Source of the DNA: an uncultured bacterium
GTDB taxonomy: Bacteria; Desulfobacterota_D; UBA1144; Nemesobacterales; UBA2774
Length of the DNA: 64,000 nt
Reading direction: 5' to 3'
Assembly (NCBI GenBank): GCA_963705505.1
Contig: CAVPJU010000010.1
Coordinates: forward strand, 704,001 to 768,000
Both the position numbers and the translations under genes were made by a program. The notes below the pieces were generated by a model. The model did no database searches. It saw nothing but the letters and a program-made list of their open reading frames with translations, and was not told where the DNA came from. Shown here one piece after another: positions 1 to 64,000 of the stretch (positions are counted from its first letter, which is position 1; the number at the start of each line of letters is the position of its first letter).

Positions 1-915
1 CCGACATTCGGAGGCATTAACCTTGAAGACATTAAGGCTCCCGAGTGCTTTTATATTGAAGACGAGCTGAGGAAACAAATGGATATTCCTGTATTTCACG
101 ACGACCAGCACGGAACCGCGATAATATCGGGAGCGGGGTTGCTGAATGCGTGCGAGCTCGTAAAAAAGGAAATAAGCGAGCTCAGGATGACCTTTAACGG
201 CGCGGGGGCTTCCGCGATTGCCTGCGCGGAATTCTTTATCCACCTCGGAGCAAAAAGAGACAACATGATCATGTGCGACAGCCGCGGGGTCATATACAAG
301 GGGAGGGAAGCGAATATGAACCCCCAGAAAGAAAGATTCGCGGTAGATACGAACGCCAGGACACTCGAGGACGCCATGAAAGGGGCTGATGTATTTGTCG
401 GACTCTCGACAGGAAACGCAGTCACCAAGAAAATGGTTAAATCCATGGCGGACAACCCGATTATATTTGCAATGGCTAATCCGGACCCCGAAATCACATA
501 TCCGGATGCCAAAGCCGCCAGAAAGGACGTAATAATGGCCACAGGAAGGTCCGACTATCCGAATCAGGTAAACAACGTTCTGGGATTCCCCTTTATATTC
601 AGAGGCGCGCTCGATGTGAGGGCAAAAGCGATAAATGAAGAGATGAAAGTGGCAGCCGCGTATTCCCTGGCGAAGCTGGCCAAAATGGGGGCGGACGAGA
701 AAGTTGCAAAAGCCTACGGGAAAAAACATTTCGATTTCGGACCTGAATATATAGTGCCGTCGCCGTTTGACCCCAGGGTCCTCGTATTGGAGTCGGTTGC
801 AGTCGCCGAGGCGGCCATGCATACCGGAGCATCGAGAATAAAAATCGATATCGAGGAATACAGGGAGCAATTAGAGAGAAAAGTCGAAGACAAATTGAAG
901 AGATGGAGTGTCTGA
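1..915 (+). CDS. NAD(P)-dependent malic enzyme, 5'-partial, no PTA domain
   Basis: Frame is open from base 1 ([17 protein letters not shown]). Motifs [42 protein letters not shown]. Confidence 0.93.
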
Positions 916-1021
916 CCTATTCTTCTTGGTGCAGAGTATAAAGATTAGTCTTTTTTCTTGACAGAATATCACGACACTCCTATGGGCTTTAATAAATTAA
1001 TCTTTATCCGCAAAAAACAAG

Positions 1022-1906
1022 TTGTCACCAAGCAGCGACCTCAGCAAGAATAAAAAGTTCCGAACGGCTCTCCTATCGATTAGTGTATCCCTCGTTCTGA
1101 TCATCATTAAGGTCATATTCGGGATCCTCACCAATTCAATAAGCATATTGGCTTCAGCCGCAGATTCTCTGCTCGATATAATCACTTCATCGGTAAATTT
1201 TTATTCAATACGAAAAGCAGAAAAGCCCGCCGACCATGACCACAAATTCGGCCACGGAAAAGCCGAGGGACTGGCGGGGCTGTTCCAGACTTTCATAATA
1301 GGGTCTTCCGCCCTTTATCTCATATACCTGTCGATCGTAAGACTCATAAAAGGCGGCAGCCTCGTATCGCTCGACTGGGGAATCGTAGTAATAGCCTTAT
1401 CGATAGTCGTTAGTTTTTTTCTTGCAAGACACATCAGGAAAGTCGCCGAGGAAACCGGAAGCATAGTTTTGAGCGCGGACAGCCTCCACTATAAATTCGA
1501 CGTATACACGAACGGAGGAATTGCTGCGGGACTCATCGCCATAAAACTCACCGGGCTGCACAATATCGATCCCATAATATCTATTGTTATCGCTATATTC
1601 ATAATCTGGTCATCTAAAGACGTGGTAATCGAATCCGTCGATATATTAATGGACAAAGAGCTCCCGCCGCATACCGTTTCCGAGATAGAAGAAATAATCA
1701 TGAGATACAATCCGAGCGTCAAGAGTTATCATAAGCTCAGGACGAGGAACGCGGGGTCTGTCAAATTTGTCGAATTCCATGTCGTCATGGACCATACGCT
1801 CACTTTTGTAAAGTCGCATGAAATAGCGGAACAAATAGTCGAAGATATCAAGGAAAGAATCGGGAACTCCGAAGTAACTGTGCACGTCGACCCCGATAAA
1901 CGTTAA
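1022..1906 (+). CDS. Cation diffusion facilitator transporter (FieF-like)
   Basis: Several TM helices; ASAADSLLD, HKFGHGKAE, LSADSLHY motifs; C-terminal dimerisation domain ending VHVDP. Confidence 0.92.
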   Translation: MSPSSDLSKNKKFRTALLSISVSLVLIIIKVIFGILTNSISILASAADSLLDIITSSVNFYSIRKAEKPADHDHKFGHGKAEGLAGLFQTFIIGSSALYLIYLSIVRLIKGGSLVSLDWGIVVIALSIVVSFFLARHIRKVAEETGSIVLSADSLHYKFDVYTNGGIAAGLIAIKLTGLHNIDPIISIVIAIFIIWSSKDVVIESVDILMDKELPPHTVSEIEEIIMRYNPSVKSYHKLRTRNAGSVKFVEFHVVMDHTLTFVKSHEIAEQIVEDIKERIGNSEVTVHVDPDKR

Positions 1907-1960
1907 ACCCGGCCATAATCTCCCATAAACAAATAATTTTTACCATAGCTAAAATATTTG

Positions 1961-1989
1961 TTGTACAGGACTAATCCGTTAGGGATAAT
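1961..1989 (+). promoter_or_regulatory. Putative sigma70 promoter TTGTAC-17-GATAAT
   Basis: Near-consensus hexamers with a 17-nt spacer upstream of the ORF at 2080. Confidence 0.4.
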
Positions 1990-2079
1990 TGGAGTTAAGG
2001 GCTGAAATATGAGAATTTGCAACTTTAGTGGGATTTCAAGGTTTATACACATATAAGGCCGGATTTATTGGAGAGAGTA

Positions 2080-2439
2080 ATGAAAAAAATAATATTACCT
2101 ATTTTAATCGTGATTGCTCTTATGATAGCCGCTCCTGCTTCAAGCCTGGCCCGTAACGGACACGGGTATCACGGACAGGGATATTACGGAAACGGATACC
2201 GCGGACAGGGATATCATGGACAGGGATACTATAATCACGGCTACGGGCATCATTACAATCACGGTTCTAATTTCACAACCAGCTTCTTTTTCGGGGCACC
2301 CTATGCATATTACCCCAGTCCCTATGTATATTATGCGCCGCCTCCGCCGCCAGTCGTTTATTACGCGCCCCCTCCTGTGTACTACGCGCCCCCTCCCCCT
2401 CCGTCGGGACAGCTATTCTTCGGATTCACAGTAGATTGA
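2080..2439 (+). CDS. Exported low-complexity Gly/Tyr/His-repeat and polyproline protein
   Basis: Signal peptide MKKIILPILIVIALMIAAPASSLA; GYxGQ repeats; three YYAPPP units. ATG 2080 follows GGAGAG; TTG 2068 is the alternative start. Confidence 0.75.
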   Translation: MKKIILPILIVIALMIAAPASSLARNGHGYHGQGYYGNGYRGQGYHGQGYYNHGYGHHYNHGSNFTTSFFFGAPYAYYPSPYVYYAPPPPPVVYYAPPPVYYAPPPPPSGQLFFGFTVD

Positions 2440-2674
2440 ACCTGTGTGACGCATTCGAACTCCCGGGCATCATTATTGTGAAAGCCTGACGAACGGCAGG
2501 CAGCCAGGATAAATCTGACACGGAGATGCCCCCGGAGAGGTGTAGTCTCGCTATACTGAAATACACGAACATCAAAACTGTTGCGCCCTTTTCAGTTAGA
2601 AATAACCGGGTACTCTCATAATCTCATCAAAACCTATCACGATCGGAAGCCGGGGACATTCTAAATATAAGCCC

Positions 2675-3328
2675 ATGATAAAAGCGGTCATATTCGACAT
2701 GGACGGAGTAATGATAGACAGCGAGCCCCTCTGGGAAAAAACAGAGAGGATACTGCTTGCGCGGAGGAGCATCGATTACAGCCCCGAATACAGGGACCTG
2801 ATCGTGGGCCTGAACCAAAAGGATTCGGGCAGACTCCTGAGAGAGACTTTCTCGCTCAGAGAAACCGTAGATGAAATCATTTCGGAAAGAGTCGACATTC
2901 TGACCGGCATTTACGAAGAAGAACTCGAGGTGGTTCCGAGCCTGACGCCGCTTTTAAACGAACTGAGATTGAGCGAATACCTGCTGGCCGTAGCCTCGAG
3001 CTCGCCGCTCAGGGTTATTAATTTCGTACTCGATATGTTTTCCCTCCATCAATACTTCGATGCAGTAGTCTCGGGGGAATGCACGGAAAACGGCAAGCCG
3101 CATCCGGACATATATCTCCATACGGCTGACCGGCTGGGAGTTAATCCCTCCGAGTGTGTCGCAATAGAAGACTCGATCAACGGCGTAAGATCGGCAACAA
3201 GCGCGGGAATGTACTGCATCGCGATACCGGACAAGAGACTCAGCCGGGGAGAGTTCGAAAGAGCCGACCTGATTCTCGAGAGCATGGACGATTTAAATAT
3301 CGGGGTATTTGAAAGTTTGAAGCCCTGA
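2675..3328 (+). CDS. HAD-superfamily phosphatase (beta-PGM/CbbY-like)
   Basis: FDMDGVMIDSE motif I, ASSS motif II, KPHPDIY, IEDS. Confidence 0.92.
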   Translation: MIKAVIFDMDGVMIDSEPLWEKTERILLARRSIDYSPEYRDLIVGLNQKDSGRLLRETFSLRETVDEIISERVDILTGIYEEELEVVPSLTPLLNELRLSEYLLAVASSSPLRVINFVLDMFSLHQYFDAVVSGECTENGKPHPDIYLHTADRLGVNPSECVAIEDSINGVRSATSAGMYCIAIPDKRLSRGEFERADLILESMDDLNIGVFESLKP

Positions 3329-3359
3329 ACAGGTACTCAAGCCACTCAATTTGATGAAG

Positions 3360-3668
3360 CTATCCATATTTTTCCGTAAACTGCTCATCGGTCATGCTCA
3401 GGTAGATTATGCCTTCGATAAAAGCTACAAGTGCCGGTATGAGAGTCCAGCAGAACAATATATATACTATTCCCCAGCCGACGCGACCTAAATAGAACTT
3501 GTGTATCCCTATCCCGCCCAGCAAAAGCGCGAAAATCGCGGCAGTTACCCTGTTCCTTCCGCTCGGTGATCTCATTCCGGGCTGCCTTACGCCGCATTTA
3601 GGGCATATTTCAGCCTTGATATCAATTTGTTCGCCGCAATTTACGCAATATTTACGATCTTCGGACAT
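3360..3668 (-). CDS. Zinc-ribbon + TM2 domain membrane protein
   Basis: CVNCG...CPKCG ribbon; ALLLGGIGIHKFYLG TM2 signature. GGAGGA precedes ATG 3668. Confidence 0.88.
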   Translation of the reverse strand: MSEDRKYCVNCGEQIDIKAEICPKCGVRQPGMRSPSGRNRVTAAIFALLLGGIGIHKFYLGRVGWGIVYILFCWTLIPALVAFIEGIIYLSMTDEQFTEKYG

Positions 3669-3762
3669 TTCAATCGAATCCTCCATGAGTGTGTCGGAAA
3701 AACAACAGATTATCGCATCATTCGCGGCCCGCTGTCAACGGTGAACTAATAAATTAATAAAG

Positions 3763-4758
3763 CTAGCTCGGTTTATGCATGGGAGGAGCCATAAATTCCG
3801 GGCCAACGGGGTCCTTAATCGTATCTTCGAGAATTTTATCGATGGCGTCGAAATCATCTTTGTTTAAAGACCACCCCAGCATACCATCGATAGGCTGAAG
3901 CTGGTCGGGACGCCTTGCTCCCCAGAGCGCGATGTGATCCTGCGCCCTGTCGAGTATCCAGCGAATCGCGAGGTGTATCACGTGCTTTCCGTATTTCTTT
4001 TGGGCGTACCGATCCAGTTCTTCTACAGCTTTTAAATACTGCCCGAACCTGGGCTGCTTGAATTTGGGATCGGCTTTCCGTATATCGTCCCCTTCGAACT
4101 TCGTATCCCCCTTCATCCTTCCGCTCAAAAGGCCGCGGCAGATCGCCCCGTAAAATAGCATGGTGATCCCGCTCGCATCGCAGTAAGGAAGAACATCGCG
4201 CTCGATTACCCGCTCGAACAAATTGAATGGGGGCTGGCATATGTGGAGCGGCACTTTACTCCTGAATATATCCATCTGCTCGGTCGAATAATTGCTCACC
4301 CCGATCGCCCTGATTTTTCCAGTTTGATAAAGCTCGTTCATTGCCTGAGCGGCTTCTTCGATCGGGGTATCGAAATCGGGCCAGTGTACCTGGTATATGT
4401 CTATATAATTCGTGCGGAGTCTCTCGAGAGAATCCTCGACCTCTTTCATTATGCGATTCCTTGTAGAGTTGCGGTACACCTTTCCGCTTGTCCAGTCGAG
4501 ACCCACCTTGGTAGCGATGACGACCTTTTCCCTGTCTCCGTACTCGGTCAAAGCCTTTCCCACAATCTCCTCAGACCTCCCGAAACCGTAGATCGCAGCC
4601 GTATCTACGAGGTTAATTCCCTTACCGAGGGCGGCTAGAATAGTATCTACGGACTCGCGCTCCTCGCTGCCTCCCCAGAGCCAACCCCCGATAGCCCAGC
4701 AGCCGAGGCCTATACGCGAGGATACGATATCCGTCCCTTTTATCCTGATATATTCCAT
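3763..4758 (-). CDS. Aldo/keto reductase
   Basis: IGLGCWAIGG, DTAAIYG, IATK, YIDIYQVHWPD, IGVSNY. GAGGAGG precedes ATG 4758. Confidence 0.94.
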   Translation of the reverse strand: MEYIRIKGTDIVSSRIGLGCWAIGGWLWGGSEERESVDTILAALGKGINLVDTAAIYGFGRSEEIVGKALTEYGDREKVVIATKVGLDWTSGKVYRNSTRNRIMKEVEDSLERLRTNYIDIYQVHWPDFDTPIEEAAQAMNELYQTGKIRAIGVSNYSTEQMDIFRSKVPLHICQPPFNLFERVIERDVLPYCDASGITMLFYGAICRGLLSGRMKGDTKFEGDDIRKADPKFKQPRFGQYLKAVEELDRYAQKKYGKHVIHLAIRWILDRAQDHIALWGARRPDQLQPIDGMLGWSLNKDDFDAIDKILEDTIKDPVGPEFMAPPMHKPS

Positions 4759-4967
4759 GCTGCAGTACCTCCTCACATTATTGACTTTTCATGCCGGATT
4801 CAGGCGTCCCTCATAATGGTATGCCGTTTATAATCTGTATTTCACAACTATCTTACCCGTCCGATAATCCTTGTCCCATCCATACTTAACACCCGGATCA
4901 ATTTTCATGTCAAAGTTAAAACTTATTTGACTTCGGATTATTCAGCTATAAGATATGATATAGGATC

Positions 4968-5357
4968 ATGAAGAGATTTTTTAGCCTTTTTCTAGTCGTC
5001 AATATACTTGCATGCTACGGCGGGTTCTACCGGAATACATTCGCTTCGACCGATCCGGCGCGTGTAAAGCCGATGTCCGGCTGCCACTTGATGAATCACG
5101 AAAACAATAAACCCGCAAACGAGAATTCTTCCCGAATCATTAACGATTCGGCCAATACGGATAGTCCTTGCTGTTCCGAGAGCCTGACAAACATACACCC
5201 TGACCTCAACGCTAAGATTGAAATAGTATCTATCGATAGAACACAACCGGCAATACTCAATAACGGTAAAGACCATCTTAAAAAACAACGGGATAACTCC
5301 CTCAGAGAGCATGACCCGCCTGATTTACAGATTTCCAATTCCACCTTTTTACTATAA
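4968..5357 (+). CDS. Exported leader protein upstream of the heavy-metal RND operon (CH, CC and C-terminal HDPP motifs)
   Basis: N-terminal hydrophobic signal; SGCHLMNH; PCCSES; ends HDPPDLQISNSTFLL; co-oriented 129 nt before the cusC-like gene. Confidence 0.72.
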   Translation: MKRFFSLFLVVNILACYGGFYRNTFASTDPARVKPMSGCHLMNHENNKPANENSSRIINDSANTDSPCCSESLTNIHPDLNAKIEIVSIDRTQPAILNNGKDHLKKQRDNSLREHDPPDLQISNSTFLL

Positions 5358-5486
5358 TTTTGTCCTTTCCATCTGATCCCCGCACTGCCCGACGATAAGT
5401 CATGGGCAGCGAGGGATTCTTGCGTTTTCTACAACCATACATCTAAAAAGTTTTAGAGGTGTTCCCCTCTTACCGGAGGCAAATAT

Positions 5487-6764
5487 ATGAAAGAGATATG
5501 CGCAACGTTATTTCTAATTTTATTTTTAACGCAAAGCTTATCCGCGCAGCAAGTCGAGACGCTGGATTCTTTAGTAAACGAGGCGCTTCGAAATAATCCC
5601 GAGATAAAAGCGGCGAAAGCGAAGTGGGGAGCTTCCACGAAGCGTCCCACACAGGAAGGGACCCTGCCCGACCCGATGATAGGAATAGATTGGCAGAACG
5701 TGAGCTTCGACAGCATAACGCTCGACGAGGAATCGAACAGCATGTTGAAATTCTCATTCGAACAGGAAATCCCTTTTCCCGGAAAGCTCTCATCGAAGGA
5801 AAAAATAGCGGCCAGAGAATCCGAAGCCGAGGAGAAATCCTCACAGGCAACGGAGAGGAGAGTTATCGCCGATCTCAAAGCCGCCTATTACGACTGGTAT
5901 CTTTCGAAAAAAGCCATAGAGATCACCGAAAAGAACAAGAAGCTTCTCGAAAAGTTCACCAGGATCGCGGAAGTGAAGTACGAAGTGGGAAAGGGCATAC
6001 AGCAGGACGTGCTGAAAGCCCAGGTTGAGACATCGAAGATCATCGAGGAGCTCGAAGTCTTCAAGCAGAAAAAAGAGATAATCGAGGCGAGGATAAAAAG
6101 TATGCTCAACCGTCCGCAGGATTCCCCGCTAGGCAATCCCGAGGACATAGAAAAAACACCTTTGACCATGACTTCCGAGGAAGTGAGCAAGATCACAAAG
6201 GAAAACGCTCCGCTCCTAGCCATGAAAGAGCGTGAGATAGCGAGGGGAGAAGAGGCTCTGAATCTCGCACAAAAGGAGCTTTATCCCGATTTCGTCGTGG
6301 GAGCCTCTCCGGGAATAATGGGTAGAGCGGGGAACGGCGTTGACGGAATATGGGAGGTATCTCTCGGATTAAAAGTGCCGCTTTATTTCTGGAGAAAGCA
6401 GAAGCCGGGAATCGAGGAAGCGGCGCTCGAATTAAAAGGGGCGCAGGAGGAGTACGGCGCCACGAATCAGGAGCTCAGCTTTAACGTGAAGGAGAGTTAT
6501 CTCAACGCAAGGACATCCGAGAACCTCATGAACCTCTATCAGAAGGGCATAATCCCCCAGTCGAGGCTCGCGCTCGAATCGGCGATTTCCGGTTACCAGG
6601 TGGGGGCGGTCGATTTCCTCACCCTGCTGGACGACCTGATGTCATTATTCAGCTTCGAGCTCGAGTACCATAGACAGCTCGCCGAGTATGAGAAGGCCTT
6701 GGCGAGGATCGAGGAGTTATCAGGCGTTGAATTGACACATCAATCCGAGAGCAAAGGAGAATAA
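5487..6764 (+). CDS. TolC-family outer-membrane factor of heavy-metal efflux system (CusC-like)
   Basis: Signal peptide; ALRNNPEI, LPDP, QEIPFPGKL, YQVGAVDFLTLL; first gene of the RND operon. Confidence 0.9.
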   Translation: MKEICATLFLILFLTQSLSAQQVETLDSLVNEALRNNPEIKAAKAKWGASTKRPTQEGTLPDPMIGIDWQNVSFDSITLDEESNSMLKFSFEQEIPFPGKLSSKEKIAARESEAEEKSSQATERRVIADLKAAYYDWYLSKKAIEITEKNKKLLEKFTRIAEVKYEVGKGIQQDVLKAQVETSKIIEELEVFKQKKEIIEARIKSMLNRPQDSPLGNPEDIEKTPLTMTSEEVSKITKENAPLLAMKEREIARGEEALNLAQKELYPDFVVGASPGIMGRAGNGVDGIWEVSLGLKVPLYFWRKQKPGIEEAALELKGAQEEYGATNQELSFNVKESYLNARTSENLMNLYQKGIIPQSRLALESAISGYQVGAVDFLTLLDDLMSLFSFELEYHRQLAEYEKALARIEELSGVELTHQSESKGE

Positions 6765-6766
6765 AG

Positions 6767-8233
6767 ATGAAGGGAAAGAAAGGAGTAAAAATTGTTTCGG
6801 TTTTAATCCTCCTGGCAGCCGCTTTTTTCGCCGCTTACAAATACGGCTACAGGATACCGGTGCTTAAGGAAATCCCGTTTTTCTCCCAGGGACACGAGCA
6901 CCGGTGGCGCCCTGTCCTTACAAAGGACGGAGAGATCGACTACTGGACATGCGCAATGCACCCTTCGGTGAGGATGAAGGAGCCCGGCCACTGCCCGATA
7001 TGCGGAATGGAGCTCGTTCCGGTCATGAAAAAAACGGGTCCGGAGACCGAACCCAACTCGGGTAATCAGGAGAAAGAAACCACGGCGGAATCCGAGAGCT
7101 CAACCGGAACGGGGACCATGGACCAAAGTATGCCCGGGATGGAAATGCCTGCACCTGCACCCGAACCCGGAAAAGGGGAATCCCGGTCCCAGTTCACAGT
7201 CAGCCCGGAGAGGCAGCAGTTAATAGGGGTTAAAACAGAGCCCGTAGCTATGCGCTCTATGGACAAATCGATCCGGACCGCGGGCAGAGTCACTCTCGAT
7301 GAAACTAAAATCACACAAATAAACACAAAATTCAGCGGGTGGATAGATAAGCTATACGTCGACTATACGCTTCAGCACGTTAACAAGGGAGACCCGCTAT
7401 TTTCCATATACAGCCCGGAGCTAGTCTCGACAGAGCAGGAATACCTGCTCGCGCTCCGCTCAAACGAGATACTATCCGACAGCGAGTTCCCGGAGATCTC
7501 GGGCGGGGCTAATTCGCTCCTCGATGCAACCAAGAAACGGCTCCAATTATGGGATATATCGGAAAGTCAGATAAGGGAGCTTGCGAAATCCGGGAAAGTA
7601 AAGGAAAGCCTCATCATATACTCCCCCGTCTCAGGCGCAGTGATCGAGAAAAATGCATTTCAGAATATGTACGTTGAGCCCAACACCGCTCTCTATAAGA
7701 TCGCCGACCATTCGAACGTTTGGGTCGAGGTCGATATATACGAGAACGAGATACCCCTCGTTAAGTTGGGAGACCACGCGGTGATGACGTTGGAATCGCT
7801 TCCCGGCGAGGAGTTCCACGGGAAAGTCACGTTCATTCCGCCTCACCTCGACATGAAGACGAGGACTGCAAAGGCGCGTCTCGAATTCCCTAACGCCGAC
7901 ATGAAACTGCTCCCTGAAATGTACGCCGATGTGAACATCGATATTCCACTCGGAGAGAAATTGACAATACCCGAGTCCGCAGTGCTGCGGACGGGGGCGC
8001 AGGACATCGTTTTCGTAGATAAGGGGGAGGGGAAGATGGAGATAAAGAGAGTGGAGCTCGGGCAGAAATCCGACGGTTATTATGAAGTGCTCAAGGGATT
8101 AAGTGAAGGCGAGAAGGTAGTATCGAGGGCGAATTTCCTCATCGATTCGGAAAGCAAGATTCAGGCTGCCGTCGCCTCTTGGAATGAAGGCGACAAAGAG
8201 GGCGAAAGCATGAAATCCCACGAAGGACATTAA
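6767..8233 (+). CDS. cusB: CusB-like periplasmic adaptor with N-terminal heavy-metal-binding domain
   Basis: WTCAMHP..EPGHCPICGMEL domain; GWIDKLY, YSPELVS, LLPEMY, FLIDSES; ends HEGH. Confidence 0.88.
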   Translation: MKGKKGVKIVSVLILLAAAFFAAYKYGYRIPVLKEIPFFSQGHEHRWRPVLTKDGEIDYWTCAMHPSVRMKEPGHCPICGMELVPVMKKTGPETEPNSGNQEKETTAESESSTGTGTMDQSMPGMEMPAPAPEPGKGESRSQFTVSPERQQLIGVKTEPVAMRSMDKSIRTAGRVTLDETKITQINTKFSGWIDKLYVDYTLQHVNKGDPLFSIYSPELVSTEQEYLLALRSNEILSDSEFPEISGGANSLLDATKKRLQLWDISESQIRELAKSGKVKESLIIYSPVSGAVIEKNAFQNMYVEPNTALYKIADHSNVWVEVDIYENEIPLVKLGDHAVMTLESLPGEEFHGKVTFIPPHLDMKTRTAKARLEFPNADMKLLPEMYADVNIDIPLGEKLTIPESAVLRTGAQDIVFVDKGEGKMEIKRVELGQKSDGYYEVLKGLSEGEKVVSRANFLIDSESKIQAAVASWNEGDKEGESMKSHEGH

Positions 8234-8325
8234 TCCTGCGAGGGCAGAGCGCTGCGTGCAGAACATCAAGACTCCGCGACAATGATGATTACATATCTCA
8301 ATGACAGCTTAAAAGGATAGAACCG

Positions 8326-11300
8326 ATGATAGATAAAATCATAGAGTATTCGGCAAAGAACAGGTTTCTGACAATCACCCTTATTGCTTTTCTCGCCGTC
8401 TGGGGATACTGGGCGATGAAGAATACTCCGCTCGACGCCATACCCGACCTGTCGGACGTTCAGGTCATAGTGTACACGGACTGGGAGGGGAGAAGCCCGG
8501 ACTTAATAGAAGACCAGATTACATACCCTATCGTTACAAGCATGATAGCCGCTCCTAAAGTGAAATACGTGAGAGGCCAGTCGATGTTCGGCACGTCGCT
8601 CGTCTATGTAATATTCGAGGACGGGACGGACATATATTGGGCAAGGAGCCGGGTGCTCGAATATTTAAACGAGGTCAGGGGAAAACTCCCCGAAGGAATC
8701 AATCCGACTCTCGGCCCGGACGCCACGGGAGTCGGGTGGGTTTTCGAATACGCGCTCGTGGATGAATCCGGCAAACATGATCTGGCCGATCTCCGGACAT
8801 TTCAGGACTGGTATCTCAGATACTGGCTCGAATCCGTCCCCGGCGTCGCGGAGGTCGCAAGCGTGGGGGGATTCGTCAAACAATATCAGGTCGAGATCGA
8901 CCCGAATAAACTCATAGCCTACGACATACCCATAAACAAGGTGATAGAAGCCGTGAGATCGAGCAATAACGATGTCGGAGGCAGGGTCGTGGAATTCGGA
9001 TCGACCGAATATTTCGTAAGGGGGAGAGGCTACATAAAATCCGTAGAGGACATTGAGAAGGTCATGGTGGGAACGAACGGAAACGGGACGCCCGTTTACG
9101 TTCGCGATATCGCGAACGTGCAGCTCGGTCCCGATATCAGGAGAGGCGTTGCCGAGCTTGACGGAAAAGGCGAGACGGTCGGGGGGATCGTAGTTATGCG
9201 CCACGGCGAAAACGCTCTCGAAGTGATAGAAAAAGTGAAAGAGAAGCTCGAAGACATAAAGCCGTCGCTGCCCGAGGGAGTTAAAATCGTAACCACTTAT
9301 GACCGCTCGGACCTTATCCTGCGCGCAATAGGGACGCTTAAGGGCACTCTCATTGAAGAGATGATCATCGTGAGCATAGTCATAATCGTATTCCTGCTCC
9401 ATTTCAGGAGCGCGATAATACCCATAGTCTCGATCCCTATCGGGGTCTTGATGGCGTTCATCCCCATGTACTACATGCATCTCAACTCGAACATCATGTC
9501 ACTCGGAGGGATCGCCATTGCCATAGGGGCAATGGTCGATGCCTCGATAGTGATTATCGAGAACGTGCATAAGAAGCTGGAGAAATGGCAGTCAGAGGGC
9601 GAGAAGTTAAAAAGAGCCGACGTTATTCTGGATGCTATGAAGGAAGTCGGGAGACCCGTCTTCTTTTCCCTGCTTGTAATAACTGTTTCATTCCTTCCGG
9701 TATTTACACTCGAGTATCAGGAAGGGAGGCTTTTCAAGCCCCTCGCGTTCACGAAAACCTTCGCGATGTTCTTTTCGGCACTCCTCGCCATAACCATAAC
9801 TCCCGCTCTTATAGCCCTCCTTCTGAGGGGGAAAGTAAAGCCCGAGGAAAAGAATCCAATAAGCAGATTCCTGATAGGGCTGTACGGCCCGGTCGTAAGC
9901 TTCGTGCTCCGTTTCAAAAAGACCGTTTTAGTAATATCAGTCGTAATTCTCGTACTGACCGTCTTCCCATTTCTGAAGCTGGGCTCCGAATTCATGCCCC
10001 CGCTTAACGAGGGGACAATCCTTTACATGCCGACTGCCGTGCCCGGGATGTCGATCACCGAGGCATCCAAGATCCTCCAGATACAGGACAAAATGCTGAT
10101 GAAATTCCCGGAGGTTGAAAGGGTTTTCGGAAAAATAGGGCGTTCCGAATCGCCGACTGACTCAGCCCCTCTCAGCATGGTGGAAACGGTCGTCATTTTG
10201 AAGCCGGAGGACAAGTGGCGCGCAGGAATGACATGGGAAAAACTCGTATCGGAAATGAATCAATCCGTAAAATTCCCAGGCATGGCAAACATATTCTGGA
10301 TGCCAATTCAGACGAGGACGGAGATGCTCACGTCGGGCTTCAGAAGCAACCTCGGCATAAAGGTGTTTGGCCCCGACCTTGGCGAGATAGAAAAAATAGC
10401 CGTGGAGATTGAAAGCGTGCTCGCGAAAACTCCGGGGACAAGGAGCGCGTTTGCGGAAAGGATAACTGGAGGATACTTCCTCGATTTCGAGATAGACCGG
10501 GAAAAGGTCGCCAGATACGGTCTCACTGTAGGGGAAGTGGAGGATGTTATAGAAACCGCCATAGGCGGAAAAAACATATCGCAAACAGTCGAGGGACAGG
10601 AGAGATACCCGATAAACGTCAGGTATCCGAGAGAATTGAGAACCGATCTGGACAAACTGGAGAGAGTGCTCGTCGCGACTCCGTCTGGGGCGCAGGTCCC
10701 GATCTCACTTCTCGCTAAAATCAGCTTCAATTCCGGCCCGCCGGAAATCAGAAACGAGAACGGACAGAAAGTCGGCTATATCTTTGTCGACGTCGAGGGA
10801 AAAGACTACGAAGGCTATGTAAAAGGGGCGAAGAAAATAATTCAGGAGGGAGTCAAACTGCCCCCGGGCTACTATCTGGAATGGGCGGGACAGTATGAAT
10901 ACCTCCTGAGGGTCAAGGAAAGACTAAAGTACATACTGCCTCTTACACTATTCATCATATTCCTCCTCCTCTATCTGAATTTCAAATCAATCACCGAGTC
11001 ACTGATCGTTCTATTCTCAGTCCCGTTCTCGCTTGTCGGGAGCATATGGCTCCTGTATCTGCTCGGCTACAACATGAGCATAGCGGTTTGGGTCGGAATC
11101 ATAGCGCTCGCAGGACTCGCCGCGGGGACGGGGGTAGTGATGATTATCTATCTCGACGAGGCTTATGAGAGGAGGAGGAAGAGAAACGAGATGAATACGG
11201 AGGGTGATCTGCACAGCGCCATAACTGAAGGTGCGGTACAGAGGGTAAGGCCCAAGATGATGACTGTTGCGACAATGACCCTGGGTCTCCTTCCCCTTAT

Positions 11301-11463
11301 GTGGAGCGCCGGCACGGGGGCAGACATGATAAAGAGGATCGCGGCTCCGATGGTGGGGGGACTCATAACCTCGACGATACTCACGCTCATAATCATTCCA
11401 GTGATATACGCCATATGGAAAGGAGGCAGTTTGTCGAAAAGCACGAATGAACATACAGAATAA
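8326..11463 (+). CDS. cusA: CusA/SilA-type Cu(I)/Ag(I) RND efflux permease
   Basis: PLDAIPDLSDVQV, LGPDATGVGWV, GAMVDA, GSEFMPPLNEGTILYMP, APLSMVET, RVRPKMMT; 1045 aa. Confidence 0.95.
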   Translation: MIDKIIEYSAKNRFLTITLIAFLAVWGYWAMKNTPLDAIPDLSDVQVIVYTDWEGRSPDLIEDQITYPIVTSMIAAPKVKYVRGQSMFGTSLVYVIFEDGTDIYWARSRVLEYLNEVRGKLPEGINPTLGPDATGVGWVFEYALVDESGKHDLADLRTFQDWYLRYWLESVPGVAEVASVGGFVKQYQVEIDPNKLIAYDIPINKVIEAVRSSNNDVGGRVVEFGSTEYFVRGRGYIKSVEDIEKVMVGTNGNGTPVYVRDIANVQLGPDIRRGVAELDGKGETVGGIVVMRHGENALEVIEKVKEKLEDIKPSLPEGVKIVTTYDRSDLILRAIGTLKGTLIEEMIIVSIVIIVFLLHFRSAIIPIVSIPIGVLMAFIPMYYMHLNSNIMSLGGIAIAIGAMVDASIVIIENVHKKLEKWQSEGEKLKRADVILDAMKEVGRPVFFSLLVITVSFLPVFTLEYQEGRLFKPLAFTKTFAMFFSALLAITITPALIALLLRGKVKPEEKNPISRFLIGLYGPVVSFVLRFKKTVLVISVVILVLTVFPFLKLGSEFMPPLNEGTILYMPTAVPGMSITEASKILQIQDKMLMKFPEVERVFGKIGRSESPTDSAPLSMVETVVILKPEDKWRAGMTWEKLVSEMNQSVKFPGMANIFWMPIQTRTEMLTSGFRSNLGIKVFGPDLGEIEKIAVEIESVLAKTPGTRSAFAERITGGYFLDFEIDREKVARYGLTVGEVEDVIETAIGGKNISQTVEGQERYPINVRYPRELRTDLDKLERVLVATPSGAQVPISLLAKISFNSGPPEIRNENGQKVGYIFVDVEGKDYEGYVKGAKKIIQEGVKLPPGYYLEWAGQYEYLLRVKERLKYILPLTLFIIFLLLYLNFKSITESLIVLFSVPFSLVGSIWLLYLLGYNMSIAVWVGIIALAGLAAGTGVVMIIYLDEAYERRRKRNEMNTEGDLHSAITEGAVQRVRPKMMTVATMTLGLLPLMWSAGTGADMIKRIAAPMVGGLITSTILTLIIIPVIYAIWKGGSLSKSTNEHTE

Positions 11464-11540
11464 GAGAAATGAGAAGTTAAGAAAATGAGATTAAGAGTCG
11501 GAAGGACAAGTAAAAAAACCAATTTAAGGAGGGTTCTTCT

Positions 11541-11963
11541 ATGAAGACCAAAACATCAATAGTTAAAGCATTAACGATTTTCAGCTTTTGCCTGATTGCG
11601 GTGTCTATGCTCTACAACGAGCCGGCAACTGCAGACAATACGAATCGAAACAGCCCCGACAAGCAGTCCCAGCCGGTGATTTCCCCGATAGATTCTAAAT
11701 ACGTCTGCATGATAAACAACCAATCTTTCAATAAGGAGCAAATCCCCGTCGAGGTGGACGGCAAGACTTACTACGGCTGCTGCCAGATGTGCGAAGCCAA
11801 GCTGAAATCGGACCCGGGCAGCCGTACGGCAGTCGATCCCGTAAGCGGTAATGACGTTGACAAGGCTACGGCAATAATCGGAGCGGCGCCGGACGGGACT
11901 GTTTATTACTTTGAGAGCGAACAGAACCTTAAAGCCTTCAACAGTAATTCGAACTCACAATAA
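11541..11963 (+). CDS. Exported TRASH/YHS-like metal-binding protein, copy 1
   Basis: Signal peptide; YVCM...VDGKTYYGCCQMC; DPVSG..VDK..YYFES. Confidence 0.8.
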   Translation: MKTKTSIVKALTIFSFCLIAVSMLYNEPATADNTNRNSPDKQSQPVISPIDSKYVCMINNQSFNKEQIPVEVDGKTYYGCCQMCEAKLKSDPGSRTAVDPVSGNDVDKATAIIGAAPDGTVYYFESEQNLKAFNSNSNSQ

Positions 11964-12035
11964 CGGCAAGAGAAACAAAAATCGGTATAAAAAGAATTTG
12001 AAGAAAGAAAAAATAACAGAACGGAGGTATTAGAC

Positions 12036-12599
12036 ATGAAAAGATTAGCTGCTTCAATGCTCATACTTATGTGCTTTACGAGCCTTGCTCTGGCCCAGGG
12101 AACGGGTCAGCAAAAGGGCGAGCAGAAACAAGATATGATGCCAAACGGCAATATGATGGGAATGGAACATGGTATGGGGAGCCATATGATGGGCGACTCC
12201 ATGATGTACAGCATGATGGTCCACCACATCATGATGAAAGCAACCACCCTTGATCTCACCGACGCTCAAAAAAAAGAACTTACGGAAATCAATGGAAAAT
12301 ACCTGTATCCGATCGTGCAGAAGGAAGCCGATTTCAAAATCTCTCACATGAAGATTATGGATATGATGCATGACTCCAGCTTCGACCCCGCAAAGTTAAA
12401 GTCGGAAATAAAAACATCGAATCAACTTAACCTGGAGACGGCTGATATGATGGTAGACGCACTTGCGGCTATAAGAAAAGCCGTAGGTCCGGAAAACTTT
12501 AAACAATGTATGCAGATGATGCCCATGAACTCGGGAATGATGAAGAGCGGGGAGATGATGTATAAGGGGGACATGATGCAGAATAAGCCGGCGCAATAG
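12036..12599 (+). CDS. Methionine-rich periplasmic protein with Spy/CpxP-like core
   Basis: Signal peptide; about 33 Met in 187 aa (hand count); LDLTDAQ (LTxxQ) motif. Confidence 0.75.
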   Translation: MKRLAASMLILMCFTSLALAQGTGQQKGEQKQDMMPNGNMMGMEHGMGSHMMGDSMMYSMMVHHIMMKATTLDLTDAQKKELTEINGKYLYPIVQKEADFKISHMKIMDMMHDSSFDPAKLKSEIKTSNQLNLETADMMVDALAAIRKAVGPENFKQCMQMMPMNSGMMKSGEMMYKGDMMQNKPAQ

Positions 12600-12689
12600 A
12601 AAGAAGAAGATCGCGGCGGTGAACATGAAGGACATCATCAGATTCAATAAGGAATCGAATAAATGTCATAAAAAAAGGGGGTGATATAA

Positions 12690-13064
12690 ATGAAGAAGTC
12701 GATGCTACTGTTAGCAGCTTTCACGATAGCTCTGCTGGTCTTATCTCTTAATAGAGAAACCCGGACGAGCGCATCGGAGGAAGTGGACATTACCGTGCTG
12801 ATTGAAACGGCGAAAACACCTCAAGACCATCTTAAGATCGCAGAATACTACGAAGAGCAGGCGGTCATGATGGAAAAGCAGGCTACTCTGCACGAGTCAA
12901 TGGCTAAGGCGTACCAGAGTGGGAAGATGACTGGTATGTCGACACACTGCGATAAGCTGGTGAAGGATTCAAAGGCATCCGCCGAGCAGTATAAAGCTAT
13001 GGCGGCAGAGCACAAGAAGATGGCTCAGGATATGCAGAGTCAGAATTCTCAGCAGCCTCAGTAA
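12690..13064 (+). CDS. Exported helical His/Met/Cys protein
   Basis: Signal peptide; AKTPQDH..AEYYE, LHESMA, MSTHC, MAAEHKKMA; GGGGGTG SD. Confidence 0.75.
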   Translation: MKKSMLLLAAFTIALLVLSLNRETRTSASEEVDITVLIETAKTPQDHLKIAEYYEEQAVMMEKQATLHESMAKAYQSGKMTGMSTHCDKLVKDSKASAEQYKAMAAEHKKMAQDMQSQNSQQPQ

Positions 13065-13072
13065 TGGGATAA

Positions 13073-13119
13073 CCTTCCCCGGGAGAGAGCCTATTCCCGT
13101 CTCCAACACCCGGGGAAGG
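13073..13119 (+). other. Strong inverted repeat downstream of ORF 12690
   Basis: CCTTCCCCGGG...CCCGGGGAAGG 11-bp perfect stem; no U-tract after it. Confidence 0.6.
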
Positions 13120-13457
13120 CAAAAAAGTTATTTTAAGGGGTTCAACTTGATATGACAATACCGGTGAATAAACGTCGCTTCCAATTTCATACAATTTTAA
13201 TTTCCACGTCAGCCCTGATCCGATAGTCTTGAGTTCGGATAGGGAGAATTAAAATGAGTGAGCACAGTCATAGTTGCTATAAACGCTAAATTCCTTAAAG
13301 TATGGAAATGACGGGAGAATGCCGGTCGTGATAAAAAAGTTTATAATAGTCGAAAAAGGATGCCGGGGAGTCGCCGATAAGGACCTGCGTTCGTCAAGGT
13401 CTTTTACCGCGAGCCCGGTTTCAACTTAAAATATGAAATTTATAAAGGAGGACAACA

Positions 13458-13994
13458 ATGAATATGATAAGGGCCTTTTTGATTCTTATAGTCTTTTTTA
13501 TTTTAGCCGCTGTCATCTATATATTTTCGGGAACATATAACATCGCGGCCACGGTGCCGCACAGCGAAGCCGCGACATGGATATTCAACACCGTAAAGAT
13601 AAGCTCCATAAGGAAACACGCAGAGGGCATAAAGGAGCCCCCGCTCGAAGACACGGGTCTCGTGAAGGAGGGATTCGAGCACTACGACGAGATGTGTGTC
13701 GGGTGCCACGGAGCGCCCGGTATCGATCAGGCAAAAGAGTTTAACCCGCCCCCGCCTGATTTGGCTAAAGCAACTGAAGCGCTAAGGCCCGCGGAGATTT
13801 TCTGGGTTATCAAGAACGGAATCAAGATGACGGGAATGCCGGAATCCGGCTCCACCCATTCCGACGAAGAAATCTGGGAGATAGTGGCATTCATCGAGAG
13901 GCTGCCCGAATTATCCCCCGATCAGTATAAATTAATGAGAAGCGCGGCTCAAAAAAATCCCCACGAGCACAATGATCACGATGAACATCATTAA
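13458..13994 (+). CDS. Membrane-anchored monoheme cytochrome c with His-rich tail
   Basis: CVGCH heme motif; IKNGIKMTGMP; ends HEHNDHDEHH; GGAGG SD. Confidence 0.9.
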   Translation: MNMIRAFLILIVFFILAAVIYIFSGTYNIAATVPHSEAATWIFNTVKISSIRKHAEGIKEPPLEDTGLVKEGFEHYDEMCVGCHGAPGIDQAKEFNPPPPDLAKATEALRPAEIFWVIKNGIKMTGMPESGSTHSDEEIWEIVAFIERLPELSPDQYKLMRSAAQKNPHEHNDHDEHH

Positions 13995-14071
13995 TTAATA
14001 GAAGGGAAGCGAGAGATCATTTATAATTCTGTCGTGCCGTTTATTTTATATCTCAACAGGAGGGTTCTCGA

Positions 14072-14491
14072 ATGAATACCAGGATTTTCAGTATAAGCTC
14101 TTTAATGGCTTTCAGTCTGTGTTTAATTGCGGCTCTTACGCTATTCCCGAATGAGCCGAGGGCGCAGAACAGCGGGACCGATAACACTCAGGCAGTTACC
14201 TCACCGGGACTCACCCAGGTGGAATCCAAATACGTGTGCATGGTCACAAACGAGCTCAACGCTAAGGAGCAGATACCCGTGGTGGTCGACGGCAAAACGT
14301 ACTACGGCTGCTGCCACATGTGCGAAGCCAAGCTGAAAGAGGACCCGGCGAGCCGGATGGCGACCGACCCCGTAAGCGGCCGGCAGGTGGATAAATCTAC
14401 CGCCGTAATCGGAGCCGCGCCCGACGGGAAGGTCTATTACTTTGAAAGCGCGGAAGACCTGAAGGCTTTCAATAGCAGCCCCAACCAATAA
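14072..14491 (+). CDS. Exported TRASH/YHS-like metal-binding protein, copy 2
   Basis: Paralogue of 11541: YVCM...VDGKTYYGCCHMC, DPVSG..VDK..YYFES. Confidence 0.8.
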   Translation: MNTRIFSISSLMAFSLCLIAALTLFPNEPRAQNSGTDNTQAVTSPGLTQVESKYVCMVTNELNAKEQIPVVVDGKTYYGCCHMCEAKLKEDPASRMATDPVSGRQVDKSTAVIGAAPDGKVYYFESAEDLKAFNSSPNQ

Positions 14492-14535
14492 AGTCCGAGA
14501 GTGCCTTTATAAAGAGAATAGAATTAAAAGGATCG

Positions 14536-16284
14536 TCATGCGACGACTATGCGGTTCCTGCCCTGGGCTTTTGCTTTGTATAGAGCCCTGTCAGCAGATT
14601 CCAGAAGCAGCTCCGCGGAAGTACCGTGCTCGGAAAAAACGACTACGCCCATCGACACCTCGACCGAGCTGACAAAGCTCCCGCGGTGACGGACGCGGAC
14701 CCTCTTTATTTCCTCGTGGAGCTGCTCAGCCCTCCTGCAGGTATTTTCGAGGGACGACCCGGGAAGTATGAGGACGAATTCCTCTCCGCCGTAACGGCAT
14801 GCGATGTCCTCGCGCCGGATACGGTCTCTAAAAAAGTCGCCGATGCTGCGCAGCAGCATATCGCCCGCCGCATGGCCGTAAGCGTCATTAAACTGCTTGA
14901 AGTGGTCTATATCGACCATGATGAGACCGAGCGGCTCCTTATTACGCGCTACCCTGCTGATTTCCCTCTTGAGCGTCTCTTCCATATACCGCCTGTTGAA
15001 TAAACCGGTCAGAGAATCATAGATCGCGTAGTTCTGGAGGGCCTCATGCTGCTTTATATTCCCCAGAGCGAGGGCCGTGAGTTTGGCCATCGTGGAAACA
15101 ATATGGCGGTTATAGTTATTTTCGTGCTCGCCGTCGGTTCCCTCGACAATGTCGGCGCCGCTCTGCAGATACAACAGACCGAGCGTCTTACTCCTCGCCA
15201 GCATCGGAGCGCAAAAATAATTGATTTTCTCCGATTCGTTTAAGTGCTGACAGTAAAGCTCCGTAGGCGCGTTATGCGCCGAGTGCAGCCTTCCGAGCCT
15301 GAGCGCCCAGCATCTGTCGGGAAGGAATTCGCGCTCGCTATTTATCTTATCCCCCCAGGCCGAGACGCATTCGAGTATGTTCAGAACATCGTTATAGATA
15401 AAGAGCGCTCCCGAATTTCCGGAAAATAATTTATTACTGTAATTCGTGACTATCGTATAAACCTCTTCTTCGTCATGCGAGGCCTGGAGTAATTCATCCA
15501 TCTCACAGAGCTGAATCAGCTTCCTGTTTTGCTCTTCGAGTTTTTTAACAAGGTCCCGGATGTCTTTTCGTATACTGGAGCTGTTCTCCTCGTCGTACTT
15601 AACCTCTATATCGCGGAGAATTTTCTCGCCGAAATCCGCTTCACCTCCGGTCAGATTATAAATAGATTCCGGCGCGCCGCTCTTTCCGGTTCCGTTCTCC
15701 TCATGCTTTATCTCTTCGCTTTTTTTAAATTCCAGAACCTGCTCACCTGCATCAGTGATACCGCGTCTCTGCTCGAGACCGAGTATCACCTTACGGGCTA
15801 CGGTCTGCAGCAGGGAGACCTGTTCGAAGCTGAGGTCTTTGGGCTGATAGCCCAATACGCATAGAGAACCTATCCTGTGGCCGCTCCGGTCGATGAGCGG
15901 TATGCCCGCGATGAAATTGATTTCGGGGTGTGAGCTTAGGAAGGGGTTCAGCCTCGTTCTTTCATCCTGAAGGGGGCTTGTAATAGCGAGCAATTCGTCA
16001 GGGTTATTTATAACGTAGGTGCCGAACGACCTGTCGCGCGGCACTTCCCTGATATCGGTGCCTATGCCTATTACCGACTTGAACCATTCCCTGTTCTCAT
16101 CGACAAAGCTGATTAGCGCAATCGGGGTCTTGCAGATATATCCGGCAAGCCTCGCAAGCTCATCGAAGCTCTCTTCCGGTTCGGTATCCAGAATATTATA
16201 ATCAAGGAGTGCTCTGAACCGCTCCACTTCATCATCATGAAGCTTCATGCTCGCATTCCTGACTTTATCGAAATCTCTGTTCAT
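14536..16284 (-). CDS. GAF-GAF-GGDEF diguanylate cyclase
   Basis: N-terminal GAF (YNILDTEPEESFD), second GAF (CWALRLGR), DSLTGLFNRR, RRED I-site, intact GGEEF. Confidence 0.93.
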   Translation of the reverse strand: MNRDFDKVRNASMKLHDDEVERFRALLDYNILDTEPEESFDELARLAGYICKTPIALISFVDENREWFKSVIGIGTDIREVPRDRSFGTYVINNPDELLAITSPLQDERTRLNPFLSSHPEINFIAGIPLIDRSGHRIGSLCVLGYQPKDLSFEQVSLLQTVARKVILGLEQRRGITDAGEQVLEFKKSEEIKHEENGTGKSGAPESIYNLTGGEADFGEKILRDIEVKYDEENSSSIRKDIRDLVKKLEEQNRKLIQLCEMDELLQASHDEEEVYTIVTNYSNKLFSGNSGALFIYNDVLNILECVSAWGDKINSEREFLPDRCWALRLGRLHSAHNAPTELYCQHLNESEKINYFCAPMLARSKTLGLLYLQSGADIVEGTDGEHENNYNRHIVSTMAKLTALALGNIKQHEALQNYAIYDSLTGLFNRRYMEETLKREISRVARNKEPLGLIMVDIDHFKQFNDAYGHAAGDMLLRSIGDFFRDRIRREDIACRYGGEEFVLILPGSSLENTCRRAEQLHEEIKRVRVRHRGSFVSSVEVSMGVVVFSEHGTSAELLLESADRALYKAKAQGRNRIVVA

Positions 16285-16445
16285 TGTTGCAGCGGGAGAC
16301 CCAGAATCTTGAACAAGTATTATATCACAAGTATCGACAAAAAACCCTTAACCGATTAAATAAGAAATTTTAACCGCTCAATAGGTGAAATATCCCCTCA
16401 ATTGGCTATAATATCAGTTTATCAAATAAACCGCAAAACCGGCAA

Positions 16446-17003
16446 ATGAGCATATTAAATACGAGCGCTAAGCTCGCTGTACTCGTAATCATATTTTTGA
16501 TATTGGCACTCCTCGGATACGCCTTATTCGGGCACAGGGAAACGGAAAAAGTATCACCGGTCGTGGGTAAAAACGCCCCCGAGTTCTCGCTCAAGCTCTT
16601 CGACGGAAAAAGGGTGAGTTTATCCGAATTGAAAGGGAAAACGGTGCTCCTGAACTTCTGGGCTTCCTGGTGCATGCCCTGCAGGGAGGAATCCGAGGCA
16701 CTCGAACAGTCATGGCAGAAATACAAAGATAAAAATGTAGTATTTATAGGTGTTAATATCTGGGATGAGAATTCAAGCGCCGCCTCGTATATCGAGAAAT
16801 TCGGGGGGGGGTATCCGCAGGGGAATGACCCGAAAGAGGAGATACAGGTCGATTACGGCATCGGCGGGGTACCCGAAACATTCTTCATCAGCCCCTCGGG
16901 TATAATAACCGATAAGTACAACGGCGCGCTGACAGAAGATACTATCGATTATTATATTCTGAAAGCAATGGGGCCCGGAACTGAGACACAGTCAAGCAAC
17001 TAG
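16446..17003 (+). CDS. TlpA/ResA/CcmG-family thiol-disulfide oxidoreductase
   Basis: TM anchor; LNFWASWCMPC; GVPETF; precedes ccmH. Confidence 0.92.
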   Translation: MSILNTSAKLAVLVIIFLILALLGYALFGHRETEKVSPVVGKNAPEFSLKLFDGKRVSLSELKGKTVLLNFWASWCMPCREESEALEQSWQKYKDKNVVFIGVNIWDENSSAASYIEKFGGGYPQGNDPKEEIQVDYGIGGVPETFFISPSGIITDKYNGALTEDTIDYYILKAMGPGTETQSSN

Positions 17004-17024
17004 AATCGGCAGGGCGGGAGGATC

Positions 17025-17516
17025 ATGACCACAAACATAAAGAGAAAGCTGCCGGCCCTTTTGATATCGACGGTGCTTATAATGCTATTGCTCCCCAGGC
17101 TGGCCGCAGGTGAGGGTCTCGACGACCGCGTCAACGAGATCGCCCATTTGCTGATGTGCCCGGTCTGCCAGGGCCAGAGTGTCGCCGAATCGAACTCAAA
17201 CCTCGCACAGGATATGAGGCAGATAATAAGAAAGCAGCTCCAGGAAGGGAAATCGAAAGACGAGGTACTCGCGTACTTCGTAAACCGGTACGGGGAATCG
17301 ATACTCGCGTCCCCGCCGCCTCAGGGCGTAAACTGGCTCCTCTGGCTTCTTCCGGGTTTCACGATAGTATTCGGGGGATTGGGCATAGGGATATTCCTAT
17401 ATAAATTAGGGGCGGGAAGGAAGGAAATCAAACACAGCAGCGTTCAATCGACGTCAGGGACCGATAGTGATTATATGAAGAGGCTGGATGAAGAGTTAAA
17501 AAGACACGAGTCGTGA
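17025..17516 (+). CDS. ccmH: Cytochrome c maturation protein CcmH/CcmL
   Basis: LMCPVCQGQSVAESNS, RYGESIL, WLLWLLP. Confidence 0.92.
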   Translation: MTTNIKRKLPALLISTVLIMLLLPRLAAGEGLDDRVNEIAHLLMCPVCQGQSVAESNSNLAQDMRQIIRKQLQEGKSKDEVLAYFVNRYGESILASPPPQGVNWLLWLLPGFTIVFGGLGIGIFLYKLGAGRKEIKHSSVQSTSGTDSDYMKRLDEELKRHES

Positions 17517-17596
17517 GGGGGATATGATAGGCAGCACAAGTGCAATGACAATTTAAGCCGTTAATCCGAAGATCTTCTTAAACACTTTTATAGCTC

Positions 17597-17888
17597 GGAG
17601 GCGAAGTTACGTAACCCCGCCTTCCCACCTGAATGATAAATCCACCCTGACCCTCCTTTTTCTAAGGAGGGAACTAAAGGATTCGCGGCTGGAAGCCGCT
17701 CCTACAGATTTAAATACGAGATGCTGAAACAAGTTCAGCATGACTGATAAGAAAAAAACAACGATAGATTTCTCGCATGCGCTCGAAATGACACCCTCAC
17801 CCTCTCCCTCACAATAGGGGAGAGGAAGGTAGAGACTGCGTCCTTCGACAAGCTCAGGACGAACGGGCGGTGAGTCACCGCTGACTCA
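17597..17888. repeat. Cluster of different short palindromic (REP-like) repeats, cluster 1
   Basis: At least six adjacent hairpins, e.g. 17651-17671, 17682-17705, 17718-17744, 17766-17793, 17841-17867; several recur at 48827-49237. Confidence 0.8.
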
Positions 17889-18836
17889 TGGGACTAGTTT
17901 CGCGTAATTACTCCCCGAAAAAGGCGCGGGCGGCTTCGAGGACTTTTTCATAATCCCCGGAAGGTCGAACCAGGTTATCTCTTTGTCTCTTCTCAACCAC
18001 GTCATCTGACGCTTTGCGAACCGTTTGGTATCGCGTTTTATAAGCTCGACCGCTTTCTCGAGTCCGACTTCGCCGTCTAAGTACCTGTTTATCTCTTTAT
18101 AACCTATAGACTGCATGGGTTTTAATCCGGGCCCGTAGCCCATGAGCCTCAAATTCTCCACTTCCCCGACGAGCCCGTCTTCAATCATTTTGTCCACCCT
18201 CGAATCGATCCGCCTCTTGAGCTCCTCACGCTCGACTGAGATTCCTATTTTGATATATTCATAATCCCTGTCACCGAACTCGTGGAGGGATTGGAGGTGA
18301 GAAATTTTCTCTCCCGTGAGATAGAGGACTTCGAGCGCCCTTTCGGCTCTGACATAATCATTGGGATGTATTTTCGCGGCGGCTTCGGGGTCGAGGGATT
18401 TAAGGTTTTCATAAATATATTCAGTCCCGAATGCGGACCTCAGCTTTTTAAGCCTGCTCCTTATTCCGCTGTCAGCGGGGAGGTCTTCGATCAGCCCGGA
18501 CAGCAGCACCTTGATATAAAGATAAGTCCCGCCGACGAGAATTATCCGCTTCCCCGAGCTGTGGAGCTCATCTATAACCTGGCGGGCGAGCACCCTGAAC
18601 CTGCCGGCGTTGAATTCCTCGTCGGGATTGATAATATCAATGAGGTGGTGGGGTAGAGCCTCCCGGTCCCCGGTCGTTGGCTTGGCTGTCCCGATATCGA
18701 AATGCCTGTACACATGAAGAGAGTCCGCGCTCACTATCTCGGAGCGGAGACTCCCGGCTATGTCCATGGCAAGCTTGCTTTTACCCGAAGCGGTAGGCCC
18801 CAGAATGACAAGAAGTTTGGGTTTGTCCCCTTTCAA
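17886..18836 (-). CDS. miaA: tRNA dimethylallyltransferase
   Basis: GPTASGKS, SADS, DIGTAKP, HHLID, VGGT, AKRQMTW. The C-terminus may be frameshifted (see findings). Confidence 0.96.
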   Translation of the reverse strand: MKGDKPKLLVILGPTASGKSKLAMDIAGSLRSEIVSADSLHVYRHFDIGTAKPTTGDREALPHHLIDIINPDEEFNAGRFRVLARQVIDELHSSGKRIILVGGTYLYIKVLLSGLIEDLPADSGIRSRLKKLRSAFGTEYIYENLKSLDPEAAAKIHPNDYVRAERALEVLYLTGEKISHLQSLHEFGDRDYEYIKIGISVEREELKRRIDSRVDKMIEDGLVGEVENLRLMGYGPGLKPMQSIGYKEINRYLDGEVGLEKAVELIKRDTKRFAKRQMTWLRRDKEITWFDLPGIMKKSSKPPAPFSGSNYAKLVP

Positions 18837-18870
18837 TTTAGGTGTCTAAAAGATGTATCAGGCACGAAAG

Positions 18871-18922
18871 AAGAAAAGAGCCGATCCGGTGGCGAGAATA
18901 CAGCCCCGGAGCGGATCCTCTT
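18871..18922 (-). terminator. Hairpin with pyrimidine tract after pnp
   Basis: Minus strand AAGAG..TCCGG GGC/GCC ACCGGA..CTCTT followed by TTCTTCTTT. Confidence 0.5.
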
Positions 18923-21038
18923 ATAACGTATTGTTCGTGTAATTCTCTATATTCTCACTCAGAGCCTGTTTCCTGCTCAGCCTGATCTTCCCGTCGTGCT
19001 CCTTACCGATGCATTTGACGAGAACTTCGTCTTTTTCCTGGAGTATATCGGTGACTTTATTGACCCTCGTCGGGGCGAGCTCCGATATATGGACAAGACC
19101 GTCCTTTCCCGTACCCAGCTCGACGATAGCGCCGAAATCGAGAATTCTTTTTACGGTTCCGCGGTATATCTTGCCGACTTCGATCTCCTCGACAATGCCC
19201 TGAATAATCTTTACCGCCCTGTCGCAGGCCTCCCTGTCAGGCGAAGCTATATTTACGGTGCCCGAATCGTCGATATCTATCTGCACGCCGGTTACCTCTA
19301 CTATCTTCTTGATGGTCTTTCCGCCGGAACCTATAACGTCCTTTATCTTGTCCTGGCTTATCTGCATCGTGATTATTCTGGGTGCATATAACGATATGTC
19401 CTCTCTGGGTTCGTTGAGAATCTCGCTCATTTTCTCAAGCACGATCATTCGCGCGTTCTTCGCGTGCTCAAGAGCCGTCGAGAGTATCTCTTCCGTGACT
19501 CCGGTGACTTTTATATCCATCTGGAGCGCGGTCACGCCGGTTTTCGTGCCGGCGACCTTAAAATCCATATCCCCCAGATGGTCTTCGTCCCCGAGAATGT
19601 CGGTCAGGATGACGAAATCGTCCTCCTCCTTGATGAGCCCCATGGCTATACCGCCTACGGGAGCGGATATAGGAACACCCGCGTCCATCAACGACAGCGC
19701 AGCCCCGCATACCGTGGCCATGGAAGAAGAGCCGTTTGATTCCAGAATATCGGAGACTATTCGTATCGTATAGGGGAATTTGTCCTTTTTCGGAAGTACC
19801 GGGATAATCGACCTTTCCGCAAGCGCCCCGTGGCCTATCTCCCTCCGTCCCGGTCCTAACCTGAAGCTTACCTCGCCCACGCTGTAGGGAGGGAAATTAT
19901 AATGGAGCATGAAAGTCTTGGTCACATCGCCTTCGAGCGAATCTATCCTCTGCTCATCGTATGTCGTACCCAGGGTCGCCGTAACGGCTGCCTGAGTTTC
20001 TCCCCGGGTAAAGAGAGCCGAGCCGTGAGCCCGGGGCAGGAATCCGACTTCGCCGTATATGTGCCTTACATCGGAGTATCCTCTCCCGTCAAGCCTCTTC
20101 TTGTCCTTGACTATAAGCTCCCTGACCAAATCCTTTAATATCTTTTCGAACGGCTTGGAGATACTGACCTCAGCATCGGGATGAAGGGATTTTATATGCT
20201 CCTCCGTCTCCGCACGTATGGTCTTAATCCGCTGTTTTCTATCCGCCTTGGATGCGGATACCAGAGTTTCTCTCAATTTCTGTCCGGCAAAAGCCAGAAC
20301 CTCTTCCTCGATCGAGTTATCCTCGGACGGAGGCTCTAATTCTCGTTTCTGAATTTCCAGGCCCGATATCAAATCTTCCTGGAGCCTGATAAACTCCTGA
20401 ACGCATTTATGGGCGAACATCAGCGCGCTGACTATTTCCTGCTCGGGAACTTCGTTAGCCCCGCCTTCGACCATAACTATGGCATCTTTCGTGCCCGCGA
20501 CGACGATGTTCATGTCGCTCTCTGAAAGCTCCTTCTTCGTGGGGTTACAGATGAATTCGCCCCCCACCCTGCCGACTCTGACGGCGGCAAGGGGACCGTC
20601 GAAAGGAACGTCCGATACCATCAGCGCCGCGGAAGCCGCGGTCATCGACAGCACGTCGGGGTCATAATCCGCATCGGCAGAGAAAACAGTAATGATAATC
20701 TGCGTCTGATACGTAAAATCACTCGGGATGAGCGGTCTGATCGGCCTGTCTATGAGTCTAGAAGTCAGGACTTCTTTTTCGTTCGGCCTTCCCTCTCGTT
20801 TGAAATACCCGCCGGGTATCTTCCCCGCCGCGGACGATTTCTCCTGGTAATTGATTGTTAACGGAAGGAAATCCTCCCCTTCCGATTTTTCCTCCAAGGC
20901 TACAACGGTAGCCAGAACGGCCGTGTCTTCGTAACGCGCAAATACGGCCCCGTTTGCCTGTCTAGCAAGTGATCCGGTATCGAGCCCATAATGTTTGCCA
21001 AAAATTTGGGCTTCAACCTTTTTTGGTTGGTTAGTCAA
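18921..21038 (-). CDS. pnp: Polyribonucleotide nucleotidyltransferase (PNPase)
   Basis: SRLIDRPIRP, FTRGETQ, RREIGHG, ESNGSSSMA, DFKVAGT; KH and S1 domains. Confidence 0.98.
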   Translation of the reverse strand: MTNQPKKVEAQIFGKHYGLDTGSLARQANGAVFARYEDTAVLATVVALEEKSEGEDFLPLTINYQEKSSAAGKIPGGYFKREGRPNEKEVLTSRLIDRPIRPLIPSDFTYQTQIIITVFSADADYDPDVLSMTAASAALMVSDVPFDGPLAAVRVGRVGGEFICNPTKKELSESDMNIVVAGTKDAIVMVEGGANEVPEQEIVSALMFAHKCVQEFIRLQEDLISGLEIQKRELEPPSEDNSIEEEVLAFAGQKLRETLVSASKADRKQRIKTIRAETEEHIKSLHPDAEVSISKPFEKILKDLVRELIVKDKKRLDGRGYSDVRHIYGEVGFLPRAHGSALFTRGETQAAVTATLGTTYDEQRIDSLEGDVTKTFMLHYNFPPYSVGEVSFRLGPGRREIGHGALAERSIIPVLPKKDKFPYTIRIVSDILESNGSSSMATVCGAALSLMDAGVPISAPVGGIAMGLIKEEDDFVILTDILGDEDHLGDMDFKVAGTKTGVTALQMDIKVTGVTEEILSTALEHAKNARMIVLEKMSEILNEPREDISLYAPRIITMQISQDKIKDVIGSGGKTIKKIVEVTGVQIDIDDSGTVNIASPDREACDRAVKIIQGIVEEIEVGKIYRGTVKRILDFGAIVELGTGKDGLVHISELAPTRVNKVTDILQEKDEVLVKCIGKEHDGKIRLSRKQALSENIENYTNNTL

Positions 21039-21060
21039 AAGTAATTCCTCCTTTCAAACC

Positions 21061-21330
21061 CTACTTTCTAAGTCCGAGTTTCTGAATCAGATCCGGATAG
21101 GTTTCCGGTTTGTTTTTTCTGATATAGTTTAAAAGCCTTCTTCTCTTCGCGACGAGCGATACGAGGCCTCTTCTCGAATGATGATCCTTCGGCGATTTTT
21201 CGGTGTGGAGCGAGAGATCCTTGATCCTGCGCGTAAGAACAGCAACCTGAACCTCCGGCGAACCGACGTCCTTCTGATGAAGTGCAAAATCGCTTATTAT
21301 TTGAGTTTTTTCTTCCTTCTCAAGAGACAT
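21061..21330 (-). CDS. rpsO: 30S ribosomal protein S15
   Basis: DVGSPEVQVA, KDHHSRRGL, LGLRK; 89 aa. Confidence 0.98.
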   Translation of the reverse strand: MSLEKEEKTQIISDFALHQKDVGSPEVQVAVLTRRIKDLSLHTEKSPKDHHSRRGLVSLVAKRRRLLNYIRKNKPETYPDLIQKLGLRK

Positions 21331-21371
21331 TTAATGCCCTCCTTAATCTGCAATTTCTAATATTTGGACTA

Positions 21372-22283
21372 TCAATTAAATACCCTGAGCAGCTTCAGTA
21401 TAAGAGCCCCGCTGTCGAGGTTATCGATATCCGCCGAATCGACAAGGGCCTCCGTAATCGATACCAGCGCCGAATCTTCGTATATCTTGATCCTTTCGCC
21501 GGGCCTGAAATCCGCCGGATTCAACTTATCGAAGCTGAACTTCCTTACCTGCTTGCCTTCCCTGATCTCACCTGCAAGCTCCCTATCGACGTTTATCCGT
21601 TTCATGTGGGGGAGAGCGTCGTCAAGCGGGGTCAATTCCACGCTGCCCTTTTCAATGTCCTCAAACGTCACGGCATCGTCTATCTTAAAACCGTCGCTTT
21701 CGATTCTCCTAAGCTCGGTAAGATGTCCGCCGCACCCGAGCTCATCGGCAATATCCGAAGCAAGCACCCTTATATACGTTCCGCGGGAACATTCTACCAT
21801 AAATCTGACAAAGGGGGGACTGAAATCCAGTATTTCCAGCTCGTTAATAACTACGCTTCTTTCCGCCCTCTCGACCTCTATTCCCCGCCTGGCGTACTCG
21901 TAGAGCCTCACACCGTCCTTTTTCAGGGCGGAATACATGGGCGGAACCTGATTAATTTTACCTCTAAATTTTGAAAATGCACCTAATAGCTCGATATTAT
22001 TAATAATACCCGGCTCCTTTTCCTCGATTACCCTTCCCGTTAAGTCGAGCGTGTCCGTTTTGATACCGAGCCTCATGCGGGCTTCGTATTTTTTATAGAC
22101 GTTATTCATAAAAGGTATGATCTTTGTCGCGTTGTTAACACATATAGGCAGAACTCCTGTGGCAAAGGGGTCGAGCGTGCCCGTATGTCCGGCCCGCCTG
22201 GTTTTAAGAATCCTGTTGACCGTATTGACGGCGTCCTGTGAGGTTATACCCCTCGGCTTATCGAGTATAAGCACTCCGTTCAC
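21372..22283 (-). CDS. truB: tRNA pseudouridine(55) synthase
   Basis: LDKPRGITS, GHTGTLDPFATGVL, QVPPMYSA, CSRGTYIR. Confidence 0.97.
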   Translation of the reverse strand: MNGVLILDKPRGITSQDAVNTVNRILKTRRAGHTGTLDPFATGVLPICVNNATKIIPFMNNVYKKYEARMRLGIKTDTLDLTGRVIEEKEPGIINNIELLGAFSKFRGKINQVPPMYSALKKDGVRLYEYARRGIEVERAERSVVINELEILDFSPPFVRFMVECSRGTYIRVLASDIADELGCGGHLTELRRIESDGFKIDDAVTFEDIEKGSVELTPLDDALPHMKRINVDRELAGEIREGKQVRKFSFDKLNPADFRPGERIKIYEDSALVSITEALVDSADIDNLDSGALILKLLRVFN

Positions 22284-23266
22284 TGGAGGACCTCCCTTAT
22301 AGAGCCGAATATCTTATTTTTCGCTTCGGTCAGGCTGCCCGGGATCGAACACCCTGCAGCCCTCTTATGCCCCCCGCCGCCAAAAGCCTCGGCGATCTTC
22401 GCGACGTCCACGTCCCCTTTTGACCTGAAGCTCACCTTCCAGAGAGAGCCGTCCTTACCGGCCTCCTCCCTGAAGAACACCGCGACCTCTACGCCTCTTA
22501 TGCTCCTCGGAATATTCACGATCCCTTCTGTATCTTCCCTCCGGGCGCCCGATTCGGCGAACATATTCCTGTCCACGAACACAGAGGCGATCCTTTTATC
22601 CGCCGATAGATCGAGCGTAGCCAGCGCAAGGCCGATAAGCTTTAATTTCCTCAGAGGCTCGCTTTCGAAAAGGGCCTCCGACACCTCCGCCGGATCGACG
22701 CCGCGCTCGACCAGCTCCGCGGCGACCCTGAAAGTCTCGGGGTTCGTGTTGGAGTACCTGAAGGAACCCGTATCCCCTATAATCGTCGTATATACGTTTT
22801 CAGCTATAGCGTTATCGATTTCGACGGACAAAGACTTGAGCACGGAATAGACGATTACGCCGGTGGAGGAAGAATTGGGGTCGAGGAGATGTAAATCGGC
22901 AGACGAGTTGTTGGTCTGGTGATGATCGACTATGACTACGCGCCTGCATCTCCCTGTCCTCAGGAAGTCCTCAAATTCCTCCCCCGCCCTCTGGGTTCCG
23001 GTACAGTCCAGGGCAAACGCTATGTCGAATTTCCCTTCCACGTCTTTTAATGATTTCCTGATCCTGTCCGATTGAGGAAGGAACCGGAGTATCTCGGGGA
23101 CGCCGTCTTTATTATATAACACCACTTCTTTACCTATCTGCTCGAGGCCGAGACCCAGGGCGAGCACGGACCCGATGGCATCGCCGTCGGGGTTCTCATG
23201 TGATGATATAAGAATCCTCTTTGATCCCCTTATGAGTTCCAGTATCCTGTCGAGCTCGCTATTCAC
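22280..23266 (-). CDS. nrnA: DHH/DHHA1 oligoribonuclease/pAp phosphatase
   Basis: HENPDGDA, VDHH, DTGSF, SFRS, GGGGHKRAAG. Confidence 0.92.
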   Translation of the reverse strand: MNSELDRILELIRGSKRILISSHENPDGDAIGSVLALGLGLEQIGKEVVLYNKDGVPEILRFLPQSDRIRKSLKDVEGKFDIAFALDCTGTQRAGEEFEDFLRTGRCRRVVIVDHHQTNNSSADLHLLDPNSSSTGVIVYSVLKSLSVEIDNAIAENVYTTIIGDTGSFRYSNTNPETFRVAAELVERGVDPAEVSEALFESEPLRKLKLIGLALATLDLSADKRIASVFVDRNMFAESGARREDTEGIVNIPRSIRGVEVAVFFREEAGKDGSLWKVSFRSKGDVDVAKIAEAFGGGGHKRAAGCSIPGSLTEAKNKIFGSIREVLQ

Positions 23267-23606
23267 TCGCTATACCTCTCAAAATCTCATCCACCCTGTA
23301 GCCCTTTTCAAGCGCAGAATCGAAGCTGAATTTTATATCGGGGACCTTTCTCATTCTGAGCCTCTTGGCGAGCTTGCTCCGTATAAATCCCTTTGCGTGC
23401 TCCAAGCCCTCCTGCGCGTCAGACTTTTCGCTCTCGCCGCCCAAAACCGTAAAATAAATCTCCGCCATACTCAGGTTATCGGTTATTTTAACGCCCGTTA
23501 TAAAAACAGCGCTTATACGCGGGTCCTTAATCTCACCCCTGACTATCATCTCGGACACTTCCTTCACTATCTGGTCCGAAATCCGCTGCGACCTCTTGAA
23601 TGTCAA
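23259..23606 (-). CDS. rbfA: Ribosome-binding factor A
   Basis: IKDPRI, AKGFIR, RKVPDIKF; position after infB. Confidence 0.96.
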   Translation of the reverse strand: MTFKRSQRISDQIVKEVSEMIVRGEIKDPRISAVFITGVKITDNLSMAEIYFTVLGGESEKSDAQEGLEHAKGFIRSKLAKRLRMRKVPDIKFSFDSALEKGYRVDEILRGIASE

Positions 23607-23621
23607 CCCCGAATCAATCTC

Positions 23622-23912
23622 CTAAAAATGTATTATTTCGAATTCCCGGTTCCCCATCTCGACGATTCCCGTCGATTCTATGAACAGGGTGATCTGATCC
23701 ATCACCGAATTTACGAACCGTGACTCGTTGCTCACGAACGATATGCCTATAGTAGCCTTCTGCCAGAGATCGTTCGATCCGACTTCGGAAATCGATACGT
23801 TTCTGAATCTGGATTGTACTCTGTGAATAATGCCCTTTAGTGTCTGTCTCTTGGCTTTGAGGGACCTGTTACCGTTCATATATAGATCAATGCGAAGTAT
23901 TCCTATTACCAT
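23622..23912 (-). CDS. DUF503 (YlxP) family protein
   Basis: SLKAKR, FRNVSISEV..NDLWQ; lies between infB and rbfA. Confidence 0.9.
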   Translation of the reverse strand: MVIGILRIDLYMNGNRSLKAKRQTLKGIIHRVQSRFRNVSISEVGSNDLWQKATIGISFVSNESRFVNSVMDQITLFIESTGIVEMGNREFEIIHF

Positions 23913-23925
23913 CTACCGACACGAT

Positions 23926-26610
23926 TTAAAGCTCTTGTTTAAAATGTTCGTGAGTGTAGAACTCAAGCGTATCCCCGACTTTAATGTCGTTGAAGCGTTC
24001 GACTCCGATTCCGCACTCATAACCGGTGTTTACCTCTCTTACGTCATCTTTAAACCGTCTGAGAGACGCCAGTTTGCCTTCGAAAATCACGACCCCGTCC
24101 CTCACAACCCTGACGCTGTTATCCCTCGAGACCTTGCCGTCGCTTACCATACAGCCGGCAATTGTCCCTATCCTGGATATATTGAATGTTTCCCTGACCT
24201 CGGCGTGCCCCGTAATCTTTTCCTTGACGATGGGTTCGAGGAGCCCTTCCATGGCGCTTCTGACCCTGTCTATGAGTTTGTAAATTATCGTATGAAGCTC
24301 CAGAGACACCCCGTTCCTCTCGGCTATCTCGAGGGCTTTGGTATCCGGTCTTACATTAAAACCGACAATAATGGCATCGGATGCGCTCGCGAGTACGACG
24401 TCCGTCTCGGTAATGCCTCCGACACCCGCATGAACAATCTTCACCTGACATTTATCGGTACTTAATTTTTTTATAGACTCCGCAACAGCTTCGACCGACC
24501 CCTGCGTGTCCGCCTTGATTATTAATGGAAGCTCCTTCGCTTCTTCCTCCGCAAGCGATTCGAACAGATTTTCGAGGGACGGCCTCCTTTCCTTCGCCGC
24601 CGCAGATTCCCTCTGTTTCATTTCCCTGTGAGCAACCACGTCCCGTGCGGATCTTTCGTCCTTTACCACATAGAAGCGGTCTCCTGCCTCGGGAACACCG
24701 GAGAGACCCATTATCTCGACCGGCATGGAAGGCCCGGCTTCGTTAACTCTCATTCCTTTATCATCGATGAGCGCCCTGACTTTTCCGGACGTCGTCCCCG
24801 AAACGAGATAATCCCCTATCTGAAGAGTGCCTTCCTTCACGATAACTGTAGCAACCGGCCCTCTGCCCTTATCCAGTTTAGCCTCTATGACAAAACCGTT
24901 TGCCCTCTTGGAAGCATCGGCTTTAAGCTCGAGTATATCCGCCTGAAGGAGTACAAGCTCGAGGAGTTCCTTGATCCCCTTTTTTTGCTTGGCCGAAACC
25001 TCCGCAAAAAGGGTATCGCCGCCCCACTCCTCCGAAAGAAGGCCGATCTCGGAGAGCTGACGCTTTATCCTTTCCGTATTCGCTTCGGGCTTGTCTATCT
25101 TATTTATCGCAACGATTATCGGGACCTCGGCCGCCTTCGCGTGGTTTACCGCCTCTATCGTCTGGGGCATGACCCCGTCATCGGCCGCTACTACAAGAAT
25201 CACCACATCGGTGACTTTAGCCCCGCGCGCCCTCATCGCCGTGAAAGCTTCGTGTCCGGGAGTATCCACGAACGAAACCATCCTCCCGTCTACGTTGACG
25301 GAATAAGCGCCGATATGCTGAGTGATACCCCCCGCTTCCCCGCCGACCACATTTGTTTCCCTGATGGCGTCGAGAAGTGTGGTTTTTCCGTGGTCCACAT
25401 GTCCCATGACAGTGACGACCGGAGGCCGCGGAGTCAGCGTCCTGTCGGTTTCCACCGGATACGTCTCGAGCAGGAGATCCTTCTCCTCGAATATGTCGAC
25501 CGACACATCGAACCCGAACTCCTCGGCGACCAAAGATGCTGTCTCGTGGTCAAGCGCCTGGTTGAGCGTAGTCCTGACTCCCATTGTTATGAGCTTCTTA
25601 ATCACATCTCCCGCCTTTACGCCCATCATTTTCGCGAGCTCGCCCAAGTTAATGGATTCACCTATTTTCACGGTCCGCCTCGCAGGCTTGGCCGGAAAAG
25701 GAATCACCTGTGCGGATTCGGCGGTTTCTGGCGTATGTTCTCTCGATCTGAAGATTTCTTTAGTATTTCTGTCAAATACCCTTTCCCTGTGAGCAGTGCT
25801 TGCGGTAGGGCGAGCCTTCGCTCGTCTGTCCTCGACCAGGTACTCCCTTTTTCTCCCGGGGAGCTTGGTCCGAAAGGCCTTCCGCAACTCCTCGAGCGTA
25901 TCCTCATCTATAATCTCTTCACGCTTGGGTTTAAGCCTGCGTGCCTTCTTTTTTACTTTCTTCGATTCGTCCGTTTCGTCTTTTTCAACTTTCGGTAAGG
26001 GCTTTGCTCCTGCCTCCAGGTCCGGCTTTACCTCTACCGCAATCTCTTCGGCCTCGGGGACCTCCGGGAACTCGGCTTCGTACTGCTCCAAATCCTCTGC
26101 CGCGGATTCTTCCGGGGGTGTCCCCGCCCCGCCGAGAGGAGACCCCTCGGGAAAGTCCGGGATTCCCGGCTCGGACACCGGTTCCGCTGACAGTTGTTCC
26201 CTCCCGGTACCGGCCTCGGCAGCCGCTGCTGTATGTCCCTCCGCATAGTGTTCAGTCTCTGCCTGAGGGGCCTGAGTCCGGGGTTCCTTCAGCTCAACTT
26301 CACTAGGTTCCTCTAACTTCTTTTTCCTCCGGAGAACCACCCTTTCACCCTGTCTCCGCTCTACAGTCTCTTCTCCTTTATCCGAACGGAATACCCTGAC
26401 TTTTTCCTTGTCGTCGAGAGCGGATTTTTGCGACGAACCTTCCCCGCCCCCCGAAGCGATAATCCTATCCTTTATCTTTTTTGCTTCCTCTTCGGTGATG
26501 GAACTTGCGTGACTTTTTACTGAAATGCCCAGACCTTTCGCCACATTCAGTATTTCAGTGTTCGATTTATTTAAATCTTTTGAGAGTTCATAAACTCTTA
26601 CATTAGACAT
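23926..26610 (-). CDS. infB: Translation initiation factor IF-2
   Basis: RVYEL N-terminus; [39 protein letters not shown]. Confidence 0.98.
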
Positions 26611-26834
26611 ATAGAGCACACCCGCTATAAAACAGCTTATTTACATTAAAATAAAAATCTTAAGATTATCCTGATTAGAGTACCAAAGTTTACTTACTAA
26701 TGCAAAAGCAAGGTTACTTATCCAAAAGTAAACTTACGGCAAAAGTAAGACCGAAGATTAAGGTAGTCTGACGTTGGTATCGTTCCCCTAGCCCGTAGTC
26801 AAGCAATATCGGCTGAAACATCCAAACGGAATAT

Positions 26835-28160
26835 TCACTGATCCTGTTCCGTAGTACTCCCGCTTTCCGGCTGAGCGACCGCCCCCTCAGTAAACGACAT
26901 CTGCTCCAATTTATCCTTTAACGCGATCCTCGCGGCGGTCTGGAGCTTAAGCGCTTCCTCTTCACTCTTGAGACCCGCGGACCTTACAAGGGTATCCGGG
27001 TCTGAGAAAGCTATATCCTCGAGTTTATGGAAACCCTCGCCGTACAAGAGATTGGCCGTTACTTCCTTCACGTTCGGAAGCGTCATGAGCAGATGCACGA
27101 CTTCCTGCTGTTCACGCTTAACCTGAGATTCCGTCTTGATATCGATTTTCCATTCCGTCAGCTGGGAGGCAAGCCTTACGTTCTGACCCCGCCTTCCTAT
27201 CGCTAAGGAGAGCTGGTCGTCGTCGACGATGATCTCCATGGATTTGTTGTCGTCGTCTATAATCACCTTGCTGACCCTGGCCGGGGAGAGCGCGTTGCAC
27301 GAGAATCTTGCAGCGTCGGAGGACCACGGGACTATGTCGATCTTCTCCCCCTTGAGCTCCTGTATGACGTTCTGAACCCTGGCTCCCCGCATCCCGACGC
27401 ATGCGCCCACCGGATCGACATCCGTATCATTAGAGGCTACCGCTATCTTCGTACGCCCTCCCGGGTCCCTCGCAATCGCTTTTATGGTGACTATCTGATC
27501 GCCTATCTCGGGGACTTCAGACTCAAAGAGCTTCCTTACGAAATCACGGTGCGAGCGTGAGAGTATAAGCTGCGGCCCACGCTTGGTCTCCTTAATTTCA
27601 TAGAGCATGGCTCTGAGCCTCTCTTTGGGCTTATAGTACTCCCTCGGAACCTGCTGCTCGGGGGGGAGAATAGCTTCAGTCCTGCCGAGGTCCACGATTA
27701 TATTTTTTCTCTCCACTCGTCTTACAATACCGCTTATGAGCTCCCCTTTGCGGTTCTTGAACTCCTCGTAAATTACTTTTCCCTCGGCCTCTTTGATGCT
27801 CTGAAGTATTTTCTGTTTCGCGTTCTGAATCGCTATCCTGGTGAAATCCGGATTAATCTTTACTCCGATCTGGTCGCCGAGCTCGGCCTCGGGATCGAGC
27901 TTGACGGCTTCCTCGACGCTGATTTCCATGTCGGGATCGGCTATATCTTCCACAACCGTCTTGAACTCGAAAAGCTCCACATCGCCGTCGTCCTCGTTAA
28001 AATGGACTTCGAGCTCTTTTTCCTTATCCTGCATGCGGAAAAGTTTCTGGGCGGCGGACAGGACGGCCTCTTCGACTGCGCTTACAATCTCTCCCTTCTC
28101 TATGCCTTTATCCTTGCAAACCGAGTCCATGACGCGGCTTAATTCCGTCATTGTTCCCAT
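26835..28160 (-). CDS. nusA: Transcription termination factor NusA
   Basis: AKQKILQ, VPEI, DPVGACVGMRG, SLAIGRRGQNVRLA. Confidence 0.98.
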   Translation of the reverse strand: MGTMTELSRVMDSVCKDKGIEKGEIVSAVEEAVLSAAQKLFRMQDKEKELEVHFNEDDGDVELFEFKTVVEDIADPDMEISVEEAVKLDPEAELGDQIGVKINPDFTRIAIQNAKQKILQSIKEAEGKVIYEEFKNRKGELISGIVRRVERKNIIVDLGRTEAILPPEQQVPREYYKPKERLRAMLYEIKETKRGPQLILSRSHRDFVRKLFESEVPEIGDQIVTIKAIARDPGGRTKIAVASNDTDVDPVGACVGMRGARVQNVIQELKGEKIDIVPWSSDAARFSCNALSPARVSKVIIDDDNKSMEIIVDDDQLSLAIGRRGQNVRLASQLTEWKIDIKTESQVKREQQEVVHLLMTLPNVKEVTANLLYGEGFHKLEDIAFSDPDTLVRSAGLKSEEEALKLQTAARIALKDKLEQMSFTEGAVAQPESGSTTEQDQ

Positions 28161-28172
28161 TTATATGCCCCC

Positions 28173-28640
28173 TTAGAAATCAAGCTCCAGGTTAGCCTTT
28201 TCTATATCAACGTACGGTATGGAGAAACTGCCCCCCTCTGTCTCAACAGTTACAAGACCATCCTTGAATTCGAGGAGTTTCCCGATAAATAATTTCCTCT
28301 TTTCAAAATCCTTATTTGTTTTAATTTTCACCTTTTTTCCCTTAAATCTTAAAAAATCATCGGGTTTCTTAAGCGCCCTCGTTAGGCCCGGAGAAGAAAC
28401 CTCAAGCGTATAGGAATTCGGTATCATATCATGTATATCGAGAAGGGTCCCGAGCTCCCTGCTTACAACCGCGCAGTCATCTATCGTAACGCCTTCTTCT
28501 TTGTCTATGAAAACCCTCAGCACGCCGTTTTTTCCCTGTCCCTTGAACTGTATATCGAAGAGCTCAAGGTCTCTGCTTGCAAGGAGCGGCTCTAATAACT
28601 CCCTGACATTAAACAAAATATCCTTTTCCCGGGAATCCAT
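28173..28640 (-). CDS. rimP: Ribosome maturation factor RimP
   Basis: LRVFID, GVTIDDC, YTLEVSSPGLTR. Confidence 0.97.
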   Translation of the reverse strand: MDSREKDILFNVRELLEPLLASRDLELFDIQFKGQGKNGVLRVFIDKEEGVTIDDCAVVSRELGTLLDIHDMIPNSYTLEVSSPGLTRALKKPDDFLRFKGKKVKIKTNKDFEKRKLFIGKLLEFKDGLVTVETEGGSFSIPYVDIEKANLELDF

Positions 28641-28658
28641 TTTGCCTTGCTCTCAATT

Positions 28659-28720
28659 AAAAAAGCGGGACGTACCCGCTTTAAGGAATAGATTTTACCC
28701 TAATAGGCATGATAGAGCAA
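28659..28720 (-). promoter_or_regulatory. rimP promoter and leader terminator-like hairpin
   Basis: TTGCTC-17-TAAAAT (28720-28692), then AAAGCGGG-TACGT-CCCGCTTTTTT about 20 nt before the rimP ATG. Confidence 0.65.
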
Positions 28721-28771
28721 GGCAGGCGAGCGGGCCCGAGGAGGGGAGACGGGCGTCTTCCGGGACGTATC

Positions 28772-30832
28772 TCAGGCTTTTATTCTCTTGAGTTTCTTTA
28801 ACAATTCGGCGAGCAGTCTCAGACCCTCTTCATCATCCGAGCCGCCGAACCTCAGGCGCAGGTACTTATCGGTAAGTAGCTCCATGAGCGGCGAGCCCGG
28901 GTACGAGCTTACGGCAAGAGCGCCTGAGAACTCCCTCGCGGTCATAGATTCAGGCTTGGGAAACCCCTTCTTCGAAAGGTACCCGAGCGCATCCCTATAT
29001 GCGGCTGACGCCTTCTGCCCGGTACCTGCATTCCTCCTTCGCAGGAGCGATCCGATATCGGGCTTTGTCAGAAAAACCCAAGTAAATAAGAGCAATGCCG
29101 CGATAACCGCTGCCGCTCTTTTATCGAATAAGGATTTAAATCCGGAGAAGCCCGAAAATGCCTTGCTGTTCCAGCTCCACCTATCGCGGACACGGTTCAG
29201 GAGCCGGATCTGATCCCTCTGGCTGAAATCGATTACATACCTGCTCCATCTGAACCTTAAATAATCGACGTACGAAGCGATAACGGAAAAAGCCCCCGCT
29301 TCCCTGCGATTCCCGCCCTCGGGTGTAGGGTCGAAGGAGACCCAGCCGTGCTCGGGGAAATATGCCTCGACCCACGAGTGGGCGTCGCTCTGTCGGACAA
29401 GGAAAAAATTTCCCTGTTCATTCACCTCCCCCCCTATAAATCCGTTCACGATTCTCGTAGGAATCCCGACCTCCCGTAAAAGTACCGCCATGGCAGTCGC
29501 AAAATACTCGCAGTGCCCCTCTTTTTTGTCAAAGAGAAACTCCTCCAGCGGGTATCCCCCGGAGTCTCCCTCAAGAGTCCTCGTATATCTGAAATTCGCA
29601 AGCAGGTAGCGTTTTACGGAGATCGCTTTATCATAGTTATCGGTATCGAGGGACGTTATCCGGAGTGCCAGCTCCTTTGTCCGATTGCCGAGCGGAGGAA
29701 GCGCCAAATAAGCTTCCATATCGTCCGCATAAGGAGGATTATCCTCCCGCAATTCATCAGGCGGGGGCTCGTGTACGTCAGAAAACGCATAATATTTTAT
29801 CCTGTAGGAAGTCCTGTCGGGGAGGACGTAGGAGTCGTTTATCCCCGCCACCCTGCCGCCCGGAACGGAACCGAACCCCATGGGGACATTCGCCGAAAAC
29901 AGCACGTCCGTGTCCAGAGGCTCCGTGATTATCTCCTGCTCTAGGTAGTCTTTACCGCTCCCTTTGTCGTTCACAATCACCCGGCCTTCCCGGTCGGGCT
30001 TATGGACCCTGTAACCGACCGACGCGGCCCTCCACGTTATGCCGTCGAACTCGTTTAGCGCAACACCCCTCCAGTAAACGGGGTAAGGGACGTCGTCTAT
30101 CTGCCGGTTGAGAACCCTGACCATCATCACGGGCGAGCCGTCTAGTTTTATCTCCCCTACCCTGCCGAGTTTAACCTCATCCGAGAAGCCGCTCCGTAAT
30201 TCCCCGGTCCTGAGGAACCCTGAGCTGAAGTAGCTCCCCCTCAACCTCGGGACGGATATGAATATAAGCGCCGCCGTGAGAAATATACAAAAGCTCACGA
30301 CGAACGTGGTGCTGAGAAAAAGGGGTGTGACGAGCTCAGGGTCTCCGCTCCGCTCACCCTCCGCATCGAGCGACCCTCTTCTCATTTCGAAAACGATAAC
30401 GGCCCAGATCGCGACGGCAATGTATACGATAAATGCAACTGCATATGAAAAGTTGACCGTAATTATCGTCCCCGCCAGGAACTGAAAGAAGCTGAGAACA
30501 TAGATTTGAATTATGTCCCTCATCTTTTTCCTGCTGAGTAGCTTTATCGCCTGTGTGAAAATCAGAAAATCCAGTATGCCCTGAAAAAGCTCGACCCCCA
30601 GGAAGAATGTGCCGAGAGCGATGTAGAGAACGAGCAAAAGCGCGAGCAGGGTCGAAGCACCGTGACCGAGGTAGTAACTCTTCCCGTATCTGCCGTTTAT
30701 GAAGCTGAGCGTTAAGGATATGGAAAATATTGCCGTCGCGGGGAGGCCGACCGCGCCCGTGAGGTAAATGGCCAGAAACCCCGCAAGGGCGATGAGATGC
30801 GTAAATATTACAAGCGCTCGGGAGATTCTCAT
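28772..30832 (-). CDS. DUF3488/transglutaminase-like membrane protein (TgpA family)
   Basis: N-terminal TM bundle; YWRGVAL; GHCEYFATAM, DAHSWVE, FDPTP. Confidence 0.93.
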   Translation of the reverse strand: MRISRALVIFTHLIALAGFLAIYLTGAVGLPATAIFSISLTLSFINGRYGKSYYLGHGASTLLALLLVLYIALGTFFLGVELFQGILDFLIFTQAIKLLSRKKMRDIIQIYVLSFFQFLAGTIITVNFSYAVAFIVYIAVAIWAVIVFEMRRGSLDAEGERSGDPELVTPLFLSTTFVVSFCIFLTAALIFISVPRLRGSYFSSGFLRTGELRSGFSDEVKLGRVGEIKLDGSPVMMVRVLNRQIDDVPYPVYWRGVALNEFDGITWRAASVGYRVHKPDREGRVIVNDKGSGKDYLEQEIITEPLDTDVLFSANVPMGFGSVPGGRVAGINDSYVLPDRTSYRIKYYAFSDVHEPPPDELREDNPPYADDMEAYLALPPLGNRTKELALRITSLDTDNYDKAISVKRYLLANFRYTRTLEGDSGGYPLEEFLFDKKEGHCEYFATAMAVLLREVGIPTRIVNGFIGGEVNEQGNFFLVRQSDAHSWVEAYFPEHGWVSFDPTPEGGNRREAGAFSVIASYVDYLRFRWSRYVIDFSQRDQIRLLNRVRDRWSWNSKAFSGFSGFKSLFDKRAAAVIAALLLFTWVFLTKPDIGSLLRRRNAGTGQKASAAYRDALGYLSKKGFPKPESMTAREFSGALAVSSYPGSPLMELLTDKYLRLRFGGSDDEEGLRLLAELLKKLKRIKA

Positions 30833-31003
30833 ATTAAATTCCGAGTAAGGACTTCGAATTTAAACCGGGATCACGCCCACGGATTAAATTCTATACCCTT
30901 TCAAATAGGTGTAAATGTTCTTATTCGGATATGAAACGCAAAGAGGCAAAAGGCGGGATCGTACGGAGTACTCCCGACCGAGACGTAAACGGGATCAAGG
31001 GCC

Positions 31004-31420
31004 TCAGCGGCCTTTACCCCTAAATCTTGCTTTTATCTGACGAAGTGTATCTTCCTGCTCCGGGGTCAGGACATTTTTGATCTTAAGATACATCTCGACC
31101 TTGATACGGGTGAGGTTCGCTTTTACATCCTCGATGTCGTCCGTTATCTTCAAGACCTCGTCTCTCGAGCATTCGGGTTTTCTGAGGGTATCCAGGAGCT
31201 CGTTCTCCTTTCCGTTGAGCTCCTTTTGAAACGTTATTATCTGTTCTTTATAAGAATTAAAAATATTTTCTATAGAGTCGACCTGTTCCGCGGTCAGACC
31301 CATCTCCTGAGCTATGCGCGGGTTTTTCCACCACTTGTAATGGATTTCCCCGCTTAAGATGCCGAATGCATTTATCGAGAAGAGACATGTGCAAATGACT
31401 AACGCGAGCGATGCCCTCAA
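31004..31420 (-). CDS. Spy/CpxP/ZraP-like periplasmic protein
   Basis: Signal peptide; two LTxEQ motifs; follows the ECF/anti-sigma pair. Confidence 0.82.
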   Translation of the reverse strand: MRASLALVICTCLFSINAFGILSGEIHYKWWKNPRIAQEMGLTAEQVDSIENIFNSYKEQIITFQKELNGKENELLDTLRKPECSRDEVLKITDDIEDVKANLTRIKVEMYLKIKNVLTPEQEDTLRQIKARFRGKGR

Positions 31421-31926
31421 TTCATATCTCCGTTTCCGTTTATTTTCATTATTTCGACTCCGTTATCCCAGGGACCGTAGATCGAGAGCTCTTCGGTAGT
31501 TTCTCTCGTAGTGGCATTGTCGAGCTCAAGGAGAAGCATCTCGTCCTGCTCGTCGCTATTCGAATTATTCTGGTAACCCGAATCGGGCCCGATTAAGGCA
31601 AATGTAAAAATCCCCACTATCAATATCGACGCCAGCGCACCGGCGAGCGCCCAGTTCGGCTTTAATTTTTTAAGACGCGTGAAAAATCCCGGATAGAACC
31701 CGCTCTGCTCTTTTGAAACGCGATCCCAGAAGGTAGAGACGAAGTCGGCCCTCGGCTCGATTTCCCGCCATTCATCGAGCAAACTCCAGACGCTCTCGGA
31801 TTGCGCGAGGTATTGGCTGCATTCTTCGCATTCCCCGAGATGGGCTTCGACCAAATCCCTGTCCCCGTCAGGCAAGTCCTGCGAGGAATAACGGATAACC
31901 AGCTCCCTACAATCCCTACATTCCAT
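31417..31926 (-). CDS. zf-HC2 anti-sigma factor
   Basis: HLGECEEC zinc motif; one TM helix; overlaps the ECF sigma gene. Confidence 0.9.
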   Translation of the reverse strand: MECRDCRELVIRYSSQDLPDGDRDLVEAHLGECEECSQYLAQSESVWSLLDEWREIEPRADFVSTFWDRVSKEQSGFYPGFFTRLKKLKPNWALAGALASILIVGIFTFALIGPDSGYQNNSNSDEQDEMLLLELDNATTRETTEELSIYGPWDNGVEIMKINGNGDMN

Positions 31927-32485
31927 GCTCTCCTCCCGTCAGATACGGTTTTAATCTGTCGATTAATTTCATCCTTCCTCTATGGACGTAAGCTTTGACC
32001 GCGCCTACGGTACATTCAAGAACCTCCGCTGTCTCTTCATAAGATAACCCCTCGTATTTACAAAGCATAATAGCGACTCTCTCCCTTTCGGGCAACGACT
32101 CCATCGCCTGAAATATAACGTCTTTTATCTCCTTTCTATAAATCAAATCGTCCGCTATCTCGAGCGCCGAATCCTCGACGTCTCCCGTGCCGTCGTTGAT
32201 TTCATCGAGGCTCATGTTGTTATTTTTTTTCTTTACGTGAGTGAGACTTACGTTTGTCGCAATTTTGTAGAGCCATGTCGAGAACTTGGCTTCAGGCCTG
32301 TAGCTCTTTCGAGACCTGTATATTCTCAAAAATACCTCCTGCGCAAGGTCTTCGGAGTTCTCCCTCAGATTCGTATATCTGTATATATAATTCACGACCC
32401 CTCTGTAATGTCTTCTCATTAATTCGCTGAACGCACCGTCGTCCCCAGACTTTGCCCTCAACATAAGCTCTATGTCACTGTCCAT
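31916..32485 (-). CDS. ECF RNA polymerase sigma factor
   Basis: EDLAQEVF, FSTWLYKIATN, EGLSYEE, GAVK..HRGR. Confidence 0.95.
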   Translation of the reverse strand: MDSDIELMLRAKSGDDGAFSELMRRHYRGVVNYIYRYTNLRENSEDLAQEVFLRIYRSRKSYRPEAKFSTWLYKIATNVSLTHVKKKNNNMSLDEINDGTGDVEDSALEIADDLIYRKEIKDVIFQAMESLPERERVAIMLCKYEGLSYEETAEVLECTVGAVKAYVHRGRMKLIDRLKPYLTGGEHGM

Positions 32486-32513
32486 ATGAATGCCATAATA
32501 GCCCTACAATTTA

Positions 32514-32540
32514 TTAACTTTAAATTACGGAAAAGGTTTC
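32514..32540 (-). promoter_or_regulatory. Putative ECF autoregulatory promoter GAAAC-17-GTTAA
   Basis: AAC-type -35 and GT-type -10 directly upstream of the ECF gene. Confidence 0.5.
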
Positions 32541-32708
32541 GGAGAATCCCCGCGCTTCTCTAAAATTGTCTCCGGGCTATACCGGATTAATATTATGCTC
32601 CGAGACGGGTCAAGAGCACCCGCCTCGAACCGTATAATCGGTTATTTATTAATTAATATGTTATATCAATGAAACCGAGTACCGGCGCTATTGATTATCC
32701 GGCTCGAT

Positions 32709-33281
32709 CTATTTCTTTTTCATCCTCTCCAGATACTGCCCTGTCCGGGTATCGACCTTGATCACGTCCCCCACATCTATGAACAGGGGGACCTGGATCG
32801 TAGCGCCCGTCTCGAGTACGGCAGGCTTTGTCGCCCCTGTAACCGTGTCGCCCCTCATTCCGGGCTCGGTGTCCTTTATCTCGAGCTCGACAGCCGTCGG
32901 GACCTCGACCCCCATGGGCTCGTTATTGAAGTAAAGGACGTTTACCTCCTGCTGGTCCTTTATAAAGGCAGAGGCCTCGCCCACCTGGGCTCCGGTAAGG
33001 GTGTTCTGCTCGTAGGTCTCGAGATCCATGAAGTGATACCCGATATCGTCCTTATAAAGGAACTGCATTGCCTTCCTCTCCGTGTCCGGCACCCTGAAAG
33101 AATCGCCCGACCTGAAGTTCTTCTCCTGCACGGCGCCGGTCACGACGTTTCTGATCTTGGTTTTCATAACTGCGCTCCGCTGCGCCATCTTGGAGTGTCT
33201 GTACTCTATGATTTCCCAAATCTCACCCTCGTACTCTATCTTTAGTCCTTTATGAAACTGATTCGTCTCAACTACTCCCAT
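32709..33281 (-). CDS. efp: Elongation factor P (atypical loop)
   Basis: MQFLY, FMDLETYEQ, TEPGMRGDT, KPAVLETG, VPLFI, VDTRTGQYLER. Confidence 0.97.
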   Translation of the reverse strand: MGVVETNQFHKGLKIEYEGEIWEIIEYRHSKMAQRSAVMKTKIRNVVTGAVQEKNFRSGDSFRVPDTERKAMQFLYKDDIGYHFMDLETYEQNTLTGAQVGEASAFIKDQQEVNVLYFNNEPMGVEVPTAVELEIKDTEPGMRGDTVTGATKPAVLETGATIQVPLFIDVGDVIKVDTRTGQYLERMKKK

Positions 33282-33333
33282 TTAATTCATACCTCCTGAT
33301 GTATTTAACAGTTAAAACCAGAGATCCGATCGT

Positions 33334-33528
33334 TCAATCACTTTCATCGTCAGGCGTATCCGCCCCCTCTGCCGGTTCGTCATCCGACTCGCCGGGTATC
33401 CTGTAACTCTCGGTCACCCACGCGCCGAGGTCAGCCATCTTGCACCTTTCGGAGCAGAAGGGTCTCCATTCGTTTTTCTCCCACCGGACCCGCCTGCCGC
33501 ATTTGGGGCATTTAATTTCCATAGGCAA
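33334..33528 (-). CDS. yacG: DNA gyrase inhibitor YacG
   Basis: CPKC...RPFCSERCK..DLGAW..YRIP. Confidence 0.94.
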   Translation of the reverse strand: MPMEIKCPKCGRRVRWEKNEWRPFCSERCKMADLGAWVTESYRIPGESDDEPAEGADTPDDESD

Positions 33529-33594
33529 AGAAATTATTTCCTATGAATTTTGTAATTCAAGGACGGGAAAAAATTTGCAATAAAATCAGGAGGA

Positions 33595-34206
33595 TCAGGA
33601 TTCGACCCTGGCCGCCTCTTTCTTCGCCGGTTCTTTTTTCGGGGCAAGCGAGTCCTCCACAAGCTCGCATACTATATGCGCGAGCGTAATGTGGAGCTCC
33701 TGGACCCTGGGTGTGGATTTGGAAGGGACACTCACACAGCAATCAGCCGCCTTTTCAACCCTGCTTTTGTCCTGTCCCGTAAAGGCTATCGTCCTGAGTC
33801 CGAGGGCCCTTGCGGTCTTAAACGCTTTGATGACGTTTCCGGATTTCCCGCTCGTGGTCAGGCCCCACGCAACGTCCCCCTTATTCCCGAGCGCCTCTAT
33901 CTGCCTCGAAAAGACATCATCAAACGAGCCGTCATTCGGTATCGACGTAAGAATGGAGGAGTCCGTCGTAAGCGCAAGAGCCGAGAGCGCCTTCCTCTCC
34001 CTGCAGTACCTGTTCACGAATTCCGCCGCGATATGCTGCGAATCGGCGGCGCTCCCCCCGTTTCCGAAGATGAGTATCTTGCCGCCCGATTTAAGGGACT
34101 TCAGAATGGTCGATGCGGCTTCTTCCACCTCCGCAACCGATTCCTTGGCGAAGCGGAGCTTGATGTCGGCGCTTTCCCTGAGTCTCGAAATTATCTGTTC
34201 CTTCAT
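33595..34206 (-). CDS. gmhA: Phosphoheptose isomerase (SIS domain)
   Basis: GNGGSAADSQHIAAE, VFSRQ, TSGKS, RVQELH. Confidence 0.92.
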   Translation of the reverse strand: MKEQIISRLRESADIKLRFAKESVAEVEEAASTILKSLKSGGKILIFGNGGSAADSQHIAAEFVNRYCRERKALSALALTTDSSILTSIPNDGSFDDVFSRQIEALGNKGDVAWGLTTSGKSGNVIKAFKTARALGLRTIAFTGQDKSRVEKAADCCVSVPSKSTPRVQELHITLAHIVCELVEDSLAPKKEPAKKEAARVES

Positions 34207-34209
34207 GTT

Positions 34210-36024
34210 TTATGTCCTCTTGAACATCCTCTCTATATCGGTGTAGGTGAGCTCTCTTGCGACAGGCCTCCCGTGGGGGCACGAATGAGGGAACTCCGCA
34301 CGGTCAAGCTCGTTAAGGAGCGCCCTCATCTTCTCGTGGCTGAGCTCGTAATTTGCCCTTATGGACGAGTGGCACGCCATTGTCGAAATCACGGTGTCTA
34401 TTCTTTCGGTCAGACTCCGCTCCGCTCCGGACTCCTTTATCTCGGAGACTATATCCCTGACGAGACGCTTGAGATCGGTGTTTTTAAGGAGCGCCGGCAC
34501 TCTCCTTATTATAAACGTATTATTACCGAACCCCTCTATACCCAATCCGAGAGCGGCCAAGTCCCCGCTGTGCCTGAGGAGGATATCGGACTCGTGAGGA
34601 GATAGCTCGAGAACCTCCGGCACGAGGAGGTCCTGAGTTTCGGGAGCCTCGCCGCCGGTATATGCCTTTTTAAGCCTTTCATAATTTATCCTTTCATGCG
34701 CCGCGTGCTGATCCACAAGGATCATGCCCCCTGAAGACGCGCATATTATATAGAGATCGCCCAGCTGCCCGAGTATCGTGAGGCCCGAATAAAGCCCCGC
34801 TTCCCCGAATAGCTCCAATGGCCCTGGCTCCCGAGACCGGGAATCAGAGTGAGGCTCGTGAATAATGCCCGGGAATTCCGTTACGTGTGCATCGCTCTCC
34901 TTATCATATACGGCAGCGCCGTTCCCGCGCGGAAAACTTTCATTCTCGCTAATAACGCCCGTGCCGTAGCCCGTCCCGGTTTCACGCGCGATCTCAAAAC
35001 CCCGGGCGGGGTATTGAAACCTGCGAGCATAGCCCTTGAGCCATGGCGCCTTTTCCAGCATCCGTGTTACGGACTCCCTTACGAGATCGCCTACGAGCCT
35101 CGCGTTCCCGAACCGAACCTCGTTTTTAGTCGGGTGGACATTCACGTCCACGTCAGCCCCTGAGATATCGACGAAAAGCACACCCTGCGGGAACCTCCCC
35201 TTCTCGAGCATCCTCCCGTACGAATCTATCAGGATACGCGTAAGGAACCTGTCCCTGACCGCCCTCCCGTTCACATACGCGTAGAGCTTTTGTGTAGTGG
35301 ACCTCGCGTCGAGAGGGCTTCCGAGGAAGCCGGATATGCGCACTCCCGAGCCCCCGGCTTCTACCGGATACAGCTCGATGCCCGGGTATATCTCCCTGAT
35401 CCTCTCGGAGACGTTTTCCCGCGCGGGCAGGTGAAGGAGGACCCTGTCCCCGCTTCTGAGCTCAAAACCTATGCCGGGCCTGGATATAGCCTCCCTCTCC
35501 ACCACATCGAGGACATTCGAAAGCTCGGTCTCGGTCTTTTTCATGAATTTTAGTCTGGGTGGCGTATTGTAGAAAAGATTCCTCACTTCAACCGCAGTCC
35601 CCTGCGGCGCGCCCGTTTCTTCGACGCTCCTTACGATACCGCCTTCCACGGTAATTATCGTGCCTATCACCTCATCGGGCGTCCTCGTCGTCATCCTGAA
35701 CCGGGAAACGCTCGCTATGCTGGGAATGGCCTCGCCCCTGAATCCGAGGGAGCTTACGGAAAAGAGGTCGCGTATCTCCTTAATCTTGCTCGTAGCGTGA
35801 CGCTCGATCGACATTATGGAGTCGTCCCTCGTCATTCCCTCGCCGTCATCGGACACTTTTATAAGCCTCTTTCCGCCCGCCTCGAGCTCGATGTCTATCC
35901 TCGTGCTTCCGGCGTCTATTGAGTTTTCAACTAGCTCTTTTACAACGGATGCGGGCCTTTCCACTATCTCCCCGGCCGCTATCTTGGAGACAAGATTGTC
36001 GGACAGAATCCTTATCTTACCCAT
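34210..36024 (-). CDS. mutL: DNA mismatch repair endonuclease MutL
   Basis: IAAGEIVERPASVVKELVENS, GFRGEA, DVNVHPTK, DQHAAHERI, ACH, CPHGRP. Confidence 0.98.
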   Translation of the reverse strand: MGKIRILSDNLVSKIAAGEIVERPASVVKELVENSIDAGSTRIDIELEAGGKRLIKVSDDGEGMTRDDSIMSIERHATSKIKEIRDLFSVSSLGFRGEAIPSIASVSRFRMTTRTPDEVIGTIITVEGGIVRSVEETGAPQGTAVEVRNLFYNTPPRLKFMKKTETELSNVLDVVEREAISRPGIGFELRSGDRVLLHLPARENVSERIREIYPGIELYPVEAGGSGVRISGFLGSPLDARSTTQKLYAYVNGRAVRDRFLTRILIDSYGRMLEKGRFPQGVLFVDISGADVDVNVHPTKNEVRFGNARLVGDLVRESVTRMLEKAPWLKGYARRFQYPARGFEIARETGTGYGTGVISENESFPRGNGAAVYDKESDAHVTEFPGIIHEPHSDSRSREPGPLELFGEAGLYSGLTILGQLGDLYIICASSGGMILVDQHAAHERINYERLKKAYTGGEAPETQDLLVPEVLELSPHESDILLRHSGDLAALGLGIEGFGNNTFIIRRVPALLKNTDLKRLVRDIVSEIKESGAERSLTERIDTVISTMACHSSIRANYELSHEKMRALLNELDRAEFPHSCPHGRPVARELTYTDIERMFKRT

Positions 36025-36127
36025 CTGGTATGTGCCAGTTTACATAAAAGAAGAATATGAGTCAAAAGGGGCAGGCAATGCACCTCGGAGCATGCGCCGC
36101 CGACCGCGCCGCGTACGTGACGGCCCC

Positions 36128-36286
36128 TCAGAAGAGCTTCAGCAGTATGAGTATAAGGAAGAACAAGAGAGGCAGCAGGACACATGCGACGGATAGGACA
36201 GTATATATGGAAAGAGTAGTCCGCGCCCCTACGCCGAAGACGTCGTCCGAGTGTTTTTTCAGAATCCTTAGATATTCCCTCAGCAT
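36128..36286 (-). CDS. Small 52-aa membrane protein (below ORF-track cut-off)
   Basis: MLREYLRILKKHSDDVFGVGARTTLSIYTVLSVACVLLPLLFFLILILLKLF*; co-oriented upstream of mutL. Confidence 0.5.
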   Translation of the reverse strand: MLREYLRILKKHSDDVFGVGARTTLSIYTVLSVACVLLPLLFFLILILLKLF

Positions 36287-36521
36287 TTGAGCTATGTATA
36301 TAATCTACTTAAAAAGGGTTAATATTGTAATGGGTTCGAAAGAGAGTCATTGACAGCCCGGTCGGGTCGAGTCTCTCAAACCTTTCAGGCTCGTTGAAAT
36401 CACGAATCTTGCGTGAAAAACATTACAGGCGGGAAAAAAACCATTATATTTGAACGCTACAAATTCGACTCCGATTATGTATAATCTTATCCTTATCTCG
36501 GAGCCAAATTAAGGAGATACG

Positions 36522-37958
36522 ATGCATCTTATGTCCGGACGTAAACCAGTCAAGGCCTTAATATCGAACATGCGCCTGCGCATTTCAACATTCATTCTTC
36601 TATCATTTTTAATGTTAAACGTTTCCATGCCGGCAGCGCATTCCGCAGATAAGGACATGGAATCGCCCAAGAGGATACTGGTCGTAAAGGATTACAAGTG
36701 GGCATCGGGCGGAATGGGAAGGCCCGCCATAATGAAGGAGATCACGCTTCAGAACATAGGCAAGTACGACTACGAGAATATCGCAATCGAAGTCGATCTG
36801 TATACGGCTACAGATATACCGTTGGGCTCTCTAAGGGCCACCATACACGACGTGCTCCCGCACGGAAGCGAAAAGACCTTCTACAACATCAACTTCGGAA
36901 TGATGAGCGCCGAGCTTCAAAATACCGTCGCGCGGATTGCGAACGCCGACCTCATAGAGAAAGGCACTCCGTTTCAGGCCAAGGACCTGATTCAGGTGAA
37001 GAGCTTCGAATGGAGCGGCGGGCAATACGGCACCGAGGGAATACTGAAAAACATTACCCTCGTCAACAAGAGCACGGAGAACTGGAAGGATATAAAGATC
37101 AGGGTCGATTTTCTGGGAATCCCCGGCGCCAAGGTCGGGATAAGAGGGTTTACGAGCAGGGCGACGATACACGATATGCTCCCGGCCAAGAGCGAACGCA
37201 CGTACCACGACGTAAACGTCGGGTTCAGGCACCCCGATGCGAGGAAGGTCGATATAAGCGTAATGAGCGCAAGGGCGATCTCCGAGAAAGAACTCAAGGT
37301 CAAGATGGCCAAGAAAGAGGGGAAGAAGGCGGTAAGGAAGAAAAAGAAGAAAGCCGTAGCATCCGCCGAGGGAACGACGCCGGGGACTCAGGAAGGGGGA
37401 GGCGCGATCCCGGAGAGCCAGAAGGAGCTCTCCCTGTCAGAACGCTACAAGCAGAAGCTGGCCCAGGAAAAGGGAGAGACCGTAGAAGGCACGGAAGGCG
37501 CGACTGCGGAGCCGGGTGCGGCAGCTCCGCCTGAAACGGCCGCCCAGAAAGAGGCCGTGACCGAGCCCGGAGGAGAAAAGGCCGCAGAAGGCGAAACCGC
37601 AGCGGAAGGGGAAGAGGGCGGGGAAGAATATGAATACGAGGAAGAGGTGCCGCTCCCCGAAGAGGACATAGTCGTCGCTGACTTTAAATGGGGGGGCGGA
37701 GTGACGGGGACTATCGGGAAGATAGACGAAATTACGCTCCAGAACATGAGCGACATAACGTATACGAAGATCGAGCTCAAGATAGAGTTCTATTCGTTTA
37801 AGGAAGAATCGCCCATGTTCTCGAACAAGACGGTCATATACGATGTCCTGCCCGCCAACAGCAAAAAAACATTCAGAAACATTAAAGCGGGCTATCTGAA
37901 CGCCATACCGCAGGAAGTCCGGATATTGGTGCTTACCGCCGTACCGTTCAGCCAGTAG
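36522..37958 (+). CDS. Exported protein with three repeated beta-rich domains and a charged linker
   Basis: AAGGAG SD; signal peptide; three repeats of W.GG..G....ITL.N....I.D.LP..; Lys-rich then Glu-rich linker. Confidence 0.85.
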   Translation: MHLMSGRKPVKALISNMRLRISTFILLSFLMLNVSMPAAHSADKDMESPKRILVVKDYKWASGGMGRPAIMKEITLQNIGKYDYENIAIEVDLYTATDIPLGSLRATIHDVLPHGSEKTFYNINFGMMSAELQNTVARIANADLIEKGTPFQAKDLIQVKSFEWSGGQYGTEGILKNITLVNKSTENWKDIKIRVDFLGIPGAKVGIRGFTSRATIHDMLPAKSERTYHDVNVGFRHPDARKVDISVMSARAISEKELKVKMAKKEGKKAVRKKKKKAVASAEGTTPGTQEGGGAIPESQKELSLSERYKQKLAQEKGETVEGTEGATAEPGAAAPPETAAQKEAVTEPGGEKAAEGETAAEGEEGGEEYEYEEEVPLPEEDIVVADFKWGGGVTGTIGKIDEITLQNMSDITYTKIELKIEFYSFKEESPMFSNKTVIYDVLPANSKKTFRNIKAGYLNAIPQEVRILVLTAVPFSQ

Positions 37959-38018
37959 AGGGAGCGTTCGACCAGGGAGTTCCTTATCCGCACCGGGAAT
38001 TAACCGGGCTAGCCGTGT

Positions 38019-39089
38019 TTAGAAGAGTTGAAGCTGCTTTCCGCCGGGCCTTCTGAAGTGCTCCGTAGAGAGATTCACTTTATTGCGATCGAAGCCCGCT
38101 TTCCTGCACGCGACCTCAAAAAGGTCCCGCACCTGATCCGCATATATACCTTCGCCCCTCATCCTGTCGTGGAACTCGGCACTGTTCAATTTACCTCCGC
38201 GGACAGACCTGATCCTCCCGAGCACTTTATCTTTCCTATCGGGGAAGTGCCTCTCGAGCCACGCGGCGAAGAGGTCCGATACTCCGTAAGGGAGCCTGAG
38301 CATTATAAAGCCCGCGCTCACAGCGCCCGCGTCGGAAGCACTCTTGATAATATTCGGAATCTCGTGATCCGTCAGACCGGGTATGACCGGCGCCACCATC
38401 ACGATCACCGGGATGCCGCTTCGCGAAAGCTCCTCTATAGCCCGGAGCCTCAGCTGGGGCTCGGATGTGCGGGGCTCCATCAATCCCTTCAATGCGGCGT
38501 CGAGCGTGGTTATGGAGACAGCGACGACTATGCCGTCCCACTCCGCAAATCCTTTTAAGATGTCTATGTCGCGCGTTACGAGATAGTTCTTCGTCACTAT
38601 GCCCGCGGGGTTTTTAAACTCCGACAGGACCTCGAGGCACGCGCGCGTGAGTCCGAAGCGGCGCTCCGCGGGCTGGTAGCAATCCGTATTGCCGCTCAGA
38701 GCTATCGTATCGGGGACGTATTTAGGTGATGAGAGCTCTTTTCTTAAGAGCTCCGGGGCGTCTTCCTTGACGAAAATCTTCGACTCGAAATCAAGCCCGA
38801 GCGAGAGACCCAGGAACTCGTGTGTGGGCCTCGCGTAGCAGTATATGCAGCCGTGCTCGCATCCCCTGTAAGGGTTTATCCCGGCATTGAATCCGACGTC
38901 AGGGCTGTCGTTATATGTAATTATGGATTTCGTCGCGTCCTTATAAAAGACGGTCTTCGGAGATATGCCTTCCGATATCTCTTCTTCGGAAGGCTCGTAC
39001 TCGATCTTCTCGAACCGGTTTGCGGGATTTTCGGCCGAGCCCCTGCCTTTAACGCCCGGCACCTGACTGCTCACGGATTGATACCCCAT
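38019..39089 (-). CDS. Radical SAM protein, PA0069/Rv2578c (SplB-like) family
   Basis: INPYRGCEHGCIYCYAR, TDCYQPAE, MEPR, APVIPGLTD. Confidence 0.93.
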   Translation of the reverse strand: MGYQSVSSQVPGVKGRGSAENPANRFEKIEYEPSEEEISEGISPKTVFYKDATKSIITYNDSPDVGFNAGINPYRGCEHGCIYCYARPTHEFLGLSLGLDFESKIFVKEDAPELLRKELSSPKYVPDTIALSGNTDCYQPAERRFGLTRACLEVLSEFKNPAGIVTKNYLVTRDIDILKGFAEWDGIVVAVSITTLDAALKGLMEPRTSEPQLRLRAIEELSRSGIPVIVMVAPVIPGLTDHEIPNIIKSASDAGAVSAGFIMLRLPYGVSDLFAAWLERHFPDRKDKVLGRIRSVRGGKLNSAEFHDRMRGEGIYADQVRDLFEVACRKAGFDRNKVNLSTEHFRRPGGKQLQLF

Positions 39090-39200
39090 GTGTGAGTGAT
39101 AATGAATTTATGGTTCATGTGAAAAGTATAAAAGATGCGGAAATGGATTGATATGAGCTTTTTTAACTATATGAGGAAATGGAGAAAAAACATTCAGGCG

Positions 39201-40265
39201 TCAGTGCGGTTCCGAAAATGTCTCAAGCTCTTTCACGAGCTCGTCGACTATCTCGGCTTCTTTAAATGAGCGGACGAGCTTCCCGTCCTTGTAGAGCATG
39301 CCCTTGCCGCGGCCCCCTGCAATGCCTATATCGGCTTCGGAAGCCTCTCCCGGGCCGTTCACCACACAGCCGAGAATCGCAACCTTTATGGGTCTGGGCA
39401 GCTCGAGGTCCGCTATCCTGTCCTCGACGTCCTTTACGAGCTTCATGAGGTCGATCTCGAGCCTGCCGCATCCGGGACATGAAATGAGCTCAATCCCGTG
39501 CCGCCTGAGCCCCAAGGACCTCAGGATATTCATGCCGACGGCTATCTCCTCGACAGGGTCGCCTGTAAGGGAAACCCTTATCGTATCCCCTATACCGTCC
39601 GCGAGAAGTGTCCCTATGCCTATAGAGGACTTGATAGTCCCCATCTCATAGGTTCCCGCTTCGGTGACGCCCAGATGAAGCGGGTAGTCGGTCTTCTCAG
39701 CAAGTATGCGGTAAGAAGCTATCATCTTTTTCACATCGGTCGATTTAACGGAAATTTTGATGTCTCTGAAATCGAGGTCTTCGAGTATGGCTATGTGCCT
39801 GAACGCGCTTTCAGCGAGCGCCTCGGCAGTGGGAGAGCCGTGCTTTTTTAAAATGTCTTTCTCCAGGGAGCCCGAGTTCACGCCTATCCTTATAGGTATC
39901 CCTCTTTCTTTAACGGCGTCGACGACAGCCTTTATCCTGTACTTAGCTCCGATATTGCCGGGGTTGATCCTCATGCCGTCAACGCCCTGCTTTACCGCCT
40001 CGAGCGCGAGACGGTAGTCAAAATGTATATCCGATACTATGGGTATCCTCGTCTGCTTTTTAATCTTCCCCAGGGATTTTGCCGCCTCCATGTCGGGAAC
40101 GGCGATGCGTACTATGTCGCAGCCCGCTCTCTCGAGGCTTTTTATCTGCGCGACCGTGGCGGCGACGTCTCTCGTATCGGTCTTCGTCATGGATTGAACG
40201 GTCACGGGCGCGCCTCCGCCAACCTTAATACCGCCCAAATTTATCTGCCTAGAGTTTCTTTCCAT
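39201..40265 (-). CDS. ispG: HMBPP synthase
   Basis: QSMTKT, DIHFD, RINPGNIG, RIGVNSGS, SCPGCGR, GCVVNGPGE. Confidence 0.98.
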   Translation of the reverse strand: MERNSRQINLGGIKVGGGAPVTVQSMTKTDTRDVAATVAQIKSLERAGCDIVRIAVPDMEAAKSLGKIKKQTRIPIVSDIHFDYRLALEAVKQGVDGMRINPGNIGAKYRIKAVVDAVKERGIPIRIGVNSGSLEKDILKKHGSPTAEALAESAFRHIAILEDLDFRDIKISVKSTDVKKMIASYRILAEKTDYPLHLGVTEAGTYEMGTIKSSIGIGTLLADGIGDTIRVSLTGDPVEEIAVGMNILRSLGLRRHGIELISCPGCGRLEIDLMKLVKDVEDRIADLELPRPIKVAILGCVVNGPGEASEADIGIAGGRGKGMLYKDGKLVRSFKEAEIVDELVKELETFSEPH

Positions 40266-40347
40266 ATTCCGTATTACGCGTCATTCAGGGTATTCGATAC
40301 ACCCGCTGGTAATATAGAATGCCCAAACTTTCCTGAAAATAAATGCT

Positions 40348-42627
40348 TCAATTCAGAAGCGCGGAATCTCCGCTCCCTTTCTTGCGGCTCTGGCCCTTCC
40401 CGTTCTGCTTCGCTTCGACAGGGTTCCCCTTCTCGTCGATGCCCTTTATATTCCTGCACTTGGGATAGCCGGTGCAGCCGAGGAACTTTCCGAACTTCCC
40501 GCGCCTAACGGCCATGGGCTTGCCGCACTTTTCGCACTTTATGTCTTGACGTATCTCGGGCTCGGCCTTCTCTATAACTTTTATATTGCCCTCCGGGTCT
40601 TTCTCAAAAGCCTTGGCGTTCTTGCAGTCGGGGTACCGCGTACACGCGAGGAACTCGCCCCTCCTGCTCCGCTTTATGACCATAGGAGCGCCGCACTTGT
40701 CGCACTTTATGTCTTCGCGTACCACAGGCTCGGCCTTCTCTATAACCTTTATATTGCCCTCCGGGTCGTATTCAAAGGCCTTCGCGCTCTTGCACTCGGG
40801 GTACCGTGAGCAGGAGAGAAACTCCCCGTTCCTGCCCCATTTTATTATCATGTTCGAGCCGCAGACATCGCACTTGATATCCGTGGGTATCCCGTCCCTC
40901 TTCAGGCTCTTCATGGAATCCTGCGCCTTGTCGAGCCTCGAGGAAAATCCCGTGTAGAAACCCTTTAAGAGCTCGACCCAGTTCACGTTCCCCTCCTCCA
41001 CGTTATCGAGCTTTTCCTCCATATCCGCCGTGAACTGCACGTCCATGATCTCGGGGAAACCCTGTACGAGGAGGTCGTTCACGGAGCAGCCCAGAAGAGT
41101 CGGCTTCAGCTTGTTCTTCTCTTTATTTACGTACTCCCTGTCGATTATTGTCGAGAGGATGGTCGCGTATGTAGAGGGACGCCCTACTCCCTTCTCCTCG
41201 AGCTCCTTGACGAGCGAGCTCTCGGTGAACCTCGGAGGGGGCTGCGTGAAATGCTGCTTCCCTTCGATGCCCAGGAGATCGAGCTCCTCACCCTTCGTAA
41301 GCTCCGGGAGCTTTCTCATTTCGTCCTTCTCTTTTTCTTCCTCCTCCTCTTCCATGCCCTCGAGGTATACGGCCGAGAAGCCCGGGAATTTCACTATCGA
41401 GCCCGTAACCCTGAAAATCCCCCTGCCCGCTTTAATCTCAACCGTGGTCTGGTCGTAAATCGTCGGATTCATCTGGGAGGCGACGAACCTCTGCCAGATG
41501 AGCTTATAGAGCTGGAATTCGTCATCGGGCAGGAACTGCCTGACCGAATCGGGGAGCTTGCCTACGTAGGTGGGCCTTATCGCCTCGTGGGCGTCCTGCG
41601 CCGACTTCTTTACCTTGAACGTATTGGGTTTCTGAGGGAGGTACTCATCGCCGTAAGTCTTCTTTATTATTTCCCTCGCTTCCTGGAGCGCATTTTCGGA
41701 AATCCTCACGGAGTCCGTCCTCATATAGGTAATGAGCCCAACGGGACCCTCCTCGCCGAGCTCGATTCCCTCGTAGAGCTTCTGCGCAAGCATCATGGTC
41801 TTCTTGACTGAGAACCTGAGCTTCCGCGCTGCCTCCTGCTGTAGCGTGCTTGTGATGAAGGGGGGGAGGGCGTTCTTTTTCCTCTCCTTTCTTTCAACGG
41901 AGCTGACCGTGAATTTTTCATTTTTTACGGATTCGACGATCGAGTTCGCCCGGGATTCGTTCGGTATCTCGGCCTTTTCTCCGTCATAAGAATGAAGGAC
42001 CGCCGTGAACGAGTACTCCGGAGCGTCCTTCGCCTTTTTCAGTCCGGCCTCGATGGTCCAGTATTCTTCTGTCTTAAACGCCTCTATCTCGCGCTCCCTG
42101 TCCACGACGAGCCTGAGCGCTACGCTCTGCACCCTGCCGGCGCTGAGCCCCTTCTTGACCTTCCTCCAGAGTATCGGGCTTACCTGATACCCTACGAGGC
42201 GGTCGAGTATCCTTCTCGCCTGCTGCGCCTCGAACCTGTCCTGGCTAAGCGTCGTCGGGTGGGCTATCGAGTCCCTGACGGCGTTCTCCGTTATCTCGTG
42301 TATGAGCACGCGGTGGGATTTATCCCTTATATTCAGTTTGTCGGCTATATGCCACGCTATGGCCTCGCCTTCCCTGTCCGGGTCTGAGGCCAGGTAGACC
42401 TTGTCTGCGTCCTTGGCAGCCTTCTTCAGCTGGTTCAAATATTTGCTTTTGCCCTTTATCACCACATAGTGGGGATTGAAGTCGTTCTCTATGTCGACTC
42501 CGAGCTTGCTGCTCGGAAGGTCCACGAGATGCCCCGAAGACGCCTCGACATCGAAACTCTTCCCCAAAAACTTCTTGATGGTCTTTGCCTTGGCGGGGGA
42601 TTCAACAATTATTAGAGATTTACTCAT
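40348..42627 (-). CDS. topA: DNA topoisomerase I
   Basis: IVESPAKAKTI, DPDREGEAI, SAGRVQS, ITYMRTDS, GRPSTY; three C-terminal zinc ribbons. Confidence 0.98.
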   Translation of the reverse strand: MSKSLIIVESPAKAKTIKKFLGKSFDVEASSGHLVDLPSSKLGVDIENDFNPHYVVIKGKSKYLNQLKKAAKDADKVYLASDPDREGEAIAWHIADKLNIRDKSHRVLIHEITENAVRDSIAHPTTLSQDRFEAQQARRILDRLVGYQVSPILWRKVKKGLSAGRVQSVALRLVVDREREIEAFKTEEYWTIEAGLKKAKDAPEYSFTAVLHSYDGEKAEIPNESRANSIVESVKNEKFTVSSVERKERKKNALPPFITSTLQQEAARKLRFSVKKTMMLAQKLYEGIELGEEGPVGLITYMRTDSVRISENALQEAREIIKKTYGDEYLPQKPNTFKVKKSAQDAHEAIRPTYVGKLPDSVRQFLPDDEFQLYKLIWQRFVASQMNPTIYDQTTVEIKAGRGIFRVTGSIVKFPGFSAVYLEGMEEEEEEKEKDEMRKLPELTKGEELDLLGIEGKQHFTQPPPRFTESSLVKELEEKGVGRPSTYATILSTIIDREYVNKEKNKLKPTLLGCSVNDLLVQGFPEIMDVQFTADMEEKLDNVEEGNVNWVELLKGFYTGFSSRLDKAQDSMKSLKRDGIPTDIKCDVCGSNMIIKWGRNGEFLSCSRYPECKSAKAFEYDPEGNIKVIEKAEPVVREDIKCDKCGAPMVIKRSRRGEFLACTRYPDCKNAKAFEKDPEGNIKVIEKAEPEIRQDIKCEKCGKPMAVRRGKFGKFLGCTGYPKCRNIKGIDEKGNPVEAKQNGKGQSRKKGSGDSALLN
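40561..40896 (-). repeat. 168-bp tandem duplication encoding TopA zinc-ribbon units
   Basis: ctcggccttctctataac.tttatattgccctccgggtc occurs at 40561 and 40729. Confidence 0.8.
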
Positions 42628-43011
42628 TCACCCTCCTATTCCCTATGTTTAAGCTATTTATCGAAAATTTAAGCATAAATAAAACCGTTTCAATCTTTAC
42701 CTAAAAGAATACAGGCATTTTACCTGAATATATTCCGATGCAAATAAAAGACATCGGATGCAGTTCTGCCGAAAGTTTTTATCTATTCGCAAACGCCCGG
42801 CCTGAATCTCTATTGAAAACTATATGACACAATTTGTTAGATTGTCCTCAAATTTGTCGAACATTCAAGTATGAACACCCCCGAATTGAAATCCGCAAAT
42901 GAAACACTGATTAAATTCGTACTCGACGCAGACAACGTAACAATCCATGAATAATCAAGAATTTTCCAATCTCAAATGAAGGGGCGGGAAGGGATTAAAT
43001 AAAATCCCTTC

Positions 43012-43027
43012 CGGCACAATAATTGCC
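43012..43027 (+). promoter_or_regulatory. sigma54 -24/-12 promoter
   Basis: CGGCAC-AATAA-TTGCC (GG-N10-GC) directly upstream of the LuxR-family gene. Confidence 0.65.
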
Positions 43028-43038
43028 AATTCATTTAT

Positions 43039-43650
43039 ATGGGTAGCTCTATGCCCGACAGAAAAATTAAAATAGTCCTCGTATCAAGCTCCAAGCTTTT
43101 TCTCGACGGACTGCGGAAAATCCTCGAATTCGAGGCCGATATATATGTTGCAGCCGAGACATCGGGCATAAGGGAATTGAATGCCTGCGTAAAGGAATAC
43201 AACCCGAAAGCCGTATTTATAGATAACAGAGAGGACGAGTACGACATTGAAAAAATACTGAGATCTAAAAATATCAGAGCCAGCAATACTAAAGTAATCC
43301 TTTTTACGGAGAGGGACGCGAGCGGACTCGATGCCCCCAACCTTATAAGAGTAAATCACGAAACCAGCACGTCCGAGCTTGTCAGGATAATACGGAACGG
43401 AGCCGACAAAGAAACCAAACACGAAAACCCGAAGTTAAAAGAACTGGAATTTAATAAGATCACCAAAACCGAATCCAGGATTATCAAACTGATCGCAGCC
43501 GGTGAGAGCAATAAAGCTATCGCGGAGAAGCTTGCGATCAGCGAGAAGACAGTCAAGGCGCACATCACCAACATATTCGAGAAGCTTAATATACAGAACA
43601 GGTATCAGCTCATGGTATTCGGAAGGAGAAATAAAGAGATAAATCTTTAA
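43039..43650 (+). CDS. NarL/LuxR-family regulator with degenerate receiver domain
   Basis: C-terminal HTH (GESNKAIAEKLAISEKTVKAHITNIFEKL); receiver lacks the acidic pair and the conserved Lys. Confidence 0.9.
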   Translation: MGSSMPDRKIKIVLVSSSKLFLDGLRKILEFEADIYVAAETSGIRELNACVKEYNPKAVFIDNREDEYDIEKILRSKNIRASNTKVILFTERDASGLDAPNLIRVNHETSTSELVRIIRNGADKETKHENPKLKELEFNKITKTESRIIKLIAAGESNKAIAEKLAISEKTVKAHITNIFEKLNIQNRYQLMVFGRRNKEINL

Positions 43651-43778
43651 CCGGGATTCATTTTAGTTAAAAATAAGAACCCCAGCCGGAAGACCTGCTG
43701 TAAGGGCTTGTGCAGTTCAGAGCATTGGCAAATTTTTTTGGCTGAAATATCCGTATAAATTGACCTTGTACTCTCCGA

Positions 43779-44342
43779 CTATCCCTTCTTCACCGTTATC
43801 TCCACTCTCCGGTTTTTCTGCCGTCCTTCCGGGTTATCGCTTCCATCGGGATTTTCGTTGGGGGCCACGGGGTCTGCTTCTCCCATGCCTTTTGTAGTTA
43901 TCTTTTTATTGCCGACCCCGCCCTTTTTCACGAGCCACTCTTTTACAGACGCGGCGCGCCTGTCCGAGAGCTTGAGGTTATAGGAGTCCGAGCCCTTTGA
44001 ATCGGTATAGCCCTCGATCAAAACAGCGGCATTGGGGTATTTGTTTATAACTTCCGCAACCTGGGTAAGCACGGGCTCCGCCGCCGGGCGAATATCCCAT
44101 TTATCAAAATCAAAAAGAATGTCTCCCGAGAGCTCGATCCTTATCTCGGTTTCAGTTTCCTTTACCTGCAGATCCAGGGCTTCCCCTTTTAGGTCTTCGA
44201 CTCTGAAAATAATGTCCAGAACCCGCGGCTCCAGGTCTTCTTGAGCGTTTGCAGCACCCAGAATAAAGACTGCGGGAATGAGGATACCGACGACCGAGAA
44301 CAGGCAGCCTCCTCTTTTTATCGAGCAAATCAAATTTAACAT
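43779..44342 (-). CDS. OmpA-family peptidoglycan-binding protein
   Basis: ILFDFDK, IEGYTDSKG, YNLKLSDRRA, GRQKNRRVEI; GGAGGT SD before ATG 44342. Confidence 0.92.
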   Translation of the reverse strand: MLNLICSIKRGGCLFSVVGILIPAVFILGAANAQEDLEPRVLDIIFRVEDLKGEALDLQVKETETEIRIELSGDILFDFDKWDIRPAAEPVLTQVAEVINKYPNAAVLIEGYTDSKGSDSYNLKLSDRRAASVKEWLVKKGGVGNKKITTKGMGEADPVAPNENPDGSDNPEGRQKNRRVEITVKKG

Positions 44343-44435
44343 GATAACCTCCCCGGACAGTACCTTATTCAACCCACGCCCTTATGAAGCGACGGCAGAG
44401 GACAGATCGGTCGGAACACAAGAAATCGAGCTTCC

Positions 44436-45008
44436 CTACTTGCTAATAGGAACGTCATCCATCGGAATAAAATGGGGTATCTCTACGGTTATCTTTTCTA
44501 CGCTCTCCGGAGGTGCGGGGAACTTGGCATACAGATTCGCGCGTGACCCGGGCTGAACATCCTTTAAACTGCGGCTGCACACACATTTCCCATCCGAGTC
44601 CCGCAGCACCAGGTATTTCTTTTTGCCGGCCGCATCAACCAAATTGACTCCGCCTACGCTGTTAAAATCAATGGTCCCGTACTTTCCTTCCTCCCCAAAG
44701 TCGTAACTGAAACCCATCGCCTCGGACGAATCATTGATTATCGTAAACTTTAATGTAAGTGTATTGCCGCTCGTGCGCTTAAGCTCCGTGACTTCCAGCT
44801 TTACATCCGGATATTCACCGTCCGTCGCAGCCAGAACTGATGGAGTTTTCGCAGCAGGTGTTGAAGCGGGCGGGGCTGCTTCCTCGCCTTCTTTCACCTC
44901 CTCGTCCTGGGCTTTGAGAAAGCCGCCAAAAGAAAGGGTCGTGACTAAGGAAATAAAAAATACATAAAAGAAATACTTCATCCGAATCAAACTGATTGTT
45001 AAGTGCAT
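44436..45008 (-). CDS. Exported hypothetical protein, partner of the OmpA-family protein
   Basis: Signal peptide; beta-rich domain with KKYLVLRDSDGKCVCS and AKFPAPP. Confidence 0.8.
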   Translation of the reverse strand: MHLTISLIRMKYFFYVFFISLVTTLSFGGFLKAQDEEVKEGEEAAPPASTPAAKTPSVLAATDGEYPDVKLEVTELKRTSGNTLTLKFTIINDSSEAMGFSYDFGEEGKYGTIDFNSVGGVNLVDAAGKKKYLVLRDSDGKCVCSRSLKDVQPGSRANLYAKFPAPPESVEKITVEIPHFIPMDDVPISK

Positions 45009-45326
45009 GGTACCCCCTCCCTCTTAAGTCAACTTCCCCATATCATAGCAAAATAGGGTTTAATCTGTCAATCGGCTATTTCACCCGGATGAAATCCCTC
45101 AGAATTTCTTCGCTTTATCCGGTATTTACGACTTGCCTGAAAAATAACTACCTCAGAACTATGACCTGGCTCGGAAAAGTATTTGCAGGATAAGAGTAAG
45201 AGGTTTGAATGAGATACGGTTTTACGGCTAAGACAAATTAAGCAATTCAATCTTAATCATTCGAGATCAGAAGTAGAAGAATACAGATAAGTGCTCATAA
45301 CGAAAAAACATCTGCGCTTTTTCGGT

Positions 45327-46634
45327 TCAGGACGTACCGATCCCCACGCCGAAATATTTAAACCCTATCTTTTCCAATCTCCGCGGATCGTATAGGTTCC
45401 TGCCGTCAAAAATAACATAGTCTTTCATAAGCTCCTTCATCTTGGTAAAATCGGGCTGCCTGTACTCATTCCACTCTGTATTTATAACAAGGGCGTGCGC
45501 CCCTTTGCAGGCATCGTAGTTAGAGCCCCCGTAAAGGACCTTATTACCGTAATGTTTTTTCGCATTTTCCATGGCTACGGGGTCGTGAACCACTACTTCA
45601 GCGCCGCTCGAAATGAGTTTATCTATAATATAGAGGGAGGGCGCTTCCCTTATATCGTCAGTTTCTGGCTTGAATGAAATGCCCCAGACCCCGAATCTCT
45701 TGCCTTTGAGACCGCCCTTGAAATAACCCGTGATCTTATTCCAGAATAGCTCCCTCTGTCTCGTATTCACTTCGTCGGTAGCCCTGCAGACTTTGAGGTC
45801 GTAACCGAGCGCGCTTCCCGTGTTTATAAGCGCTTTCACGTCTTTCGGGAAACAGGAGCCGCCGTAACCTATGCCCGGGAAGAGGAAGTGACGCCCGATC
45901 CTCCCGTCAGAGCCTATCGCCACTCTTATCTCCGATATATCGGCCCCTACGAGCTCGCACAGGTTGGCGATGTCGTTCATGAATGAGATCCTCGTGGCGA
46001 GCATGGCGTTCGCCGTGTATTTCGCAAGCTCGGACGACCTTATCGATACGACGATAGCCCTGTCGCTCGAGCGCATGAAAGCGGAATAGAGCTCTTTCAG
46101 AATCCCGCCGACAGCCGGCTTATCGACGCCTATAATCACCCTGTCGGGCTTCATAAAGTCCTCGACCGCGTCTCCTTCTTTCAGGAACTCGGGGTTCGAT
46201 GCGACATCGAACTCTATATCCGTAAGCTTCCTGATCTCATCGCGTATCATCTCGGTCGTCCCGACGGGCACGGTGCTCTTCGTAACGATTATCTTGTAAT
46301 CGTCCATGTTCTCCCCTATCGACCTGGCGACGCTCAATACGGCGTCCATGTTCGCAGAGCCGTCGTGGTTGGGCGGGGTCCCGACCGCGATAAGGATGAT
46401 AAAAGAGTTCTTCACCGCGTAACCGACATCGGTCGTAAAATGGAGACGCTCCTCCCTCAGGTTCTTTTTTACGATCTCTTCGAGGCCGGGCTCGTAAAAG
46501 GGCACGTGTCCTTTTTTCAAACTCTTTACTTTCTTCTCGTCGATATCGACGCAGATTACGTTGTTGCCGCTCCCGGCAAGGCAGGCCCCGGTGACAAGCC
46601 CCACGTAACCTGTACCTATAACGCTCAGATTCAT
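45327..46634 (-). CDS. ugd: UDP-glucose 6-dehydrogenase
   Basis: GTGYVG, KSTVPVGT, SNPEFLKEG, GYGGSCFPKD, FKPETDDIRE, DGRN. Confidence 0.95.
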   Translation of the reverse strand: MNLSVIGTGYVGLVTGACLAGSGNNVICVDIDEKKVKSLKKGHVPFYEPGLEEIVKKNLREERLHFTTDVGYAVKNSFIILIAVGTPPNHDGSANMDAVLSVARSIGENMDDYKIIVTKSTVPVGTTEMIRDEIRKLTDIEFDVASNPEFLKEGDAVEDFMKPDRVIIGVDKPAVGGILKELYSAFMRSSDRAIVVSIRSSELAKYTANAMLATRISFMNDIANLCELVGADISEIRVAIGSDGRIGRHFLFPGIGYGGSCFPKDVKALINTGSALGYDLKVCRATDEVNTRQRELFWNKITGYFKGGLKGKRFGVWGISFKPETDDIREAPSLYIIDKLISSGAEVVVHDPVAMENAKKHYGNKVLYGGSNYDACKGAHALVINTEWNEYRQPDFTKMKELMKDYVIFDGRNLYDPRRLEKIGFKYFGVGIGTS

Positions 46635-46799
46635 GCCGAATGCTCCTTATCAAATATCGGGAAGAACTTCATAAACGAATCATCTGGAATTGCTTTATCG
46701 CGAAACGATCAGAGCTTTAATTTAGTTCCTTTTCAGGAGTTAATCAAGGACGAGCATCGAAATGCCTTTATTTACGGCGCTTCGGATTATTTGGTCTCT

Positions 46800-47483
46800 T
46801 TAACTGACGAGCCCGTGGCGGAACCCGAATAAAATAAGCTCAGACCTGTTTTTCACCTTGAGCTTCTTAAATACTTTGTAAAGGTGAAATTTCACGGTTT
46901 TCTCGCTTATATAAAGCTCATCCGCTACGCCCTTGTTCGTATAACCGGTAAGGACGAGCTTTATTATTTTTATCTCAGTCTCCGTGAGGTCGTATATCTC
47001 CCCCTTCCCCCTGACGGTCTTAGACGGATATGCAGAACCGTCGAGCACCTTGCCCATCAGCTTCCTTTCGACCCACAATTCACCGCTGTGCACCGCTACG
47101 ACGGATTTTATGAGGTGTTTCGAATCCGTGTCCTTTACAAGATACCCCCTAACGCCCGACCTGATAGCGTTTATCAGAAGATTTTCGTTATAGTCGTTAT
47201 CTATAATCAAAATTACCTTGGCTGCCCGATTTTTTTTAGTAAGGCTCAGTATCCTTGCGAGATTGATGCCGCGGAGGTCCACGTCGAGGAGCAAAATATC
47301 GAACTCGTGCTCTTCGCAGGACTGAATGAGGTCGATGAGGTTCGAAACCCTTGAAACAACGTCTATATTCTTGTCATCCTCGAGAATCTTGGATATGCCC
47401 TCCCTCAAAAGTGGGAAATGGCATGCCACGACCGTTCTGATAGGCTTGGTATTATTAGTCGGTGCTGCTTCGGGCTGTGACAT
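46800..47483 (-). CDS. NarL/LuxR-family response regulator, atypical receiver
   Basis: LLLDVD, GVRGYLVKD, HTH LTETE...SEKTVKFHL..KLKVKNR. Confidence 0.92.
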   Translation of the reverse strand: MSQPEAAPTNNTKPIRTVVACHFPLLREGISKILEDDKNIDVVSRVSNLIDLIQSCEEHEFDILLLDVDLRGINLARILSLTKKNRAAKVILIIDNDYNENLLINAIRSGVRGYLVKDTDSKHLIKSVVAVHSGELWVERKLMGKVLDGSAYPSKTVRGKGEIYDLTETEIKIIKLVLTGYTNKGVADELYISEKTVKFHLYKVFKKLKVKNRSELILFGFRHGLVS

Positions 47484-47653
47484 CTTATCAATCCGTCCCC
47501 GGTATCGAATCCGTCAAAACGGGGAATTTATACGAATACACTACAACTACTAATAATACTTAAGATTTTATTATAATTACAATACCAAAGTCTTACAATG
47601 TCAACATACTTTGGTTTAGCAGGGTTAAAACTAAAGTTAAGGAGGATTGATTT

Positions 47654-48757
47654 TTATACTCTGCGGCGAAAAAGCTTTCCCGGATGCTGGGCGATAAAAC
47701 CGTTAAGCTCGAGTGAAAGCAAGAGTGAAAGCACATTTGAAACCTCAAGCCCCGTGAGCTTTATTATTTCATCGACATGAAGAGGCTCGCCGCCGAGGAC
47801 GGAATATACCGCTTTCTCCCGGTCGGAGAGTGACGAGAGTACTTTTTCAAGTGATTCAATCGAGTCCTCCCCCTTAAGACCCCTCAAGACCTCGATCTCA
47901 TTCAATATATCGTCCACGGTCTCCACGAGCTTGGCTCCCTTCTTTATGAGCCAGTTGGTGCCGCGGGAGAGCTTCCTGTCCACGTTTCCGGGAACGGCGA
48001 AGACCTCCTTATTCTGGTCAAGCGCAAATGAAGCGCTGATGAGGGAGCCGCTCTTGTCAGATGCCTGTACGACGACCACTCCCAGTGAAATGCCGCTTAT
48101 TATCCTGTTTCTCTTGGGGAAGTTCTGGGCGATGGGCGGAGTGCCGATGAGGAATTCGGAGAGCACAGCGCCGTTCCCGGAAATATCCTTATAAAGCTTC
48201 TTATTCTCGGGGGGATAGACGACGTCGATACCCGAGCCTAGGACGGCGATCGTACGCCCTCCCCTCTTGAGCGCCTCCTCCTGAGCCATGGAATCTATCC
48301 CGCGCGCCATACCGCTCACTATAGTCACGCCCAGAGCGGCAAGCTCACCCGCGAGGGCTTCTGTAACGAGCCTGCCGTACTTATCGGGGATCCTCGAGCC
48401 GACTATAGCGACCGAGAGCCTGTCCCGGGGCATAAGATTCCCTTTCATGAAAAGGAAGGGGGGCGGGTTGTAAATCTGGACCAGGTGCTCGGGATAGAGG
48501 GGATCATTCAGGGAGAGGAACGTGTATCCCGAGCGCTTTATCTTTTCGACCTCTTCATCCACCCTTTGCCAGTCGTTAAAACTCTTAATTGCCTGAACGG
48601 TCTTCTCGCCGATGCCCTCTACTTCGGAGAGTTCTTTCGCGGAAGCCTTGAACACGTCCTCGGCTTTGCGGAATCTGGAAAAGAGGCTTTTTGTGTGGAC
48701 GTCCCCGAGCCCGTTCACGAAGCTCAGGGCGATCCAGTATCTGGCGTCATCCTGCAT
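47654..48757 (-). CDS. dprA: DNA-processing protein DprA
   Basis: AIVGSR, VSGMARGID, NFPKRNRIISG, SGSLIS, VFAVPG; C-terminal winged helix. Confidence 0.97.
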   Translation of the reverse strand: MQDDARYWIALSFVNGLGDVHTKSLFSRFRKAEDVFKASAKELSEVEGIGEKTVQAIKSFNDWQRVDEEVEKIKRSGYTFLSLNDPLYPEHLVQIYNPPPFLFMKGNLMPRDRLSVAIVGSRIPDKYGRLVTEALAGELAALGVTIVSGMARGIDSMAQEEALKRGGRTIAVLGSGIDVVYPPENKKLYKDISGNGAVLSEFLIGTPPIAQNFPKRNRIISGISLGVVVVQASDKSGSLISASFALDQNKEVFAVPGNVDRKLSRGTNWLIKKGAKLVETVDDILNEIEVLRGLKGEDSIESLEKVLSSLSDREKAVYSVLGGEPLHVDEIIKLTGLEVSNVLSLLLSLELNGFIAQHPGKLFRRRV

Positions 48758-48826
48758 GGAGGAAAGTAATAAACCCGAACCGGGGGTTCAGTCAAGATTG
48801 GAGGGAGGCGGGATGACGTCCATCGA

Positions 48827-49237
48827 TCCTTCGATAAACTCAGGACAGGCTCCTGCTCAGGACGAACGGGGTTACAAGGTTAGATTGCCGTGCTACGTTT
48901 CAATGCGCTTACTGTGACAAAGAAAAGGCAAAGATAATATCTTCTTTGTCTTGATACAAAGAAGCAAAAATCAAGACTACACAGAATGTCGGGGAAGAAA
49001 ACACAATATCCCCCCTAAACCTATTTTGGCCTAGGCTACGATGAGCCGGAAGTTAATTTACTCAGCCGCCTTTGTTGGTATGGCGTCCGAATGCTTGCTC
49101 GCTCGCATTCGTTCTTTTTCTAAGGAGAGGGTAAAAAGCATAAGATGAGATCCTGAAATAAATTCAGGATGACGACAATGAAGATTTCTCTCTGCGTTCG
49201 AAATGACAACCTTTCCCTTACTCCCAAGGGGGAAATT
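48827..49237. repeat. Cluster of different short palindromic (REP-like) repeats, cluster 2
   Basis: Units at 48827-48870, 48941-48964, 49088-49111, 49147-49173, 49182-49208, 49212-49236; several match cluster 1. Confidence 0.8.
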
Positions 49238-49258
49238 TAGAGAATATAAGGAATCCTT

Positions 49259-49558
49259 TTAGTCATGATGGAGCTTCTCGCCGAGGCTCTTCATTTTCCC
49301 TTCCATAGTATAGGGCTTGTCGGTCCTCTCGCTTATCCTGAGCGATGTGCTTATCCGCTCGACGCCCTTTGCCCGGAGCGCCTCGTGACATTTCCTCACA
49401 AGAGGGATTATATCCTCCCAGCCGCACTCGATGTTGGTCCCCATCGAATGGGACTCGTACTTAAGACCGCTCGCCTCTATAACCCTCATGACATCAGCCA
49501 CGTATTCCGAGAGCGAGGTGCCCGCCCCTATCGGGATTATGCTCAACTCGATTATCAT
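49259..49558 (-). CDS. MTH1187/DUF77 thiamine-binding-like protein
   Basis: SIIPIG..TSLSEYVA, MGTNIE, RISERTDK. Confidence 0.9.
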   Translation of the reverse strand: MIIELSIIPIGAGTSLSEYVADVMRVIEASGLKYESHSMGTNIECGWEDIIPLVRKCHEALRAKGVERISTSLRISERTDKPYTMEGKMKSLGEKLHHD

Positions 49559-49699
49559 ATTTTTATCTCCCAGGGAATAACGATTTCACTCATATGATAC
49601 TACAACACGCAGGGCGCCTTTTGCATACCCGTCCTCGTCCGATAAGCTCTTGATATGGGGGATATCATGACTTCTAAGAACGTTGAAGGAGGATAGAGT

Positions 49700-50113
49700 A
49701 TGAAGAGCTTCACCGAATATCTGTGGTTCAACACGAAGGGAAAGAGGGAGATGGTGCACATCACGGATACCGTAAGGGATATAGTCAAAAAGAGCGGCGT
49801 CGCGGAAGGGTTTGTTCTCGTATCCGCCATGCACATAACGGCGGCTGTGTATGTGAACGACCTCGAGGACGGGCTCATCGAAGACATATGGGAATGGCTG
49901 GAAGGCCTTGCCCCTTACAGGGGTGATTACAGGCACCACAGGACGGGGGAGGACAACGGGGACGCGCACCTTAAAAACCTGATAATGCACCACCAGGTCA
50001 TCGTACCCATCACGAAGGGGGAGCTCGACCTAGGGCCCTGGCAGAGTGTATTTTACGCGGAATTCGACGGGCGGAGGAGAAAGAGGGTGATCGTGAAGGT
50101 CATAGGCGAGTGA
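49700..50113 (+). CDS. YjbQ/UPF0047 family protein
   Basis: [25 protein letters not shown]. Confidence 0.93.
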
Positions 50114-50161
50114 GGGCAGTCCCGGGATAATGCCGCCCCGATTCCTTTATAATAGATAACC

Positions 50162-50617
50162 ATGGACGAGAAGGGTAAAGACGTAAGAGGAGAGTGCAGG
50201 TTCTTCATAGACAAGACCGGGAACTGGTTTCAGGACGGTATAAGGATCAGGCACAGGGGAACATACCTTTACAACAACCGGCTCCTCGATATAGACGAGG
50301 AGGGGAGGTTTTATCTCGACGAGGGGAGCGGGAAGCTCTATGTGGAGGTCGAGGACACTCCGTTTGTCGTGAAGATGGTCCACAGGCGCGGGGAGGACTT
50401 TTACCTGAGATTAAACGACGAGACCGAAGAAAGACTCGACTTCGGGAGCCTGATAATCAATCGAGATAACGTCCCGTACACCAAGGTAAAAAATAAGAGG
50501 TTCGACGCGAGGCTCTCAAGGCCCGCCTATTACGAGCTTATGAAATACGCTGAAAAAGAAGGGAAGGATTATTTTATAACTGCGGGCGGAGTAAAATATT
50601 TCCTCAAAAAAAAGTAA
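50162..50617 (+). CDS. Conserved hypothetical protein (DUF1285-like)
   Basis: IDKTGNWF.DG, YVEVEDTPFVV, ARLSRPAYYEL. Confidence 0.7.
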   Translation: MDEKGKDVRGECRFFIDKTGNWFQDGIRIRHRGTYLYNNRLLDIDEEGRFYLDEGSGKLYVEVEDTPFVVKMVHRRGEDFYLRLNDETEERLDFGSLIINRDNVPYTKVKNKRFDARLSRPAYYELMKYAEKEGKDYFITAGGVKYFLKKK

Positions 50618-50623
50618 TTCCGG

Positions 50624-51778
50624 TTACTGTAGCGAATTCACGAGCCTCACTATAATCTCGTCCGACAGAAGCGTGCCTTTCCTCGTGAGCCTTATAATAT
50701 CGCCGGATAATTCGATAAAGCCGTCTTCTCTCAAAGACTCGATACGCGATGAGTCGGGCGCGACGCCGTACCTGCCCCGTAAACCGTTCACGTCTATACC
50801 CTCATTCAGTCTGAAGCCCATGATTATCTGATCCTCGAGAGCCTCCTCCCTTCCGAGCTCTTCTGTGAAGTCGAGGGGCTTTTGTCCATGCCCGACCGCC
50901 TTCAAATATGAAGCGGGGTTCTTAATATTCGCCCATCTGCGGCCCCAGGGTGACTTCTCAGTCTTCATATGTGAATGGGCGCCTGCTCCGAGCCCCAGAT
51001 AATTCTCCCCCTTCCAGTAAAGGAGGTTATGCCTGCATTCATACCCCGGCCTGGCGTAGTTTGAAATCTCGTATTGCCCGTACCCCGCCCCCCCGAGGAA
51101 TTCGGTCGTGTAGCTGATAAACCGGGAGAGAGTATCCTCGCCGGGTAATATGAGCTTCCCCTTTTTGAAGAGCGCGCCGAACTCGGTGCCGTTTTCTATC
51201 GTCAGGCAGTATGCGGATATATGGCTCGATCCGAAACGGACGGCTTCTTCGAGGTCTCCCTGCCACTCTTCAAACGTCTCGCCGCCCGTACCGTACATGA
51301 GGTCGAAATTATAGTTTTCAAACCCCGCGGCGCCGACCTCCTCGAGTATCCTCCTTCCGTCCTCTGGGCTATTTATCCTGCCGAGAAAATCGAGCTTCCT
51401 CCGGGAGAACGACTGGACGCCGATGCTTATCCTGTTTACGCCCTCGCTGCGGAGCCCTTTGAGCTTCCCGAGATCGGCCGTCTTGGGGTTTACCTCGAGG
51501 GATACCTCGACGTTGCCCTGTGGGACGGTCATCCCGTAAATCTTAGATATGATCCTCCCGATGTTCCGGGGGTCGAAAAGAGAAGGAGTCCCCCCTCCGA
51601 AAAAGATCGAAGAAAGCTGCATTCCTTCTATATCCCCGCGGTAAAGCTCAAGCTCTCTCAATACCGAATCCGTGTACTCGGTTTCGGGAAAGCCGTCCCT
51701 GACACCCCAGGAATTGAAATCACAGTAGGGGCATTTTTTTACGCAGTAAGGTATGTGTATATATACGCCGAAAGCCAT
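50624..51778 (-). CDS. hemW: Radical SAM heme chaperone HemW
   Basis: YIHIPYCVKKCPYCDFNS, FGGGTPS, YEISNY, HNLLYW. Confidence 0.94.
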   Translation of the reverse strand: MAFGVYIHIPYCVKKCPYCDFNSWGVRDGFPETEYTDSVLRELELYRGDIEGMQLSSIFFGGGTPSLFDPRNIGRIISKIYGMTVPQGNVEVSLEVNPKTADLGKLKGLRSEGVNRISIGVQSFSRRKLDFLGRINSPEDGRRILEEVGAAGFENYNFDLMYGTGGETFEEWQGDLEEAVRFGSSHISAYCLTIENGTEFGALFKKGKLILPGEDTLSRFISYTTEFLGGAGYGQYEISNYARPGYECRHNLLYWKGENYLGLGAGAHSHMKTEKSPWGRRWANIKNPASYLKAVGHGQKPLDFTEELGREEALEDQIIMGFRLNEGIDVNGLRGRYGVAPDSSRIESLREDGFIELSGDIIRLTRKGTLLSDEIIVRLVNSLQ

Positions 51779-51858
51779 TCCGGTATTGTACGGGAGGAGC
51801 AGGGATGTTGCAACGGGTATGTTTTAGCGTCATATTATTGCTTTAATAAGGATATGAT

Positions 51859-53100
51859 ATGAAACCGGCCGGATTGGTACTTTTCATCATTTTAACCCTG
51901 CTCCCGGGCTTAAGCACGGCCGCGGCCCAGGAAAAAAAACTGCTGACCCTTAACGAAGCCATAGCGACCGCACTTGAAAAGAACCCGGGCATCACAATTT
52001 CCCAAGCCGATATAGAATCATCGAAGGCGGCTGTGAGGATTGCTAAAGACCCTTACTATCCCCAAATCTATACGAGGATAATAGTCCCGTTCGTAGGGCG
52101 GGAGTCGGGGTTCTTTCTGGACCAGATGATATGGGACTTCGGGCGCACATCGAACAAGGTCAAGTCGAGCAAGGCGCTGCTCGAGTCCTCAAAGTACAAT
52201 AAGGAGACGACGAGGGGCGATATAGAGCTGAATACCATTGTAAGCTATTACACCGTACTATCTCAGATGCATATTACGGAGGCCGCTGAAAAAAAGGCTC
52301 TGGAGGCTCAAAGACGCTTCGAGCAGGCGGAGGGTTTTTACAAAGCGGGCAGGATCTCGCAGATAGATGTGACGAAGGAAGAGGTGAACCTCGGGAACTC
52401 GAAGCTCGAACTGGCTACCGCCAGAAACAACCTCGTGATAGCCCAGGATAACCTCATGAACGCTATGGGCCTCGAAGGCGAATTTAACTTCGAGCTTGAG
52501 GACACGCCCGAATATAAAAAATCGGACATAAACCTTGCGGATTCGCTGGACCAGGCGATAGAATCGAGACCGGAGATCAAGAGCTTAGAGGCGCAGGAAG
52601 CCTCGATGAAAGCCAATCTGGAAGCCGCTAAAAAAGAGTTCTACCCCCTCTTATTCGGAAGGACCGCTTACAGGTTCAAGGGGGAAGGGTCGGAAACGCC
52701 GGGTTTTATAGCCGGCGTGGGACTGCAATTCCCAATATTCGAAGGGTTCTCGAGGTTTGCCAACATACAGGACGCCAAGGCCAAATTGATGCGTTCTCAG
52801 GCCCAGATCCAAACGGCGAAGGTGGAAATCGCGACCGAGGTCAAACAGCTCGGGCTCGACCTCGAGCTCGCCGAAGAGAATATTCAGGTAACGGAGAAAA
52901 CGAGAGAATCCGCCGAGCGGAGCCTCTTACTCGCGCGCGAGAGATACAGGCTCGAGAGGGCGTCGGAGCTCGAGCTCGCCGAGGCGGAAGCTATTTATTC
53001 ATCGAGCAATGCGGCATACAGGCAGGCTATTTACAACTACAACATTACGGCTGCGAGACTCAAACGCGCTATAGGTGGAACCGATGAATTTGATAAATAA
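51859..53100 (+). CDS. TolC-family outer-membrane protein
   Basis: Signal peptide; ALEKNP, IWDFG, SRPEI, FPIFEG; heads a MacAB-type operon. Confidence 0.9.
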   Translation: MKPAGLVLFIILTLLPGLSTAAAQEKKLLTLNEAIATALEKNPGITISQADIESSKAAVRIAKDPYYPQIYTRIIVPFVGRESGFFLDQMIWDFGRTSNKVKSSKALLESSKYNKETTRGDIELNTIVSYYTVLSQMHITEAAEKKALEAQRRFEQAEGFYKAGRISQIDVTKEEVNLGNSKLELATARNNLVIAQDNLMNAMGLEGEFNFELEDTPEYKKSDINLADSLDQAIESRPEIKSLEAQEASMKANLEAAKKEFYPLLFGRTAYRFKGEGSETPGFIAGVGLQFPIFEGFSRFANIQDAKAKLMRSQAQIQTAKVEIATEVKQLGLDLELAEENIQVTEKTRESAERSLLLARERYRLERASELELAEAEAIYSSSNAAYRQAIYNYNITAARLKRAIGGTDEFDK

Positions 53101-54232
53101 GAAGACTATTGCCGGGCTGATCATAATTCTGATACTGGGTATTTTTATCGTGCCGAGATTCCTCGGGAGGAAAGATTCAGGGATCACGTACAGGACTGCC
53201 GAGGTTGACAGGAACGATGTAATATCGATCATTGCCGCAACAGGGACGGTCAACCCGATTATGACGATCAACGTCGGGTCCCAGGTATCGGGGACGGTGA
53301 GCAAAATTTACGCCGACTACAACGCCCGGGTCAAGAAGGGGGACCCGCTTGCAGAAATAGACCCGGCGCCGCTCAAAACAGAGCTAAAGAGGGCCGAGGC
53401 TGACAACAAAAGGGCACAGGCCGACTTCAATATCGCAAACTCTTTATATAATGCAAATAAAGAGCTTTATGAAAAAAGACTCATACCTAAAGAAGAGTTC
53501 GACTCTTCCCAGGCAAAATATTCTTCCTCGCTCGCGGCTTTCGATCAGTCTAAGGTCGCTCTGGAGATAGCGCAATCGAACCTCAATAATACAGTAATCA
53601 GGTCTCCCATAGACGGGGTCGTCCTGTCGAGGAGCATAAACGCGGGTGAAACAGTCACCCCCGCCGGTAAGCCCCTTTTCGTCATATCGGATGACCTCTC
53701 GAAGATGCAGATCGACACCAGGGTAAGCGAGGCGGACATAGGGAAGGTGGGCGGCGACCAGAAGGCATACTTCAAGGTGGACGCCTATCCGAATGAAACA
53801 TTCGACGGGGTCGTATCACAGGTGAGAAACGAACCCATAATAACCAACAACGTCGTCACCTATAACGTCCTGGTGCAGACGGGAAATAAGGATATGAAAT
53901 TGAAACCGGGGATGACGGCCGAGGTGAAAATCGTCGTAGCCGATAAGAAGGATGTGCTCAGGGTCCCCACCGCCGCTCTCAGGTTCATACCCCCAGCCTC
54001 AGCCGACATAAAGGATAAGCCCGGCGAGCTCTCCGACAAATCGTATGTATGGATACCGCTCGGGGGCGGGCAGATAGGGGCTTTACCCGTGAAGCCCGGG
54101 GTGAGCGACGATATGTACACCGAGATACCCGACGGGGACTTGAAGGAAGGTCAGAAGGTCATCATAGAAGCCGTAACCGGCGGAAAGACGGACAGCAGCT
54201 CCTCATACCTCCCACAGCCGAGGAGATTCTGA
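53084..54232 (+). CDS. MacA-like periplasmic adaptor
   Basis: ATGTVNP, VGSQVSG, IRSPIDGVV, SEADIG, LKPGMTA. Confidence 0.92.
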   Translation: MNLINKKTIAGLIIILILGIFIVPRFLGRKDSGITYRTAEVDRNDVISIIAATGTVNPIMTINVGSQVSGTVSKIYADYNARVKKGDPLAEIDPAPLKTELKRAEADNKRAQADFNIANSLYNANKELYEKRLIPKEEFDSSQAKYSSSLAAFDQSKVALEIAQSNLNNTVIRSPIDGVVLSRSINAGETVTPAGKPLFVISDDLSKMQIDTRVSEADIGKVGGDQKAYFKVDAYPNETFDGVVSQVRNEPIITNNVVTYNVLVQTGNKDMKLKPGMTAEVKIVVADKKDVLRVPTAALRFIPPASADIKDKPGELSDKSYVWIPLGGGQIGALPVKPGVSDDMYTEIPDGDLKEGQKVIIEAVTGGKTDSSSSYLPQPRRF

Positions 54233-54235
54233 GGG

Positions 54236-54961
54236 ATGAGCGGTAACGTCATCGTCACCAAAGACATACACAAGGTCTATAAGCTCGGGGACATGGAGGT
54301 CCATGCGCTCAGGGGCGTTTCGGTCGATATAAAGGAAGGGGAATTCGTATCCATAATGGGCGCTTCGGGCTCGGGGAAGAGCACGTTCATGAATATAATC
54401 GGCTGCCTCGATAAACCGACGAGCGGGAATTATTACCTCGACGGCAACAGGGTCTCCGATATGGACAAGGACGAGCTTGCCGGGATAAGGAACAGCAAGA
54501 TAGGGTTCGTGTTCCAGAGCTTTAATCTCCTCGCGAGAACGACGGCTGCCGAGAACGTGGAGCTGCCGATGATCTACAACAACACCGACACTAAAAACAG
54601 GGTGAAGCTCGCGTACGATGCGCTCGGGAGAGTGGGTCTCAGCGGCAGGGAGAAGCATTACCCCTCGCAGCTCTCGGGCGGGCAGCAGCAGCGTGTGGCC
54701 ATAGCGCGCGCCATCGTGAACGACCCCAGCATCATACTCGCCGACGAGCCGACAGGGAACCTCGATACCGGTATGAGCTCCGAAATAATGGAGATATTCA
54801 GGGCACTCAACGAGCAGGGAAAAACGATCATCATAATCACTCACGAGCACGATATTGCCGAGAACGCGGAGCGCATTATCATATTCAAGGACGGCTCCAT
54901 TCTGGAAGAAAAAAGAAGGGAGCGCCCTGGCCGCGAAGTCCCGCAAACGAAACTCATATGA
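54236..54961 (+). CDS. ABC transporter ATP-binding protein (MacB/LolD type)
   Basis: [33 protein letters not shown]. Confidence 0.95.
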
Positions 54962-56160
54962 ATTTCCTCGCAGCACTGAAGGTCTCATACAGAGCCATAA
55001 AAACCAATAAGATCAGGTCTATCCTTACGACCCTCGGCATCATCATCGGCGTCGCGGCGGTCATATCCCTCGTCGCACTGACACAGGGAGCGAACAGGAT
55101 GATCGAGGAGCAGCTCACGAGCCTGGGAGGGAAGTCGCTCATCATCAACCCGGGGAAGAGGGGGGTGGGCGTCCAGGACAGCACAATCAGCCTCACTGCA
55201 GACGACGCCGAAGCCATAAGGAAACTCGGGATCGTGAAATACGTTTCCCCGATGCTCGACTCCCCGGAACAGGTGGTCTGGGGAAACAGGGACTGGTTCA
55301 CGGTGGTCGTGGGGACGAGCCCCGATTTCGTTTTCATAAACGACTGGTACCCGGATGCGGGAGTCTTTTTCAATAACGAGGACGTGGCGAGCATGCAAAA
55401 TGTGTGCGTGCTCGGGAGGACAGTCGTGTCCAACCTCTTCGGATACAGAGACCCAGTAGGAGAAACGGTGAGGATAGGCAAAAACTCGTTCAGGGTGATA
55501 GGGGTCATGGCCTCGCTCGGGCAGACATCGGGCGGTAGAGACCAGGACGACGTCGCGCTCATCCCTTATACTACTTTCCAGAAGAGGATACTCGGTACGA
55601 ATACGCTCGAGACCATCTCCGTTTCCGTAAACTCGCCCGGGGATATCCCCGGAGCCGAGTCCCAAATAACGCTCCTCCTCCGCGAAAGGCACAAAATCGG
55701 CAAGGACGAGGAAGACAACTTTTATATCAGGTCCCAGTTCGGGGTTATCCAGAGGATTTTCAGCATATCCAACATAATGACCATTCTCCTGGGAAGCATC
55801 GCCTCGATCTCTCTTATAGTGGGCGGAATAGGAATCATGAACATAATGCTCGTATCCGTAGGGGAGAGGACTAAAGAAATAGGTATAAGGATGGCGGTAG
55901 GAGCCAAAGAAAAGGATATTATGGTTCAGTTTCTGATAGAGGCGGTGATGCTTTCCCTAACCGGGGGACTTATAGGGATTGCCGTGGGCATAATCGGATC
56001 AGAAGTCGCCTCGTCATTCACGGGGTGGAAAACCGTCATATCCCCCGAATCCGTATTACTGTCCTTTTGCTTCGCTGCCCTCATCGGAATCTTTTTCGGC
56101 ATCTATCCGGCAAAGAAGGCATCAAAGCTCGACCCGATAGAGGCCCTCAGGTACGAGTAG
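54958..56160 (+). CDS. MacB-type ABC permease
   Basis: RSILTTLGIIIG, GGIGIMNIMLVSV.ERTKEIGIRMAVGA, DPIEALRYE. Confidence 0.95.
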   Translation: MNFLAALKVSYRAIKTNKIRSILTTLGIIIGVAAVISLVALTQGANRMIEEQLTSLGGKSLIINPGKRGVGVQDSTISLTADDAEAIRKLGIVKYVSPMLDSPEQVVWGNRDWFTVVVGTSPDFVFINDWYPDAGVFFNNEDVASMQNVCVLGRTVVSNLFGYRDPVGETVRIGKNSFRVIGVMASLGQTSGGRDQDDVALIPYTTFQKRILGTNTLETISVSVNSPGDIPGAESQITLLLRERHKIGKDEEDNFYIRSQFGVIQRIFSISNIMTILLGSIASISLIVGGIGIMNIMLVSVGERTKEIGIRMAVGAKEKDIMVQFLIEAVMLSLTGGLIGIAVGIIGSEVASSFTGWKTVISPESVLLSFCFAALIGIFFGIYPAKKASKLDPIEALRYE

Positions 56161-56189
56161 GCTCTATACAGTCTCCGGTCCGGGAGCCA

Positions 56190-58059
56190 TTAGTAATACA
56201 CGTTTATGAACCCCGTCCCGCCCACCGCGAAATCGTCTTCCTGGTCGCCGTTTACGTCTTCAAGCCCTTCGACAACACTTCCGTACTGGGAGTCCCCGTC
56301 CTGTCCTGTGAGCGTTATGTTAGCCTGGCTCGCAGTGACCGCAGCCGGGAAATTGTCCTGTCCGAAGAATACGTAAACCGAACCGTTCGGAACCCCGGGA
56401 GCGCCCACTCCGAAATCGGCGTTGCTCACTTGGTATTGAAGCACTATTGCCGTGTTCCTCTGCTTCTCTACCAATCCCGGCGTGAGGAAAGGGAACACGC
56501 TTATAGAGGTCCCGAAGAGGTCTCCGGGGTTCAAGCCCGTAAAGTCCGTCTCCGCGACCGGGGTCGTTCCGTCTTTTAAGTTAGCCTCGAGATCCGTTCC
56601 CGAATACAGGAACACGGAACCCGTATCGCTGTTGGTCCCGGGCGCGCCCACTATCACGTCGTCCGTACCCTGCCCGTCCTCGTCTATATCCCCGTTCCCC
56701 GATATGCTCATGCCGAAGCTGTCATCCGCGTTCCCTTCAAGTATCAGGACGTCGTTCGTATCGGTGGCGAGGTCTTTGCTCTGAAGATTGTCTTTTCCGA
56801 AGATTATATAAGCCTTCCCGAGATCGGGCGCACCGATACCCAGCTCGTCGAAGCTGTTATTGTCTATCAAGCCGAGGAGCGCGAGCGAGAAGCCGAAGAG
56901 GCCTCCCGATTGCTGTCCGGTGAATATGGCATGGGCGGACGTCGCAGGATTTACGGCGGTCTTGTCGAGGTCGGGCCCCTTGTAAACATAGGCCCTGCCC
57001 GTGTCCGAGCTATAGAAAGGAGCGCCTACCACGAATACCCCCCTCCCGTTTAAAATTCCGCTACCGTCCTCGACTGAGAGTCCGAAATTATCTCCCTGGT
57101 TCTCCCCCTCTATCTCGATATGCTCCACACTCCCGTCGGTAAGATTTATCTCGCTCGGAAACGTACTGCTCCCGAAGACGACGTATACCTTTCCGGTTCC
57201 GTTATCAAAATCGGGCGCTCCTATTACAAGCTCCTCCGCCTGTCTGTCTCCGCCGAAATCGGCGGTGGTTGCGAGTGAGGCGCCAAAACCGTCAGACGCG
57301 TTGCCGATAATAGTGACATCGGCGTCCGCGACATCGATGAGAGCGCTCCCGTTGTTGGTCAGATCGTTTTGGCCGAAAAATATATAAACCTTCCCCAGGC
57401 ACGGGTCACCGACCGCATAATCGTTAATGCCTATATTCTGACTGCCTCCGCTGCATATATCCTGATCATTTTCGATGATACATATATTCTGTGTTATCTC
57501 GTCGCCATTGTAATTGCCCGCTGCGACGGACTGCCCTAAGCAGCTCCCGGGCTCGCTGCTCACATACCTGATGTTCTGAAGGGGCGTCGAGAGCTCGACT
57601 ACGTTTGACGGATTTGAGGACTTGCCGGTCTCGTCGTTACTGCGCACGGTATAAAAGTAAGAGGTCTCGCCGCTGATATCGAGCCTCGGGGAGAGGAAGC
57701 TCTCGGGACTGCCCGCGGGCTGCGGCTCCTGGAAATCCGGCACCTGCGTCGCATTCTTGAAATTATCTATTACAGCGTTCTGGATTTCAGAAAACGGGAC
57801 TCCGTCGAGATTAGGGACACCCAGGATTTCAGCCACCTGGACGTCGCTGTAGAACCTCGGAAAGTAGATGGTCACCTTCCCGCTGTTTCCGTTGTCTCCG
57901 GGGGCTGTCCAGCTAAGGAGTCTGGTAATTTCTTCGGTAGAGAGATCACTTATAGTCCCGGGCGTTTTGCTAGTCGCCCACGGCGCATGAAGCCAGCAAT
58001 GCGATGACGGATAAACAAGATAGGATAGAGATCGATTTCAATTTCCTGCTAAATTTCAT
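56190..58059 (-). pseudogene. Lipoprotein with FN3-like domain and FG-GAP/integrin-alpha repeats; frameshifted near 57972-57985 (real or assembly error)
   Basis: ATG 58059 encodes the lipobox signal ...LLAS-CAVGD* . Another frame continues TSKTPGTISDL..LSWTAPGDNGNSGK into ORF 56190-57875, which has multiple FG..../IGAP/G.VY repeats. Confidence 0.75.
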
Positions 58060-58272
58060 ATGGTTGTCCCTTGCAGAATTTTTTTAAAATATAAGATTCT
58101 ACCGAACTTAAATTATATTTCCAACATAAAAGCACAATCCGGTCGGAATAATTATCACCTCAGATAAAAATAGCCGAAAGTCGTCAGGGCTGTCCGGGCC
58201 GCCGCTTTCGACGCTGCATTAATAATAACCGATAAAATCATAGGATTTGATAGCCATGAACTCCTATGGTAA

Positions 58273-59586
<1,314 letters not shown>

Positions 59587-59741
59587 GAAGGCGTTCCCCC
59601 GCAAGAAACCCTTATTGATTATAGGGAACTCGTACTTATATTTTTCGTATATTAAACTCTTGTAACCGGGCGGCAAGCTGCATAAGTACTGTTTATTATG
59701 TATAATTTATCTTTGAAGACATTTGTTTAAAAGGAAATGTT

Positions 59742-61166
59742 ATGCCTGCAAAAACACTTTTTAATAAGATATGGGAAGCGCATGTGGTGAACGAAGAGCC
59801 GGGAAAGCCGACACTCATTTACATCGACCTCCATCTGGTTCACGAGGTAACCTCACCCCAGGCTTTTGAGGGATTGAGGCTCTCGGGCCGGGGGGTCAGA
59901 AGGCCCGATCTTACATACGCAACCATGGACCATAACGTGCCCACGACGAACAGAGCCCTGCCTATAAAAGACCCGATCTCCGCCCAGCAGATAGAGGTGC
60001 TCAGAAAAAACTGCGAGGAGTTCGGGATTACGCTATTCGGTCTTAACATAAACAGCGATATGCAGGGAATAGTCCATGTCATAGGACCCGAGCTCGGTCT
60101 GACGAAGCCCGGGTTAACGATCGTCTGCGGGGACAGCCATACCTCCACGCACGGAGCCTTCGGGTCGCTCGCATTCGGAATCGGTACGAGCGAGGTCGAG
60201 CACGTGCTCGCAACACAGTGCCTGAGGCAGAGCCGTCCCAGGGAATTCGAAATCCGGGTAGAAGGGAAGAGAGGCTACGGTGTAACCGCCAAGGATATAA
60301 TCCTCAGCATCATCGGCCATATAGGCACTGCCGGCGCAACGGGGACAGTGGTAGAGTACCGCGGGCCGGCAATTGAAGCCCTCACGATGGAAGAGAGGAT
60401 GACCGTATGCAATATGTCGATAGAGGCGGGGGCAAGGGCCGGAATGATCGCTCCCGATGAGAAAACCTTCGAATACGTTAAAGGGCGGAGATACTCTCCC
60501 AAGGGCGCCGAGTTCGATAAAGCAGTAGAAGAATGGCGGAAGCTCAAGACGGACGAGGGCGCGACGTTCGATAAATCCTTCACGCTTGAGGCTTCCAAGA
60601 TCGCCCCTCAGGTGAGCTGGGGGACAAACCCCGGAATGGTAACTGACGTCACGGGTATAGTGCCCGACCCCGACGCAATGGACGACGAGAATAACCGCAA
60701 GGCTACAAGAAGCGCGCTCGAATACATGGGCCTTAATCCGAGAACGCCGATACGGGACATCAAGATAGACAGGGTATTCATAGGCTCGTGTACGAATGCG
60801 AGGATACAGGACCTGAGGGAAGCGGCTAAGGTAGTCAAAGGCAGGAAAGTTGCGCCTACAGTCAGGGCAATGGTAGTTCCGGGCTCGCAGCTCGTAAAAC
60901 TCCAGGCGGAAAAGATAGGCCTCGACAAGATTTTCAAGGAGGCCGGGTTCGAATGGAGGGAATCCGGGTGCAGCATGTGTCTCGGCATGAACCCCGACAT
61001 ACTCGAGCCGGGAGAAAGGTGCGCGAGCACGTCTAACAGGAACTTCGAGGGGCGGCAGGGGAAAGGCGGGAGGACTCATCTCGTAAGCCCGATAATGGCA
61101 GCCGCGGCCGCAATAGAAGGCCACTTCGTCGATGTGAGGGATTGGGACCTGCAAAAGGAAATCTAA
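59742..61166 (+). CDS. leuC: 3-isopropylmalate dehydratase large subunit
   Basis: [47 protein letters not shown]. Confidence 0.98.
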
Positions 61167-61179
61167 AGGGGAATCAAGT

Positions 61180-61797
61180 ATGGAACCGCTTAAAAAAGTT
61201 ACCGGTATCGTCGCACCCCTTGACAGGATGAATGTCGATACCGACCAGATAATCCCGAAGCAGTTTTTAAAAAGGATAGAACGGACGGGCTTCGGGGAGT
61301 TTTTATTCTTTGACTGGCGCTACAACGAGGACGGCAGCGAGAACCCGGAGTTCGAGCTCAACAAGGCACATCTCAAGGGCGCCAATATACTTCTGACAGG
61401 CCACAACTTCGGGAGCGGGAGCTCCCGGGAACACGCCCCCTGGGCGCTCAGGGAATACGGATTCCAGGTAATCATAGCCCCTTCGTTCGCCGACATCTTT
61501 TATAACAACTGTTTTAAGAACGCGATACTGCCTGTAGTTCTCCATGAAGATACGGTAAAAGAGCTCTTCTCGAGAGTGAACTCGAAGAAGGGCTATAAGC
61601 TCACGGTCGACCTCGAATCCCAGAGCATGGAAGGCGAGGACGGGTGGAAAGCAAGCTTCGATATAGACCCCTTTAAGAAAAAGACGCTGCTTGAGGGACT
61701 CGACGATATAGCGCTCACGCTCCATAACGAGGACAAGATCAGGGCGTATGAGATATCCAAAGAAAGGAAATGGGCGATCCCCTCGCAACCACACTGA
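61180..61797 (+). CDS. leuD: 3-isopropylmalate dehydratase small subunit
   Basis: NVDTDQIIPKQFL, NFGSGSSREHAPWAL, SFADIF. Confidence 0.98.
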   Translation: MEPLKKVTGIVAPLDRMNVDTDQIIPKQFLKRIERTGFGEFLFFDWRYNEDGSENPEFELNKAHLKGANILLTGHNFGSGSSREHAPWALREYGFQVIIAPSFADIFYNNCFKNAILPVVLHEDTVKELFSRVNSKKGYKLTVDLESQSMEGEDGWKASFDIDPFKKKTLLEGLDDIALTLHNEDKIRAYEISKERKWAIPSQPH

Positions 61798-61809
61798 AAG
61801 GAAACCCCC

Positions 61810-62034
61810 TTACTTCCCGCGCATTAAAAAGCTGAGTATGAGGGAGAGGATTATGCTTATGAGTATCGACGACGCGAGCGGGAAATAGAAGGAGGCGTTG
61901 CCGCGCTTAAAATAAAAATCTCCCGGCAGCTTGCCTATAAACGGGATTTTAGGGGCGAAGGCGATGAGCAATCCTATGACCACCAACGTTATCCCAACTA
62001 TAATTATCAGCTTTCCGAGACCCTGAAATTCCAT
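61810..62034 (-). CDS. DUF2905 family small membrane protein
   Basis: GKLPGDF..FYFPLASSILIS signature. Confidence 0.88.
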   Translation of the reverse strand: MEFQGLGKLIIIVGITLVVIGLLIAFAPKIPFIGKLPGDFYFKRGNASFYFPLASSILISIILSLILSFLMRGK

Positions 62035-62153
62035 TCTGCATGACCCGTACGAGGACCGGATAAATTATACCATCCCGGGACTTTGCAGCCTACTGAAACG
62101 GAGGAGAAGAACCCTGGCGGCAGATGCGCATCCCACAAAAACTAGTGGAATTT

Positions 62154-62207
62154 TAGACAAATGGACTATAAGATTGTAGAATATAAACAATTGGCATAGA
62201 ATTTGAT
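62154..62207 (+). promoter_or_regulatory. rpoN sigma70 promoter with downstream sigma54-like site
   Basis: TAGACA-17-TAGAAT (62154-62182); TGGCATAGAATTTGAT (62192-62207). Confidence 0.6.
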
Positions 62208-62239
62208 GGGGATTCTAACTTGTATTGCAAGAGCCGGTT

Positions 62240-63796
62240 ATGAGCACTAATCTAAGCCAGACCACGTCACAGAGGCAGGTACTTCAGCAACGCCTCATTC
62301 TGACTCAGGAGCTTCAGCTTTTCTTGAAGCTCATCCAGATGACGACTCTTGAGCTTAAGGACTACCTGGAAGAGCAGCTGATCGAAAACCCGACACTCGA
62401 AGAGTCCGACGAACCCGCGGAGAAAAATGAAAACGGGCCCGCAGAAGAAGGGATCGACTTTAGCATGACCGGGGACAGCCGGCTGTTCGGAAACGAAAAC
62501 AGCGATATGCCCCATTACTCCTCAAGACAGTACATAGACGACGGCGAGGAGGAATCGGCCTGGGAGAACAGGATCAGCTCCCCGGATTCGCTTATAGAAC
62601 ACCTTCAATGGCAGCTCGAGGTGTCCGATTTTACAGCCGAAGAGAAACAAATAGGGTCTATCATCATTGGAAACACGAACGAGGACGGATACCTGGAAAC
62701 AGGTATCGAGGAAATCGCCGGCCTCTATCTTCACGGCGCGGATAACCGCGAAGAAGAAACGGAGGACGGTATTCCGGAATCGGGAAGCACTGAAAACGAC
62801 GCCGGTCCCGGAAAAACTTACGAGGAGCTCGTTTCCACGATCAACGATGTATTATACAGGATTCAGACTACGTTTGACCCAACGGGAACCTGCTCGAGGA
62901 ACCTGAAAGAGTGCCTCAAGATCCAGGCCCTCGACCTCGGATATAACGAAGACACCATAGAATACAAAATCATTGAAAACCATTTGGAGGACTTCGACAG
63001 CAAAGATTTCTTCGAGATCGCCGACAGTCTCGGCTGCTCGGCCGAGGAAGTCAAGGAAGCGTTTCTGGTGATATCGACTCTGGAGCCGAAGCCGGGCAGG
63101 CCCTACTACGAAAAAGACCCGGAAAAATATATAACCCCCGATTTTTATGTATATAAAGTGGGGAACGAGCTTCAGGTCCAGCTCAACCGGGATTTCCCGA
63201 AGGTGAGGATCAGCAACTACTACAGGAGCCTGCTTAAAAAGGAAAAAAGCCTGCCGCCCGACGCAAGACAGTTCCTCAAAGAAAAGATCGAAGCCGCTCA
63301 GAGGATAATGAAGTGTATGGACGAGCGCGAAGCCGCGGTTAAGAAGATAATAACCAAAATCGTTGAAGTGCAGAGGGACTATTTCGAGCACGGCAAAGAT
63401 TATATAAAGCCCCTCATTCTAAAAGACGTCGCCCAGTCGGTAGGCGTTCATGAATCCACGGTGAGCCGCATAACGAGCCGGAGATACATCCAGACGCCCC
63501 AGGGGACAATAGAGCTGAAATCGCTGTTCTCGAGGAAAATAGAGACTTCGCACGGAAAGGAAGTATCGTTCGAAAGGGTAAAATCGATGATAAGGGAAAT
63601 AGTCGCGGAGGAGATGCCGGAGAGCCCTTATTCGGATGAGGATATTTCCAAGATACTCGAGAGAAGAAATGTAATAGTCGCGAGAAGAACTGTTGCAAAA
63701 TACAGAAAAACCCTTAAAATACCATCTTCTTCCGCAAGAGCGGCACAAAAAGGGAAAAAAAGAAATGAAAGTAACAGTAACGGCGAGACATATTAG
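62240..63796 (+). CDS. rpoN: RNA polymerase sigma-54 factor
   Basis: Gln/Leu-rich region I, ENP.LE, HESTVSR, RpoN box ARRTVAKYR. Start is 62240 (ATG) or 62225 (TTG). Confidence 0.97.
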   Translation: MSTNLSQTTSQRQVLQQRLILTQELQLFLKLIQMTTLELKDYLEEQLIENPTLEESDEPAEKNENGPAEEGIDFSMTGDSRLFGNENSDMPHYSSRQYIDDGEEESAWENRISSPDSLIEHLQWQLEVSDFTAEEKQIGSIIIGNTNEDGYLETGIEEIAGLYLHGADNREEETEDGIPESGSTENDAGPGKTYEELVSTINDVLYRIQTTFDPTGTCSRNLKECLKIQALDLGYNEDTIEYKIIENHLEDFDSKDFFEIADSLGCSAEEVKEAFLVISTLEPKPGRPYYEKDPEKYITPDFYVYKVGNELQVQLNRDFPKVRISNYYRSLLKKEKSLPPDARQFLKEKIEAAQRIMKCMDEREAAVKKIITKIVEVQRDYFEHGKDYIKPLILKDVAQSVGVHESTVSRITSRRYIQTPQGTIELKSLFSRKIETSHGKEVSFERVKSMIREIVAEEMPESPYSDEDISKILERRNVIVARRTVAKYRKTLKIPSSSARAAQKGKKRNESNSNGETY

Positions 63797-64000
63797 CAAT
63801 AATCAAGACCCCGAAAAACTGAAATCCTACGCACTAAAAAAATCAACAAGGATAGAGAGGTATCTGAAGCCGGACGTAGATGCATGTGACGTGAAATTCG
63901 TCCTGTCGTCCGAGAAGTTCAGGGACACCGCGGAGATATCGATCAGCAGCAGGAATTTGAAAGCCACGAGCTCGTTCGAGACAACGGATATGTACACAGC
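63765..64000 (+). CDS. hpf: Ribosome hibernation promoting factor (HPF/RaiA), 3'-partial
   Basis: MKVTVTARH...LKSYALKK...AEI...TTDMYT; conserved position after rpoN; runs off the window. Confidence 0.88.
   Translation, partial: MKVTVTARHISNNQDPEKLKSYALKKSTRIERYLKPDVDACDVKFVLSSEKFRDTAEISISSRNLKATSSFETTDMYT

Follow-up and report, generated by a model that had tools for sequence, protein, structure and literature searches.

A conserved upstream open reading frame with CC and HDPP motifs as a candidate metal-sensing leader of a Cus-type efflux operon

The window analyzed here is a 64,000-nucleotide stretch of DNA from an uncultured bacterium (GenBank assembly GCA_963705505.1, contig CAVPJU010000010.1, positions 704,001 to 768,000 of the forward strand). 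Near its start, a small open reading frame (ORF P0001, hereafter the leader) is followed by genes for an outer-membrane factor, an adaptor, and an RND transporter (Table 1). The N-terminus of the leader consists of MKR, a 17-residue hydrophobic stretch, and TFA|S. Close to its C-terminus, the HDPP codons occupy 5310-5321, and 11 residues separate PP from the TAA stop codon (5355-5357). The spacer between this stop codon and the start of the cusC-like gene (5487) is 129 nt long. An earlier sequence-only reading of this DNA had pointed out the ORF, its SGCHLMNH, PCC, and REHDPP motifs, and the 129-nt gap, and our coordinates for all of these agree with it.

Table 1. Features of the leader and the adjoining efflux genes (positions are those of the window)
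Feature	Position	Strand	Description
Sigma-70-like promoter	4927..4954	+	TTGACT, 16-nt spacer, TAAGAT (consensus scan)
Leader ORF P0001	4968..5357	+	ATG start, 129 aa, TAA stop; first gene of the operon
Signal-like N-terminus, residues 1-26	4968..5045	+	MKR, hydrophobic core, TFA|S; read from sequence
SGCHLMNH, residues 37-44	5076..5099	+	Conserved residue is Cys39
Cys68-Cys69 doublet (PCC is residues 67-69)	5169..5174	+	
REHDPP, residues 113-118	5304..5321	+	Candidate arrest motif, with HDPP as its core
C-rich, G-poor stretch (C>G bubble)	5296..5403	+	Candidate Rho loading site
Tail DLQISNSTFLL and TAA stop	5322..5357	+	Conserved 11 residues
Stem-loop SL1 in spacer	5376..5417	+	RNAalifold consensus; begins 18 nt past the leader stop
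Anti-SD hairpin	5465..5479	+	CCUCU (5466-5470) predicted to pair with the cusC Shine-Dalgarno (SD) GGAGG (5475-5479)
cusC-like outer-membrane factor, OEP/TolC family	5487..6764	+	Pfam OEP, E 4e-48
cusB-like adaptor, N-terminal heavy-metal-binding domain	6767..8233	+	Pfam HlyD_D23, E 5e-80; HMBD, E 1.6e-11
cusA-like RND transporter	8326..11463	+	NCBIfam CusA/CzcA family, 1230 bits

The cusB-like adaptor aligned to the NCBIfam CusB subfamily with an E-value of 4e-43, a match that falls short of the cutoff of that model. The cusA-like RND subunit scored 1200 bits against Escherichia coli CusA versus 574 bits against ZneA, and it keeps three methionines where the alignment places CusA chain positions 580, 630, and 679, which we take to be the Cu/Ag site. 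Given this greater closeness to CusA than to ZneA and the three methionines, the downstream RND genes appear to encode a Cus-type (Cu/Ag) pump. The Pfam scan identified no DNA-binding regulator among the 14 neighboring proteins, in line with the sequence-only reading, which had seen no regulator gene in this island; the scanned neighbors likewise include no CusF homologue.

Genomic context was available for eight loci (the window and seven others), all from related lineages of Thermodesulfobacteriota and Dadabacteria-type MAGs, and the leader heads an OEP-CusB-CusA gene order in the window and in 7/7 of the others. Most of these loci share upstream AKR, HAD, and CDF genes. The spacer between the leader and the OEP gene is 119-131 nt in five other loci, whereas locus L006 carries an additional gene between the leader and cusC and locus L007 has ~285 nt between them. 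On Pelobacter propionicus pPRO1, which carries the closest plasmid-borne pump, the upstream position is taken by a kinase and a sigma-54 regulator. Beside the plasmid-borne OEP relatives, we found no DUF2946-annotated gene; the upstream position of those pumps is either empty or occupied by a two-component system or a P-type ATPase.

We collected 111 distinct relatives of the leader, with lengths of 88-162 aa; the separate searches yielded 22 homologues, 32 representatives, and, by profile search, 87 sequences. None of the relatives has a Pfam family, and all of those that carry a name are annotated as hypothetical. The profile search seeded with the leader family reached no protein with any Pfam family, the leader itself matched zero families in Pfam and NCBIfam (including the CusF-type chaperone family PF11604), and a search for relatives of the leader protein in the PDB found none.

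PP is kept in 110 and CC in 109 of the 111 distinct relatives, and the number of residues after PP is exactly 11 in 110/110 sequences. At the -2 position relative to PP, His occurs in 107/110 sequences and Arg in only 2/110; at the -1 position, the residues are Asp (101), Gly (6), Ser (2), and Tyr (1). The distance from the last Cys to the first Pro of PP is 45-49 residues in 108/108 sequences, mostly 48-49. In an alignment of 43 sequences reaching down to 24% identity, the only invariant columns are C16, C39, C68, C69, P117, and P118, and CC is invariant also in a second, distant alignment of the family. Cys16 sits in a CY[GS]G motif of the N-terminus and is preceded by Leu (51), Ile (19), Val (15), Ala (8), Phe (3), or Thr (1) in 97 sequences; the n-region contains K/R in 94/97. 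The residue following Cys39 is His (68), Asp/Glu (30), Tyr (4), or Arg (1) in 103 sequences, and Cys39 lies 27-34 residues ahead of CC except in 3/103, which have an extra Cys nearer. These motifs are far beyond chance because 111 distinct homologues keep them; among the 18,641 aa encoded by 56 non-overlapping ORFs of the window, the leader has the single instance of [RH][AGDS]PP. The sequence-only reading had named conservation of the motifs and their spacing as a check on its interpretation, and the retention of CC, PP, the first Cys, and the spacings across the relatives favors a leader.

Based on the eight loci, the ORF as a whole has a pN/pS of 0.53, and its last 21 codons have a value of 0.24. 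The linkers between the motifs are near-neutral (0.76-0.80), and synonymous change is near-saturated ahead of PP. In the 11-residue tail, pN/pS is 0.29 and synonymous changes are present, with the codons GAT TTA invariant in 8/8 loci. The homologues and the purifying selection rule out a chance ORF, and the leader is a genuine conserved gene heading a cusCBA-type operon. Its tail is under protein-level conservation. Because the tail is not yet synthesized when the ribosome is at PP, arrest at PP alone leaves it unexplained; its conservation points to a role of the completed peptide or a role in termination. AlphaFold2, run with 43 sequences, gave a mean pLDDT of 55 and a pTM of 0.17, and the only confident part of the model is an N-terminal helix.

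Ahead of the leader, the -35 element TTGAC is invariant in 8/8 aligned loci and is followed by an AT-rich, -10-like block; across loci, the promoter combines a consensus -35 with a 16-17-nt spacer and no evident operator. The transcript is predicted to start ~6-8 nt ahead of the leader ATG, which would result in a very short 5' UTR. The C-rich, G-poor stretch begins just ahead of PP, crosses the stop codon, and ends in the spacer, with a maximum of 34.6% C and 10.3% G in the 78-nt segment from 5313. An excess of C over G of at least 0.22 is found in about 1% of plus-strand segments, and 72 regions of the 64,000 nucleotides attain at least 0.20. The enrichment occurs at the same position in 6/6 short-spacer loci.

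Within the spacer, helices 1 and 2 of SL1 are 76-83% paired in six sequences, and four pairs change on both sides. Over the 18 pairs of SL1 and the anti-SD hairpin in these six sequences, 81% of cells pair versus 33-49% in slid controls; the observed pairing and covariation were attained by 12/500 and 15/500 shuffles, respectively. The single-sequence fold has a z-score of -1.43, and the case from RNA is a thin one. The anti-SD hairpin was found in 6/6 short-spacer loci; as a base rate, CCTC lies ahead of 11/216 GGAGG sites and 4/69 SD-led ORFs in the window. We rejected an intrinsic terminator past SL1, for which a U-rich tract is present in the window, L001, and L004 and missing in L002, L003, and L005; a terminator-like scan match at 5409-5423 is weak, the scan having found two such matches versus 0.9 expected. 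Also rejected were an anti-anti-SD switch formed by the 3' arm of SL1 and the anti-SD, for which conservation of the G-rich arm breaks down in L002 and L003, and an anti-SD copy within the SLRE codons, which shows no nucleotide-level conservation. A search of Rfam with positions 4700-5700 (E ≤ 1) returned only two chance-level matches, far under the gathering scores.

The leader shares several features with CutF of Rhodobacter capsulatus and the CutF-like proteins, as these are described in the available portions of Ozturk et al. 2023 (PMC9973294) and of a later preprint (10.1101/2025.02.05.636593). With 129 aa, it falls under the limit of 150 aa, and its N-terminus can be read as a Sec-type signal, with K/R, a hydrophobic core, and T/S/A-x-A. 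It has a Cys motif, and with 11 residues after PP, as in 110/111 relatives, its PP lies within 15 residues of the C-terminus. It opens a metal operon and shares the strand of the OEP gene, and the 129-nt spacer agrees with the short spacer of the CutF-like rule. CutF and the leader also have in common a predicted anti-SD hairpin over the following gene's ribosome-binding site. However, no sequence relationship with CutF is detectable, and the likeness to CutF-like proteins is one of features. The leader carries HDPP in place of the PPP of CutF, its Cys residues form CC together with a lone Cys instead of CxxxC, and it occurs in Thermodesulfobacteriota and Dadabacteria MAGs, whereas the CutF-like proteins in those portions belong to Pseudomonadota or Bacteroidota. 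Membership in DUF2946 (PF11162), which includes CruR and CutF, was rejected: the leader has no match, and among 35 relatives, two have weak matches (best E 0.018) and none is above the threshold. In place of the CXXC and C-terminal RAPP of DUF2946, the family has CC and H-[D/G/S]-P-P; a conserved spacing between Cys motif and PP, another DUF2946 feature, is present.

CruR (Bp2923) of Bordetella pertussis resembles the leader in its geometry. According to the accessible text of PMC9426467, C93 and P141 of CruR are 48 residues apart and this spacing matters for regulation; the same distance from last Cys to first Pro is found in the leader, within the family range given above. Like the exported CruR, the leader is a poorly structured and probably exported uORF product; both contain a four-residue basic-x-P-P motif, both have a C>G bubble at the ORF end and in the spacer, and both spacers are long (162 nt for CruR). 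In contrast, the CruR RAPP lies 3 residues from the C-terminus rather than 11, and CruR has CxxC where the leader family has two neighboring Cys and another Cys on its own. CruR also acts on an importer and is released from arrest by copper, whereas a pump would need the opposite logic.

In the part of PMC12992588 available to us, RxPP is reported to support arrest when x is G, A, S, D, or P, HGPP was recovered from random arrest screens, proteomes are depleted of RDPP, RSPP, and HGPP, and the Arg of SecM is called irreplaceable. By analogy with that source, the H-[D/G/S]-P-P of the leader family would resemble RxPP/HGPP in function. The RAPP-type arrest peptides (ApdA, ApdP, and SecM-like; PMC12992588, PMC10987492) share with the leader a C-terminal x-x-P-P, and the leader -1 residues D, G, and S are among those described there as permissive in RxPP. 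Unlike these peptides, the leader has His for Arg and a long conserved tail past PP, and its downstream gene encodes part of a metal pump instead of a Sec/YidC component. The strongest XPP stalling is reported for an X codon starting with G (PMC11611912), and the leader -1 residue is Asp or Gly in 107/110 sequences; the available text of the same source has no passage on the strengths of DPP or PPD motifs. His in place of the RAPP Arg, the residue called irreplaceable in SecM, counts against an arrest reading.

SilD and CusD of Cupriavidus metallidurans CH34 (silDCBA and cusDCBAF), like the leader, are encoded directly ahead of the outer-membrane gene of a Cu/Ag RND system; both are termed uncharacterized in the literature portions available. 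SilD, which ends 72 nt ahead of silC, begins with a signal-like stretch, carries Cys/His motifs and PPP, and has a hydrophobic tail of 12 residues; sequence kinship with the leader was rejected (hhalign probability 0.33%). As a parallel to the leader, the accessible part of PMC9045368 describes transcription of C. metallidurans cusD from an RpoD promoter 20 bp upstream, with cusCBA silent in the absence of metal, and states that two-component genes are absent. CzcI (PF28244) is a small exported Cys/His protein and, like the leader, is encoded directly ahead of an RND outer-membrane gene; in C. metallidurans, where it lies upstream of czcC, PMC9045368 portrays it as a "quencher" of Czc activity that acts in the periplasm. 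Unlike the leader, CzcI is without a PP motif, and its C-terminus reads RAPDRP. Kinship was rejected here as well, given an hhalign probability of 2.5% over 15 columns that cover the signal peptide only.

The sequence-only reading had regarded a leader acting on an efflux pump as an undescribed system, and in this it went too far. In Ozturk et al. 2023, within the portion available, the commonest downstream neighbors of CutF-like proteins are RND OEP genes (CusC/CzcC/SilC), and C. metallidurans CusD and SilD are labeled in the CutF-like network; CutF-like ORFs ahead of RND outer-membrane genes, including these two, are therefore known. What is new is this family of sequences, along with its HDPP motif, its conserved tail of 11 residues, and its lineage.

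Most likely, the ORF encodes a leader peptide that acts in cis and senses metal in the manner of CutF and CruR, an assignment that we make with moderate confidence. Its anatomy is like that of CruR and CutF in the signal-like N-terminus, the Cys/His motifs, the lack of a predicted fold, the C-terminal PP, the first position in the operon, and the lack of a regulator gene among the neighbors. We infer stalling, metal binding, cis-action, Rho involvement, and polarity alike from sequence features. In the proposed mechanism, a sigma-70-type promoter without a nearby regulator gene would transcribe the leader, the N-terminal signal would send the nascent peptide to the Sec translocon, and elongation would pause at the RxPP/HGPP-like His115-Asp116-Pro117-Pro118. 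By analogy with the CruR toeprint in the available part of PMC12992588, Pro117 would be in the P site and Pro118 in the A site. During the pause, Cys68-Cys69 would be 48 residues from the peptidyl-transferase center and therefore just out of the exit tunnel, and Cys39, perhaps with Cys16, would already be at or beyond the membrane. Cu(I) or Ag(I) on the leader thiols may then alter the duration of the pause, and the ribosome at PP, within the C-rich, G-poor stretch, would decide Rho loading and termination ahead of cusC; the small anti-SD hairpin may additionally hold cusC translation low. The polarity expected for a pump is that metal lengthens the stall and turns the pump on, as in CutF. However, direct hairpin melting of the CutF type is not applicable because the PP codons of the leader lie ~155 nt from the cusC SD, which is too distant. 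The analogy drawn in the sequence-only reading is partly supported, by motif and spacing conservation and by CruR/CutF-like anatomy, but it does not extend to this melting step.

Alternatively, the leader might work in trans as a finished exported metal-binding protein (a periplasmic chaperone, a metal buffer, or a CzcI-like quencher), with a tail that docks on a pump component or is a degradation tag and with a structural PP; we consider this possible but rather unlikely. A conserved tail of invariant length suits a completed chain, the Cys/His motifs are typical metal ligands, and CzcI is a precedent for a periplasmic quencher (PMC9045368, in its accessible part). The scanned neighbors include no CusF homologue, so the chaperone slot is free, and the nearest atlas clusters by features are auto-named "Copper resistance protein" (0.95) and CzcI (0.93), although such names are leads only. 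However, the leader has no predicted fold, its invariant residues are four Cys and two Pro only, and near-neutral linkers combined with fixed PP spacing form the pattern of a nascent-chain ruler, not of a domain; in addition, there is neither similarity to CzcI nor a match to CusF or any other Pfam family. A role in trans could coexist with the leader function.

It is distinctly unlikely that the leader represents an independent arrest family, defined by HDPP and an obligatory 11-residue tail, that turns the Cus pump on by a route unlike both prototypes. By this route, metal on the just-emerged CC and the exported Cys39 (possibly also Cys16) would prolong the stall, and with the stalled ribosome in the middle of the Rho loading site, not enough of the C-rich RNA would remain free for Rho. 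The role of the invariant tail would be to fix this geometry or to take part in a second step, for example as a pause during termination or as a tag for degradation in the periplasm. Were this so, it would be the first worked case of nascent-chain metal sensing for an RND efflux pump, and one outside Pseudomonadota.

We think it very improbable that the product is an exported or membrane-anchored peptide unrelated to the pump (a redox/thiol peptide or a lipoprotein) and that its linkage to cusCBA reflects shared ancestry. The eight contexts come from related MAGs with mostly shared upstream genes, so the synteny could be inherited; invariant Cys16 closes the hydrophobic N-terminus, and one nearest atlas cluster is auto-named "Lipoprotein." However, L006 and L007 have different upstream neighbors and the leader still precedes the pump genes, and both the motifs and the Cys-PP spacing correspond to those of metal-sensing leaders. 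The residue before Cys16 is L/I/V/F in 88/97 sequences and Ala in only 8, and a lipoprotein was rejected on the canonical lipobox (G/A/S before Cys). Control solely by an RNA or protein factor, such as an unlinked two-component system or a metal-sensing spacer RNA with translation of the ORF irrelevant, is also very improbable: although the pPRO1 pump with its kinase and sigma-54 regulator indicates that transcription factors can serve, a regulator may be encoded elsewhere in the genome, and the spacer contains conserved hairpins, no Rfam family was found in 4700-5700, the promoter has no evident operator around its consensus -35 and 16-17-nt spacer, and the leader peptide is under purifying selection.

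Tests of CutF/CruR-type leaders have to date been limited to an oxidase and an importer, and for RND efflux pumps, their commonest predicted targets, our literature search found bioinformatic statements only. The leader family reveals no new principle; it widens the range of the class to include uncultured Thermodesulfobacteriota and Dadabacteria. With few invariant residues, a CruR-like Cys-Pro distance, and a fixed tail, it gives a remarkably clear signal and is a compact and easily mutated test case. It can be used to ask how metal in the periplasm or cytoplasm is read by a nascent chain, and whether Rho termination or exposure of the ribosome-binding site serves as the read-out. About 100 proteins now annotated as "hypothetical" could gain a name.

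The leader ORF (protein P0001, 129 residues, ATG start) carries the features described in the sequence-only reading: an N-terminus resembling an export signal (MKR, a hydrophobic stretch, then TFA|S), SGCHLMNH (residues 37-44), PCC (67-69), REHDPP (113-118), 11 residues from PP to the stop codon (TAA), and a 129-nt spacer before the next gene. The absence of a regulator gene was also borne out, as none of the 14 neighboring proteins scanned is a DNA-binding regulator. The three genes that come next encode, in order, a member of the OEP/TolC family, a CusB-like adaptor that includes a heavy-metal-binding domain, and an RND protein of the CusA/CzcA family. The label "Cus-type" is justified for this pump, because the RND protein scored 1200 bits with E. 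coli CusA but 574 bits with ZneA, a divalent-cation pump, and because it keeps Met at all three positions that align with residues 580, 630, and 679 of the CusA chain, which we take to be the Cu/Ag site.

Downstream of cusA, two closely similar exported YHS/TRASH-domain proteins bracket a block of Met-rich LTXXQ-like, LIC_10421-like, and cytochrome c proteins; these are likely periplasmic copper-handling accessories, and no CusF homologue was seen among the scanned neighbors. At the end of the metal island lies a convergent gene for a GAF-GAF-GGDEF diguanylate cyclase; no other signalling protein is encoded nearby. Adjoining the CDF transporter is a small, exported-looking protein that combines a His/Gly/Tyr-rich repeat (GHGYHGQGYYGNGY...) with a C-terminus rich in polyproline and Tyr (YYAPPPPPVVYYAPPPVYYAPPPPP). 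It may be metal-related; similar ORFs occupy the equivalent place in four genome loci that encode a leader-ORF relative (L002, L003, L004, L007).

Coordinates of the leader ORF, its surroundings, and features of comparison loci
Feature	Record	Position	Remarks
Small exported-looking protein	window	2068-2439 (+)	
Aldo-keto reductase	window		upstream of leader ORF, opposite strand
TM2 protein, HAD hydrolase, CDF transporter	window		upstream of leader ORF
Sigma-70-like promoter	window	4927-4954	TTGACT-16 nt-TAAGAT; consensus scan
Leader ORF	window	4968-5357 (+)	
CY[GS]G	window	5013-5024	contains Cys16
HDPP codons	window	5310-5321	
C>G maximum	window	78 nt starting at 5313	C 34.6%, G 10.3%
GAT TTA codons	window	5322-5327	right after PP
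SL1 stem-loop	window	5376-5417	starts a fixed 18 nt past leader stop
Anti-SD hairpin	window	5466-5470 with 5475-5479	CCUCU pairs with cusC GGAGG; 6/6 loci
cusC-like gene	window	starts 5487	
YHS/TRASH proteins	window	11541-11963 (+), 14072-14491 (+)	
ORF related to L006 LIC_10421-like gene	window	12690-13064	
Met-rich LTXXQ-like, LIC_10421-like, cytochrome c proteins	window		further downstream, beyond cusA
Diguanylate cyclase	window	14536-16284 (-)	
Split pump genes	L003	7477-10281	
LIC_10421-like gene	L006	3454-3879	between leader and cusC
Spacer, ~285 nt	L007	7358-7641	
Split pump genes	L007	7817-13657	
Kinase-like and sigma-54-dependent regulator genes	L008 (pPRO1)	1-2295	in leader slot
SilD	L012 (pMOL30)	20023-20418 (-)	

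P0001 had no match among Pfam or NCBIfam families or PDB sequences. Relatives were identified by a word-indexed search (22 among 24 candidates), by an exhaustive search of cluster representatives (32 at E <= 0.001, of which one, a 1201-aa repetitive protein, was left out), and by a profile search allowing E up to 0.1 (87 of 619 candidates, none weaker than E 2.7e-10). No Pfam domain was found in these 87; all that are named are labelled "hypothetical protein," and their organism names are Thermodesulfobacteriota or Deltaproteobacteria MAGs. The leader ORF is a real gene that defines a discrete family. In a codon alignment of the window and seven genome loci, pN/pS was 0.53 for the whole ORF, 0.41 for the signal, 0.76-0.80 for the two linkers, and 0.24 for the last 21 codons, and synonymous sites upstream of PP were near saturation; therefore, selection acts on the peptide, most strongly at its C-terminus.

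The seven genome loci (L001-L007) came from one scan of species-representative genomes, in which 7 of 111 pattern matches encode a leader-ORF relative. All are MAGs (Thermodesulfobacteriota, Dadabacteria, "uncultured delta proteobacterium," or "uncultured bacterium"), and with the window they make a context sample of eight loci, all from related lineages. OEP-CusB-CusA follows the leader gene on the same strand in 7/7 genome loci, with a leader-to-OEP spacer of 119-131 nt in five. L006 has an intervening LIC_10421-like gene, and the longer L007 spacer holds only a short remnant start of such a gene; upstream neighbors differ in these two loci, and the leader-pump linkage persists. In L003 and L007, the OEP, CusB, and CusA genes are fragmented across several ORFs, probably by assembly frameshift errors rather than gene decay. 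Of the plasmid-borne pumps, the closest within the same phylum is that of Pelobacter propionicus pPRO1 (OEP 33% identical). Its leader slot holds a sigma-54-dependent regulator and a kinase-like gene, annotated only "ATP-binding protein," an arrangement that looks like a swap of control modules relative to the window. Among the other closest plasmid-borne OEP relatives, the upstream slot holds a P-type ATPase on a Legionella plasmid and only a short opposite-strand hypothetical ORF on a Burkholderia plasmid.

Motif conservation, which the sequence-only reading had put forward as a check, was counted across 111 distinct family proteins. PP is present in 110/111 (the exception reads PT) and CC in 109/111 (the exceptions are an internal deletion and YC), and the distance from the last Cys of CC to the first Pro is 45-49 residues in 108/108 sequences (48 in 40, 49 in 51). 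Exactly 11 residues follow PP in 110/110; His occupies position -2 in 107/110, 101 sequences have D at position -1 and the others G (6), S (2), or Y (1), and Asp directly follows PP in 103/110. In the proposed CH motif, Cys39 is followed by H in 68 of 103 sequences, by D/E in 30, by Y in 4, and by R in 1, so the motif is really Cys plus a ligand-type residue. In a 43-sequence alignment with identities as low as 24%, full invariance is limited to C16, C39, C68, C69, P117, and P118, and in a 35-sequence set C68, C69, P117, and P118 are invariant. AlphaFold2, given the 43-sequence alignment, returned a mean pLDDT of 55.2 and a pTM of 0.17, with only the N-terminal helix above 70. A few fixed ligand-type residues at set distances from PP, in a drifting chain predicted to be unfolded, suggest a nascent-chain sensor rather than a domain. 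Cys16 is invariant and lies within the hydrophobic, signal-like N-terminus, where it may serve as an additional, membrane-held metal ligand; a canonical lipobox at this residue was ruled out, as the preceding residue is A in only 8/97 sequences.

Comparison was made with CruR and CutF, two studied copper leader peptides. Roy et al. 2022 (PMC9426467) describe CruR as a DUF2946 protein that is exported and has little structure; it carries CXXC (C90, C93) and RAPP (139-142), and its Cys-RAPP spacing is conserved in >2000 proteins and matters for regulation; by residue numbers, its last Cys lies 48 residues before the first Pro, equal to the leader ORF. A later study (EMBO J 2025, PMC12992588) describes a CruR toeprint in which the P site holds the first Pro and the A site the second, arrest by RxPP motifs in which x is G, A, S, D, or P, recovery of HGPP from random arrest screens, and depletion of RDPP, RSPP, and HGPP in proteomes. 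The family's H-[D/G/S]-P-P accordingly belongs to known arrest-prone sequence space, although the same study calls Arg irreplaceable in SecM and the leader family has His in its place. XPP stalls are described as strongest when the X codon begins with G (PMC11611912, in part), and X is Asp or Gly in 107/110 family members. Within the window's 56 non-overlapping ORFs (18,641 aa, 50 PP dipeptides), [RH][AGDS]PP occurs once, in the leader ORF.

At the promoter, TTGAC is invariant in 8/8 aligned loci with an AT-rich -10-like block downstream, and the spacing fits ordinary sigma-70, not MerR-type, promoters. The -10 element lies 13 nt from the leader start codon (9 nt in L006/L007), no conserved Shine-Dalgarno (SD) sequence is visible ahead of that codon in the aligned loci, and the transcript probably has a very short 5' leader. 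C-rich, G-poor RNA runs from just upstream of PP over the stop codon into the spacer, with enrichment at the equivalent position in 6/6 short-spacer loci; a C-G difference of at least 0.22 occurs in about 1% of + strand windows, and 0.20 is reached by 72 regions of the window. The cusC SD is masked by the anti-SD hairpin; CCTC lies upstream of just 11/216 GGAGG sites and 4/69 SD-led ORFs in the window. Across six sequences, 81% of cells pair for SL1 and the anti-SD hairpin taken together versus 33-49% for slid controls, and the observed pairing and covariation were reached by 12/500 and 15/500 shuffles, respectively. The single-sequence fold was unremarkable (z -1.43), no Rfam family matched the leader region, and support for RNA structure is modest. 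Although the rest of the tail shows free variation in Asp and Leu codons, the GAT TTA codons right after PP are invariant in 8/8 loci, possibly because of a constraint on codons or RNA at the candidate stall site.

The operon is headed by a conserved, unfolded, exported-looking peptide in which the Cys positions are fixed and an arrest-type PP follows them at a distance like that in CruR. The promoter is plain, the neighborhood lacks a regulator gene, and the RNA downstream contains a C>G stretch and an SD-masking hairpin. On balance, we lean toward a cis-acting, arrest-type metal-sensing leader; the Rho route and the polarity proposed below are rated much less probable than this general class. 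The ribosome would pause with Pro117 in the P site and Pro118 in the A site, when CC would sit 48 residues from the catalytic centre, just beyond the tunnel, and Cys39, ~78 residues out, could already be across the translocon; the pause would change when Cu(I)/Ag(I) binds. Ozturk et al. 2023 (PMC9973294) and their 2025 preprint show that CutF stalls at PPP on copper binding to its exported Cys motif, exposing the cutO ribosome-binding site buried in a stem-loop. Such direct melting was rejected for the leader ORF, because PP lies ~155 nt from the cusC SD and a ribosome stalled there could not reach the anti-SD hairpin.

A CruR-type read-out is the better-fitting one; CruR has a C>G bubble at the ORF end and in its 162-nt spacer, and Rho-dependent termination mediates regulation (PMC9426467). 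A ribosome parked at PP would cover roughly ORF nt 337-369, mid C>G stretch. The unstructured RNA remaining ahead of SL1 would then be only about 40 nt long, hindering Rho loading and letting transcription continue into cusCBA. With the leader completed and the ribosome gone, the entire stretch would be bare. For an efflux pump, metal should prolong the stall (the CutF polarity), and the anti-SD hairpin would hold basal cusC translation low.

The tail after PP, with the consensus D-[LI]-[QY]-[ILV]-S-[NV]-S-[ST]-F-L-[LI] (most frequent residue per position), is conserved at the protein level and never varies in length. A stall at PP alone cannot account for it, because tail residues are not yet synthesised at that point. 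The finished chain might have a function of its own, e.g., in docking or as a hydrophobic degradation tag at the C-terminus; termination might bring a second pause, with the last ~19 conserved residues filling the tunnel; or the stall-to-stop-to-SL1 distance might be under a geometric constraint. SilD of C. metallidurans pMOL30, which has a signal-like N-terminus, CxxxCH, and PRPPPRP and ends 72 nt ahead of silC, likewise carries a post-proline tail, with PPP followed by 12 hydrophobic-tail residues containing CC; by this analogy, such tails may be common in pump-associated leaders.

The suggestion that the system is undescribed did not stand as to kind: the accessible text of Ozturk et al. 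2023 (PMC9973294) reports CutF-like ORFs upstream of RND OEP genes (CusC/CzcC/SilC), the commonest downstream neighbors of CutF-like proteins, and labels CusD and SilD. For C. metallidurans, the available text of PMC9045368 places an RpoD promoter 20 bp upstream of cusD, describes cusCBA as silent without metal and two-component genes as absent, and calls CusD uncharacterized. A literature search covering few subscription journals found no test of a CutF/CruR-type leader on an RND pump. The leader family has the CutF-like architecture, with a signal-like N-terminus, but falls outside the DUF2946 sequence definition; the DUF2946 model matched none of 35 relatives at threshold and two weakly. 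No kinship with CzcI (hhalign probability 2.5%) or SilD (0.33%) was detectable, and the nearest atlas clusters by features were only unnamed or CzcI-type. The CzcI C-terminus reads RAPDRP, a degenerate RAPP-like string. Since kinship to DUF2946, CzcI, and SilD is undetectable but the CutF-like architecture is present, the sequences point to a newly seen family within a known kind of leader.
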